This document shows, one piece after another, positions 1 through 64,000 of a stretch of DNA of 64,000 bases (the first letter of the stretch is position 1; the number at the start of each line of letters is the position of its first letter). The notes beneath the pieces are model-generated. The model did not search any database and had not been told where the DNA came from. It saw nothing but the letters and a program-made list of their open reading frames with translations. Origin of the DNA: Squalus acanthias (lineage: Eukaryota); NCBI GenBank assembly GCA_030390025.1, contig CM059432.1:85500001-85564000 (forward strand), given 5' to 3'. The translations under genes were made by a program, and so were the position numbers.

Positions 1-1560
1 AAACTGCTAATGTAACACCCTTATTTAAAAAGGGTAGTAGGCAGAAGGCTGGAAATTATAGACCAGTTAGCCTAACATCTGTGGTGGGTAAAATTTTGGA
101 GTATATTATTAAGGAGACAGTAACGGAACATTTAGATAAACATAATTTAATAGGACAAAGTCAGCATGGCTTTATGAAGGGGAAGTCATGTCTGACAAAT
201 TTGCTTGAGTTCTTTGAGGACATAACGTACAGGGTGGATAAAGGGGAACCAGTGGACGTAGTGTATTTAGACTTCCAGAAGGCATTCGACAAGGTGCCAC
301 ATAAAAGATTATTGCTCAAGATAAAAAATCACTGGATTGGGGGTAATATTCTGGCATGGGTGGAGGATTGGTTATCTAACAGGAAGCAGAGAGTTGGGAT
401 AAATGGTTCATTCTCGGACTGGCAACCAGTAGCCAGTGGTGTTCCGCAGGGGTCGGTGCTGGGTCCCCAACTCTTTACAATCTATATTAACGATTTGGAG
501 GAGGGGATCGAGTGTAACATATCAAAGTTTGCAGATGATACAAAGATGGAAGGGAAAGTAGAAAGTGAGGAGGACATAAAAAACCTACAAGGGGAAAGAG
601 ACAGGCTGGGTGAGTGGGCGGAGATTTGGCAGATGCAATACAATATTGGAAAATGTGAGGTTATGCACTTTGGCAGGAAAAATCAGAGAGCAAGTTATTA
701 TCTTAATGGCGAGAAACTGGAAAGTACTGCAGTACAAAGGGATCTGGGGGTCCTAGTGCAAGAAAATCAAAAAGTTAGTATGCAGGTGCAGCAGGTGATC
801 AAGAAGGCCAACGGAATGTTGGCTTTTATTGCTAGGGGGATAGATTATAAAAACAGGGAGGTATTGCTGCAGTTATATAAGGTATTGGTGAGACCGCACC
901 TGGAATACTGCATACAGTTTTGGTGTCCATACTTAAGAAAAGACATACTTGCTCTCGAGGCAGTACAAAGAAGGTTCACTCAGTTAATCCCGGGAATGAG
1001 GGGGTGGACATATGAGGAGAGGTTGAGTAGATTGGGACTCTACTCATTGGAGTTCAGAAGAATGAGAGGCAATCTTATTGAAACATATAAGATTGTGAAG
1101 GGGCTTGATCGGGTGGATGCGGTAAGGATGTTCCCAAGGATGGGTGAAACTAGAACTAGGGGGCATAATCTTAGAATAAGGGGCTGCTCTTTCAAAACTG
1201 AGATGAGGAGAAACTTCTTCACTCAGAGGGTAGTAGGTCTATGGAATTTGCTGCCCCAGGAAGCTGTGGAAGCTACATCATTAAATAAATTTAAAACAGA
1301 AATAGACAGTTTCCTAGAAGTAAAGGGAATTAGGGGTTACGGGGAGCGGGCAGGAAATTGGACATGAAGCTGAGTTCGGATCGGTCAAGGCCCTGTGGGT
1401 GGCGGAGCGGGCCCAGGGGCTGAGTGGCCGGGTCCTGCTCCTACTTCTTGTGTTCTTTAGATTTGAGGTTAGGATCAGATCAGCCATGATCTTATTGTAT
1501 GGCGGAGCAGGCTCGAGGGGCCGATTGGCCTACTCCTGCTCCTATTTCTTATGTTCTTAT
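1..1560 (+). mobile_element. CR1-clade LINE, 3' part (RT ORF2 81-1367 plus a doubled 3' UTR tail)
   Basis: ORF has QHGFMKGKSCLTNL, VYLDFQKAFDKVPH, GVPQGSVLGP, KFADD and VRPHLEYC. Two successive 3' UTR-like units (about 1368-1460 and 1461-1560) end in cttatgttcttat. Confidence 0.95.
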
Positions 1561-3356
1561 AAGTTGGCCATGGTAGATTGGGAGACTACACTGAAAGGTA
1601 TGAAGGTGGACATACAATGGCTAACATTCAAGGAAATAATGCATAATTTGCAACAAACATATATTCCTCTGGGGCATAAAAACCCAAAAGAAAAAGTGAT
1701 CCAACCATGGCTAACAAAAGAAATTAAAGCTAGTATTAAGTCAAAGGAGGAAGCTTATAAAGTTGCCAGAAAAAGCGGTCAGCCTGAGGATTGGGATCTT
1801 TTTAGAAATCAGCAAAGGGGGACCAAGAAATTGATAAAGAAAGGGAAAATGGAATATGAGCACAAACTAGCGAAAAATATAAAAATGGATTGTAAAAGCT
1901 TCTATAGGTATGTGAAAAGGAAAAGACTGGCGAAGGTAAATGTAGGTCCTTTACAGTCAGAGAAGGGAGCATTTATAATGGGGAATGAGGAAATGGAAAA
2001 GAAATTAAATAAATACTTTGTTTCTGTCTTCACGGAGGAAGACACAAAAAACCTCCCAGAAATACGAGAAAACCAAGGGTGTGGTGAGAATGAGGAACAT
2101 AAAGAAATTATTATAAGTAAAAATACAGTACTAGCAAAATTAATGGGACCAAAAGTCGATAAATCTCAAGGACCGGATGACCTACATCCTAGGGTTTTGA
2201 AAGAGGTGGCCATTGGAATAGTGGACGCATTGGCTGTCATCTTCCAAAATTCTATAAATTCTGGAACGGTTCCTGCAGATTGGAGGATAGCAAATGTAAC
2301 CCCGCTATTTAAGAAAGGAGGGAGAGAGAAAACGGGGAACTACAGACCTGTTAGCCTCACATCAGTAGTTGGGAAAATGCTGGAATCTATTATAAAGGAT
2401 GCAATAACTGGGCACTTAGAAACTAATGATAAAATTGGGCAGTGTCAACATGGATTTATGAAAGGGAAGTCCTGTTTGACAAACCTTTTGGAGTTCTTTG
2501 AGGATGTAACTAGTGGAGTAGACAAAGGGGAAACGGTAGATGTGGTGTATTTGGATTTTCAGAAGGCCTTCGATAAGGTCCCACACAAGAGGTTGGTGAA
2601 CAAAATTAGGGCACATGGAATTGGTAATATAGTAGCATGGATTGAGAATTGGTTAACAGACAGAAAAAAAGAGTAGGGATAAATGGGTCTTTTTCAGGAT
2701 GGCAGGCTGTGACTAGTGGGGTACCGCAAGGATCGGTGCTTGGGCCCCAGCTATTCACAATCTATATCAATGATTTGGATGAGGGGACTAAATGTAACAT
2801 TTCCAAATTTGCTGATGATACAAAGCTAGGTGGCAGTGTCAGTTGTGAAAAAGATGTGAAGAGGCTTCAAGGGGATCTCGATAGGCTCAGTGAGTGGGCG
2901 AGAACATGGCAGATGGATTATAATATGGATAAATGTGAAGTTACCCACTTTGGTAGAAAAAACAGAAAGGCAGAGTATTTCCTAAATGGTGAAAGATTGG
3001 GGAATGCAGATGCTCAAAGGGACCTGGGTGTCCTTGTACATGAGTCACTGAAAGTGAATGTGCAGGTGCAGCAAGCCATTAGGAAGGCAAATGGTATGCT
3101 GGCCTTCATTACAAGAGGATTTGAGTACAGGAGTAAAGAAGTCTTACTCCAATTATATAGGGCCTTGGTGAGACCACACCTGGAGTACTGTGTACAATTT
3201 TGGTCTCCTTACCTAAGGAAGGATATACTTGCCATAGAGGGAGTGCAACGAAGGTTCACGAGATTGATTCCTGGGATGGCGGGACTGTCGTATGAGAAGA
3301 GATTGAGTAAACTAGGCCTGTATTCTCTTGAATTCAGAAGAATGAGAGGGGATCTC
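1561..3356 (+). mobile_element. CR1 LINE ORF2 fragment (tether plus RT), frameshifted near 2670 and truncated at both ends
   Basis: ORFs 1399-2676 and 2649-3392 carry PWLT, SQGPDDLHPRVLKE, NYRPVSLTS and KFADD motifs. Confidence 0.93.
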
Positions 3357-3923
3357 ACTGGTGGGCGTATTTTATTGGCCCCCAAACAGTAGCTATACCG
3401 TTGGACAGAGTATTAATCAACAAATAATAGGAGCTTGTAACAAAGGTAATACAATAATCATGGGGGACTTTAATCTTCATAGAGGGTGGGCAAATCAAAT
3501 TGGCAAAGGTAGGCTGGAGGACAAGTTCATGGGATGCATTCCAGACAGTTTCCGAGAACAATACGTCATGGAACCAACCAGGGCACAGGCTATTTTAGAT
3601 CTTGTATTGTGTAATGAGACAGGGTTAATTAGTAATCTCATAGTAAAGGATTTTCTAGAGAAGAGTGATCATAATATGTAAAATTTCACATTGAATTTGA
3701 GAGTGAAATACTTAAATCCGAAACGAGAGTCTTAAACTTAAATAAAGCCAATTGCATAGGCATGAAGGATGAGTTGGCTAAGGTAGATTGGGAAATTAGA
3801 TTAAAAGTTACGATGGTAGATAAGCAGTGGCAGACATTTAAAGAAATATTCCAAAATTCTCAACAAATATACATTTAATTGAGAAATAAAAACTCCACCG
3901 GAAAAGTGATCCATCCGTGGCTA
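3357..3923 (+). mobile_element. CR1 LINE ORF2 APE endonuclease fragment
   Basis: GVFYWPPN, IIMGDFN, PTRAQAILDLVL and SDH motifs in ORF 3361-3681. Confidence 0.88.
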
Positions 3924-3991
3924 ATCTTTGTGATTTTGACAGTGGACCCGCCTCCAAACCTGCACTCTGAGCACTGGCAAAATTCAGCCCA

Positions 3992-4863
3992 AAGAGCCTA
4001 CAAAGGGATATGGACAGGTTAAGTAAGTGGGTGATAAGGTGACAGATGGAGTTTAATGTGGGGAAATGTGAGGCTATTCAATTTGGTAGGAAGAATAGAA
4101 AAACAGAATATTTTTTAAATGGTGAGAAACTATTAAATGTTGGTGTTCAGAGAGATTTAGGTATCCTCGTACAGGAAACACAGAAAGTCAGCATGCAGGT
4201 ACAGCAAGCAATTAGGAAGGCAAATGGAATGTTGGCCTTTATTGCAAGGGGGTTGGAGTACAAGAGTAAGGAAGTCTTACTGAAATTGTACAGGGTTTTG
4301 GTGAGACCACACCTGGAGTACTGTGCAGTTTTAGTCTCCTTATCTGAGGAAGGACATACTTACCTTAGAGGTGGTGCAACAAAGGTTCACTAGATTGATC
4401 CCTGGGATGCGAGGGTTGTCCTATGAAGAGATTGAATAGATTGGGCCTATACTCTCTGGAGTTTAGAAGAATGAGAGGTGATCTCATTGAAACACATAAG
4501 ATTCTGAAGGGGATTGACAGGTTGATGCTGAGAAGTTGTTTCCCCTGGCTGGAGAGTCTAGAATTAGAGGATATAGTCTCAGGATAAGGGGTCGGCCATT
4601 TAAGACTGAGATGAGGAGGAATTACTTTACTCAGGGTTGTGAATCTTTGGAATTCTCTACCCCAAAGGGCTGTGGATGCTGAGTCATTGAGTATATTCAA
4701 GGCTGAGATGGATAGATTTTTGGACTCATGGGGAATAAAAGGATATGGGGATCGGGCGGGAAAGTGGAGTTGAGGTCGAAGATCAGCCATGATCTTACTG
4801 AATGGTGGAGCAGCTTCGAAGGGCCGTATGACCTACTCCTGCTCCTAATTCTTATGTTCTTAT
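3992..4863 (+). mobile_element. CR1 LINE 3' fragment with 3' UTR
   Basis: ORF 4046-4393 (RDLG, VRPHLEYC). The tail ends cttatgttcttatg. Confidence 0.92.
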
Positions 4864-5877
4864 GCCCAGGGAACAAGTAACCTGCCTTACATCTTGTGAG
4901 TGGCACAAGAAGGCCTGAAGAGAGTAATATATAAACTGCTGTATCTTTTTTTAAATCTTCATAATTAACAAAATTTAATAAAAAGCTGAAGTTAATTTTT
5001 TTATGTTCAATGTGGTTTTATCGTACTGAAAGTACAATTCCTTATTTTAGCAATTTTGGTACTTTTTTGCCTCTTATTGGCATAGCTTGTGCTATGATAC
5101 CACTAGAATGGTTAGTCATCTTGTTAGGAATAACAAATGTGTTCTTGATACTAATTATTACCTCAGAGGAAACCACACAGCAAGACAAATGAGAGGTTGC
5201 CATTTGTTATCATCATAACCTCACATAATTTGAGCTACAGGCACAAACTAACAATTCCCTGTGAGCTGGAGCATCAAGTGAAGAAGGCACTCTGAGCTCA
5301 GCTGCTCTTTACAGGTGATGGCTTATGTGTCATGCTGTGACCTTGACTGAAACAAAAGAGACTGGATGTGGTTTTGGGCAGCACATTTTTAGAATTCTAA
5401 ATAAAATTGCACATAATAAAACTTAATCCTACAAAAACTGAAAAGGATTAGCCGACAAATGTCATTCTGGCACATTCTACAATCTCAGTTAAACAGGTTT
5501 TTCATCTGAATGTTTTCTTGATATTTTATAATTTAATTTTTCTGACAAAGATACCATTCTTCTGTAATATTTGTACCATTTATCATTTACAGTACTTTAT
5601 CCTCTCAGTTCCAGATGACATTACCATAATTTGAGAATTGAAACTACAAGTATTAAATGTAAAAATTTTGTAGCATTAGGATTAGATTTCATATATTATA
5701 TTCATCATGTTCTGCCATAAAATGTCAGTGGGCCAAGGATGCAAATTTTGATTTTAATTAACTGTTAATTGTAGAATCTTCATTTTCTTTGTTATAATAT
5801 AAATTAAAACATAGTTAAACCAAACAGCTATTAATTTTAAGTTTCTTTTCCTCTTTTCATTACAAGGAAAGAGTCAA

Positions 5878-8800
5878 GGGGAGCTAAATTGGGCCATGTA
5901 GTGCCCCTTTTTTAGGCACTATGTGGCCACATAAGGATCGAAAATGGTGTCTTGGATGCATGCGCACGCTTCCGATGGTAAGTGCACAGGATGCCATCTT
6001 GGTAAAGGGGTCTGCGCACGTGTGCCTAACAACCACAGGCAACATGCAGAGCAGCAAGATGATGATGCAAATCAGTATGCAACATGGATTTGAAGCCACA
6101 GCTGCCAAATTTGGAACTCCATAATTCAGCTAACCTCGCACAGCTCTCACTTGTGATTTCATGCTCCTGAGTGCTGCTTGTGGGAAAAATGACTGCAGAA
6201 AGACAAAGGGCTGCACCACGATTCAACGATGATTCCCTCCATGTTCTTATGGAGGGAGTCAGAGGACGCAGGGAGGTTCTATTCCCTGTGGATGGAAGGA
6301 GGAGACCTCCTCAGCTGACAAAGGAAGACTAGCTGCAGATAGCTGAGGAGGTCAATGCAAGGTCTGTGGTTGTTCGCACCTGGGTGCAATGTAGGAAGAG
6401 GTTTAATGATCTTCTGCGTTCAGGAAAAGTGAGTATAAAAGCACACTTACACTTACCTTCATTCTGCTGTGCCTGTCATCACATCCCCATCACTCTGCAT
6501 TGCCAACCCTACTCCTGCACATCCTTACTCACCCCAACATCTCTTGCTCCCTATGTACAGAATCACATCCCCATCTTACTATGCACCCCTCACACTCACC
6601 ATCATTGTTATGCAATGACAACAACTAACAACTCAAAAGGAGGCAACTTGGTATTGGCACCCCACTCCATCATAGTCTCCCTCTAAACATCTAACCTATC
6701 CATTCTTTACACTCATTCCATCACACTCACTAAAACTGCACTTCTTTCCCTCATTGCAGGAAAAGAGAGCCCACAATAAGAGGGAGAGGGAGCAAACAGG
6801 AGGAGGACCGCCATCATTGGCTGAGCTCACCAATCCTGAGGAGGTTGCTCTGGACATTACCGGAGTCATTGACCAGCCTGAAGAGGGGCTCATTAGAACA
6901 ACCTGGTGACAGAATTATTTGCCATACATCTTATTATCTTATTTGGCATTCATGAGTGACTCATATGGGGTCTGATGTCAAGAGAAATTGAATGCTCATC
7001 ATGTGCATAATGGGATGTGTCTGCAATCTACATATCACATGTCTAACTCATGTCTTTACTCTCCCACAGCACCATCAAGAGCCCCCCCCCCCCCCCCCCC
7101 ACACACACTGTCCAGGAGGGAGAGCAGGAGCACTCCTCAGAGGATCCTCCAGCCTCTGAGGGAGCAGCGTCAGCAGAAATGAGCGCACCCAGCACCAGCG
7201 CAGAGACGCACATCTCGGTGGGCCCTCTGCAAGATAGAGTAGTGTTGTCACCTGATGTATCACAAGTCACATGTGAGCAAGATCAGATGGTGGAAACAGG
7301 GACAGCAGTGGAGACTCCTCGTCGGAGGCCGTAGGAGTCTCCTAGCTCTGCTACACTGCATGCAGACGCTGAGCCTTGAGGGTGATCCTGGAGCTTCAGG
7401 AACAAGTGCAGGAGGCTCTGACAGGGTTAGCAACCACGGTGACTGCGAGTGTGCAGAGAATGGAGGAGTCCATCTCAAATATGAGCAATGCCATGGTGCA
7501 CGCACTGGCAACTGTAGGTTCCGCCATGGAAAGGATGGCCACCTCCATGGAGGACATAAATCGCCAGACTCAGGAGAACATGGTAACACTTCTAAAAAGA
7601 TGGTCATCTATGGAGGATAGATGGGCGTCTATTGAGGAGAGAAACCAAAGGTTCATGGACGTCCTTGTTATGAGGAATGTCAGTACAGACATGGGTCCTC
7701 AGGGCCCCACTGATGTGCAGCAAGGTTCTCTCCAGCTACTTGCTGGTAGAGAAGTGCGGTTGGCCCATGACAGGGATGATGGTGGGCGGGAATAAGGAAG
7801 TGGGGCTCCTCTCCAAGCGCTCAAACTTCCACCCCCTTGTCAACCCCTCGGTCAGAGCCCCAGATGCCTCCCCGGACAGTGATGGCTGAGTCTGCTCCTG
7901 CACAACCACAGGAGGTGCAGACTTTGGCAGGGCCCTCACAGGCCCCAAAACCCAGAGGATGACTGCCAAATGCGTCTAAGCAGGCGCAGCAGGGAAGCGA
8001 CAGAAGTAGCACCACGTAGAAGCATGCGTAAAAGAAAGATCCCACATAAATCGTCACAAGGGTAGTCACTTGGGTGATTTGCGATAAATGAATGTTAAGT
8101 TTCTGTTCTTTTACTTTGTTGTAATAAATTACTTTTTTCTGATTGTTTGCATTCGATGCCATATGTGTGCTCACAATTGGAAGTGCCAGAGTGATGGGTA
8201 AGGGCGCCTTTTATGTCCAGCAATGTAGGTGACAGTGCAAGGAATGCACAGTTCATTGTAGAAATGCTCAATGGTGTTGAAGTGGGGTCATGCCAACCTT
8301 CATGCGCATGTGGCAGCCACATGTCTGTGCTGCATAAAGTTAGGTGAATTTGGCATTGATTAGGCCATCCCTGGCATTACGGGCAGCAATGTGCTCGCGT
8401 GCTGGTGCATTGGGTCAGCCGCCTCCTCCAGGTCTTGCTCATGCTGAACCTCATTCTGCTCCTCCTCCTCCTCTGAAGAGGCAGTGCATTCTGCGCCTTG
8501 TTCCTCATGCAGCGCTAATCCTCACTGCAGTGCTATGTTGTGCAGGGCACAGCAGACAACGACAATTCTCGAGACCCTGGCTGGTGTGGAGCAGGAATGC
8601 TGTAATCCTGAGAGAGCACAGAAGGCTCCTGTTCCATGGAGTCACTGCCACTCTTCCGGCTGGCACTTCAGCAATCTACTGATCTGTTGGGCAATAGATT
8701 GATGGACTGCTGTGACACCCTGGAAGCCCCTTTAAACAGTGGTATCCAGAGCCGTGATGGCAGCAGTCTGAGCTTGCAAGGCAGCAGTCTGACATTCCAC

Positions 8801-9851
8801 TCAGCACTCAGACCTTTGATGGAAGCTGTTTGTGCTGTAATGGAAGCTGTGATATCGGCCATCAGACGCTGCATCATGGTGGGTTCCACAGGTGTGCTGA
8901 TGGAGGTGAGGATGGGTTCCAAGTTCTGCGCAGAGTGCTGTGCCAAGTTGAGCTAGACTCCTCCATGCTCCTTGGCAATGTGCACAGGTTTTCTAGCAGG
9001 CTATTCAGTGCACCAAGCATTTGGTTGTGTACACCCATCAACCTTCTTCTGTAGCCTGGCCCCTCGAAGTCCTCATCTGACTCTTCTGGAGCAGAACTAG
9101 TGTGCGACCTCGCCCTCTGGCAAGCTGGCACCTGTGCTTTCCTTCCCCCTCCCCCACCCTGGTTCCTGCGCACTTGTGCCCAGTGTCTCACCATGTGCAG
9201 ATCCCTCCTCTATCCTAGCTTCTAAAGTCCGTGCAGTGTCAGCCTCTGAGTTGGTGGCTGGAAGTGTAAGATTGAGTGACTGTGTCTCTTCATCATCACT
9301 GTATTCTTCCTCTTCCTCCTCTGATTGGGAGATTCCAGTTCTTGGGTATCTAAAGTGAAAAAGGGACAAGGATTGGATTGTGGTGAGGGGAGAGGAGAAA
9401 GTAAGAAGTGCATGCTTACACCATCTGCCGCTTCTAAATCAAAAGAGATTGTGGGTTGAGGGAGAAGTGGGAAGAGAAAAGGAGGATTAGGTCCCTCCAA
9501 TGCCACCAGTGGCTACGGCCTCAGCGATGACCCTCCCCAAGATGGTCAGTACTGTCTCCTCCATGGGGGTTAAACCATGCAGGCACTGTCCTCCTCCAGT
9601 TCTTTCCTGCTGCCTCCTATTATGCGCCACCTTCTCCTGCAAGAAAGAGGGAAGTGTGTCAGTGATATCGGGCCTTCTGCTGATGTGTGCGGCCAATGAA
9701 CAGGGTGGGTAGCGCTGGCTGAACTCAGCGACCATGTAAAACAGCAGGCAGCACCAATTTAATGTGCTGCCTGTAATGCAATGAACGGGCACAGGTTAAT
9801 TGCATACCCCGATCCCCGTGCCTGTTTTCGGGGGTTATCCAATTTAATCCT
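5878..9851. mobile_element. Degenerate, probably composite PIF/Harbinger transposon region with two convergent Myb/SANT-like gene remnants
   Basis: Imperfect TIR-like ends (GGGGAGCTAAATTGG and CCAATTTAATCCT) are flanked by CAA. There is a + strand Myb gene at 6189-7795, a - strand Myb remnant at about 8480-9640 (EKVAHNRRQQERTGGG) and a transposase C-terminal remnant near 8340-8520. Confidence 0.7.
6189..7795 (+). pseudogene. Harbinger Myb/SANT-like DNA-binding protein gene, spliced and disrupted
   Basis: Exon 1 (6189-6428) reads MTAERQRAAPRFNDDSL...WVQCRKRFNDLLRSGK with one internal stop and is followed by GTGAGT. Exon 2 starts at 6760 after ttgcag (EKRAHNKREREQTGGGPP). An acidic/coiled-coil exon 3 starts at about 7070. 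Confidence 0.8.
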
Positions 9852-10683
9852 CAAGAGCTATTCTGGATTTCCAGCTGTTCCTTTCTATAGAAAAAGTGCA
9901 GTATCTATAGACATAAGGTAATACTGCAGGATTTGGCCTGGGTGATGTCATCAGATTAATCTTGTGGAACTCCCACCAGTAGAAGTGAAACAATTTACAT
10001 AATCCTTTAGAGCTGATTTACGTAATAAGTGTCTGTGTGACATTGGAATGTCTTCCATTGCAGTTGCTAAATTATTGGAATATGCAATATTTAATTAATC
10101 AAATGATGTTTCTGATTGAGCAATCAAATATTGAAATACATATAAGGGTAAATTCCATGACCCCATGCTCCCAACAGAGAGCTATGCTCCCAGGGAACGT
10201 GGATCAAAGAAACAGCATTGTAGCCCTATCTCCAATCTGTGCTCCCTTTGAGCACAGCTTCCGCAAAGGGCGAACAGGATTGCGGGATTTATCCCATAGA
10301 AGATCAACTGTTAAAAAGCACAAAGTGAAGAGGTGTGAAAATTGCATGAGTATGAAAGTGTTCCATTACCCAGCACTAACATTCCTCACCTTATCAAGCA
10401 AAAAATTCAATAAAAAGAAAATACCTAACACCTTGGCCTGGCTCTTTGAACACTCAGGATGGCATTCCATATGCTCAGTGAATCCTCCTAATGATGCAAC
10501 TCATATACCTTGCCTGATAAACTGTCAAAGAGACTGCTCCATTTTCCCTGAATTGTTTGCTCTATTCTACTCTGCAGTTAGCTTTATTTTTCCCCGTGCT
10601 AATTTTCTCGCCTCCCCTCCTGAAGCTGTTGCCCACTTGGCACTAGTTGCCATCCATTGCCTCTCCCAATAGTCAGTAATTAT

Positions 10684-13600
10684 GGTCGGAATTTTGCCAG
10701 CGCTCAAAGGGCGGGTTCGGAGGCGGGTCCGCTGTCAAAATCTAAAAGATTAACAGCGGGTCGGGATCCCACTCTGAACCCGCCTCCATGTCAGTTTCCC
10801 AAGTGCCGGGCCTGCCTTCCTTTCCAGACCCGGCACTAAGCGGCGGGTGAGCCAATTGAGATAGTTAAGAGGGTCTTTAAATGTAGTTGAACAGTATTTT
10901 ACCACCTTATAGCCATTTTTCCAACTTTTTCACGAGTTTCCCGTCGCTCGGGGATCATGTCAGGTAAGTGTGTCGGGTTCTCAATGACTCTCCATTGCTG
11001 TGAATAGGTGACAGCTACAAAAGTGGTATAAAAGCTACCATTTCACAGCTGTTCACTTTCCAATGTCAGAAGCTTGAGCCTTCAGGCTTTGGAAGACACT
11101 TTTGAGCTGTATGCAGTTTGGAAGTGTTTAGAGTAAACTCTCTATCCACTGTCACCTCCTTGGAGCAACCTCTCTCACCATTGATAGATCACTTCTGTCA
11201 TCTCAACTTCAGCTGCCATCCATTCCAGCAGCATCGGTGCCCTTGAAAAAATCTCACCTTGGTCCTCAGAATCCCACCACGATCAGCCCCAACACCAACA
11301 TCACCAGGCACACCAGCATCACCAACAACAGCACCAACCTTCTCCGCAATCACCTGATGCTGCACAGGACACAGGGCATGAGCATACGACCACATTGCTG
11401 CTCGGGACGCCAGCGATGGCCTCACCATGGCCAGATTTACTTCACTTGACGCTGTACACCCTGGCTGCCACATGATGCGCCAGGTTGGCACCATCCCACA
11501 CCAGCACCCTATAAAGCATCACTACAATGTCCAAGCCACTCCTTTCACACTCATCGCCATAGCGGGGCGGGGTGGGTGGGGGGGTGGGTGGCATTGTGTC
11601 TCACCATTCATTGTAACTCACTAAGACACTTCCAAAGGTGCACACAAATCTGTCCAAGAAGGCAAAGTGTTGAAAGTGTTTAAAAAGCAGAACCACAAAG
11701 GTAATAATCTCTGGATTACTACCTGAGCCACGTACAAATTGGCATAGGGTAAATAAGATCAGAGAGATGAATGAGTGGCTCAAAGATTGGTGTGGGAGAA
11801 ATGGATTTTGATTCTTGGGGCACTGGCACCAGTTCTGGGATAAGAGGGAGCTGTTCTATCGGGACAGGCTTCATTTGAACCAGGCTGGGACCAGTGTCTT
11901 GGTGAATCGAATAACTAGGGCTGTAGATAGGGCTTTAAACTAAATAGTGGGGGGTAGGGATACGCTGAGCGGAAATTAAAAAAGTCAAAGAAAAATGAGA
12001 AGGCAAAAGTGCAGGGTAGCGATAGGGGTAATGATAACCAGAGTGTTACAGGAAGGGACAGAGCATATACACATAAGAGTGCATCAGAAAGAGGGGTCAG
12101 AGTAGGGAAAAATGCAGCATTTGTAACAAGTTGACAAGTAATGAGTTGACAGCACAAATAGAAATAAATAGGTATGATTTAATAGCCATTACGGAGATGT
12201 GGTTGCAAGGTGACCAATGCTGGGAACTGAACATTCAGGGGTATTTGCCATTTCGTAAGGATAGACAGAAAGGAAAAGGAGGTGGTGTAGCTCTGTTAAT
12301 AAGGGATGAGAGTGCAGTAATGAGAAATGATATTGTCCTAGAAGATTAAGATGTAGAATTAGTTTGGGTGGAGATAAGAAATAATAAGGGTAAGAAGTCA
12401 CTGGTGGGAGTGGTCTACAGGCACCCAAACAGCAGCCACACTGTAGAACAGAGTATAAATCAAGAAATAATAGAGGCTTGTAAGAAAGGTACGGCTATAA
12501 TCATGGCAGATTTTAATCTTCATATTGATTGGACAAAGCAAATTGGCAAAGGTAGACTTGAGAATGAGTTCTTAGAGTGTATACAGGATGGTGTCTTGGA
12601 ACAATACGTTGTGGAACCAACCAGGGAGAAGACTATTTTAGATCTGGTAATGTGTAACGAGGCTGGATTAATTAATGATCTCGAAGTGAAGGATCCTCTT
12701 GGGAAGAGTGATCATAGCATGGTAGAATTTCAAATTCAGTTTGAGGGTGAGAAAGCTAGGTCTTAAACTAGTGTCCTGAACTTAAATAAAGGTAATTACA
12801 AAGGTATGAAGGCAGACTTGGTTAAAGTGGACTGGGAAAATATATTACAGGGTAAGACTGTAGAAAAGCAGTGGCAAACATTTAAGGAGATATTTCATAA
12901 CTCTCAGCAAAGATATATTCCAGAGAGATAGGAAGACTCTAAGAGAAGGATGAACCATCCGTGGCTAACTAAGGAAGTAAAGGATGATATCAAATTGAAA
13001 ACAAAAGCATACAATGTTGCGAAGAATAGTGGAAGGCCAGAGGATTGGGAAATTTTTAAAAACCAGCAAAGGACGACTAAAAAAATGATAAAGAGAGAGA
13101 AGATAGCTTATGAGAGTAAGCTAGCAAGAAATATAAAAACAGACAGTATGAGCTTCTACAGGTATATAAAAAGGAAGAGAGTAGCTAAAGTAAACGTTGG
13201 TCCCCTAGAGGAAGAGTCTGGGGAATTAATCATGGGAAACAGGGAAATGGCGGAGACTTTGAACAAATATTTTGTATCGGTCTTCACGGTAGAAGACACT
13301 AAAAGCATCCCAATAATGGATAATCAAGGGGCTATTGGGGTGGGGGGGAACTTAAAACAATCACTATCACTAGAGAGAAAGTAGTAGGCAAACTAATGGG
13401 ACTAAAGTGAATAAGTCCCTTGGACCCGATAGCCTGCATCCTAGAGTCTTAAAAGAGGTGGCTGCAGAGATAGTGGATGCATTGCTTGTAATCTACCAAA
13501 ATTCCCTGGATTCTGGAGAGGTCCCAGCAGACTGGAAAACTGCAGATGTAACTCCCCTATTTAAGAAAGGAAGGAGACAGAAACCAGGCAACTATCGACC

Positions 13601-15776
13601 AGTTAGCCTAACATCTGTCATTGGGAAAATGCTGGAGTCCATCATAAAGGAAATGGTAGCAGGACATTTAGAAAATCATAATATAGTCAAGCAGAGTCAG
13701 CATGGTTTTATGAAAGGGAAATCATGTTTGACAAATTTGCTGGAGTTCTTTGAGGATGTAACGAGCAGGGTGGATAAAGGGAAACCAGTAGATGTCGTGT
13801 ATTTGGATTTCCAGAAGGCATTTGATAAGGTGCCACATAAAAGGTTAATACACAAGATAAGAGCTCACGGGGTTGGGGGTAATGTATTAGCATGGATAGA
13901 GGATTGACTAACTAACAGAAAACAGAGAGTCGGGATAAATGGGTCATTTTCAGGTTGGCAAACTGTAACTAGTGGGGTGCCGCAGGGATCAGTGCTGGGG
14001 CCTCAACTATTTACAATCTATATTAATGACTTGGATGAAGGGACCGAGTGTAATGTAGCAAAATTTGCTGATGATGCAAAGATAGGTGGGAAAGCAAATT
14101 GTGTGGAGGACGCAAAGAATCTCCAAAGGGATATAGATAGGCTAAGTGAGTGGGCAGGAATCTGGCAGATGGAGTATAATGTGGGAAAATGCGAGGTTAT
14201 CCACTTTGGTAGGAAAAATAAAAAAGCAAATTACTTTTTAAATGGGGAGAGATTACAAAATGCTGAGGGATCTGGGGGTCCTTGTACATGAATCACAAAA
14301 ATTTAGCATGCAGGTACAGAAAGTAATTAGGAAGGTAAATGGAATGTTGGCCTTTATTGCAAAGGGAATGGAGTATAAAAGTAGGGAAGTCCTGTTACAA
14401 CTGTACAAGGCGTTGGTGAGACCACACCTGGAGTACTGCGTACAGTTTTGGTCTCCTTATTTAAGGAAGGATATACTTGCATTGGAGGCAGTTCAGAGAA
14501 AGTTCACGAGGTTGATTCCAGAGATGAAAGGGTTGTCTTATGAAGAAAGGTTGGGCCTATACTCATTGGAGTTTAGAAGAATGAGAGGGGATCTTATTGA
14601 TACATATAAGATTCTGAAGGGGCTTGACAGGGTAGATGCAGAGCGGATATTTCCTCTTGTGGGGGAATCTAGAACTAGGGGGCATAATTTCAGAATAAGG
14701 GGGCACCCATTTAAAACGGAAATGAGGAGGAATTTCTTCTCTGAGGGTCGTGAATCTTTGGAATTCTCTTCCCCAGAGAGCTGTGGAGGCTGGGTCATTG
14801 AATATATTTAAGGTGGAGATAGACAGATTTTTGAATGGTAAGGGAGTCAAGGGTTATAGGGAGCGGGCAAGGAAGTGGAGTTGAGGCCAAGTTCAGATCA
14901 GCCATGATCTTATTGAATGGCGGAGCAGGCTCGAGGGGCCAAATGACCTACTCCTGCTCCTATGTCTTATGTTCTTATGAAAATAAAGATTTCAATGTTT
15001 CACAACACATTAATAGAAACTTTACATGAACATTGCATGAAAGTCCCAAGTGCCTACCCTTGTGTGTTGTTAGTTGGTATGATTGGACAAGGATGAGGGT
15101 GAGTGTGAGGGGTGGCTAGTGAGATGGGGAAGTGATAATGTAGATAGGGAGGGATGGGTGGAGGTGCAAGATAAGTTGGTGTGAGTAAGGATGTGCAGGA
15201 GTAGGGTAGGGAAGGCAGAGTAATGGTGATGTGATGAGTGGCACAGCAGGATGAGGTTGAGTGTGGCTTTGCAGTAACGTTTTGTGATCTACTGAGATCA
15301 TTGAAAGGTTTGCACCACTGCAGCCTGGTCCTCCTGATGACACCCCTGCTTGTGTCCTCCTGTGCAATGTGCAACCAGGCTGCGTTGATCTCCTGGGGAG
15401 GTCTCTTCCGCCCATTGGGGAAGTCATGGGAGGGAGGGCATATGGAGGGAGCCATGCGAGAGCCTGGGTGCAGCCATGAACCTTTGTGCAGTACTTGTCA
15501 GTGTTTGCAGCACTTCAATGCTGCAAAACACTGACAGCAGAACTGTCAAAATGAATGTGGACATTGCCCCTTTAAGGAAACCGGCTGATGACGCGTCATC
15601 AAATGACGTCATCAGACCCGCTTCCTTTTAATTTGCCCGGAACCTCACAAGGCGGCCTTAACAAGCCCTAGTAACGTAAAATCATGTCGGAGGCCAGGAT
15701 CCAGAAAGCTGCGGGGTCGGCACCCGCCAAGGTTGTCGCCCGCCACGGACCCGCCGAGGTTGGTAAAATCCAGCAC
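10684..15776. mobile_element. Non-autonomous PIF/Harbinger element split by a CR1 insertion
   Basis: TAT flanks both ends and the TIRs are imperfect. The two halves match, in reverse orientation, the uninterrupted copy at about 19545-21285. Contains a Myb exon 1 remnant (minus strand, about 15280-15480) and a transposase C-terminal remnant (HIAARDA). Confidence 0.8.
11676..14979 (+). mobile_element. 5'-truncated CR1 LINE with ORF1 C-terminus (esterase-like) and a near-complete disrupted ORF2
   Basis: ORF1 remnant VIISGLLPEPR...GHWHQFW...LHLNQAGT. Endonuclease motifs (YDLIAITEMW, GVVYRHPN, SDH) and RT motifs are present in ORFs 12131-14811. The 3' tail is cttatgttcttatg. Confidence 0.95.
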
Positions 15777-15779
15777 TAT

Positions 15780-15900
15780 ATGTTTTCCTACATTACAATA
15801 GTGACTACACTTCTAAAGTACTTAATTGGCTGTAAAGCAATTTGGGACGTCCTGAGATCATGAAAGGTGCTATATAAATGCAAGTACTTTATTTCTTTCT
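15780..15900 (+). mobile_element. DeuSINE-type 3' tail fragment
   Basis: cctacattacaatagtgactacactt...gtgctatataaatgcaagt resembles the SacSINE1/AmnSINE1 3' region as recalled. Confidence 0.6.
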
Positions 15901-16564
15901 TGCTAACTCAGCACAGACCAGGGATCTAACAAAGGTCTTTCCTCGTTTATATGGCCTAGTTACTCAGTGGATAAACTCATGGAGCCATCAATGGAGCCTT
16001 GATTATTCATATTAAACAGATACCAGAGGATAAAAGGATTTGGACAGCATCATTGCTGTCCCAAGACAAGGGAAGCCCACCAAAAGCTGGAAACTTAATG
16101 GGAGTACTTTTGACTTTGGGTGATAGTATAAAACGGGCGATATTGATTCATCTGCACGATATACATCTCCCCTGATGAAAACTGGAAGATAGCGCCCATT
16201 TTACACCATCCCTCAAAGTCAAAATTACCACCAGTCTTTTGGCATTGAAAATAATTGTAAACACTACAAACACATAGCAGAGCAGCTATCTCTCATAGGC
16301 ATGTATCTGAAAATTATAGGCCTGTTGACTTGACATCTACAGTGAGAAAAATATTGGAGTCTATTGAAAAGAAAGCGATTCAAGTGCATTTAACTAGAAT
16401 AATGTCAGTAATTACAAGCCAGTGGCAATTTATCAAAGGCAATTCATGCCTAACAAATTTATTCTCATTTATTTGATGGATGACAGTGTTGTGATTTGAT
16501 ATCATAAAGTCCTTCAGAATAGACAAATGGATAATGTGAAGGGTCTTGGGATAAACTAAGACAT

Positions 16565-17285
16565 TGACCCCGATATTTACGGGGAGCCAGAGAAGGAGCT
16601 TGTCAGCTGCTGGGAAATACCGGGAAGGCGGAGGTCCTGCCGTTAAATACAGCGGGACCTCATTAGAACTCTTTTACTCCATTTGCCGCCCGGCAGCCAG
16701 CCAGATTAAGAGACTGGCCGCCTGCCGGGCAGGAAAGTCTGCAGTACAAGGCAGCAGCTGGGGGCCTCGGGACAGCAATTGAGAAGATCGAGGGTGGTAG
16801 GGTGGTGGAAGAGCGTGCAGGGGGGAAGGAGATCGCAAGGGTACCAGATATCACAGGGGAAGAGATCACGTGTCGGGGGCGAGAGATCAGGTGGGGGGAG
16901 AGAGAGATCGCAGAGTGGGGAGGGTCGGCCAATGAGCATTGCAGCAGGTTTGCTTGAGTAGCCAGGGGGGGAAGCACTCCTACTCCTCCTGGCCCACAAG
17001 CAGCGCTGGAAAAGCACTTGCCTGCTGGTTTCAGCAACTTCCGCCTCCCTTCAGCTGTTAAATTTAAATGGCTGCCAAAATTTGAGAACACAGCCTCATT
17101 AACAAATATAAAAACATTGACCCGCATCTCTAGAGCGGGTCACTCAGCCATCCCCAAACCCATCGAGGTTAAACTGGAAGTGGGTGCATCCGCGGCGAGT
17201 TGGGGTCGGGTTTCACATTTTTACCAATTTAACCCACCCCCGACCCTGTCCCGCCCCTTAGGGTGAGGGGTTAAAATATCCCCCA
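16565..17285 (+). mobile_element. Harbinger-type MITE related to the copies at 42303 and 49100
   Basis: Shares gcagccagccagatt..gagactggc, a G-rich gatc repeat core, cagcctcatta and aaactggaagtggg, and ends in ttaaaatatccccc. Confidence 0.65.
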
Positions 17286-17509
17286 TATTAATTTAGTTAA
17301 TTAATTGCCACGGTAAAAATAAAGGGTAGCGGTTATTGGTGGTAGCTAATTGGAAAATTGAGCAGAAGAGCCCTTGAAGGGTCAGTGCCATATCCTCCGC
17401 TGTTCGTAATATTTCTAAACACAAAATTTATGTCAATCAAAAATATATTGAAGAAAAACAGAAAGAGCATAATTATCTTGCTAGAGTGAGATATATATTT
17501 ACACAAGGT

Positions 17510-17778
17510 GTTAACGTTGGCACAGTGATAGCAGTCTTACCTCTGAATCAGAAGATTCTGGGTTCAAGCCACACTCCAGAGACTTGAGCACATAATCTAG
17601 GCTGACATTTTAGTGCAGTACAGCGGGAGTGCTGGATTTCAGATGAGACATTAAACTGAGGCCTTCTCTGCCTTCCCAGGTAGACGTAAAAGATCCCATG
17701 ACACTATTTGAAGAAGAGCAGGGGAGTTCTCTTGGTGACCTCGCCAATATTTACCCTTCAACTAGCATCACTAAAATT
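17510..17778 (+). mobile_element. tRNA-derived DeuSINE (SacSINE1-like)
   Basis: A/B-box-like head (tggcacagtg...gggttcaagcc) followed by Deu-domain sequence (gcagtac..ggagtgct...aaaagatcccatg.cactatt.gaagaagagcaggggagttctc). Confidence 0.75.
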
Positions 17779-17782
17779 GTTT

Positions 17783-19220
17783 GGGCTAAAAATTTGTGTT
17801 TAGAAATATTACGAACAGCAGATGACACGGCACTGACCCTTCAAGGGCTCTCCTGCTCAATTTCCCAATTAGCTACCACCAATAATCGCGACCCTTCGTG
17901 TAGCGCCCGCTGTTTGGGCACTACAGGTGCCGAAAATGAAGGCCGAGCAGCATGCGCACACTTCTGGTGAGGGCATTAGCGCGGCGCTGGGAGCGTGCAC
18001 CGTAAGTATGCAGAGTCGGCAGATCGTGACGTCAATCAGCATATAATGCTGTTTTGATGCCAGTGCTGCCATTTTTGACCTCAACACTGGAGCTAACGCC
18101 CTTTCTTAACCTCGCACAAATGAACATGCATTCAGCAGCAGGAGGGACCCTCCACCAGCCTACTTACAGGTCACTTGCTAATTAATTTCTTCTAGCTGTT
18201 GCCGAGTTTGTAGGAGTGTTTGGTGCTTTCTAGACTTCTTTAAAGTTGCCTAAAGTCTACAAGGAGTGGTGTGGCATGTGCTCAAGGACTTGGTATAGAC
18301 TTGCAAGGGGTTTGGTCAGACCAGTTGCTCCCAGGTATAACAACAGAAAACGCTGGAAAAACTCAGCAGGCCAGGCAGCACCAGCATCCGTGGAGAGAGA
18401 AACAGAGTTAACATTTCAGGTCGAAGACCTTTCGTCAGAACTGGAAAAAAGCAGGAAAGGGAACAGATTTTAAAGCAAGTTTAGGGGCTGGGAAATGGGG
18501 GAGGGGATGAAAGAACAAAAGAGAAGGTCAGTGATAGGATGGAGGGCAGGAGAAGTAAAGAGGCATTAAGAGATATTCAAGGCAAGAGGAGGTGGAAATG
18601 GGACAGGTTGAGGAACAAAGGATGGCTCTAGATGAAGTGTGAATTGTGCTGGCAGAATGAAGGACAGCTGCCATGTGGGAGGGAAGAAAAAAAGGCCAAA
18701 CAAAAAGTCTGGATAAAAAATATATATATGTGATAGGGGCCGAGGTTATGATCTGAAATTGTTGAACTCCATGTTGAGTCCAGAGGGCTGTAGAGTGCCT
18801 GGCCTGCTGAGTTTTTCCAGCGTTTTCTGTTGTTATTTCGGATTTCCAGCATCTGCAGTATTTTGCTATTGTTGCAGTTGCTCCCAGACACAGGTGCAGT
18901 AGTTTGTATCCCCCTTGGCCTGCAGCATGACAGGGAGAATGAGCAGAGACGACACAGAGCAGGACAAGCTGCTGGAAGAGGCAGGAGGAGGAGGTGAGAA
19001 GGGCTCTCAGCAGGAGGCCATATCCACCAAGGATCTTCAGAGAGCAATTCTCCTACCTTAACCTCAGTGAGGAACAGTGCATTCGACGTCTGTGTTTTAC
19101 TAAGGAGGTGCTCACTGAAATCTGCCACCTGCTGTAGGCAGACCTGCAGCCTCAGTCCAGGGTGAGGATGGCATTGCCAGTGGCTGTGAAGGTGACTGTG
19201 GCCTTGAACTTCTTCGCATC
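17783..19220 (+). mobile_element. Harbinger element 5' part with transposase N-terminal remnant, interrupted by a Penelope-type repeat
   Basis: TIR-like gggctaaaaattt at 17783. Region 19010-19220 encodes RRPYPPRIFREQFSYLNLSEEQCIRRLCFTKE...ALPVAVKVTVALNFFAS, homologous to the transposase at 57039-58231. Confidence 0.8.
18339..18870 (-). mobile_element. Penelope-like retroelement fragment with inverted pseudo-LTR ends and a hammerhead motif
   Basis: 18339-18377 is the reverse complement of about 18796-18835. A hammerhead core lies on the minus strand at 18406-18442. A shorter relative with the same inverted arrangement lies at about 22075-22215. Confidence 0.6.
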
Positions 19221-19224
19221 GGTC

Positions 19225-19545
19225 TCACGTGGGCAGCATGCATATAACAAAAGCCATGCTGTCACATGGAATCTGGTAGAGCAGACCATTGCCGTCCTCC
19301 TGGCTCCAAAAAAATACTCCAGGAGGCTGCACACCGGGAGAACTCTCCTGCTCTTCTTCAAATAGTGCCATGGGATCTTTTATTTCCACTTGAGAGGGCA
19401 AATGGGGCCTTGGTTTACCATCTCATCTAAAACGCGCCACCTTCGAAAATGCAGCACTCCCTCAGTAATGCACTGAAGTGCCGGCCTGGATTATGTGCTC
19501 AAGCTCTAGATTGGGACTTGAACCCACAATCTTCTGACTCAGAGG
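19225..19545 (-). mobile_element. DeuSINE (SacSINE1-like), reverse orientation
   Basis: Reverse complement of the head and Deu domain seen at 17510-17778. Confidence 0.75.
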
Positions 19546-21285
19546 CCACGATTTTGTCTACCGAGGCAGGTCCAGGGTCGGTGGTGGGGTGCGACCCCGC
19601 TGCTGGCTCCAGCCTGCTCTGTGAAATGAATTTTACGCTGATTGGGCTTGTTAAGCCCGCGCAGCACATTTGCCAGCCAATTGAAGGAAGCAGGTCTGAT
19701 GACATCACTTGATGACGCATCATCAGCCAGTTTCCTTAAAGGGACCATGCGCAAATTGATTTTGACAGTTTTGCTGTCAGTGTTCTATAGCACTGAGGTG
19801 CTGCAAATACTGACAAGCACTGCACAGAGGTGCACGCCTGCACCCAGGCTCTCCCATGACTCCCTCCATATGCTTATGGAGGAAGTCACAGCATGCAGGG
19901 AAGTCCTCTTCCCTTCCCATGGGCGGAACAGTCCTCCCCAGGAGATCAATGCAGCCTGGTTGCACATTGCACAGGAGGACATGAGCAGGGATGTCGTCAG
20001 GAGGACCAGGCTGCAGTGCCGCAAATCTTTCAATGATCTCAGTAGATCATGAAACGTTACTGCAATGCCACACTCAATCTCATCCTGCTGTGCCACTCAT
20101 CACATTCCCATCACTCTGCCTTCCCTACCCTACTCCTGCACATCCTTACTCACACCAACTTACCTTGCACCTCCACCCATCCCTCTATCTACATTATCAC
20201 TTCCCCAATTCACTAGCCACCCCTTCACACTCACCCTCATCCTGGTCCAATCATACCAACTAACAACACACAAGGGAAGGCACTTGTGTGTTTTAGCCAA
20301 TGTTCATGTGAAGTTTCTGTTAATGTGCTGTGAAACATTGAAATCTTTATTTTTAGCACTTTGCATTCTTGGACAGATTTGTGTGCACCTTTGGAAGTGG
20401 CTTAGCAAGTTGCAGTGAATGGTGAGACATAACAGTACCCCCCGCTATGGCGATGAGTGTGAAAGGAATGGCTTGGGTATTGTAGGGATGCTTTATGGCG
20501 TTGGTGTGGGGGTTGCCAACCTGGCGCATCATGTGGCAGCCAGGATGTACAGCGTCAAGTAAAGTAAATCTGGCTATGGTGAGGCCATCCCTGGCATCCC
20601 GGGCAGCAATGTGGTCGGGTACTGATGCCCTGTGTCCTGTGCAGCACCAGCTGATTGCGGAGAAGATTGGTGTTGTTGTTGGTGCTGCTGGTGTACCTGG
20701 TGCTGCTGGTGTTGGGGCTGATCGTGGTGGTGTTCTGAGGACCAAGGTGAGATAGTTTCAAGGGCACCGATGCTGATGGAATAGATGGCAGGTGAGGTTG
20801 AGATGACAGAAGTGATCTGTCAGTGGTGAGAGAGGTTGTTCCAGTGAGGTGACACTGGATACAGAGTTTACTCCAAACACTTGCAACCTGCATAAAGCTC
20901 AAACTGTCTTCCAAATGCAGTAAGCAACAGCTTCTAACCTTGGAAAGTGAGCACCTATGAAATGGGAGCTTTTATAGACCATTTGCAGCTGTCAAGTTAA
21001 GAAATCATCCCATGCTGACAGAACACCCGACCTCCTTACCTGACGTGATCCCCGAGCAGTGGGAAAACAGTTGGTGAACTCTTAAAATCTAAAGGTGAGC
21101 TTAATATAGTTTTTAAGTGCCTGTTAATAAGCTCTTAATAATCTAAATTGCCTCCTTTACTGCTTGGTTCCCTACTTGCTGTCAAAAAAAAATTCCCAGC
21201 CAACCCGCCACCAAACGCGCCCACTGACCCCCCGAAAAATTCCCTCCAAAGGTGAGATTCCTGCCACGGACAACCTGAATTCTGA
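19545..21285. mobile_element. Non-autonomous Harbinger element (uninterrupted sister of 10684-15776)
   Basis: Myb exon 1 remnant on the + strand (APRLSHDSL...LQCRKSFNDLSRS) and transposase tail on the - strand. Collinear with the split copy. Confidence 0.78.
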
Positions 21286-21609
21286 AACAAAATGTAAATT
21301 GTTCGAATTTGCAATGATATCAGTAGAATGTGGAGAAGCATCCAAGGACTTACAGAAGGACCTAGAAAAACATTGTTCATGAGAAATATATGGCAGATAA
21401 AATTCAATACAGATAAATGCTAGTTCTTACACATTGGAAAGGAAAATAGGTGGCATACTCAATGAAGGATGTTGAACTGGCTAGGGGAAAAGCTGAAAGA
21501 GATCTGAGACTCAACGCTGTCCACGTCCAGTCATTGCAGAGCAGCAATCAACAAAGCTGTGATGCTGAGCTGTATTACCAAATTAGTAGAGTAGAAGCCT
21601 GAAGTCTTT

Positions 21610-23766
21610 GGGCTAAAAATTTGGGGGCTTTACGCCACCCGTTACCGGCAAAAATGGCGAAAAGAGGGCGGCTGTCGCTCTTTTGCCAGCTGGTGGCGGG
21701 TCCCGCAGCGTCCTCCATTTTCCCGGGCTCGGCAGTGCTGCCATTAAATGTGTTGCCCTGCAGATTTAAGTGAGGTAGCAGTGATGTACGCCGACTTAAC
21801 GTCACCATGGCAAACTTGGACCTTTGCACTGAGTTCAGCGCTGGGTCCTAAGTACGCCAGGTAAACCCAGCGTGCAAGCAGATTCAGAAATACGCTGTCA
21901 GCACCTCTTAAGGGACATCTTTCATAAAGTTTACATTTAAGCTTTTGGACTGGAGTTTTTTGATTTTACTGAAGTAGTGGCTTGATGCAATAGATGTTAA
22001 AAGTGTTTTAAGTGTGTAGGGAGTGCTGCTGGATGCTTGCAAGGCTTCGGGTGGTAAAGGAAGGCCTCTGAGAAGACAGAAAATGCTGCAAATACTCAGC
22101 AGGTCAGGCAGCATCCATGGAGAGAGAAATGGAGTTCACATCTCAGGTCAAGATGCTGCCTGACCTGCTGAGTATATCCAGCATTTTATGCTGTCATTTC
22201 AGATTTACAGCATCTGCTAGCAGAGGCAAGAGGAAGACGTGTAAGAGGAAGAAGCTGAAGAGGAAGAAGTGGAAGCAGAAGAGGAGGAAGCAGAAGAAGA
22301 GGAAGCTGAAGGAAGGATGCAATCCAGACAGCCCCTTTCTGGCTGGAATATCCGGGATGGAATCATCCACCTCCGGTCCCAGTGACCACAACTCCCAATT
22401 CCCCATTTAACATTAGTCCCACATCTTACCTTCCCTCTTACTGACCATCACAGCGTCCTCTTGGCCACGATGCTGAAATAAAAGCCACCACAAAGCAAAC
22501 TCTCCAAACTAACTTTATACATCTATCCATCCAATATGACATCAAAAAATCAACTCATCACCCTTATGCATTCGCTTAGTGACTGTCTTGTGTGTGCCTT
22601 TGCCTATCCTAATGATGTCACGCAGTGCTACCCTAGTGACTGCAGCATGGCTGGTAGAAGACTGCTGACTTTCAGTGGGGGACACTGCAAATGTCTTTGC
22701 TGGTCGACCTTGAGGTGCTGGTGACTGGGAGTGCAAAATCCAATGATGATGATTCTTCTTCTTCTTCTCTCTCCTCTCCCTCTTCTTGGTCAACCACTGG
22801 CTGGGCAGACTACATTTCTTGGGTGTGTGAAATGAGGAAGGCACAAGGGTGGAGGTGTGGTGAGGGGAGGGCTGGAAAGCATGAGGTGCATGCCAGAAGG
22901 AGGATAGCGTATGAGGATACCAGCATCTTGTATCCTTTCTGTCCCGCCGCTGGCCAAGGGCTCAGCCATGTCCCTGCCGAGAATGGTCTGCACCATCTCC
23001 TCCAAGAGGGTGAGGTGAGGCTAGGAATGGGAGATGTGCCTCGTCATTGGTGCAGATTGTTGGTAGGTGAATGATTGGCGGGGGGGAGCCGTGCATTGAG
23101 CAGTGTGTGAGGCTAGTGGTGCAGTTGGTAGGAGACGGCTTTTGAAGATGCATTCACTGACCTTGACCAGTGGTCTGAGGTCATGAAGCTTCTTTGGGCA
23201 CTGGAGCCAGGTGGTGGGGGCGACACTGCTGGCAGTGACGGCCTCGGTGATCTGGCCCCACATCGTTCTTTCTGGAAGGCCTCCTGGCCCCTGTGGGTAG
23301 AGGACCTCTCTTGCAGTGTTGGCTGCACAAAGCTGGAGTGCTGCGTGCGAGACCCTGGGTGCCCCTTCCCTGGCTTGCTGAGCTATTTGTGTTCGTGCTG
23401 AAGCACTTTTCCCATTTTTTTGAGGTTCGGAAGGGAATTCAGCTTGAAGTGCTGAAAACTCCCATTTGGGACTTTTTAATGTTAATTTTTTCTTAAAAGG
23501 CAATAAGGGCTGAAAATTGCATTTTTTCACTTCACTTATTTTTTATTAGTTCTGAACACATTGCCCGTTTAATTCAAAGCCCTTTCAATTACCCACAATT
23601 TCTTGCGAACCCCATAGCCTTGCTCCGAGAGGCTATTAGAAGCTGGAACGCCACTTCAGGATGGGAACTTCAACTTCCATGCCTGCACTAACACCATCAG
23701 GAGGGTGTTGCACAGTAAGTTAGCACTGGGCTAAAAATCTTTAGACCCCAGAGAGAAATTTTCCCC
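21610..23766. mobile_element. Degenerate Harbinger element
   Basis: Starts gggctaaaaattt. Minus-strand Myb remnant (APRVSHAAL...WLQCPKKLHDL, about 23160-23400). Acidic transposase-tail-like sequence on the + strand at about 22230-22370. Confidence 0.65.
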
Positions 23767-24380
23767 GGTTGCGCTTTGTCCATTTTCAGCGGCTGTTAAT
23801 CCAAGGCGGCCACGAATTTTTCCCCCCTTATGCTGAAGCTGTGCTCTGCTTAGGTTGCACCTTGAATACTACATTCAGGTTTGGTCACAGAGACATAGGG
23901 GAAACATCTCAAGACCTGGGTGCGGTGCAAAGAACAGGCAGAAGGCTGAGCCTCGATGTCAGTAGACTGAATTATGAGGAAAGGTTAGAAAAACATGGGA
24001 TGCAACTTTCAACTTCAGCGGGGGCGTAAAACTGCCAATATTGGATTGGCCACCCGTTGTACACCCCACCCAATTTTCCTCTCCATTAAAGTCAATAAAT
24101 AGTCAAATTGAGTGGGTGTATAACGGAAATCTGATCCGATACCATCAGTTTTACGCTCTCACCGAAATCGAAAGTTTTGCCCTTGGGCCCTGGTCTTGAT
24201 GAACACAAATGAGATGGGACATTATATAGATACGTGATAGCAAGTAGAATAGAGAAGGTTAATCTAGAACATTATTTCAAGTTAAACTATGACTGCAGGT
24301 TGAAGGGACATATGTACAAACTGGGCACATTCAAAACTTATGTCAGGATGAACTTCACTCAGAATGATCACTACATATAA

Positions 24381-25029
24381 CAGTATGCTGGCCTTCATAG
24401 CAAAAGGGTTGGAATACAGGAACAGGGATACCTTGATGCAGCTGTACAGGGCACTGGTGAGACCACACCTCGAGTACTGTGTACAGTTATGGTCGCCTCA
24501 TCTGAGGAAAGATGTTCTTGCCATGGAGGGGGTGCAGCGGCGATTCACCAGGCTGATACCAGGAATGGCGGGATTGACCTATGAGGAGAGACTATGTAGT
24601 TTAGGGATGTACACACTGGAGTTTAGAAGATTGAGAGGGGACCTCATAGAAGTGTATAAAATTCTGACAGGTCTAGACAGACTAGATGCAGAAGGAATGT
24701 TTCCCTTGGCGGGTGAGAACAGAACTAGAGGACATAATTTAAGGATAAGGGCTAAACCATTTAGGACAGAGATGAGGGGGAATTTCTTCACTCAGAGGGT
24801 GGTGAACCTGTGGAACTCATTGCCACAGAGGGCAGTGTACGCCAGCTCATTAAATATATTTAAGAGGGAATTAGATATATTTCTACAGGCAAAAGGGGTT
24901 AAGGGTTACGGAGAGAAGGCGGGGACGGGATACTGAATTGGAGGATCAGCCATGATCTCATTAAATGGCGGAGCAGGCTCGAAGGGCCGGATGGCCTACT
25001 CCTGCTCCTATCTTCTATGTATCTATGTA
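24381..25029 (+). mobile_element. CR1 LINE 3' fragment
   Basis: ORF 24364-24936 (MLAFIAKG...VRPHLEYC...FFTQRVVNLWNSLP) followed by a 3' UTR. Confidence 0.92.
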
Positions 25030-27823
25030 CATGGAATAGTCTTCTATATAGGGTAAGGGAAAATAGTGGATTTCTATGGAAAAATCAGCTAGATGGATCG
25101 AATGGTCTCCCTCATCTGTACTTATTTGTTGACATTTAACTATTAAGTACCTTTGTTGTTGTCTACACCTCCTAGGAATAATAAGTACCCTATATAAAAA
25201 ACATTGTTTTAACTTCCCATATTAAAACCTTTAGTACACCTATCACAATCGCAAAGTTGTAGCCTACCTAAAACATTCATTTTCTTCCTCTCAGCACACA
25301 GGAAATTGCCATATCTCTTGTAACCATACCCCATTGATTGAAGGTCAGCTTTTGCTTCTTTAGTTTTTTTTCAGAGAACCTTCTGACCTGCTGCCAGGTT
25401 CTACAAGTGGTAGATACGCTGTTGATTTAGGTGGCGATGTGCTCTCAGGCTTATTTTCTGCTGTTTTAGTTGCTAACCTCCTGACCAGTACTTCTTCCAC
25501 AAAGATAAAGTCAATCAGTGTCACTAAAACACTTAACTCTGAAGTTTCTGATTAGCACATTCTGGAATTGGACCCAGTTTGTTTCTTATTTGGATCAAGA
25601 TCGGTTCACTAAACTTTGTGAACAGTGAATATCAAGGTGCTGTTCAGAGGAAAATGCAGTGTTCACACAAATTTATTAATTGCTTTCCCTGCACAAAAAA
25701 ATTCTCTATTAAAAGCTCTATTGGCCGAATCCAAGAAACTTAAACCCCATGACCTACGCTCCAATTTGTGAGTATTTTTCAAGTTTCTTTTATGTAATTT
25801 GTTCTTCAGTATCAAAGGTTACAATATCTCTTTTCACAGAAAATAGGAGAATGGCAGTTTATATCCATAATTAACAAATAGCACATTTCAAAGCCAAACA
25901 TTTCAGTGATCACATCAGTGGGTCATTGATTAGAGAAAAAAAACAGGCATTTTTGTTTGAAAAGGATTTTCAGGCCCTTTTGAATGATATTGTTTAACCC
26001 TCTGCTGTCAGCTTCTCAATTGTTGTGCTACAGGATAGTGAGGTTCTGGTAGAATGAAAAGTTACTTGATAAGAGCAGTGCATTTAATCATACCAATTAA
26101 TGAAGTTTAATGTTAAAGTATGACATCAATTACAAAACAATTGATCGTCCTGTATTAGTACAGAGTTGCATACAGTTGCATTCAGTACAATTAATATACT
26201 CCAGTGACAAAATATCACAACATCCAACCACACAAGACAGCATAACCTATTCTAGGCACAATATAGGTAAAGGACCAGTCCTTTTTAAAAAATCAATGGC
26301 AATATTCATGCCGTAATAAGACCATGGATGATCATTTTATTAATGTTAGAGTTACTGCAAAGTTATCCTACTTGTTTGATCCTTAAAAATTCTGTTAGAA
26401 GATTTGATTTGAAATAATAAGGTTGTCAACCTGTTGTACTCAGCATGTGATTAAAAATGTAAGACACATTGAGATCAAAGGTTTTCTGCACTGGAAAAAC
26501 AGGATATGCCCAAAGGTTGCTGTTGCTTTATGTTCCATTATCATTTGAGCTCTGGGGTTTTGCTTCTTTGCAATGCAGAACATGGAATCTGGCTGCTAAA
26601 TTAGCTTTCCAGGGATGTTTGTAAATTCACACTTTCTCAAAGATTGTAATTATAGCTGAAACAAACAGCGACAGTATCCCACGTGACACTGAAGGTGTAT
26701 TGTAAGCTCTTCTGAATTTTCTTGAAGTCTGCCACTGCAGTCTTTCTACAAACCTACAATGACTAAGCCTATACATTTTCATAACTGCAGTAATTTTTGC
26801 ACACTAGAGGATACTCTAGATTAATAGGCATCCTTTCTGGTGATGTGAGGTAAAGCATTGTGCATCGCAAAGTATTTTTCTCTAAACTCCCCATTCAGGG
26901 CGCCACCCCTTTAATGTCACATTGTGTGTAGCCTGGCCACTAGAAACTTAGATAAGAGTGCCCAGACTCAACTAACGCAGAACTCCTTACAACTAGCAAA
27001 CATCCCCTCAGTGAGTGCTGGATTTGGACTCATGTCCCAAAGGTGAAAGACCAGTGCTCTAATCCACTATGCTACCTAGTCTACATGATATCCATTTTAT
27101 TTTAAACTCAATCTGCAATCTGGCACTCCCAGTGAAGAGAGGTTCTTGCAGGAATCGCATCTCGGGAAATCACAAGCCTGCATCCCATACTTTTCCATTC
27201 ATTAATATTAGTGGACAGAAAATGACGGGTTGCATATCTGCAATTGTCTGAGGTGCACTCATCCCAAATGCTGCTCCTGCTGGAAACTCCAATCATGGAA
27301 ACACCTCAATTTTGTTGTGAAACTGAGTAGACAAATGCTTCCAGGGACTGCTGTTTTAAACCTAACATCAGAATATAAATCTCAATCTCCAAACTAGCCA
27401 ATCAGTGACATGGCCCACAAAAATCAAGCACAGAAATACAAAATCAGGAATTTTATTTTAGTTGTAAATATGACTCAACCCTGTGCTGAACCCTAATTTT
27501 CACTACTCTGTGTCGCATAGTAATGGTCTTTTAAACCTATAACTGCTGCAAGGGATCTGAATTTTGTATTAATCCTATTACGTTTAATTTATTTTGCACT
27601 TTTGGTGCCATCTTGAGTCCAGCTACAACACAGTCAAAATACAGTATAAAAGAGACATTGTTAGTGACGACATCTAGAGGATAGGCAATGACTGTAGTAT
27701 TATAGCAGCTGGTGCAATGTCCCATCAGAAGAGGTATGTATTTAAAATGAAAAACAAACTCTGTTGGCCTGATATACTATAATTCATATCTCAACTCTCT
27801 GCTAAAAGCTTCTTAAAAACGTA

Positions 27824-28489
27824 GGGGGAGAAATTCCCCTAGAGGGTCATTTGGGACGCTAAGTCAAAAATGTTTGAAAAGTTAGCGCCAGGTGCCAACC
27901 TTTTCAAACATTTGAGAAATTCCCATTTTTTGCTCCAAGAGGGAAATGGAGCACTAAATCAAGCGCTCCACTTGCCTCTTGGAGCGCAAGTGGCGGGGAA
28001 TGTCCCGATCTGGGGCAATGTGCCACGTGTGTCGCTGCTGCGTTGCAGGGGCTCTTCCCTCAATTAACGGGAAGGGCTCCCCGCTGTGAGCTCTGCATTT
28101 TTTTGGCATCTGCTAGAGCACCGAGGTGAGGGAGTGCCGCGCGATCAGCACTTTTTTAAATCAGCAATTTTTTTCATGTCGGCCGGCCACCGCCACTTTA
28201 AGTTGCACCCCACGAGCGACCGGCCTCACTGTTCGCGACCCCTGCAGCAGTCGGTAACATCGCCCTGCATTGCTGCAGAGCGCGAGTGGGAATTTTTCTA
28301 CCGGGGCACTGCGCCCGGAGATGACATCATGATCTCTGGGCGCAGAAGATTGGGGCAATACCCGGTAGCGCCGCCGCTAACCTCCGCGGAATTTCGTGGG
28401 AGGCGCGGTTATCGCCTCGGGGGGGGGAAGCCATTTGCACCCCACTAGCGCCTCCCACCGGAGGCGCAAACGAGGGGAATTTCGCCCCC
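27824..28489. mobile_element. Harbinger-type MITE
   Basis: TIRs GGGGGAGAAATTCCCC and GGGGAATTTCGCCCCC with flanks GTA and ATA. Similar to 38798-39436 and 58891-59602. Confidence 0.8.
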
Positions 28490-30114
28490 ATAGTTCTTTA
28501 ACCACAATTGTTTCTCTCCCTCTCAGAATTCCTCACCTTCTACTGTTTGTAAAGTGCTCTGTGATACTTTTCTATGCAGGGTGTATTTTATATCTATAAC
28601 TGGAATTTATTGTTTAATGATTGAAAGGAGCTGACTATCTCTTCAGCTCTTTGCAGTTATTAAAAATGACCCCAATGATAGAAGGACAGGAATTACACAT
28701 TTGTAAGCTCTACTTTCCTCAATTCCATGACAATGTGAGCATTGAAAGCATTGCTCTTCACCTGCATCACTGTGAAATAGAACCCATACTGATTCCTACA
28801 GTGCAGTATGAAATTGGCATTTTCTCTCTTTTAATTTTTCTATGAATTCTTCTGTCTCTTTTTTCCTTTTCTTCATTCTTCACTGCCCACTTGACTATTT
28901 GACTTCCAAATGTCAATTTTTAACAATTTAAAAAAAACTTTTTTTCCCTCACTTTCCAGTGAAAGAAAGAAAAAGAACATTATGGAAGTGGGATTATGCC
29001 AACATCCATAGCCAAACTGAAAGTGCTCTACTGATAGACAGTCTAGGACGCCTGAGAAGTATGCCTTAGAATATTTAATTAACAGATCACTAATAATAAG
29101 CATTTTTATCTAATCACCCTTGAATGACTCATTGTTTTTACCCTCTGTACTGAGGTAATGTGCATTTAAACAACTGCTATACTCTAGATAAATGAGCATC
29201 CATAGTAACTAAAAATGGTAGAAAAATGCATGTCACTTAACTCTCCCAAAAAGATTAACCTTTAATTAATAAATGTAAACTACTTATGGTTGGTGTTGCA
29301 AACACAATCACTCTAAGGACTAATTAATATTTAGTCACTACTCAGCCTAAAAATTAGGTCATAGCAAAGAGTCCCTTGATCTGCCTGCCTGGCTTTCTCC
29401 TGTATTCCATTTGATCTCTCTTTCCCAAACCTGCCTCCCTGCCTCTTTCCTGACTTTCTCTTTATCCTTATATGCCTGTTTCCTGAGCCCCAGCCAATTT
29501 ACTTGCTAGTCTCTCTCTGGTCCAATCTCCATTCTGTGATGGAACACTACTAGAAGGCAGTGCTACATCTTGCCTCCATCACAGGTGAAAGTAGAGAAAA
29601 TTGGCAAGTTCCACTCAGAAAAGAAGGTTCTGATAATCCTTCAACTCAGAAGGTTTCCCTGACTCACTGCAAGAGCAGGAGCAGGCAGAAAGTTCTCAGT
29701 AATGGAAGTTGAGCAGTCTTTGGAAAAGGAACAGTAGGAAGATCGTGCACATGCAAAGGATAGGAGGCTGAAGGGATAATTACTAGTCCTAGCCCTTTTC
29801 GGGCTACCCCAGATCAAGCGTATTCCCCATACGTTCACCTTCAACTAAAGTTTGAGGTAGCCAAATCCTAGAGACGCTTAATTGGGTCTAAAGGTTCAGA
29901 CAATCTCTCCCTAAAGGAAAGGAACGACTTGAAGATGTTACCGTCCTCCAGATAGCACTTTTAATAAGATTAACTAGACTGTAACCTTCCGGATATTATG
30001 AGGGTCCGGAAAACCCCCCAGAATTCTGCAACTCCTCACAAAAGAGTGTACAGAAATTGAGTTCGCGAGTTTGATACATAAGTACTCTGTGAGACAATTC
30101 TAAAAGTATATAGA

Positions 30115-30120
30115 TTTATT
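30115..30120 (-). promoter_or_regulatory. LTR polyadenylation signal AATAAA
   Basis: tttatt on the + strand, about 290 nt downstream of the TATA box in the viral sense. Confidence 0.65.
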
Positions 30121-30325
30121 AAAGAACGACATGTAGTTAACAGTTGGTGAGTCAATCGCAACTTTAACAGTTCAAAATACAAATAGCTTACATTTCTTAT
30201 CAGAGATCCTTATTCTCAAATCTTAACTTCGTTACATTTTTACACTTCTACTTATTCTTAATCCAGAATATCCACCAAAATCAAATAAAAGTACCTTTTG
30301 ATCCCCGAGACTCAAAGAGTTAAAA

Positions 30326-30331
30326 ACTTAC
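30326..30331 (-). promoter_or_regulatory. Putative major splice donor (GTAAGT) in the LTR R region; equivalent site near 35315-35320
   Basis: Perfect donor hexamer about 50 nt downstream of the inferred start site, the position where foamy viruses carry their major splice donor. Confidence 0.55.
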
Positions 30332-30405
30332 AGAGCCTGCCTCTGAAGTTGAGAATCGCTTTGCCCCTTCCAGCGACTTCTGACTTCCTATCTGAAAGCT
30401 CCATA

Positions 30406-30412
30406 TTTTATA
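30406..30412 (-). promoter_or_regulatory. LTR TATA box (TATAAAA); equivalent site near 35395-35401
   Basis: ttttata on the + strand in both LTR copies, upstream of the donor and the polyA signal. Confidence 0.65.
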
Positions 30413-31223
30413 CTCTTTTTGCAGTGGCATATTCTTTGAAGTTTTCTGTTGATGTAAGCTAATTATCTCCAGTCATCTTTCTGTTGACTTCTTTCTATTC
30501 TTACTGTCAATTCAGCTGCTAACTTGCAGAATTCTGTCTCTACTTTTAGGTGTTCGAGACTTATCATAAAATATGGTTATAACAGATTTATCTATTTGAT
30601 GCGATTCTTAGGAAGTTCTTCTATTGAATTCTTAAATTACTTTAACTGCTTGTAAGCCAGACTTCGCGTCTCCTTGAGTTCCAAGTTCAACACATAAACA
30701 ATGTGATTGCTTGGTGCATCTATCGATGTAATATTTACAAAGTCTTCTGTTTGTACCTTTTACTATATGTAAATCAAAAACACTTCAGCCGAGTACTTGA
30801 TTGTTTCCTCAGCCATCTTAGTTGTTTGTATTACAAACTTATGCTTCCTGTCTTTCATTTGATGTTACTTTTACAAAGACACATGGTTTGTTAATGTTCT
30901 ATGTTTCTGTTCGAAGTGTTAGTTTTTAACACTTTAAACTGAGTATAGCTATTGTGTTGGTTCCAAACTGCAGACTTCTTGGAACCTCCAACCCTCTGTT
31001 TCAATGAGGCCATTGTCTCAGTGTCAATAACCAATTCCCATTTCAAAAGCTTGTATGGCGTTTACAGCTTTGTGACTCATCTTATCTCAGAAGCCTGTAT
31101 TTACAGCTTTGTGTCGTTGAGGCTTTTAGATTTTTAAACCCAGTTTGTCATATTTTAATAAAGTCTGAATTATGTTCGTAGGATGGTGTATTTTTCTGAA
31201 TAGGTATGGCTCATTCCTTTACA

Positions 31224-31233
31224 CCCCCCTTTT
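31224..31233 (-). promoter_or_regulatory. Polypurine tract AAAAGGGGGG
   Basis: Abuts the TG start of the 3' LTR on the minus strand. Confidence 0.9.
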
Positions 31234-31522
31234 GACCAAAAGATGAGCTTAAAACATCAGGGCAGAGTTTGGTCAATGATACAAATCAGGTTACAAGAGC
31301 ATATTAATTTCACGAGATTCGCAATCATGTGCTACATGAAAATTCCTTTTAAGTCATCCTAGGACAATGTTTTGCCTTATTTTAAATTGAACACAATTTA
31401 AAAGGATAATAGTACATAGTCATGCCATGAGCGAAACAACATGTACTTAGAATGTCCAATCAGCAGATGTATGTTCCGTAGAGGTGAGTTATTCATACAA
31501 GTCAAGGAGACGTCATTTGAAA

Positions 31523-31780
31523 CTAGTTGAAGCTTGACACGCTGTTCCTTCGATCCGGTGTGTGTACAGATGCATGTTTTCGTAAAGGCCTTGCCAGGCA
31601 CTCAGTTGATTCCTTCTTCATCCGCGATGTCTTCCTCCTTCGCTGAAGTAACTCGTTGATCTTTCCTTGTTTCGGTTGTTGCTTTTCGCAAATCCAATTC
31701 CTGATGCGTTGCCAAGCAACGTGTAGAGGAGCCGGCGACACCTTCTGACTGACCGTCGTCAGTAGTTCGATCGCATCCAT
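31523..31780 (-). pseudogene. Possible env N-terminal (leader) remnant overlapping the pol 3' end
   Basis: ATG-initiated ORF in a different frame overlapping the integrase tail, with a Trp pair (WQRIRNW). The assignment rests mainly on position. Confidence 0.4.
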
Positions 31781-33080
31781 TTCCTGTGTCGTGCTCCGAG
31801 CTGGGTCTTAAAAGACAGTGTACGACTGCACCTTGTTTTGTTCCTCCTTTTTGGTATCCCGCAGGACATCTCTTGATATTGTCTATGGAGACAGTTTTAA
31901 GAATATGCTTCCCATTCGGCTGGTTAATATGTATTTGAACTGTTATTTCGTTAATAACAGAATGTATTTGAACAGGTTTTTTACACTTCGGCCTTAAACC
32001 AGGTTTTTGCTCGAACTCCTTTTCCTGTACCCATTCTCCTACTATGGGTTGCCATGCTTTATTTGTCAATTTTTTCTGCCTATCTGCTTCCCTTTATCCT
32101 CTCATCAATTCGATGAATCTGCTCTGTTACTTCTTTTTTTTTAATCTAACTGTTGCTATTGGGTCAAGGACTCAGAGTGTGTAGAGGCAATAAAAGAACT
32201 ATGGGTAAGCGGTGTATGCATCTCAACCCCATACATCAGATAATATGGAGTTTTAGGGGACACTGTCCCTGATGTAGATGTGGGCACATTATTGAGTGAT
32301 AGCTGTACCTCCGGAATGATGGTGGTCCACTTATTCCCCCTGATTCTCAACAGTTTGACCAATAGCTTTATTACTTCCTGGTTTTTACGTTCCACCAGCC
32401 CCGCTGATTGCGAATGACGTGGCGTGCTGTGCTCTAAGCCAATCCCCCTTTGTTCACAGTAGTCTTTGAAGACCTTGGATACAAAGGCTCTGCCTTAATC
32501 GGAGTGTAAGATTTTGGGTGCACCAGCTACAGTAATTATATCAGAAATAGCCCTGGCAAGTGCGTTTTCCAAAACAGTTTTTGTGGGGACCAGCCAGCAG
32601 AAGGAAGTGCATCCATCCACACAAATGAGAACATGTCTATATCCCAAAGACGGGGGTAGTGGTCCAATAAAGTCAATAAAGAATTTTCCCATTGGCTCAT
32701 CAGCTTTCACAGGAGCCAGTGGTGGTGGCTTAATTAGTGATGACTTATTGGTTAAATAGCACGGCTCACAATTTGCCACGTATGTTTTACAGGCTCTAAG
32801 CATGCCTGGCCACCAATATAAGGGGTCAATTTGCAAAATGTTGTTCTGGCACCACAATGTGCTTGACTTATGCCCTCGTGAGCTTCTTTTACAAGCTGTT
32901 CTCGTTTGTGGCTCGGGGGTACTTCTCGGTTTCCCTTGGGCAACTTAACTAGTACAATACCCGTAGGGGTTTCCGAGTAAAAGTACTTTGGTGGATATCC
33001 TGGTGGATTCTCTGTTATCGGGTCTAATAGCTGAATCAGTTCCTCATCCTGATTAGCTGCCCGTTCTGCCGTAGTGATTT
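31602..33080 (-). pseudogene. pol: Foamy-like integrase (N-terminal extension, HHCC, DDE core, C-terminal domain) with frameshifts and stops
   Basis: GYPPKYFY...EAHEGISQAHCG...LYWWPGM...CEPC...KFFIDFIGPLPPSLGY...VDG...LHSD*GRAF...STPRHSQSAGLVERKNQ...WQPIVGEWVQE...TVSIDNIK. This parallels prototype foamy virus IN (KFFIDYIGPLPPSQGY, VERKNS, TVSIDNLK). Confidence 0.93.
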
Positions 33081-33560
33081 CACTAACATTGGCAGGCCCC
33101 TCTCGAGGGGGTGTCTTGCAGACCGAACGTTTTGCTTGTTCGTCAGCAAGGCTGTTTCCTTTTGAGTGTACTGTCCCAGTGGTATGCCCGTTTACATGAA
33201 TCACCTGACAATTCTGTTTCTCCATCCTCGAATGGAGAATTTCTTCCCACAGTGTGGGTTTAATAAAGTCTGCCTTCTCTAAAGCACACCGTAATGCTGC
33301 GACTTCAGCATATGGCCAAGGGTTTTAGACAGAAATTCTTCTGTATAAAAAGAATAGGAATCTCTTAAAAGTCCCTACTACTATCCCCATCCCAGCTGAG
33401 GATTGTTGGGATGTCCCTTTTTTAATCGTCATTGACGATCCATCACAGTAAATAATTTGATGGTATTCTATAAGCGGTCTCATAGGTATTTGTCTGATTC
33501 CCTCCTCCGTATCATCATCCTCCATGATGGGGAGATGCTCTATCTTTCCACATTGATTTA
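33081..33560 (-). pseudogene. pol: Foamy-like RNase H domain, disrupted
   Basis: IIYCDGSS...SSAGMGIV, AEVAAL and HVNGH...HSKGNSLADEQA, compared with foamy FYTDGSA...NAGMGIV and HTEGNALADKLA. Confidence 0.88.
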
Positions 33561-34031
33561 GATGGCGTTGTAGATAAGGGTATTAATGAGTTGCTCAAGG
33601 AGGTCTTTGCCTCCCCCCTCTAGGCAAGTTCGATCAAGCTGTGTTCGAACATGTTTTTCCCTGTCATCCTGGTCTGTGGATGCTTCTAGAGATTTGGTTG
33701 AGATTTTAAGGTAATGTTTCATGTCTGGTTGTCCTATAATGAGGGAACAGGCCAATTGTGGTACCAGTCCTACATCTAGGGTCACCGTGATTCCATATAT
33801 AGTAAGAGGTATTTTGTAAAAATTAATTATTTTGGTTTCGTCTTGTGTGAATCCCCCTAATGGTCTTTTACAAATTAGGCTCCCCAAATCTGTCCAGTTA
33901 GTTTTTATAATTGCAGGATCTATTACAGTGTAATCAGCTCCCGTATCAAACAGGGCCTTCACTTGTGTGTTTTTGGGCAAGGTTGCCAAGGCATAGCGGA
34001 ATTCAAGAGGCCCTGGCTGGGTGCCAGGCCT
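33558..34031 (-). pseudogene. pol: Aspartic protease plus start of the PR-RT linker; RT polymerase domain deleted
   Basis: VKALFDTGADYTVI active site. The sequence joins the RNase H region near 33560-33585 with no YxDD-containing segment in between. Confidence 0.88.
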
Positions 34032-34341
34032 TCAATCCTGGGATTGTTCATCCTCAGGATCCTGAGTTTCATTTGCTTCTTTGTCTTTAATTATTTTAAC
34101 TGATTTTTGTTCCTCCCTCTTGGGGGTATCATATTTTCCAGATCCCTGAGGGGTTTTGTCGGACCGTTTATTATCTTGACGATCCTTCTGTTGAGGTGGA
34201 CGTTGGTTCTGCCGGGAATCTTTTTGATCCCCATATCGGTTTTCTCGGTATCCTCCCATGGCTCTCTGATAACTTTGGCCAGTGTAAAAGCTGTCCCCAT
34301 AGGGAGTCCACTGTCCTTCGCTTTCCTTTCGAGGTCTAGCC
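34032..34341 (-). pseudogene. gag: gag C-terminus (Arg/Gly/Gln-rich, no Cys-His box) ending in TGA
   Basis: ARPRKESEGQW...GGYRENRYGDQKDSRQNQRPPQQ...EQSQD*, directly upstream of and in frame with the protease. Confidence 0.75.
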
Positions 34342-34978
34342 AAGATTGGAATGCCCAATACCTGAGGCAACTACTACAAATGATACTAAGTTCAGACTTA
34401 ATTCCCCCATTAAACCAGTGTAACAACTGGGTTCAAATATACGCTTATGTTCTCACGGCAACTCAGGGAGGGCATGTAATGGGTTCCATCAAGGAAATAC
34501 TCACTAATACAGCCACAACTAAAGGGCTGGTAGCTGCCTACAGAATAGGCAAAGTACTTACACAGGATAACTGGGACATTGTCCATGGTTGCCTGGCCAA
34601 TCAATACCAAAATACAGCCCTCAACCTTGCTTGTGAGGGTGCTCTAAACAATTATCGAGATAACCAACAAAGATGGGATAATGTCAATCGCATTATCCAA
34701 TTAAATCATGACCTCTTAGGTCTACCCCAAACTAAATCTATAATGAGATCAGAAACTAGGGATAAAAAAATGGAGAAGGTACCTTTGGTACTCAGAAAGA
34801 AGGACTGTATAGACTCAAGTCTCAAGTCCACCCCGCCCAGACATAAGCTCGTAGCTCAGGACCCCCAGGAGCGTATTCCAGAAGGTATACATCCCCAATT
34901 CGCCCACAATATAAGAAAGATTTCTCCCCAGAAAGATGGGATAGACGAGGGGCTAGACCTCGAAAGGAAAGCGAAGGA
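34342..34978 (+). pseudogene. gag: Inverted gag segment encoding the foamy-type capsid domain and basic region
   Basis: CNNWVQIYAYVLTATQGG...KGLVAAYRIGKVLTQDNWDIVHG...LNHDLLGL..KSI parallels foamy Gag (CVNW...THGS...EGVATAYTLG...QNYQLVSG...YEILGL..GQSI). After a 1-nt slip in the A-run at 34764-34770 it reads on to ARPRKESEG, which overlaps the minus-strand gag tail. Confidence 0.82.
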
Positions 34979-35121
34979 TCTATTACATATAGTAAAAGGT
35001 ACAAACAGAAGACTTTGTAAATATTACAGTGTAATCATCTCCCGTATCAAACAGGGCCTTCACTTGTGTGTTTGTGAGCAAGGTTGCCAAGGCATAGCGG
35101 AATTCAAGAGGCCCTGGCTGG

Positions 35122-36212
35122 GTAGTTAACAGTTGGTGAGTCAATCGCAACTTTAACAGTTCAAAATACAAATAGCTTGCATTTCTTATCAGAGATCCTT
35201 ATTCTCAAATCTTAGCTTCGTTACATTTTTACACTTCTACTTATTCTTAATCCAGAATATCCACCAAAATCAAATAAAAGTACCTTTTGATCCCCGAGAC
35301 TCAAAGAGTTAAAAACTTACAGAGCCTGCCTCTGAAGTTGAGAATCGCTTTGCCCCTTCCAGTGACTTCTGATTTCCTATCTGAAAGCTCCATATTTTAT
35401 ACACTTTTTGCAGTGGCATATTCTTTGAAGTTTTCTGTTGATGTAAGCTAATTATCTCCAGTCATCTTTCTGTTGACTTCTTTCTATTCTTACTGTCAAT
35501 TCAGCTGCTAACTTGCAGAATTCTGTCTCTACCTTTAGGTGTTTGAAACTTATCATAAAATATGGTTATAACAGATTTATCTATTTGATGCGATTCTTAG
35601 GAAGTTCTTCTATTGAATTCTTAAATTACTTTAACTGCTTGTAAGCCAGACTTCGCGTCTCCTTGTGTTCCAAGTTTAACACATAAACAATGTGATTGCT
35701 TGGTGCATCTATTGATGTAATATTTATAAAGTCTTCTGTTTGTACCTTTTACTATATGTAAATCAAAAACACTTCAGCCGAGTACTTGATTGTTTCCCCA
35801 GCCATCTTAGTTGGTTGTATTACAAACTTATGTTTCCTGTCTTTCATTTGATGTTACTTTTACAAAGACACATGGTTTGTTAATGTTCTATGTTTCTGTT
35901 CGAAGTGTTAGTTTTTAACACTTTAAACTGAGTATAGCTATTGTGTTGGTTCCAAACTGCAGACTTCTTGGAACCTCCAACCCTCTGTTTCAATGAGGCC
36001 ATTGTCTCAGTGTCAATAACCAATTCCCATTTCAAAAGCTTGTATGGTGTTTACAGCTTTGTGACTCATCTTATCTCAGAAGCCTGTATTTACAGCTTTG
36101 TGTCGTTGAGGCTTTTAGATTTTTAAACCCAGTTTGTCATATTTTAGTAAAGTCTGAATTATGTTTGTAGGATGGTGTATTTTTCTGAATAGGTATGGCT
36201 CATTCCTTTACA
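35122..36212 (-). repeat. 5' LTR, truncated (U3 plus most of R; distal R, U5 and PBS missing)
   Basis: 1091-bp ungapped direct repeat of 30133-31223. Identity stops before the polyA signal. Confidence 0.93.
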
Positions 36213-37267
36213 AGGCATGAAGGGCATTAGATATTAGAAAGTACTAGGCAAATTAGAGGTATTAAGAATAATGTTATGAGGGGGCATTGGGTGTTAGAAT
36301 TAAAAGAGACATTGAGAATGAAGTGTATCAGACACAGCACAGAGGAAAGAGTGCCATCAGATACTATATAGAATAGGCATGGAGAGAGAAAGGCAAATAT
36401 CCCACCAAATGTTAATTATTAGGCGCTCTGAACTGGAAAATTAAGTGAAGATTGAAGAAGGGGTTGAGAAAATAAAAGGAAACAGCACAAGATTTATAAA
36501 AAAAGCAAAACAGTACTGAAGAAAATTGATGCCAGAAACATAAGGCTGTGGGTGGGTTACCGTAGGATCTTGAAGCTTCAATATGTACTACCATAAAGAG
36601 ATCAAATATGGGTTTGCCCTGCTTGTTGCTGCTCCACTTAATTACTTGTCTGAGTTGTTTTATTGTGAAGTACTGAGGTTAAGTTCAATGTTTCCCCAAC
36701 AGGAGGGAAAATTATTAGAAATTGCCTCTATTAATGGAGACCTGATTGCAGTTCACCAACCTGCCCTCTCGGCTGTGGCTGTTGTGCTATTCAGCAAGAC
36801 CTGAACAATAGGTTGGAGAAAATAAGTTCAAAATAAAATAAATGGATGCATACTCGACCCCCATGCCCTCCCCACCCCAAGTCAGAAAAGAAATTAGAGT
36901 TTTCACACTGTCAGAGATAGTACGAGCTTTCAGTCTGCTGCCATGATACCAATCACTAAAAATGTCACCCCTAGCATTGACAGTTCTGTTAGTTCATAAT
37001 ATTAATCTGCTGGGGGATAAAATATTGCACCACGAAAAGCAAAGCTGTAAATAAAAATTAAAAGTATTAGCAACAAGGAGATAAGTATTTTTATCCTCCA
37101 AGATGTGAATGGTGACATAATTTTTAAAATTACCACCTAAAGTAGTGATATAAAATCTATCCAATGCCTCTTTCCCTCCCACAGATACCAGGCACAGAGT
37201 TATGAGTGAAAACAGCAAGTTTAACAAAATTAATCACTTCAGCAAATGTCCAACATTATGTTATAAT

Positions 37268-38031
37268 GGCCTAGAAATTCGCGTGGCCGGCTTGCCGCGG
37301 GGGTAAGGATCGCGCGCGCTCTTACCCACCGCGCCTGCCGTTGTGTTTTGGGCCCACGGGAACTTCGGGTCCCGGGCCTCTCCCAAGAGCCGGCGCGCAG
37401 TGCTTGCGTGTCCCAGGAGCGCAGTTAGTGCGATGCGACCCCTGGGATCACGTGGGCATGGAGAGCCAATGGCAGCAGACCATCTTTCATTCATAGATTT
37501 GACAGGAGACCTGTCAAATCTGTGAATTGAAATCGGCCCCAAAAGAACAGCTAAACTTCAAATATATATTTTTTTTAAACCATCACATTTATAAAATAAC
37601 TATCGTTAAATAAATTAACCACTTTAAACAAAAATTTAAATTTTTGAAAAAATTAAAATACTTTTTAAAAGTTATAAAAATAAACTTACCTTTCTTTAAA
37701 GTATCTAAAAAAGATAAACCTGTTTAAAAATATTTAAAATTATACTTAATTAACTACTTACCTTGTTCAAAAGGGGTCTTACGCCTCCTTTTTACTAGCG
37801 TAGAATCTTCAATACTTACCCTCGCGTTGAAACCTGAAAAAAAATCTAAGTGTGCTGCGTGCGCGCAGCCTTTAGCACGCACGCGGTTCACCTAGGAACC
37901 GCCCCCTTCACCATACCGGAAGTGCCGGTTTCCCGCGCATGCGCAGTGCATGCAGGAAACCGGCACTTCGGGAATGAATACGGGTGAGTACGGACTGTGT
38001 ACTCACCCGGGAACGGCCGAATTTTTGGGCC
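37268..38031. mobile_element. Harbinger-type MITE (same family as 56130-56874)
   Basis: TIRs GGCCTAGAAATTCG and CGAATTTTTGGGCC with AAT TSD. Collinear with 56130-56874. Confidence 0.88.
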
Positions 38032-38797
38032 AATAATTACCAGCAGAAGGAGTGATTTCAAGGGTTAATCTGATCTTGGGCTTCAGTTGATGTTCCTGAG
38101 TTGCTCTCACTTCACTCTTGTGACTCAATCTCATGTGAATTTTTTTTAATGCTGGATTCACATTGCCTCTCTGCCACCAGTGGCATCTATACCCTTGGAA
38201 GCAAGCCAGTAAACAACGTGCAGGTGCTGCCAAAAGACATGATTCCACCAAAAGAGGAGGTTCCCACTGGTGCTTCAGGCAGCAGCAAAAACAGATTGCC
38301 AAATGTTCTGTTCAGAAATAGATGAGCTAGTCAGACTGGCAATATGCCACAGCAAAGCTGTTTTGTACTCGCTAATCTGCATGGACTTTGCCCAGCTATT
38401 AAGGATGTTATGGCCATCAGCTGTACAGTTGAGCTGACTTACATGAAAACCACCATGAGATATAAATGAGGTGGTTTCTACAGTACCCAAGACTAAAAGC
38501 TGGTATCAGAACTGCTTCCTGCTGTCTATTAGTCTTTGTGAAACATTACACATAGATTTGTGCATCTGACTATAAGTAAGAGCTCCATAACTGTAAGGAA
38601 CGTGCGTTCCAGCATTCTGTTTAACTTTACTGTAGGAGCTGATAGAAGGGTAGCTTATCCCAGTAGTTTTAAGGTAACATTATCATTTTATGTTGTATAA
38701 ATTTTGCCAGTGAAAGTTCTCTTCAGATGGAAAAATGGAACAAGTTTTTTCCAGCATTGCCCATTTTTCTATGTAAATAGTTCAAACAGATGATAAA

Positions 38798-39436
38798 GGG
38801 GGAAAAATTCGGTTGCTTTGCGAAATTCAGCGGGAGGTTAGCGGCGGCGGTGGCCGGTAGCACAGCGCTGCACCTCCGGTGATGACGTCATCGGCGGCGC
38901 AGCACTCCGCTCGCGCCTCATCCGCAAACTTCGCTCGCACACCCTGACCTACCACCGGACACTAAGTCCGACAGGGTCAGGGTGCTGTGTTTGCAGCCTC
39001 GGCGGCACAAATTAAAGGGCAGGTGCCGGGCGGCTTTTTTTTTGGGCCGCCTGCCAACACCTGCGCCCTCTCGCCTCCTCCTGCGGGGTGCCAGCCTTGA
39101 TCGGTGAGCCCGGCACTCCTTTTGAGTGCCGGGCTCTTTGGCGGCACCCCACTCCCCGATGGTCCAGCAGGGCCCCGCTGTGCGCTGCGCTAGGCCCCTC
39201 CCCTTTAATCAGAGCAGGGAGGCCTGTAGTACCGTGGTGCTATGTGCCGACTCGCGTGGCGCTGCTGCACGTAGCACCGCGATATTCAATGGGAGCGCCC
39301 CAAGAGGGAGGCGGAGCACTTCCAGTAGTGCCCTGCCTCCTGCTTGGCCGCAGGGGCGCTAACTTTTTCAGGGTGCTAAAAGTAGTGCCCCGGCGAAGTT
39401 AGCGCCCCAAAGGGGGCGTGACCCAATTTTTCCCCC
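38798..39436. mobile_element. Harbinger-type MITE
   Basis: TIRs GGGGGAAAAATT and AATTTTTCCCCC with AAA on both flanks. Reverse-oriented relative of 58891-59602. Confidence 0.82.
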
Positions 39437-42302
39437 AAAGATTTTCTGTAGTTTACTTTCTTTAAAAATGAAAGAATGATTTGTGAAATACAAACCTTAA
39501 TTTGATTCAAATACATTGGGCTGAATTTTCCGTGGTGGTAGCAGGCGCGATCGGTGGTGGGTCGGGTGGGAAAATTGTTTTTTTTTGACAGCGGGTCGGG
39601 AACCCAACCCACCCATCATTGGGGATAAAGTACCCCCCAGTGTTGCTCCTTGGTGCTTGTGCTTTGATTCATTGTGTGACATCCAAGCTACAGCTGCCTT
39701 GTGGAAGCAGTAAGCCTGCTGGGATTCTTGTCGCCCTCGGCTCATTCTTGACTGTCATTGCGTGGGCTCAGATGCTCTTAGAAACTTTTAGTAACCCACA
39801 GTTTACCTATAAATAGCACACCGAACAGAAATTTCTAGGCTGCAATGCCATATGTGCTGTCTTTCTCCTCTGGCTATCATCTTAAATAATTTACAGGATC
39901 ACTAAAACTATAAAACAGCTGAATCCAATAATAGGTTATGAACTAGTATGAAATTTTAGTTCTGTGATTCAATATAATTTTCCCAAAAATGAAAGCTACA
40001 TTACATTGCAATTTTATTATAAAATTCGAAAAGGACTTAGCAAGATAATGACATCCTGAAAAATCTAATTAAAATTCCATTTTGTAAGAGAGAAATATCC
40101 ATTAAAAATAATCCTGCATTTATTATACATGGTCCTGTAGTTATTAAATAAACAACCAGAAATTTCCAGCAGTTACTGTGACAATGATTCTAAGAAGTCT
40201 GGATTTTTCTCAGGCTCTATTTTCATTTTTAATCTCTCTCCTGTTTTACATCACTCTCAAATGCTACCATTTTCATTTTGTTCCTTGGCCTATATTCATG
40301 TTTCTATTTATATCTCCCTGAGGGAAGATTTCCTCTGTAGGCTATTTATAGCAAAATCGTTAATGCCTTCTTTATATAGGAATTCTTTTCTACCATCTGT
40401 ATTCATATCACGCACTCCCTTCTGTTTTCATGCCACTTGTGGAGCGACTAGAGAAACTGGGACTCTTCTCCTTACAGCAGAGAAGGTTGAGTTACAGTAA
40501 CTGTTACTGTACATCTGTGGAGATTTTCATTGCTTTCCATTTAGAGAATACTGTTATCATCTGCATGCTAATGCCCAACACTAAAACAGAACTATCAGAG
40601 AAACAATATACCTTCCCAGATCAGTGATTTGTTTCAATTGTGTGAACCCCACTGTCGTTCATGTGTAAAATGTATTTGCTGTCAAGCCAAAAGAATCAAT
40701 GGAAATAAACAGTCCCCAAATAATAACTAACATAAATCTCCTATTGAAGCATCCCATAATAGTGAGAGAAGCATCTTCTCTCACTGGCAATTAAAAATAG
40801 AATTTAGCCAATCTTAATCCATTTCCCAATGCCTGTGACTACAGTACAAAACTACCCATAATTCAACAATAATTAGCATTGACTGTACAAGAGTACAGAA
40901 ATGAGAGGATAGAGCAGATGAGTGCGTGGCTGCAGAGACGTTGCAGGAGGGAGGGCTTTAGATTCCTGAAGCATTGGGTCTGGTTCTGGGGGAGGTGGGA
41001 CCTGTACAAGCCGGACGGGTTGCACCTTAACAGGGCTGGGACCAATATCCTTGCGGGGAGGTTTGCTAGTGGTGTTGGGGACGGTTTAAACTACCTTGGC
41101 AAGGGATGGGAACCTGAGCATAGATTCAGAAGGGAGAGAATGCAAGCTGGAAATGGAAGGCAGTAAATTAGTAAGTGAGTTTGGAAGGCAGAGGAAACAA
41201 AGGCTAGAAAATAGACAACACAGGGGTTTGGCAGTACTTAATGTTATATACTTCAATGCAAGGAGTCTATTAAATAAGGCAGATGAGCTGAGGGCACAGA
41301 TAGACATGCGGAAGTATGATATTGTAGCTATTACTGAAACATGGCTGAAAGAAGAGCAGTTCAACATTCCTGGTTACAGGGTTTTCACACGAGATAGAGA
41401 GGGGGATAAAAAAGGAGGAGGGATTGCAATACTGGTTAAAGGAACAATTACAGCTGTGAGGAGGGATGATATGTTAGAAGGATCATCAAATGAGGCCCTA
41501 TGGGTTGAACTGAAGAACAAAAAAGGGGCAATTACACTGCTGGGGGGTGTACTATAGACCCCCAAATAGTCAGAGGTAAATAGAAGAGCAAATATGTAGG
41601 CAAATTTTTGAGAAGTGCAAAAACAATAGGGCAGTAATAGTGGGGGATTTCAACTACCCAAACATTAACTGGGATAGCATCAGTGTAAAAGGTATAGAGG
41701 GTGCAGAGTTCTTAAATGCATTCAGGAGAACTTTTTAGCCAGTACGTAGCAAGTCCAACAAGAGAGGGGGTGGTTCTGGACTTAGTTTTAGGGAATAAAA
41801 CTGGGCAGGTGGAAGGGGTATCAGTGGGAGACCATTTTGGTGTTCGTGATCATAATTCAGGTAGATTTAGCGTAGTTATGGAAAAGGACAAAGATGGACC
41901 AGGAGTAAAAGTTCTCAATTGGGGAAAGGCCAATTTTACTAAGCTGAGATGCGATTTAGCAAAAGTGGACTGGAAACAGCTACTTGAAGGTAATTCCATG
42001 TCAGAGCAGTGGGAGGCATTCAAGGAGATAGTGAGGGTTCAGAGCAAATATGTTCCCACAAAGAAAAAGGGTGGGACTCCCAAATTTAGAGCCCCCGGAT
42101 GTCAAAGGGCAAAAAAGGTTGGAGAAGGCAAAAAAGGGAAGCTTATATCAGATACCGAGAGCTAAATACTACAGAACGCCTAGAGGCGTATAGAAAGTGC
42201 AGAGTTGAAATTAAAAAGGAAATTAGGAAAGCAAAGAGAGGGCATGAAAAAATATTGGCAAGTAAAATCAAGCAAAACCCAAAGATGTTTTATAAATACA
42301 TA

Positions 42303-43126
42303 GGCCGGAATTTTCCCCATGGTGGCGGGTTGGGGGAGGGGGGCCTCCGAGGTGGGCGGGAAACCCGGGAGGCTGGGTTTCCCACAGGCCCTGCCGACTT
42401 TAACGGCAGGGCCTGATTTGAATGTGAGGCTTTGGATTCCCGGCCGCAGCCAGCCAGATTGAGAGGCTGGCTGGCTGCGGGCGGTTAGGCCTCAGAAGCG
42501 AGGGGCCGTTCCGGGGGAGGGATCGTGGGAGGAGGATCGGCAATCGGCAGGGGTCGGGGATCGGGAGGGGGGAGAGAGCATTGGCAGGGGTCAGGGATCG
42601 CTAGGGGGCAGTCGGCCAGGGATTGGTGGGGGGGGGGGGGGGTCGGTTGGGGATCGGCAGTGGGGGAGAGAGGATTGGGGCCAGCCACCAGAGGATCATG
42701 GCTGGTCTCATCATCATCATTGGGGGGGAGGCCTGGGGGGGTGGGGGAGGCCTGGGAAGGTGATCGGAGGCCCGGGGTGGGGTCTCCGATCGCGAGGTGT
42801 GGGTTAGGTATGGACTCTGGATCCAGGAGGTAGGTATAAAGCCACTTGTCCCCTGGATCCAGCAGTCCCCGCCTCGGTTTAACTACCGGGTATCCCCAGG
42901 CAGTTAAACACATGGAGGGGAAAAAAGAGGCTGCCAGCCTCATTACAATATTTAAATTGAGATAACGCCCCCTCGGAACGGATTGGTCGTCCGCCCCCCC
43001 CGTCCCGCCCCCGGTAATATCGGAAGTGGGCGGGTTGGAGTCGGGATCAGGTTGGGAATCCCATTTTTAACACTTTAACTGCCCCACGATCCAAACCCAC
43101 CCTTTTTTTAGGGGAAAATTCTGGCC
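42303..43126. mobile_element. Harbinger-type MITE inserted in CR1 ORF2
   Basis: TIRs GGCCGGAATTTTCCCC and GGGGAAAATTCTGGCC with ATA TSD. Removing it restores CR1 YKYIKSKR. Confidence 0.93.
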
Positions 43127-43180
43127 ATAAAGAGCAAGAGGATAACTAAAGAAAGAGAAAGGCCTATTAGAGACCAAAAA

Positions 43181-43265
43181 GGTAACCTATGTGTGGAGGC
43201 GGAAGATGTGGGTAACCTATGTGTGGAGGTGGAAGATGTGGGTAACCTATGTGTGGAGGTGGAAG
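43181..43265 (+). repeat. 30-bp tandem repeat (about 2.8 copies) inside CR1 ORF2
   Basis: ggtaacctatgtgtggaggYggaagatgtg is repeated. Confidence 0.9.
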
Positions 43266-46200
43266 GGGTATCAGTGGGAGACCATTTTGGTGGTAGTGAT
43301 CATAATTCAGGTAGATTTAGCGTAGTTATGGAAAAGGACAAAGATGGACCAGGAGTATGCATACTTTGCGTCTGTCTTCACAAAAAAGAGGAACAATGCA
43401 GACATTGCAGTTAAGGAGGAGGAATGTGAAATATTAGATGAGATAAACATAGTGAGAGAGAAAGTATTAAGGGGTTTAGCATCTTTGAAAGTAGATAAAT
43501 CACCAGGCCCAGATGGAATGTATCCCAGGCTGTTAAGAGAAGCAAGGGAGGAAATAGCAGAGGCTCTGACCATCATTTTCCAATCCTCTCTGGCTACAGG
43601 TGTGCTGCCGGAGGACTGAGGACTGCTAACGTTGTACCATTGTTTTAAAAGGGAGAAAGGGATAGACCGAGTAATTACAGGCCAGTCAGCCTAACCTCAG
43701 TGGTGGGAAAATTATAGGCAAAAATTCTGAGGGACTGTATTAACCGTCATTTAGAAAGGCACGGATTAATCAAGGATAATCAGCATGGATTTGTTAAGGG
43801 AAGGTCGTGTCTGGCTAACTTGATTGAATTTTTTGAGGAGGTAACAAGGAGGGTCAATGAGTGTAGCACGTTTGATGTAGTCTGCATGGATTTTAGCAAG
43901 GCTTTTGACAAGGTCCCACATGGCAGACTGGTCAGAAAAGTAAAAGTCCATGGGTTCCATGGGAAAGTGGCAAGTTGGATCCAAAATTGGCTCAGTGGCT
44001 GGAAGCAAAGGGTAATGGTCAACGGATGTTTTTGTGACTGGAAGGCTGCTTCCAGTGGGGTTCTACAGGGCTCAGTACCAGGTCCCTTGCTTTTTGTGGT
44101 ATATATCAATGATTTAGACTTCAATGTAGGGGGCAGGATTAAGAAGTTTGCAGATGATACAAAAAATGGCCGTGTGGTTGATAGTGAGGAAGAAAGCTGT
44201 AGACAGGAAGACATCAATGGACTGGTCAGGTGGACAGAAAAGTGGCAAATAGAATTCAATCCGGAGAAGTGTGAGGTAATGCATTTGGGAGGGCTAACAA
44301 GGCAATAAATGGTAGGAGATTGAGAGGTGTAGAGGAACAGAGAGACCTTGGAGTGCATATCCACAGATTCCTGAAGGTAGCAGGACATGTAGATAAGGTG
44401 GTTAAGAAGGCATACAGGATACTTTCCTTTATTAGCCGAGGCATAGAGTATAAGAGTAGGGAGCTTATGCTTGAACTGTATGAAACACTAGTTAAGCCAC
44501 AGCTAGAGTACTGCATACAGTTCACATTACAGGAAAGATGTGATTGCACTAGAGAGGGTACAGAGGAGATTTACGAGGATGTTGCCAGGACTGGAGAATT
44601 TTAGCTATGAGGAAAGATTGGATAGGCTGGGGTTGTTTTCTTTGGAACAGAGGAGGCTGAGGGGAGAATTGATTGAGGTGTATAAAATTATGAGGGGCCT
44701 AGATAGAGTGGATAGGAAGGACCTATTTCCCTTAGCAGAGAAGTCAATAACCAGGGAGCATAGATTTAAAGTAATTGGTAGAAGGATTAGAGGAGAGTTG
44801 AGGAGAACTTTTCTGACCCAGAGGGTGGCGTGGGTCTGGAACTCACTGCTTGAAAGGGTGGTAGAGGCAGAAACCCTAATTGCATTTAAAATGTAGTTGG
44901 ATATGCACTTGAAGTGCCGTAACCTACAGGGCTACGGACCATGAGCTCGAAAGTGGAATTAAGCTGAATAGCTCTTTTCGGCCGGCACAGACATGATGGG
45001 CCGAATAGCCTCCTTCTGTGCCATAAATTTCTATGATTCTATGAATTTCCTCCCCAGCATCTTGTTGTTCTAATGTGCCAATGCAAGGAAAGAAATGCCT
45101 TTAATTTAAGAAATCTTTTATATTTGCTCGTGCTGAACTGCACTTTCTAACATTGAATAATATTGAAATTTTTTCTTTGTACAATTATATCTTCAAATAA
45201 AATTATGTCCATAGTTTTTAGTGGTTGTTACTATACTGTCAAAGATAAACCTACATGGCAAAACAGTACCTTTAAACACAAACCCTACCACTAACCTTCA
45301 AGAGTATAATACTCAGCTACCCAGAAAGGTCCATGCAACATAAAGGAAATGATATTTCAGAAAAATGGTTTTTTCGTCATCATTATAATAGATAGCAAGA
45401 ATCAGGCTTGTTAGCCCCACAGAAAGAGACACACATGCACATACACACTGAAATTCATCTACAGTCACATTTAGAACAAGCGTCAGATTAATTTTTTTGC
45501 CAACTGATGAACAAATGTGAAGCATTAGCTTAATGTTAAGGTTGACACTACAAGGCCCCTCTAGAAAGGTGGGCTGCCTACAGGTGATCTTCAAGACTGG
45601 TCTCAGTCTGTACAAGGAGCTACTGTAAAAATCATTGAAGAAAGGTTGCTGTGTTCTGTCTGAGGATATTTCTGGATAATTGTAATAGGCTTTGCTTCCT
45701 ATATTTAGCATTGAGGTGATGAAGCTCTTAGTAGTCACTTATTCTTTCCTTGAAGAATTGACAACTAATCAAGTCCTTCTCAAGGAATCATTCTGAGGGC
45801 TTTAAACACGTTCTGTATTTTTTAAAATGTGTTCCATGGTTTCTGTGCAGATTAATGTAATAATTAGTTTTATTTGATCATATAGTTTGAAGAAGATTTT
45901 TACTAGATGAAATTGTCTCTGTGGATTATGTTTAATAAAGGTTTAAAATGGCAGTTATTGCAAATGTTGGTCACAGAGAACAGTGATATTTCAGAAATGT
46001 TTTATGCCCCTAGAGTGAACTACAGTGAACAAATTAAAATCCACTTCAAAACCTGGAGCTAATTGTTTTGTTTGTTTTAAATTTATCCTTCCCATTTTGT
46101 CTCTCCTCCCCTGGGGACCACTCTCAGATTTCCACTGAGGATGTTCTGGGTAGCAGATTTCTCCATTGGCTACTGCTGGCTGGCAGAAAATGAGCTTATG

Positions 46201-49099
46201 TAGGGGAGAAGCAAGGTTTTTTGGCCACAATCTTTCCTTCCAGTTTTATTGTTTTTGAATGCTGTTATATGTCTATTTCCACAAGTAAACACGAAAAATG
46301 GGGCCACTACCTAAATCAATAGCAGTAAGTGATGTACTATATATAGAGAAAATGTATGCACCTCACCCACTTAAAATAGGTGCATGTGGAGTTGTGGGAT
46401 CTGGCCTGCTGGCGTAGGCTTCTTAAAGGGAGATGACAGTTTGAGTTCTGTTTTTGTATTTTCAATTACTTTTTTTCTGCGCTTTGCTCTGTGTTGGTTT
46501 TGCTAGGTTGTCTGCCATTTTGGGGGGTTTTTCCTGCTAATACTTACATTCATTGGTATTCCTTATTATTATTTGATGCTGGCATTTAAATCGGAGCATA
46601 TAAAGGAGTGAGGATATGTATTCCTATGAGAACTCTGAATGCAGTCATGATTTACATGAGGAAGTGGTGTTCATGAGGAGCTAACAAATGATAGTGCTAC
46701 GACCCATGAGGTATTTTGTCCGCATCTGTCACCATCCCGGGACATACATTTATAGTCCCCTCCACATGTACCTGGACATATCAGCAGAGACCCGCATTCC
46801 ACTTGACTAGGCAAGGTTGGCACAGAATTGGATTGTCAACTGCAGGATGACCTGCAGACAGCACCTGGAACAGGGTCCTAGGTAATTGCATTGACTCAGC
46901 CAGCAATCTCACTCCGTGCAGTTTGAATCTCTGCATTTAATGGCAAATGGCCTTCAGCCTCAGAAAGGCCCACCATCCTGCAGCAGGATTTCCAACTCTT
47001 TGCCATTAAAGGGAGCAGTGTTGTCCACATGAAACTGCTGTTCCTTTGTGAACAATTAGTCCAGTTTACTTCCACCATCCCAAGTCTACCTGTTATGGCA
47101 AACAGCCCCTCCCCCCTTTAAGACCTCTCTCTTGATGGATTTTGCACTCCTCAGCTAAGTGTGCTACAGGCCAAGGTCCTTCAGCAAGCTTCTCATGTGG
47201 CAGTAGCCTAACCAGATTAGGTGGAGCTTTTGCCATGGTCCAGCTCAACCCCATTCCTGCCAAATTTGCACAATCAAGGCTTTATTCTTTTTAAAACTGT
47301 GTCCATGAGCATCACTGAGTGTAATTTTAATTGTAATACAGAAGCTAATGGCAAATATTTGAAAAAAAGTTATATTTCTTTTAATACTTAATCAAAATTA
47401 ATTCTTTAAAAAACAAAATGAATTTTTTTTTACAGAATTCAACCCTGATTTTTTTTTATCCTAAATGAGCATCATCTTCCTTTTTCCATTTCAATCTACA
47501 CAAGGCACTGACACAAATTGCATCAAAATGTATCATTGCATCACTCACATGTGAACTCATTGTGATGAAAGTAACACAGGGCTCTTCTGGCTCTGTCCCA
47601 TAAGCTCAAAATCAAAATGGGTGCTCCCTATGTTTACCATCGTAAATGTCCTGTATTATGGGTGGAGCAAATAATACACAAAAAAGTGGGTGGTTTTGGA
47701 TAATACAAGAACATTGACATTGCAAAGTACAATTAAGAATATTGACATTGCAAAGTACAATTGAATAGCAATCATTAACAGGAGTAAACACCATCTTAGT
47801 GCATAGAGAATGATTGAAATGGTCAAAGAAAAAGCCACTGGGCCGTTTTATCAGTTTTTTTCTCTCACTTTGGAATACACAGTTGTATTCATTATTGATG
47901 AATTATAAATATGAAAATCTATCAAGTAGGAGCTCCTTATACCATGGTTCCATATTCAACAATCCTACAAAACAAAGAAGATTGGTTTCATGTAATATTG
48001 TACTACAGCAAACACCTACTACGTGAAAAGGCAGTTATATGAAGTAGATATCTAAAAGAGGGTTTTTTTGTGCCTTCTTATGTTGTTAGGCCTTTATCTA
48101 TTTTCATATTTTTGGTATTGACATTTATACAGCATGTTCATTCTACCTTTTGGCAATGTGTTGACTTAAACTGGTGAGTTTTAAAATGGTGCATTTACAC
48201 GCACAGGATCCATCAATTTCATATTAAAATCCATCGGTTAGATTTCCCCACTGATAGTAAGAGGAAGCAGTAGTTATACCAGCAACACAGTCAATTTTTA
48301 TTTGTCAGTAATCGTGAAAATGGACTGCTAAGAGCTTTCAATATCGCTCCACTCTAACACCCGTGGACTGTTGTAAATCCTGCTGGTTACCCCTACCACT
48401 GTAGAGCTGAATTTGCTGAAAGTGTAGCTCCCCCATAAAGAGAGCTCGAATTAGCTGAAAGAATTAGCTCAACAAAATAACATCATAATAATCGCATTTA
48501 TATAGTGCCTTACCACATCAAAATGCCTAAAGCACTTCAAATTATTTTTGAATTAAGGTACACAGTGCACACACTCCTATCCCTCCACGTTTGACTGCTT
48601 TCAACAATGACTTAATTTGTCAAAATTACATTCCACACATATGATTCAAAGTGAAAATCTGTAATATCAAGATTCTGAATTCAAAAATACTAGAGGGCGC
48701 AGTACACCACCTAACACTCCAAACTTATTTAGGATAGCTCTGCAATGGATGGAATTAGAAATGAGTGTTTAAAATTATTTAAAATAAAATAGAGTAGGAG
48801 CTAGTTGGATTTTTTTCTTTCAGAAGGCAGCTTATAGCCTATTGTAGCTCCTGCATTCTGTTTGTAATGAAAATAATTTTCCAACTTGAAAGGATAGGCT
48901 TGTTGTGCTATATTCAGTGCCAACAGAGTGGGACCAATTTTCTTCTACATTATGCCCCATATGCGTGGATGGGGTATAACAGAGCATAACATTAGGCTCC
49001 AAATTCCGGTTGGTTTTCAAACGGATTGTGGATCCCAAGCTGTTGGGAGCTTAATTGCAACATATAAAAGAATGTGTGGAAGTTCCACACCCCACACTA

Positions 49100-49931
49100 G
49101 GGCTGGATTTTAAGGAGGAAGGTGGGTTGGGAGTGGGGGGCCTCCAAGACGGTCGGGAAACCCAGGAGGCCGGGTTTCCCGCAGGCCCTGCCAACTTTAA
49201 TGCAGGGCCTGATTTGCATGCGAGGCCTCAGTTTCCTGTCCACAGCTTGCCAGATTGAAAGGCTGGCTGGCTGTGGGCGGGTAGGCCTGCGGCACTAGGC
49301 CGCACAGAGGGGGGAGGGTTCGCATGGGGGCCGGGCCATTAAAAGGATCGGGTGGGGGGGCTTGGGCAGAGGATTGGATTGGGGGTAGAGAGGATCAGGG
49401 CCGGATGATCGGGATGGGAGGATGAAAGGAAGATTGTGGCCGGCCGCCGGAGGATCGTGGGGGGGGAGAGAAGATCATGGCCGGCCTCAGCATCATCGGT
49501 GGGTGGGGGGGGGGGAGGCCTGGGAGGGGTGATCGGAGGCCTGGTGGAGGGGTCTCCGATCGAGGGGGGTGGGTTAGGTAGGGACCCTGGATCCAGGAGG
49601 TAGGTATAAATGCACTTACCTCCTGGATCCAGCAGTCCCCGCCTTGCTGTAACTGCCAGGTTTTACAAATTGTGTAAAACCTGTCCACATGCAGTTGAAA
49701 ACAAAATGGAGGTTAAAAAAGAAGCTTCCAGCCTCATTATAATATTTACATTGGCAACCCACTTCCTGGGAGCAGGTTGGCTGCCCGCCCCCATCCTGCT
49801 TCCCGTCCCGCCTCCGTTAAAACCGGAAGTGGGCAGGTTGGAGGCGGGTTCAGGTCGGGAATCCGATTTTTACCAATTTAAGTACCCCATGCACCAAACC
49901 CACCCGTTTTTTTTAGGTTAAAATTCCCCCC
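49100..49931. mobile_element. Harbinger-type MITE (same family as 42303-43126)
   Basis: Ends GGGCTGGATTTTAA and TTAAAATTCCCCCC with CTA TSD. Collinear with 42303-43126. Confidence 0.88.
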
Positions 49932-50699
49932 CTAGGTTTCTGGTTGGTGTTGGAGGCCAAGTCCAACCCATGGCCAGGGAACCTGGGGAGTAGAAATTGG
50001 TATGCATTTCGCCCAGTTTTCAGGTGTAAAATGGGTGCAACAAATGCCAATTTTGGGCCCGATCTGCACCTGATCTGCGCTTGTGGCATGGTCATCGCTA
50101 TATTGGTTCTCACTGTTTTAGATGCAATGTTGGATCAATTTAAATATATAAAAAATGGTCCTGTGCCTATCTTAGGACCCTGTGAAAAATTAGTGAAAAA
50201 TTAGGCAGAGCATGCATAGTTTATCCAGTTCTACAACGGCATAAACAGCGATCCTTAAAGGATGACCCTTGGGCTTCTGGCTTCTGCGTGCTTGCAGCAC
50301 ATCATCTATTTTGGACCCAGAAATAGGCCTAATTGGATTTCTACATCCTGGTGTCTAAGGTTACCATGAGCAGACCTTTCAGGCAGGAGGTCATTCAAAG
50401 AGCATAAATATCAAAGCAAAGTATATTTAACCTATTTTTGTTATTTATTTTTGTTATTTTCTTGCTAGCACTTGGGCTGTCAAGAGCCTTTGTGCCCATT
50501 GTCCTTAATTTTTTTTTGCTTTCAACACCATTATTGGCACCAATGAATTTCCCAGTTGGAGTCCTCTGAGCTGATGTGTTTGGAAGAAAAGGGGGACGTA
50601 TAAAGTGATGCCGGGCATGTAACATTGCCCAAGAGATAATCCGTGCACTCCCACCAGTACCCGCACACCTGTATCTGCGGAGAGAGGTGAAATTACCTC

Positions 50700-51490
50700 A
50701 CTTCAATAGAGCCATTCACCCATCACCGGCTCACTGACCTACATTGGCTCCTGGTCCAGCAATGCCTCGATTTTAGAATTATAGAATCATAAAATCATAG
50801 AATGATACATCACAGAAGGAGGCCATTTGGCCATCGTGCCTGTGCCGGTTCTTTGGTAGAGCTATCTAATTAGTTCCATTCCCCTGCTCTTTCCCCATAG
50901 CCCTGTAAATTTTTTCCCTTCAAGTATTTATCCAATTCCCTTTTGAAAGTTACTATTGAATCTGCTTCCACCACCCTTTCAGGCAGTGCATTCAAGATCA
51001 CAACAACTCACTGCATAAAAAGGAATGTCCTCATGTCGCCTCTGGTTCTTTTGCCAATCACCTTAAAACTGTCGTCTGGTTAACGACCCTTCTTCCACTG
51101 GAAACAATTTCTCCTTATTTACTCTATCAAAACTATTCATGATTTTGCTCATCCTTATGTTCAAATGCCTCTCCCTATCTCTGTGATCTCCTCTAGTCCT
51201 ACAACCCTCGGAGAACTCTGTGTTCCTCCAATTCTGGCCCCTTAAGCATCCCCCACTTCCTTTACCCCACCATTGGCAACTGTGCCTTCAGCCTTCTGGC
51301 CCTAAATCTCTCTGCCACTCCAGCTCTCTCCTTCCTTAAGATGTTCCTTAAAACCTACTCTTTGACCAAGCTTTTGGTCACCTGTCCTAATGTCTACTTC
51401 TTTGGCTCAGTGTCAATTTTTGTCTGATTACGCTCCTGTGAAACACCTTGGGATGTTTTACTACATTAAAGGCGCAAGTTGTTGTTGTTA
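50700..51490 (+). mobile_element. L2-clade LINE 3' end interrupted by a reverse-oriented CR1 3' fragment (about 50781-51147)
   Basis: L.DLHWL and LLKTY-like coding remnants with a (gtt)n tail. The insert starts with atagaatc repeats, the reverse complement of the CR1 terminus. Confidence 0.7.
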
Positions 51491-54229
51491 ATGCTGGTGG
51501 AACCTCTTCTTCCCAAAGAAAATTGAACGAGCAGGCCCCTGATGGTATCACTAAAATATGTGAATGCTTGAATAAACATTATTCTCAATGGTTCTTCAGA
51601 AGCACCCTAATCACAGTATGCCATTCTTTAAGTGGTACTGCATGAATGAAGCCATGCCAGGGTAATCAAGAGCCAGTTTCGCCTGATTGGCTGCACCCAC
51701 CAAGATGCCACCAAACACTTGTCAGTGACTGTATTCCAGGGTCTGGGGCAGCAAAGAGGCAGATGCAGAGCTGTATCAGTTGCTGTAAGATTGCCTGCAA
51801 TGACCATGAAGCACAGGGTGATGCATGCAGGGACATTAACAGTCAACTTGGCCTGAAACTTGGTGGCACCTCCTGTCAGGCATGCTGTAATGTTGATGGT
51901 ACTGTGGAGTGACACAGGGGGCAATCCTCTCACAACCACCTCATGCAACATCACCTCCACTTCTACTGCCATCAAACAGGAGGTCAGATGATGGGCTACT
52001 CATCACCTGTTTGCATTCATGCCTGCCACTAGAGTTCTTGTTCCCTTCATTTTTGCCTGCCCCTTGGCAAAGGCTGCTAATGGATTGAAATGCCTTATAA
52101 GGCTTTTTGACAGTTTTCTTAATTTTTGTCCTCCCTTTAATTGTCCCCATTCTTTTAAATTTCACTTACAGATTTCCTCACCCACCACTAGTGTGCCTGT
52201 CTGAGTATGCATCTGGTGCTGTGAATAATTCTATAAATGAGCTTACAACAGAGATGGAATACTATTTGGAGTAGACCTTTCAGGAAGGCTTTTCACCAGT
52301 TCTTAAACAGAACTGATTTAGATCTGTAGACATAAATTGGCCCCCGTAGGCCCACCAAATGTGTAAAATTATTTTTGGATACTTCTACACTTCAAAGAAT
52401 GCTGACTGAAATTTAATATAGACTTTAAAAACAATGTAATCTAATTATGCTGTTCCACAGTCTTGTCAAAGGAAGCGTGTGTTTTTTTGGGGTGATGGAA
52501 ACACACTCAAAATTAGAATCTGATATTTTATAAACTGGCAGAAAGGGGTTTTCATATTAACTTAAGAGGTTAATATAAATAGTGTTAAATTGGTAATTCA
52601 TTTTCAAAGACTTTGATATATTTCATTGTGATAAGGCTTTACATAACTACAAGTGTTATTATTAGTAGTACTGCTGCTTTATAAAGTTCATTTTTAGGAT
52701 AAGAACATCTCTCATTTGACCGGACAACAGCTCTCAGAAATATTAGAAGTAGTCTGTAGGATTTATTCTTTTTTTTAATGATACAAAACTAAATTATTGA
52801 CTTAAAATGAAACAGCTAAGGGGATAATAGCCAGTCTCACTCCATAATTTGAAATCGTAAAATGAACAAGTATCGATTAAAAAGAATGGATGTTGGTCTG
52901 AATTTATTAAATTCAGCAAATTGTGATATGTGTATCAGCGTTTCTCTTATTTTAAACAAGCCCCATAGCTTACTTGTAATATCTTCAGCCATTCCTCCCT
53001 ACCGCAGTGCTAACTAGTGCTCTTGGTGGTGCCTACATGCTACATCAAATGTACTACAGTATAGGACAACTATAACGAAAAACTATATATAAAATTATTT
53101 CAAATCAAGTAACACTAAATCAGCCTAGATTATAAGCATTTTAATTCCGGGCTGCTAGCTTGCACTATATTGTAGCAATCTGTAACTGAGTCTCTTTCCT
53201 GATGCTTTTTTTGTCCGTACACAAAGCAATTAAAGACAGTTGTTAACAGAAGCAACACAGTGTATTGATGCTTCACTCAGAGGCAAGAAAGGAAAAATTG
53301 GCTGCTATTGTATACCTCGTAGCAACCAGTTATGAAGCAACATTAGCAAACATGTAGAAGCAGCTTATCTAATAAATTGTCCTCTATGTCAGGGAATGGT
53401 GCCTTGTACAAAGGAAATTAAAGAGGGGAGCAAAATAAAAAAGAGCTGAAGAAATAAATATATTAATAATATCCATCTGTTTTAATACCGGAGCTGTGTT
53501 GCCATGACTGTTTCAACGATGTTTTCCTTTTCCCCATTCTAGTAGCTGATACCTAACCAAGTCTCTGAGAATTCAATTTTAAGATGATCCAGCAGAGTTA
53601 CACTGCACTGAACTTCAAGACGAATATTGCAAACTCATTGTAGTGCCCATAACAAGTTATGTGCAGAGAGACAATCTTGTACAATCTTCACCTTGACCCA
53701 GAGAATTGAGAACAATGTCATGTATGTTTATGATAAGAGAAGAGCTGGTACCTGAAGCAAAGCATCACACTGATAACTAGGCTTTGTTCATTTTGTACTT
53801 TCAAACTATCAAGTGAGTGCAATTGTTAGGATTTGTTTCATTATGGAATCAACAGGATGAGAGTATAAAATTAAAGGGCTAGAAATTCATTATAACCCAG
53901 GAATGGGCAGTATAATTAGAAAAATTGAATAATTAGCGCCAGGCACTAATGCTTTAGACTGCACGCAAAATTCGTACTCACTGCTCAAAGCAATGATTGG
54001 AGTCCTAATTCAAGTCTGGAAGCCCATGCTCATTGACGTTACTCTCAAATGGTGGACCAATATCAGGTGCAGTCTAATCACAAGTCATGATTGCCACAGG
54101 CTTTTTCCAGTTCTTAAAGGGGAGGTTCATTGCTGCTGCAGAACCTCATTCTCAGCATTGCTGGCTGTGCAGCTGCTTCAGCAAGCAGCAGCAGGTCAAG
54201 GAGAAGGAGCCAGAGGACTGAAGCAGCTG

Positions 54230-56124
54230 TACTCATAGCAGATCAACACCTCAGGGAGAGAGCCCGCAGGTTCTGCGATCAAGCATTGGAGGCGTTGGTG
54301 TTCGCTGTGGAGAGGCGGAGGGCGGTGCTCTACCCGGCAAGTGGCAGAGGCCCACGCCTCAAGTCTTCCGCACCATGTGAAGGGAGGTAGCGCAGCACAT
54401 CTCGGACAGCATTCTGGTCGCCAGGATCCACACACAGTGCAGGAAAAATTTTTACGACCTCACTCGGGTGGTCAAGGTGAGTGAATGCTTCTACAAATGC
54501 TACGTACCACCATCTGAACCACAGTCTTCACACATTGCCAAAAGCACCACACCCCCAGCACTCACCCACCAACAATCTCTACCTACCGACACTCACACCC
54601 ACATCTCACACCTTGCACACAATACAGCTATTCAACTATGGCAGGCACATCATCCAAACACATTGCTCCACACTCACTCACACACTTTCCTTTCTCTTGC
54701 AGGCCAAGGTGGCTCACAACAGGAGGGAGCAGGTGCGCACAGGCGGGGGACAAGCCAACACCCAACCACTGTCTGCATTGGAAAATAGAGTGCTGCAGAT
54801 TATTGGGCGCCAGGTGGTGGGCCAGCGATGACGTTGACCCCCTTGGGGACAACAACGGCATGTTCATCCCTACTCCTTCTTCTCACATCCCACTTCCCCC
54901 TCACCCACAAGTGTTTCGTACTTTCCAGCTAAACATGCTGTATGCATGCATTTCTCCCTTCCTGCCCCCCTCTCCTCACCTTAACCCAACTCTTGTGCCT
55001 TTATGCTTTCAGATAATGAGCAAGCACCTGAGCAGCCTGTCCCTGAGGGCACCGTTGAGAACGAGGCGAGAGAAGAGGAAGAGGAAAAACACACCGCGTC
55101 ACTGCATATCTCACCCGCAGGCACCAGCTCAGATACTGGCACTACGTGTTCTTTAGAGGCTAGTATAGTAGCGGGATCTGCACAGGGTGAGGCATCGGGG
55201 ATGAGTGGGCTGCACCAAGGCCAGAGGGAGAGGGTAGCTCAGGGGGCAGCTCCCCAGAGGACGAGTTCGCGCGCGAGTTCTGCCACACAGGACTCAGATG
55301 AAGACCTCGATGGAGAGGCGTTTAGAAGAAGGGTGATGGGCGCGGAGATGAGAGGTGCACTGGCAAGGGTGCCTGACAGCCTCTCAGCAATGATAAGGAG
55401 CGTGGAGGAGTCCACCTCCAACATTGCACAAGGCTCTGGGCACACCATGGAGTCCATCATTTCTAGTCTGCAAAGGATGGTAGACTCCCAGAGAGACTAT
55501 GGTGACCCAGACGTGATGCAGTGTGTGATGGGCGATCGGGCAGCTTTCATTGCAGCACAGGCGGAAGCGGCGCAACGTCTTAGTGCTGTAATGCAGTCTA
55601 TGATTGGTGGCATCCAATCTCAGACTGCCATCATGCAGTCTCAGCTTGATGCCACGCAAGCTCTGACTGCTGCCATCGTGGCTGGGTCTACCACCATCGA
55701 CCGGGGCTTTCACGGTGTCTCAGCAGGCCAGCAATCTGTGCTGCAACAGATTGCTAGGGATGCTGAGGTGCTGCCCCGGGGGAGTGGCAGTGGGTCAGTG
55801 GAGCAGGAACCTGCTGTCCTCTCTCAGGATGACAGCATTCCTGCTCCCACCACTGCCACTCCGCCATTGCCCTTGTTGCTGCCTGACATCCAGCCAGCCC
55901 AGACAGCTGCCGCCCATGCTGAGGAGGCACAGTCTACAGCCGGGCCTTCCAGGCCCAGAGCTGGTCGAGGGCGTCCTGCAGGGCCATCTGAAGTCTCCCG
56001 TACGGACACTCAGCAGCCTTCCACCAGCCCTGCTGCAGCCACTAGGCCAAAACTTTGTAGGAGCACTAGAGTAGACAAAGGCACAGTAACGAGGTGCACT
56101 AAGGGACTGCACAAGGGTGAATAG
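54230..56124 (+). pseudogene. Harbinger Myb/SANT-like protein gene (3 exons, exon 1 frameshifted; start approximate)
   Basis: RERARRFCDQALEALV...QCRKNFYDLTRVVK followed by GTGAGT near 54478. Exon 2 AKVAHNRREQVRTGGG follows ttgcag near 54703. A long open exon 3 runs from about 55013 to 56124. Confidence 0.8.
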
Positions 56125-56129
56125 TTAAT

Positions 56130-56874
56130 GGGCCAGAAATTCGGCTCTCCGGCTTCCTGCGGGTGCAAGCATCGCGCACGTACTTACCTACCGCGCCTGC
56201 CGTTGTGCTTCGGGCCCACTAGGAATTCGGGTCCTGGGCCTCCTCCAGCTGCCAGTGCGCAGTGCTTGTGTATCCCAGGGGCGCAGATAGTTCGAAGCGT
56301 CCCCTGGGATCACGTGGGCCATGAAGAACCAATCCTAGCAGGGAATTTTCATTCATAGATTTGACAGGAAGGCCTGTCAAATCTATGAATAGAGATCAGC
56401 CGCAAAACCACACTAAAACTTCAAATACATTTTTAAAAAACCATCACATTTTTAAAATAACTATAAATTACATAAATTAACTACTTTAAACAAAAATTTA
56501 AATTTTTGAAAAAATTAATTGAACTTTTTAACGGTGCTAAAAATAAACTTACCTTTCTTTAAAGTATGTAAAAAAGATAAACCTGTTGAAAAAATGTTTA
56601 AATTGTAATTAATTAACCACTTACCTTGTTAAAAACAGGCCTTGCGCCTCCTTTTTAAATGTGCAGCTTTTCCATACTTACCCTCACGGAGAAACCTGAA
56701 AAAAAAAATGAAGTTCGCTGCGTGCGCGCTGCCTCTCCCGCGCACGCGTTCGACTTCTGAACCCCTCCGTTCAGGGGAACGGAAGTTCCGGTTTCCCTTG
56801 CATGCGCAGTGCATGCATGAAACTGGCACTTCAGGTGGCCTTACGGGTGAGTACACAGCGCGAATTTCTGGCCC
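56130..56874. mobile_element. Harbinger-type MITE nested in the two-gene element
   Basis: Perfect TIRs GGGCCAGAAATTCG and CGAATTTCTGGCCC with AAT TSD. Confidence 0.92.
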
Positions 56875-57038
56875 AATATTTTTTGTAAATATGTGTTCAC
56901 TGATTATTGATAAATATATTAATTCAGTTTGGATTCTTTTGTGGTATCTCTCATTTCAGCTTTGCGCTGTGATATGGTCTGCGACAGGGATGGAATGATG
57001 GGGATGTGGTGAGCAACGGGGATCTGGGGTTTAATTCA

Positions 57039-58231
57039 TTAGAACCGCAGTCTGATGAGGCGATCACGGACCACCCTTCCAGAAGGCAGATTGAGTGGCT
57101 GCCTCCTCCCTCGCTCCTGTTCCTCCTCCTCCTCATCATCATCTTCCGCTTCCCCCTCGTCCTCCTCCTCCTCCTCCTCCTCTCCCTCTTCCTCCTCCTG
57201 AGGTGGTCCCGAAATCCCTGGTGGCAAAGGCTGGGCCCACATGATGGCCAAGTTGTGGAGCATGCAACAGACCACCATGAAATGGGACACCTGCTCAACC
57301 GAGTACTGGAGGTCACCTCCCGAGCAGTCAAGGCAGCAGAACCGTTGCTTCAACAGGCTGATGGTCTGCTCGATGATGTTCCTGGTGGCAGCATGGCTCT
57401 CATTATGAGTGCTGGGCAGGAGTGTTGGGGTTGCAGAGGGGAGTCATGAGCCAGGTGGAGAGCGGATAGCCCTTGTCTCCAACCAGCCAGCCGCGAGCTT
57501 GATGTGGTGGCTGGAAGAGTGCTGGCACACCAGTCTGGCACAGGATGAAGGCATTGTGCCTGCTGCCAGGATAGCAGGCATTGACATTGAGGATTAGCTG
57601 TGTGTGGTCGCACACCAACTGCACATTAAGTGATTGGTAGCCTTTACAGTTACGGAAGATGTCAGGATTGTTATGCGGTGCCCGCAAAGCCACATGAGTG
57701 CTGTCAGTGGCACCCTGCACCATGGGGAATCCCGCTATCCTGGCAAAGCCACATGCACGCTCGTCCTGCTTCTCTCTGGTGATGGGGAAGGAAATGTAGT
57801 CCCTTCTCCTACTGGAGAGAGCCTCTGTGACCTCCCAGATGCAGCGATGGACGGTGATCTGCGAGATGTTCGCTATATCTCCTGTTGCAGACTGGAAGGA
57901 ACTGCTGGCGAAGAGATTGAGGGCGACGGTGACCTTGACTGCCACTGAGAGCCGTGGTCGACCTGATCTGAGGCTCAAGGTCTGGTTGCAATAGGTGGCA
58001 CAGTTCGGTGACCACATCCTTGCTGAAGCAGAGCCTTCTAATACACTGCTCCTTGCTTAATTGGAGGTAGGAGAAGTGTTCTCGGTATACCCTCGGAGGG
58101 TAAGGCCTCCTGTCGAGAGCCCTGATGGCTCTCCTCCTCCCTCTGGCCACATGTTCCAGTCTTTCTCGCTGCCTCCACTCCCTCCACTATAGATCCTGGA
58201 GGGCGAGGTTGACTGCTAGTACAGCCCCCAT
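57039..58231 (-). pseudogene. PIF/Harbinger (HARBI1-like, DDE_Tnp_4) transposase, frameshifted
   Basis: RRPYPPRVYR, VKVTVALNLFASSSFQ, GFPMVQGATDSTH, SLNVQLVCD, YPGSRHNA, LVGDKGYP, KQRFCCLD and CCMLHNLA spread over ORFs 57809-58150, 57403-58017 and 57039-57353. Confidence 0.93.
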
Positions 58232-58890
58232 TAATGTAACCAAGTGTAGCAGTTTAATTTTTTTAAGAATAAATGTAGCTACCTTTTAGTTGCCACAACA
58301 CTGTTGATACTAAATAACCTTGAAATCACGGAATGAGACTGTTGCACTATGTGCAACAGCTGCGATTCATTACTGATGATCCCTTTAAATAATGTCCCTG
58401 GAGCCGGCTTCCTGGTGCTTCACACCAGCTCTCCCTGTCGCTGTTTCCTCCAGGCGCTAAGGTAGCTGGTGACAATCTGTTTTGCAGATCGGGCAGTCCG
58501 TGAGCATTGCACACTCACTGACGTCACAATCCACCTGGCGTTGAAGCTCCCGGCGATAACTGTTAGCAGCGGTGCTGCGGGACGGGCGGGATTTACCTCG
58601 CCCCGGTGATAATGCTCAAGTGCCCCGTTAGTGCCATCTGCTGCCACTAACGGGAGGCGCTAAGGTACTGAATTTTTCCCCCTGTGCCTTCTGAAAAAGT
58701 TTTAGAAGATTATCAGAATCTGCGAATCTTATACGTAGAAATGGGATGAATGTGTCAATTTATCTTTTTTCCCTGAAATTTCTAAAATTGTCTTTTAATA
58801 TCAGGTTTAGCTGTTTGCAACCATTCCGTGGCACATTGGTTCTTTGTCACTGTCCTGCCACTAGTAAAAAGCCTTTTAATAATATTTAAT

Positions 58891-59602
58891 GGGGGAGAAA
58901 TTCATTATAGCCCCATTTGGGGCGCTAACTTTTAAAAGTTGAGAAAATTAGCATCAGGCACTAATGTTTCTAAACTTTTAAAAAATTTGGTTTTGCGCTC
59001 CACTTCCTTGGAGCGCAATCGGCAGCAGACAGGGCGGAGACTTCAACAGCCCTGTACACTGAGCCGTGCAGCGCTTCCGCGTTCAAAGGCTCCTTCCCTC
59101 CCTTAAAGGGAAGGGCCATCGTTGCAGGCTCTGCAATAGAAAAATTACCTATCTGGACCACCAAGGCAGCCGCGATCCCGCGCAATCAGCCCGGTACTCA
59201 AGCAGAGCACCGGGCTGATCAATCGCAGGCAGGAACCCGCGAAAAAAACTGGTACAAGAAAGGTAAGTTTTTTTTTAATTTACCTCGGCCACCTTGCCTT
59301 TAATCATTGCCCCCGAAGCGGCCGGCCGCCCGATGCACACCTCCTGTAGCTGTCGGTGTTTTCGACCGGAGCTGCTGCAGGGGGCGGAAGTCAATTTCGG
59401 TACTGGGGCGATGCGCATGGCGATGACGTCACGATCTCCGGGCAAAGGAGATCGGGGCGCAATGCTGTGGCGCTGCTGCGAAACTCCCGGCGAATATGGT
59501 GGGTGTCGATGTCAGCGCCGCGCCTGATCGCAAAGCCATTTGCGCCCCGTTAGCGCCCCCGGGGGCGCTAACGAGAGGCGCAAAGGCACCCAATTTGCCC
59601 CC
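58891..59602. mobile_element. Harbinger MITE whose ends resemble the adjacent two-gene element
   Basis: The left end GGGGGAGAAATTCATTATA...aattagc..caggcactaatg matches 53876 onward. The right end resembles 58600-58682. Confidence 0.8.
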
Positions 59603-61938
59603 AAGGTTTTTCCCTACTTCCCCAACGAACTGAACAGATTACTTAAATTAGGACAACTGTGCTCCCACGCCTATTCCATATACTGATGGGTGATAAGATA
59701 AAGTGTTGCTAAATATAATGTGACTGATGAATATATATGCATTCAAAGAAAAGTACAGAAATCATTCAAATAATTATCCTTTTCAAAAGAACTCATTTGC
59801 AGTCATTGGGCTAGAAATTGGATCACGCCCGATTAGGCACACACATTACTTGTGGGGCCTATCAACCACAGCACAAGAATAAAATGGAAATTTATTCACC
59901 CTCTGGGAGATAACATTGAAAGCATTCTGTATAGCCATTGTCCTTTTGTACACACTCTTTTACTGTGCCTGAGCCGCATGGCACATTTCTTTTGAAGATA
60001 GAGGTGGCAGCCAAAGGAGGAATTTTAACTCCCCCTGCCTAGCAGAAACCGGGCGGAGCTGGTGTGGGTCAATTTCCCACTCCATTCCCACCCTGTGATG
60101 ATTTCAATACCGCTGCTTTTTCAAACGGTTAAAGCACTCGCTTGAATCAGGCAAAAGCATTGTGCATTTATGCAAATTAGAGTCTTACGACAGCCATAGA
60201 ACTCCAATAGCGCTTTAATCATTGACTGAGTGGCGCACCCACGGCAGCCACCCCGCTCAGTAAAACCTGGTCTGCAGGATAAAGAGGCTCTGTACGGTAA
60301 GTTAAATATTACAGTACTTTGTTGGCCCAGGAAGAACAGGACCTCACAAGGAACGTCTGGGCCTCTTCTGATACATGTGTGCACTGTGGACTGCCTGGTG
60401 TGCCAGATGCCTCCTGGGGTGACTTGGAAGGATGTGCTAGCAGGAAAGCTTCATTATGTGATAACCTTATCTGGGAAGCACTGTTCCTGATCTAGATATT
60501 GCGCGCAGATTGTTGTGTAGGTGGTACAACTCTGTGGCAGGCTGTCTTGTGAAGTGGAGGCAGAGAACACAGGAGGCAGTGCAGGCACTGGGATAGTTAT
60601 GCTTATGGCTAGAACACCTCAGGGATTGTTCCATTTGCATTTTTTGACCCCTCACAAACTCCTCTTCATCATCTCAGTTACACAGCATGTTCAGAACTCC
60701 AGAGGAATACCTGTCCTCACCTCTTTATAAGTTGTCATGTCAAAGCCATTCTACAGTAACGATTAAAACTATTGATGGGGCGAAAAAAATAAAAATGTAG
60801 GAATTCCCTGAAAAATCAACTAATGAACAGGACAAAATTCAGCAAAGGAAAATTCAAACCACACAAAAAAAACTTACCTTCTTGCTTTAAGAGGCCTACT
60901 TCAGTGTGAGCTTCCCCGAATTCCCGTGCTCATGTTCTGGACAGAGTCTCGCCTGATGTCGTGAAATTCAGCAGAGGACCTTCTTGCCTTTATTTAAATA
61001 TGTATATGAGACCCATGCATGCCAATACTACAGCTTCTAAAATGGGACCAAATGGTGCCTCATAAAATTAAGTGTGCAATGCATCGGGCAAGCAAGGTTA
61101 CATGCCCAATTTTATGACCTTCACCTGCGGAATACAAGGTCCCACTGGTGTTGTTGGACCTCTGAAAATTTACGCTGATATCATCACATCTGTTTTCGAG
61201 GTATTAAGAATAAACTTCTGAAGTATCGCCAGACAAAATATTGTGATGACCAGAAAAGTGGTATGATAAAGCTGATATCTGTGCAGACGGTGGTTCTAAT
61301 TTTTATTAATGTTATTTTGAGCTCATTCTCAAAAAATATATTTAAATTAAAATATGGGAAGGCCTGATGACCTAGAGAGCATTATGGTGGTTGATACGTA
61401 AAGTGCATCAGTCAATGGGTATCAGAAGCATGGAGTGGAACATGGGAGATACCAAAAATATAATGGAAGATATGGGAAGAGCCAGTGGCATGAGGAGAAT
61501 ATCTGGGATTGAAAGACATAGAATGAGATCAGAGGTAAATATACTCCTACCAAGAGTAATTAAGAGAAGAAATGTAGATGTGTTTCAGTGGGAATTCCAT
61601 TTTTGATAAATGTAATATTTTGCATGATATCCTATTATAGACTAGGCAGTGCTTGTGTCCAAAACTTTACACTGTTTTTGGTTTGAACTTACTTAAACAT
61701 GAGGTTGCATTAAATATTTTTCATTATTAATTTTGTAAAATATATAAATAAATATTTGGAAAATTTGCAACTAAAATAAATTGTTTTTATACAGGATGTA
61801 TTTGAGGTTTAATGTAGTAAAGAAATACACCAAAGGAAGGCAATGATCACAGACTAGGAACACTAATTCAGCTAAAAAAAAATTGTAACAACAGATGCAA
61901 CAAAGTCACTGCATTATCTATCACGTCATTGTACTCAC

Positions 61939-62110
61939 CCCAGTGTATAAACTGGGCAAAATGACAAGACACTTTTCCATGGCAACACCACCCCTTTAAA
62001 GACTAGGTTCAGCATTGTTATTATCATCAGTGCAGCAATGATCAACTGATACAGTTTTTCCATTTCTATAAATTGACCAGAGACTAATGTTATCAAGTAG
62101 CTGAATTCTC
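61939..62110 (-). other. Candidate host exon (172 nt), gene unidentified
   Basis: Pyrimidine tract plus ACAG acceptor, GTGAGT donor, and one open frame encoding a hydrophobic stretch (MEKLYQLIIAALMIITMLNLVFKG). Confidence 0.35.
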
Positions 62111-64000
62111 CTGTCATTTGAAACAAGAAGTTAAAAGAGGCATTTTGGTTGGCACATCAGATGTGTAATTAATGAGCATTCCTGCTAGAGTTCACTGTTG
62201 TTTACTGTTATAATCATACAGTTACACCACAGAGAAAGCAGATAATTTCCATTGGTCTTGTGAGTAGCTCTTCAACTGCTTGTGCACACTCACTGCAGTG
62301 ATACTGCATCTTTCACCAAAGGTACAGTAACAAAAATAAACAAAGTGGAAGGTATCCAATTTGAAATTATGCTAAACTGTGTTTCAAATTACTCATGTTG
62401 ATGAAATAATAATACAGATGTAGACACCTTACTTAGATTTGCATAATGTGGTAACAAAGAAAATTCCAATGTCTGCGCTGATTAAAGTGCAAGGCTCTGC
62501 TGTGTAGTTTAATCAGCCCAAGCTCCCTATTCCAACACAAACATAAAATACAACATACTAAAATGTTGTTATTGCCATTAGTAGCTAAATTTGAAGCAGC
62601 AAGCTTCAAATATAACTGTGATCTTAAAAGCCATTGGGGAGAAACAAAGTACAGAGAAGTCACTACTGCCAGAAAGCTGTATTTGAAGAAAGTGATGTTG
62701 GAAAGAGTTAGCCAGCAGTAATTAAGTGTGATAATGGCCATTTTGTGTGTTTCTGCCATGGACTAATACCCACTGGTTAACCCAATCAGATGGCAGTTTC
62801 CTTAACCCATTTGCATCATGTTCAATGTTGATTAAGGCGGCAGGACAAATCTGACCAGCACCAGCTCTGACACGTGCACAGAGCTCACGTCTTTCTGGTG
62901 TTCATTTTTATTAATTTTGTTTTAACATTCAAAAAATTTGCTACAAAGTTTTAGAAATTCCCAAGTGTTCGAACAGATTATTTAACTACTCCAACTGTGT
63001 CTTTAGACTGAGCTAGAGTTATACTGCAGCTGGTGGGAATTCAGAAAACCTTCCAGTGGGGTCTCACACCACATGGATTTAATGCACTCAGCTGTTAGAT
63101 CGGGTAACTCCTGAGCTATGCTACCACTTTTCGCATCCTGAGACCACATTGCATCAATGCAAAAGTTGCAGTATAACTGTTCCCTAGCAGAGCCTTTATT
63201 TTCAGTTTTACCCCAAAGTGCCCCATTTTAAGATTAAGCATGTTAGAATATTAATTCTGACACTCGGTAAATCGATATTATTGTAGTTATTGAACCATGG
63301 ACATTAGCTCTTTATCAGAACTCAGGCTTTTACTGCTTATTAATAGCCGCTGTCTCATCCAATAGGAATGTAAAGATTCAGTAATCTGTAATATGCCTTA
63401 ACATTTGCCAGTCCTCATGAGACTCCTTCAGAAAATTGCTTCATTGAGTTCTTTATTATCAACATTTTAATGAAATGTCACATTCAGATAGATAAATGCT
63501 GTGTTACTACATTTGTGATTAATAGTTCAAGCGTCTGATCTGTTTTTAAAAGCTGCTGTGAATGGGAATTAGGCCTGAATGGGAACACTGGGACCAAATA
63601 TCCGCAGGGTCTGACATCCTGACCAAAGTGCAGAGATACACCTGTTTGGAACCTCCACTGCTGCTGACTGCCAGATTTTTTGGGGTCGGGGTTGGTTCCC
63701 TCATTAGCATTTCAGTGATGAGTTCCATGCCACTACAAAAGCATCACGGACACCTGCCAGAAGAAGGGGACAAGAAATGCAGCACTGACCAGCCTCTTGC
63801 TGCCCCACCAGCACCATCAGTCCAAAAGCGGGCAAAGGTTTCTAAAGGGGTAGAAAAAACTTTTGTACAAAATTTTCAGGGGTCCAAACTGTGTCTCAGG
63901 CCTGGATTCCCAGGGTGGCTCCCAGTTCTGCTGACCAGCAGGCCAGTATGCCTCTTCTGACCAAGTGTACCAGCCTGCTAACAAATCCCAGACTGAGACC

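Follow-up and report, generated by a model that had tools for sequence, protein, structure and literature searches.

How did the foamy-like provirus in a 64,000-nt stretch of the Squalus acanthias genome (contig CM059432.1, positions 85,500,001 to 85,564,000; hereafter, the window) make its Pol protein? In mammalian foamy viruses a spliced mRNA encodes Pol, and a Gag-Pol fusion made by engineering is still active (PMC3705302, PMC7828637). On the minus strand of the window, gag and pol are instead separated by a TGA at 34032..34034, in the context UGA-AGG. Our reading of minus-strand positions 34040-34008 agrees with that of an earlier note on this DNA, and the bases that follow the stop (34031-34008) are AGGCCTGGC-ACCCA-GCCAGGGCCT. 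The catalytic Asp of the protease is codon 29 past the stop and, as the note had claimed, the window copy has no ATG in between. What that reading missed is that only ~103 gag codons stand upstream of the stop in this copy, because its capsid part (34339-34978) is inverted and its RT deleted. The further claim, that gag and pol are in frame across one TGA, must therefore rest on sister copies, and on their frames it holds.

Structure of the window provirus

The window provirus is dead. It has lost its primer site, gag start, RT, and env, and its capsid region is inverted. A 4-bp target-site duplication, GCCT, flanks it at 36213..36216 on the 5' side and at 29765..29768 on the 3' side (features are on the minus strand unless stated otherwise). 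The 5' LTR (35122..36212) is truncated, its final ~360 bp having been lost together with the primer site and leader; the 3' LTR (29769..31223) is complete, spanning 1455 bp from TG to CA, and 18 differences in 1091 bp separate the two. A 102-bp duplicate of the protease start (35022..35123) lies at a rearrangement breakpoint and is followed by a mid-gag segment on the plus strand (34339..34978) that encodes the spumavirus Gag central (capsid) domain (Pfam PF20672, E 2.9e-14), the inversion being judged by orientation relative to the sister copies. As a whole, region 34339-35123 is a complex 5' rearrangement comprising inverted gag, the duplicated protease start, and a 46-bp inverted LTR piece, and the two LTRs around it have a common target duplication. 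The gag 3' tail (34035..34341) shares the frame of the stop and pol. Beyond the stop, the protease, with its DTG at 33947-33939, and the start of RT occupy 33534..34031, as far as the deletion that removed RT. RNase H and integrase (31869..33500; Pfam RNase_H, Integrase_H2C2, rve, and SH3_11) contain stops and frameshifts, and a short stretch at the place of env, which is probably an env stub, precedes the LTR together with the polypurine tract (31224..31868). Elsewhere in the window, the frames at 24352-24936 and 41090-44896 may be remnants of CR1/L2-type LINEs, which they resemble.

The family is a true foamy-like lineage

A DNA search of the genome for the family returned 234 candidates, of which 40 were scored. 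By its Gag and protease, its position in an RT tree, its Lys primer site, and its env, the family is a true foamy-like lineage, which bears out the affinity that had been assigned to the window copy. In sister copies, Gag contains the spumavirus central domain PF20672 (E 1.4e-15), and domain search found no zinc knuckle (Cys-His box) there. The A9 protease domain PF03539 scores 30.1 bits, over a cut-off of 21, in one sister copy. The primer site lost from the window copy is present 3' of the 5' LTR in all eight sister copies (8/8), where it is complementary to tRNA-Lys, the same site as is given for AciFLERV (PMC5512871). Among solved structures, the best match to the family PR-RT is the foamy PR-RT (E 5e-99, compared with 1e-27 for MLV), and the family RT is ~50% identical to that of simian foamy virus. 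An RT tree built from 39 sequences and 256 columns puts the family inside the foamy/FLERV clade (bootstrap 95), in a group with a catshark element and the mammalian foamy viruses (84) and away from teleost FLERVs; the inner branching of the mammalian-foamy/catshark group lacks resolution. Foamy env (PF03408) gave 11 matches at 6 places among 13 candidates, and family gag or pol adjoins all 6 (L041 and five others). In six of eight other copies integrase runs directly into the LTR with no env, and the window copy is also env-less. The foamy Gag chromatin-binding motif Y-x-x-R (PMC6042332) was not seen by eye in the family gag tail. The family also does not have the separate, overlapping pol frame with its own AUG that strictly defines Spumaretrovirinae. 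Searches of metagenome contigs and viral contigs, and protein searches with PR-RT or L157 gag (see below), recovered no close relatives beyond this genome.

TGA is the family state at the gag-pol junction

Of 116 loci examined, 95 cover the junction. Their codon at the stop position is TGA in 73, TGG in 12, TGC in 7, and GGA, TCA, and TTA in one each; leaving out the ten loci that had been chosen for long frames gives TGA in 68 of 85. These copies are non-independent, with shared lineages and duplicates among the loci. Neither CGA nor CAA occurs at this codon in any of the 95 copies, whereas at most true CpG sites CG survives in more than half of the copies and the two decay products are both seen. 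CpG decay is thereby ruled out as the source of the TGA. The earlier note had proposed aligning other genomic copies, and the outcome is clear: a codon that is TGA in 73 of 95 copies and never CGA or CAA did not arise by nonsense mutation after insertion, and TGA is the state of the family.

The phylogeny and sequencing data are consistent with this. In a tree made with the junction codon masked (88 of 110 loci), TGA is the codon of the copies closest to the midpoint root, and TGA copies are the sisters of several TGG copies. Among the matches listed from sequencing runs of four organisms, TGA is the majority codon, and in three runs TGG accounts for 12-17% of the depth. About 20% of copies differ at the third base of the stop, which changes to G or C only (Trp, Cys) and never to T. 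A-to-I editing, which disfavors a 5' G neighbor, was set aside on that ground as the origin of TGG.

The frame is shared as widely. Gag tail and protease start are in one frame in 29 of 30 copies, the remaining copy having a 1-nt insertion, and a full 532-codon gag probe matched in the frame of the stop in 8 of 30, the probe copy included. One in-frame stop, conserved in the family, thus lies between Gag and the active site of the protease, and long pol frames remain open in TGA copies (e.g., 560 of 560 codons read). Frameshifting is needless here, the gag and pol frames being identical.

Deleted sub-lineages and a second foamy-like lineage

Eight copies (L107, L108, L109, L114, L118, L119, L121, and L124) form a capsid-less sub-lineage with an in-frame 993-nt deletion in gag. 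A sense codon stands at the junction in 6 of these 8, which are related rather than independent copies, compared with 16 of 87 elsewhere. Of the changes shared among the capsid-less pol sequences, 22 are silent and 13 replacing, whereas among single changes 28 are silent and 71 replacing (p 5e-4); the same test in the protease-dead lineage gives p 0.5. The shared changes may predate the capsid deletion. A sub-lineage that has mostly lost the stop while its pol appears still to be under selection would favor a Gag-Pol fusion. Two further deletions are shared, one of 76 nt in protease by 13 copies (L043, L047, L048, L050, L053, L054, L058, L072, L076, L078-L080, and L083) and one of 364 nt in RT by 8 copies (L019, L040, L042, L061, L068, L088, L121, and L122); both lineages were likely copied in trans. 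The shared 993-nt gag deletion and a 412-nt junction deletion have short direct repeats and no GT-AG, so splicing was rejected as their source.

The genome also holds a single-copy foamy-like ERV, L157 (G000:C10:78183600-78188600, minus strand), that is separate from the window family. It has a Lys primer site and the Gag motif Y-x-x-R-x-R, and its LTRs differ at 2 of 968 positions, making it very young. In this one copy, all that this genome has of L157, a UGA-CUAG lies within the protease domain, 6 codons upstream of the Asp. When the stop is read as X, the protease profile crosses it and rises from 29.5 to 34.4 bits. Because the stop is inside protease, a separate Pol start cannot work there. 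Only 1 of 128 codons that are one step from TGA has CTAG next, which, together with the 2/968 LTR difference, makes a chance mutation unlikely. A relative, P0013, has a single 1687-aa Gag-Pol frame with Arg at the position of the L157 stop. Read from these frames, the L157/P0013 lineage appears to make a Gag-Pol fusion with stop and Arg alike.

UGA readthrough is the probable route to Pol

Silent-change enrichment among variants present in at least three copies shows that capsid and RT were under purifying selection during spread of the family (Fisher p 8e-7 and 1e-4, respectively), and selection on RT means that Pol was being made. There was no such enrichment in the rest of gag or in the 28 codons past the stop. 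A pol AUG was looked for, and no usable one precedes the active site: ATG occurs within codons 1-28 in 9 of 95 copies, seven of which belong to the protease-deleted lineage. Residue 14 of foamy Pol aligns with codon 20 past the stop, so the foamy Pol Met maps to codon 7, which is GGG.

From the shared frame, the family-wide TGA, and the missing AUG, we infer that the family probably made Gag-Pol by UGA readthrough, the mechanism that the earlier note had put forward and that remains the most likely one. Most ribosomes would end at the UGA and yield Gag alone, and some would read it to give Gag-Pol, the source of the enzymes. If an RNA structure acted as stimulator, it would be a stem lying 6-14 nt downstream, formed with the ribosome sitting over the bases just past the stop. 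The UGA-AGG context does not belong to any of the three classical types of readthrough context (I-III as in PMC13517186), and similar contexts, UGAAGA and UGAAGU, are recorded there for fish and frog retroviruses. In yeast Tca2, the gag-UGA-pol junction by itself gave no readthrough in reporters (PMC2194720).

A different route to Pol would be initiation at a near-cognate CUG or UUG at codon 15, via reinitiation or an internal promoter and with no Gag-Pol fusion. This codon has a good context (GCC-CUG-G) and alternates between CTG and TTG, either of which is a possible start; ray-finned fish FLERVs are annotated with gag/pol overlaps of 1 or 4 nt (PMC5512871), and Tca2 possesses a promoter at its junction (PMC2194720). 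However, a start at codon 15 leaves 14 protease residues before the Asp, compared with ~22 in foamy Pol, and, of the variants in codons 1-14, the two found most often leave the Pol sequence unchanged. Selection on codons 1-14 would tell readthrough from such a start, and the values obtained (p 0.45, and p 1.0 for codons 15-28) do not separate the two. Initiation at codon 15 also fails for L157, where the stop is inside protease, and leaves the link between loss of the capsid and loss of the stop unexplained. We regard it as very improbable.

About as improbable, in our assessment, is a variant of the foamy scheme in which an exon with an AUG farther upstream is spliced to an acceptor just past the stop. 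In the mammalian viruses the pol mRNA is indeed spliced, at a suboptimal site (PMC7828637), and AGs are present at +1/2, +14/15, and +18/19. Yet these AGs have no pyrimidine tract; the pyrimidine content there is ordinary (7/16), and 68% of the AGs in the locus score equally. None of 37 deletions at 101 loci ends at these AGs, which is weak evidence because a pol RNA could be spliced and yet never packaged, and the large deletions are bounded by short direct repeats with no GT-AG. Moreover, the foamy acceptor sits within gag, upstream of the pol AUG, and that AUG is missing here.

It is also conceivable that TGA copies never produced Pol and were parasites of TGG or TGC masters that gave Gag-Pol. 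Sense codons are indeed found in 22 of 95 copies as well as in three of the sequencing runs at the depth given above for the listed matches, one env-bearing copy has TGG, P0013 proves that a stop-free foamy-like Gag-Pol frame exists, and the RT selection signal is one for the copies as a whole. Against this, TGA is the majority codon, is nearest the root, and is present in another env-bearing copy; TGG copies nest by TGA copies at several places; and long pol frames persist in TGA copies. Such masters are thus highly improbable. Finally, a post-insertion nonsense mutation (e.g., CGA to TGA) in a single gag-pol frame, which the heavily broken state of the window copy might suggest, is refuted by the junction-codon counts and by the different behavior of true CpG sites.

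Two competing predicted RNA folds after the stop

The earlier note had also named a hairpin directly after the stop as the candidate signal (+1..+24, 34008..34031; 9 bp, bulged). The fold stands as a prediction: it is the predicted structure of the 24-35 nt past the stop, at -14.5 to -15.2 kcal/mol, but it is only modestly better than shuffled sequences, with z scores of -1.66 and -1.90 when taken alone, and of -0.69 and -0.90 within stretches of 56 and 85 nt. Among 3371 30-nt windows of a sister copy, 15 fold equally well, 7 of the 15 being the hairpin site. The role of stimulator fits it poorly. Its spacer is 0, within the ribosome footprint; its variation (3.5%, compared with 2.9-4.1% in the flanks) indicates no extra conservation; its first pair is disrupted in 16 of 96 copies; and, with the first 6 nt covered, a different stem wins over it. 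Known stimulators begin after a spacer of at least 8 nt because ~11-12 nt occupy the ribosome entry channel, and in PSIV a stem at +2 gives no stimulation (PMC13517186). We therefore think it unlikely that the predicted hairpin is the stimulator.

The 3' arm of the hairpin can alternatively pair with 33992-33985. The resulting stem (33976..34025) comprises 8 bp between 34017-34010 and 33992-33985 and a 4-bp extension between 34025-34022 and 33979-33976, with a spacer of 6 (extension) or 14 (core) and z scores of -1.9 to -2.8. The two folds compete when the full sequence is modeled, with mean pair probabilities of 0.41 and 0.45 in predictions made without pseudoknots, and removal of the first 6-12 nt raises the downstream stem to 0.86-0.88. 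The commonest variant in the region, C/T at +43 (55 and 37 copies), preserves pairing in the downstream stem and is also a silent Leu change. Each of the two main stems is disrupted in ~4.5% of cells, and the 4-bp extension in just 1.6%. Covariation among genomic copies, which the note had suggested as a check on its stem, was not seen: neither stem has a compensatory (two-sided) change among family copies. On these modeled folds, the downstream stem is a candidate stimulator with a little less than an even chance of having acted as one.

Other ERV families in this genome provide a view of such junctions outside the foamy lineage. In several non-foamy families (loci L127-L146 and L159-L169), a TGA or TAG separates gag from pol and the Asp is at +28 to +31; a zinc-knuckle Gag was found in the three scanned. 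In 12 of their junctions, a 6-bp long-range stem follows a spacer of exactly 8 nt, the geometry of MoMLV and alphaviruses; no two-sided change was found in this stem among the 12. These families are possibly lokiretroviruses, and the available text of the lokiretrovirus paper contains no passage on a gag-pol stop.

Relation to known systems and ancestry

The family resembles mammalian foamy viruses (simian, feline; PDB 7o0h/7ksf) in its PR-RT, Gag central domain, A9 protease, integrase SH3, and Lys primer site and, in some copies, its foamy env. It differs from them in that they use a separate spliced pol mRNA whereas its gag and pol share a frame across a UGA with no pol AUG. With the FLERVs of fish, amphibian, and bird (AciFLERV, AliFLERV, NviFLERV, CmiFLERV, and ERV-Spuma-Cbo) it shares the RT clade, a 4-bp target duplication, the Lys primer site, and an LTR of ~1.5 kb. 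In contrast to the family, gag and pol of these FLERVs are annotated as overlapping, by 1 nt in cichlid, 4 nt in killifish, and 125 nt in newt (PMC5512871) and by 38 nt in stork (PMC6955096); for shark FLERVs, the literature searched yielded no account of the junction.

Similar junctions occur in more distant viruses. XtERV-S, a class III element of Xenopus for which suppression has been proposed, likewise has gag and pol in one frame with a TGA between them, but it is ERV-L/S-like and has a class I env and a dUTPase-like segment (PMC8278194). The gamma- and epsilon-like viruses MoMLV, WDSV, SSSV, ZFERV, and SnRV also have a lone in-frame stop that lies after Gag and before the protease DTG, and the UGAAGA and UGAAGU contexts resemble the UGAAGG of the family (PMC13517186). 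UGA contexts are given there for SSSV, ZFERV, and a frog ERV. The gamma- and epsilon-like viruses differ from the family in RT clade and in their zinc-knuckle Gag, and MoMLV in its UAG followed by a pseudoknot after an 8-nt spacer (PMC13517186). Stop suppression, which the earlier note had described as the gamma- and epsilonretrovirus strategy, is used there and has also been proposed for XtERV-S (UGA) and for snakehead retrovirus, so it is not confined to those groups (PMC8278194, PMC13517186). The alphaviruses VEEV, SINV, and CHIKV, though unrelated to the window family, have a UGA with a downstream extended stem and natural stop-to-sense variants (PMC13517186); their UGA-CUA context is that of L157, while the window family has no CUA/CGG context. 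The words 'foamy' and 'spuma' do not occur in the available text of PMC13517186, which lists readthrough systems.

The literature searched yielded no published readthrough in a foamy-like virus; the main survey of fish and shark foamy ERVs, Chen et al. 2021 (J Virol), fell outside that coverage.

In-frame stops are found in the sampled outgroup families and in the two foamy-like lineages described here, and not in teleost or tetrapod lineages. Two losses of the stop cost the same as one loss and a regain on the RT tree, whose inner branches lack resolution. It is possible, somewhat short of an even chance in our view, that UGA readthrough was the original foamy strategy for Pol and was kept in two cartilaginous-fish lineages, as UGA-AGG with a switchable downstream stem in one and as UGA-CUAG inside protease in the other. 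The spliced pol mRNA would then have come later, and the capsid-less sub-lineage would show that the stop set the ratio of Gag to Gag-Pol.

If the family did make Pol by readthrough, foamy Gag, protease, and env would be compatible with a Pol that is fused via an orthoretrovirus-style readthrough junction. The origin of the spliced pol mRNA becomes testable through comparison of junctions across FLERV lineages, and candidate readthrough signals would be added to a list that has had no spumavirus entry (PMC13517186).
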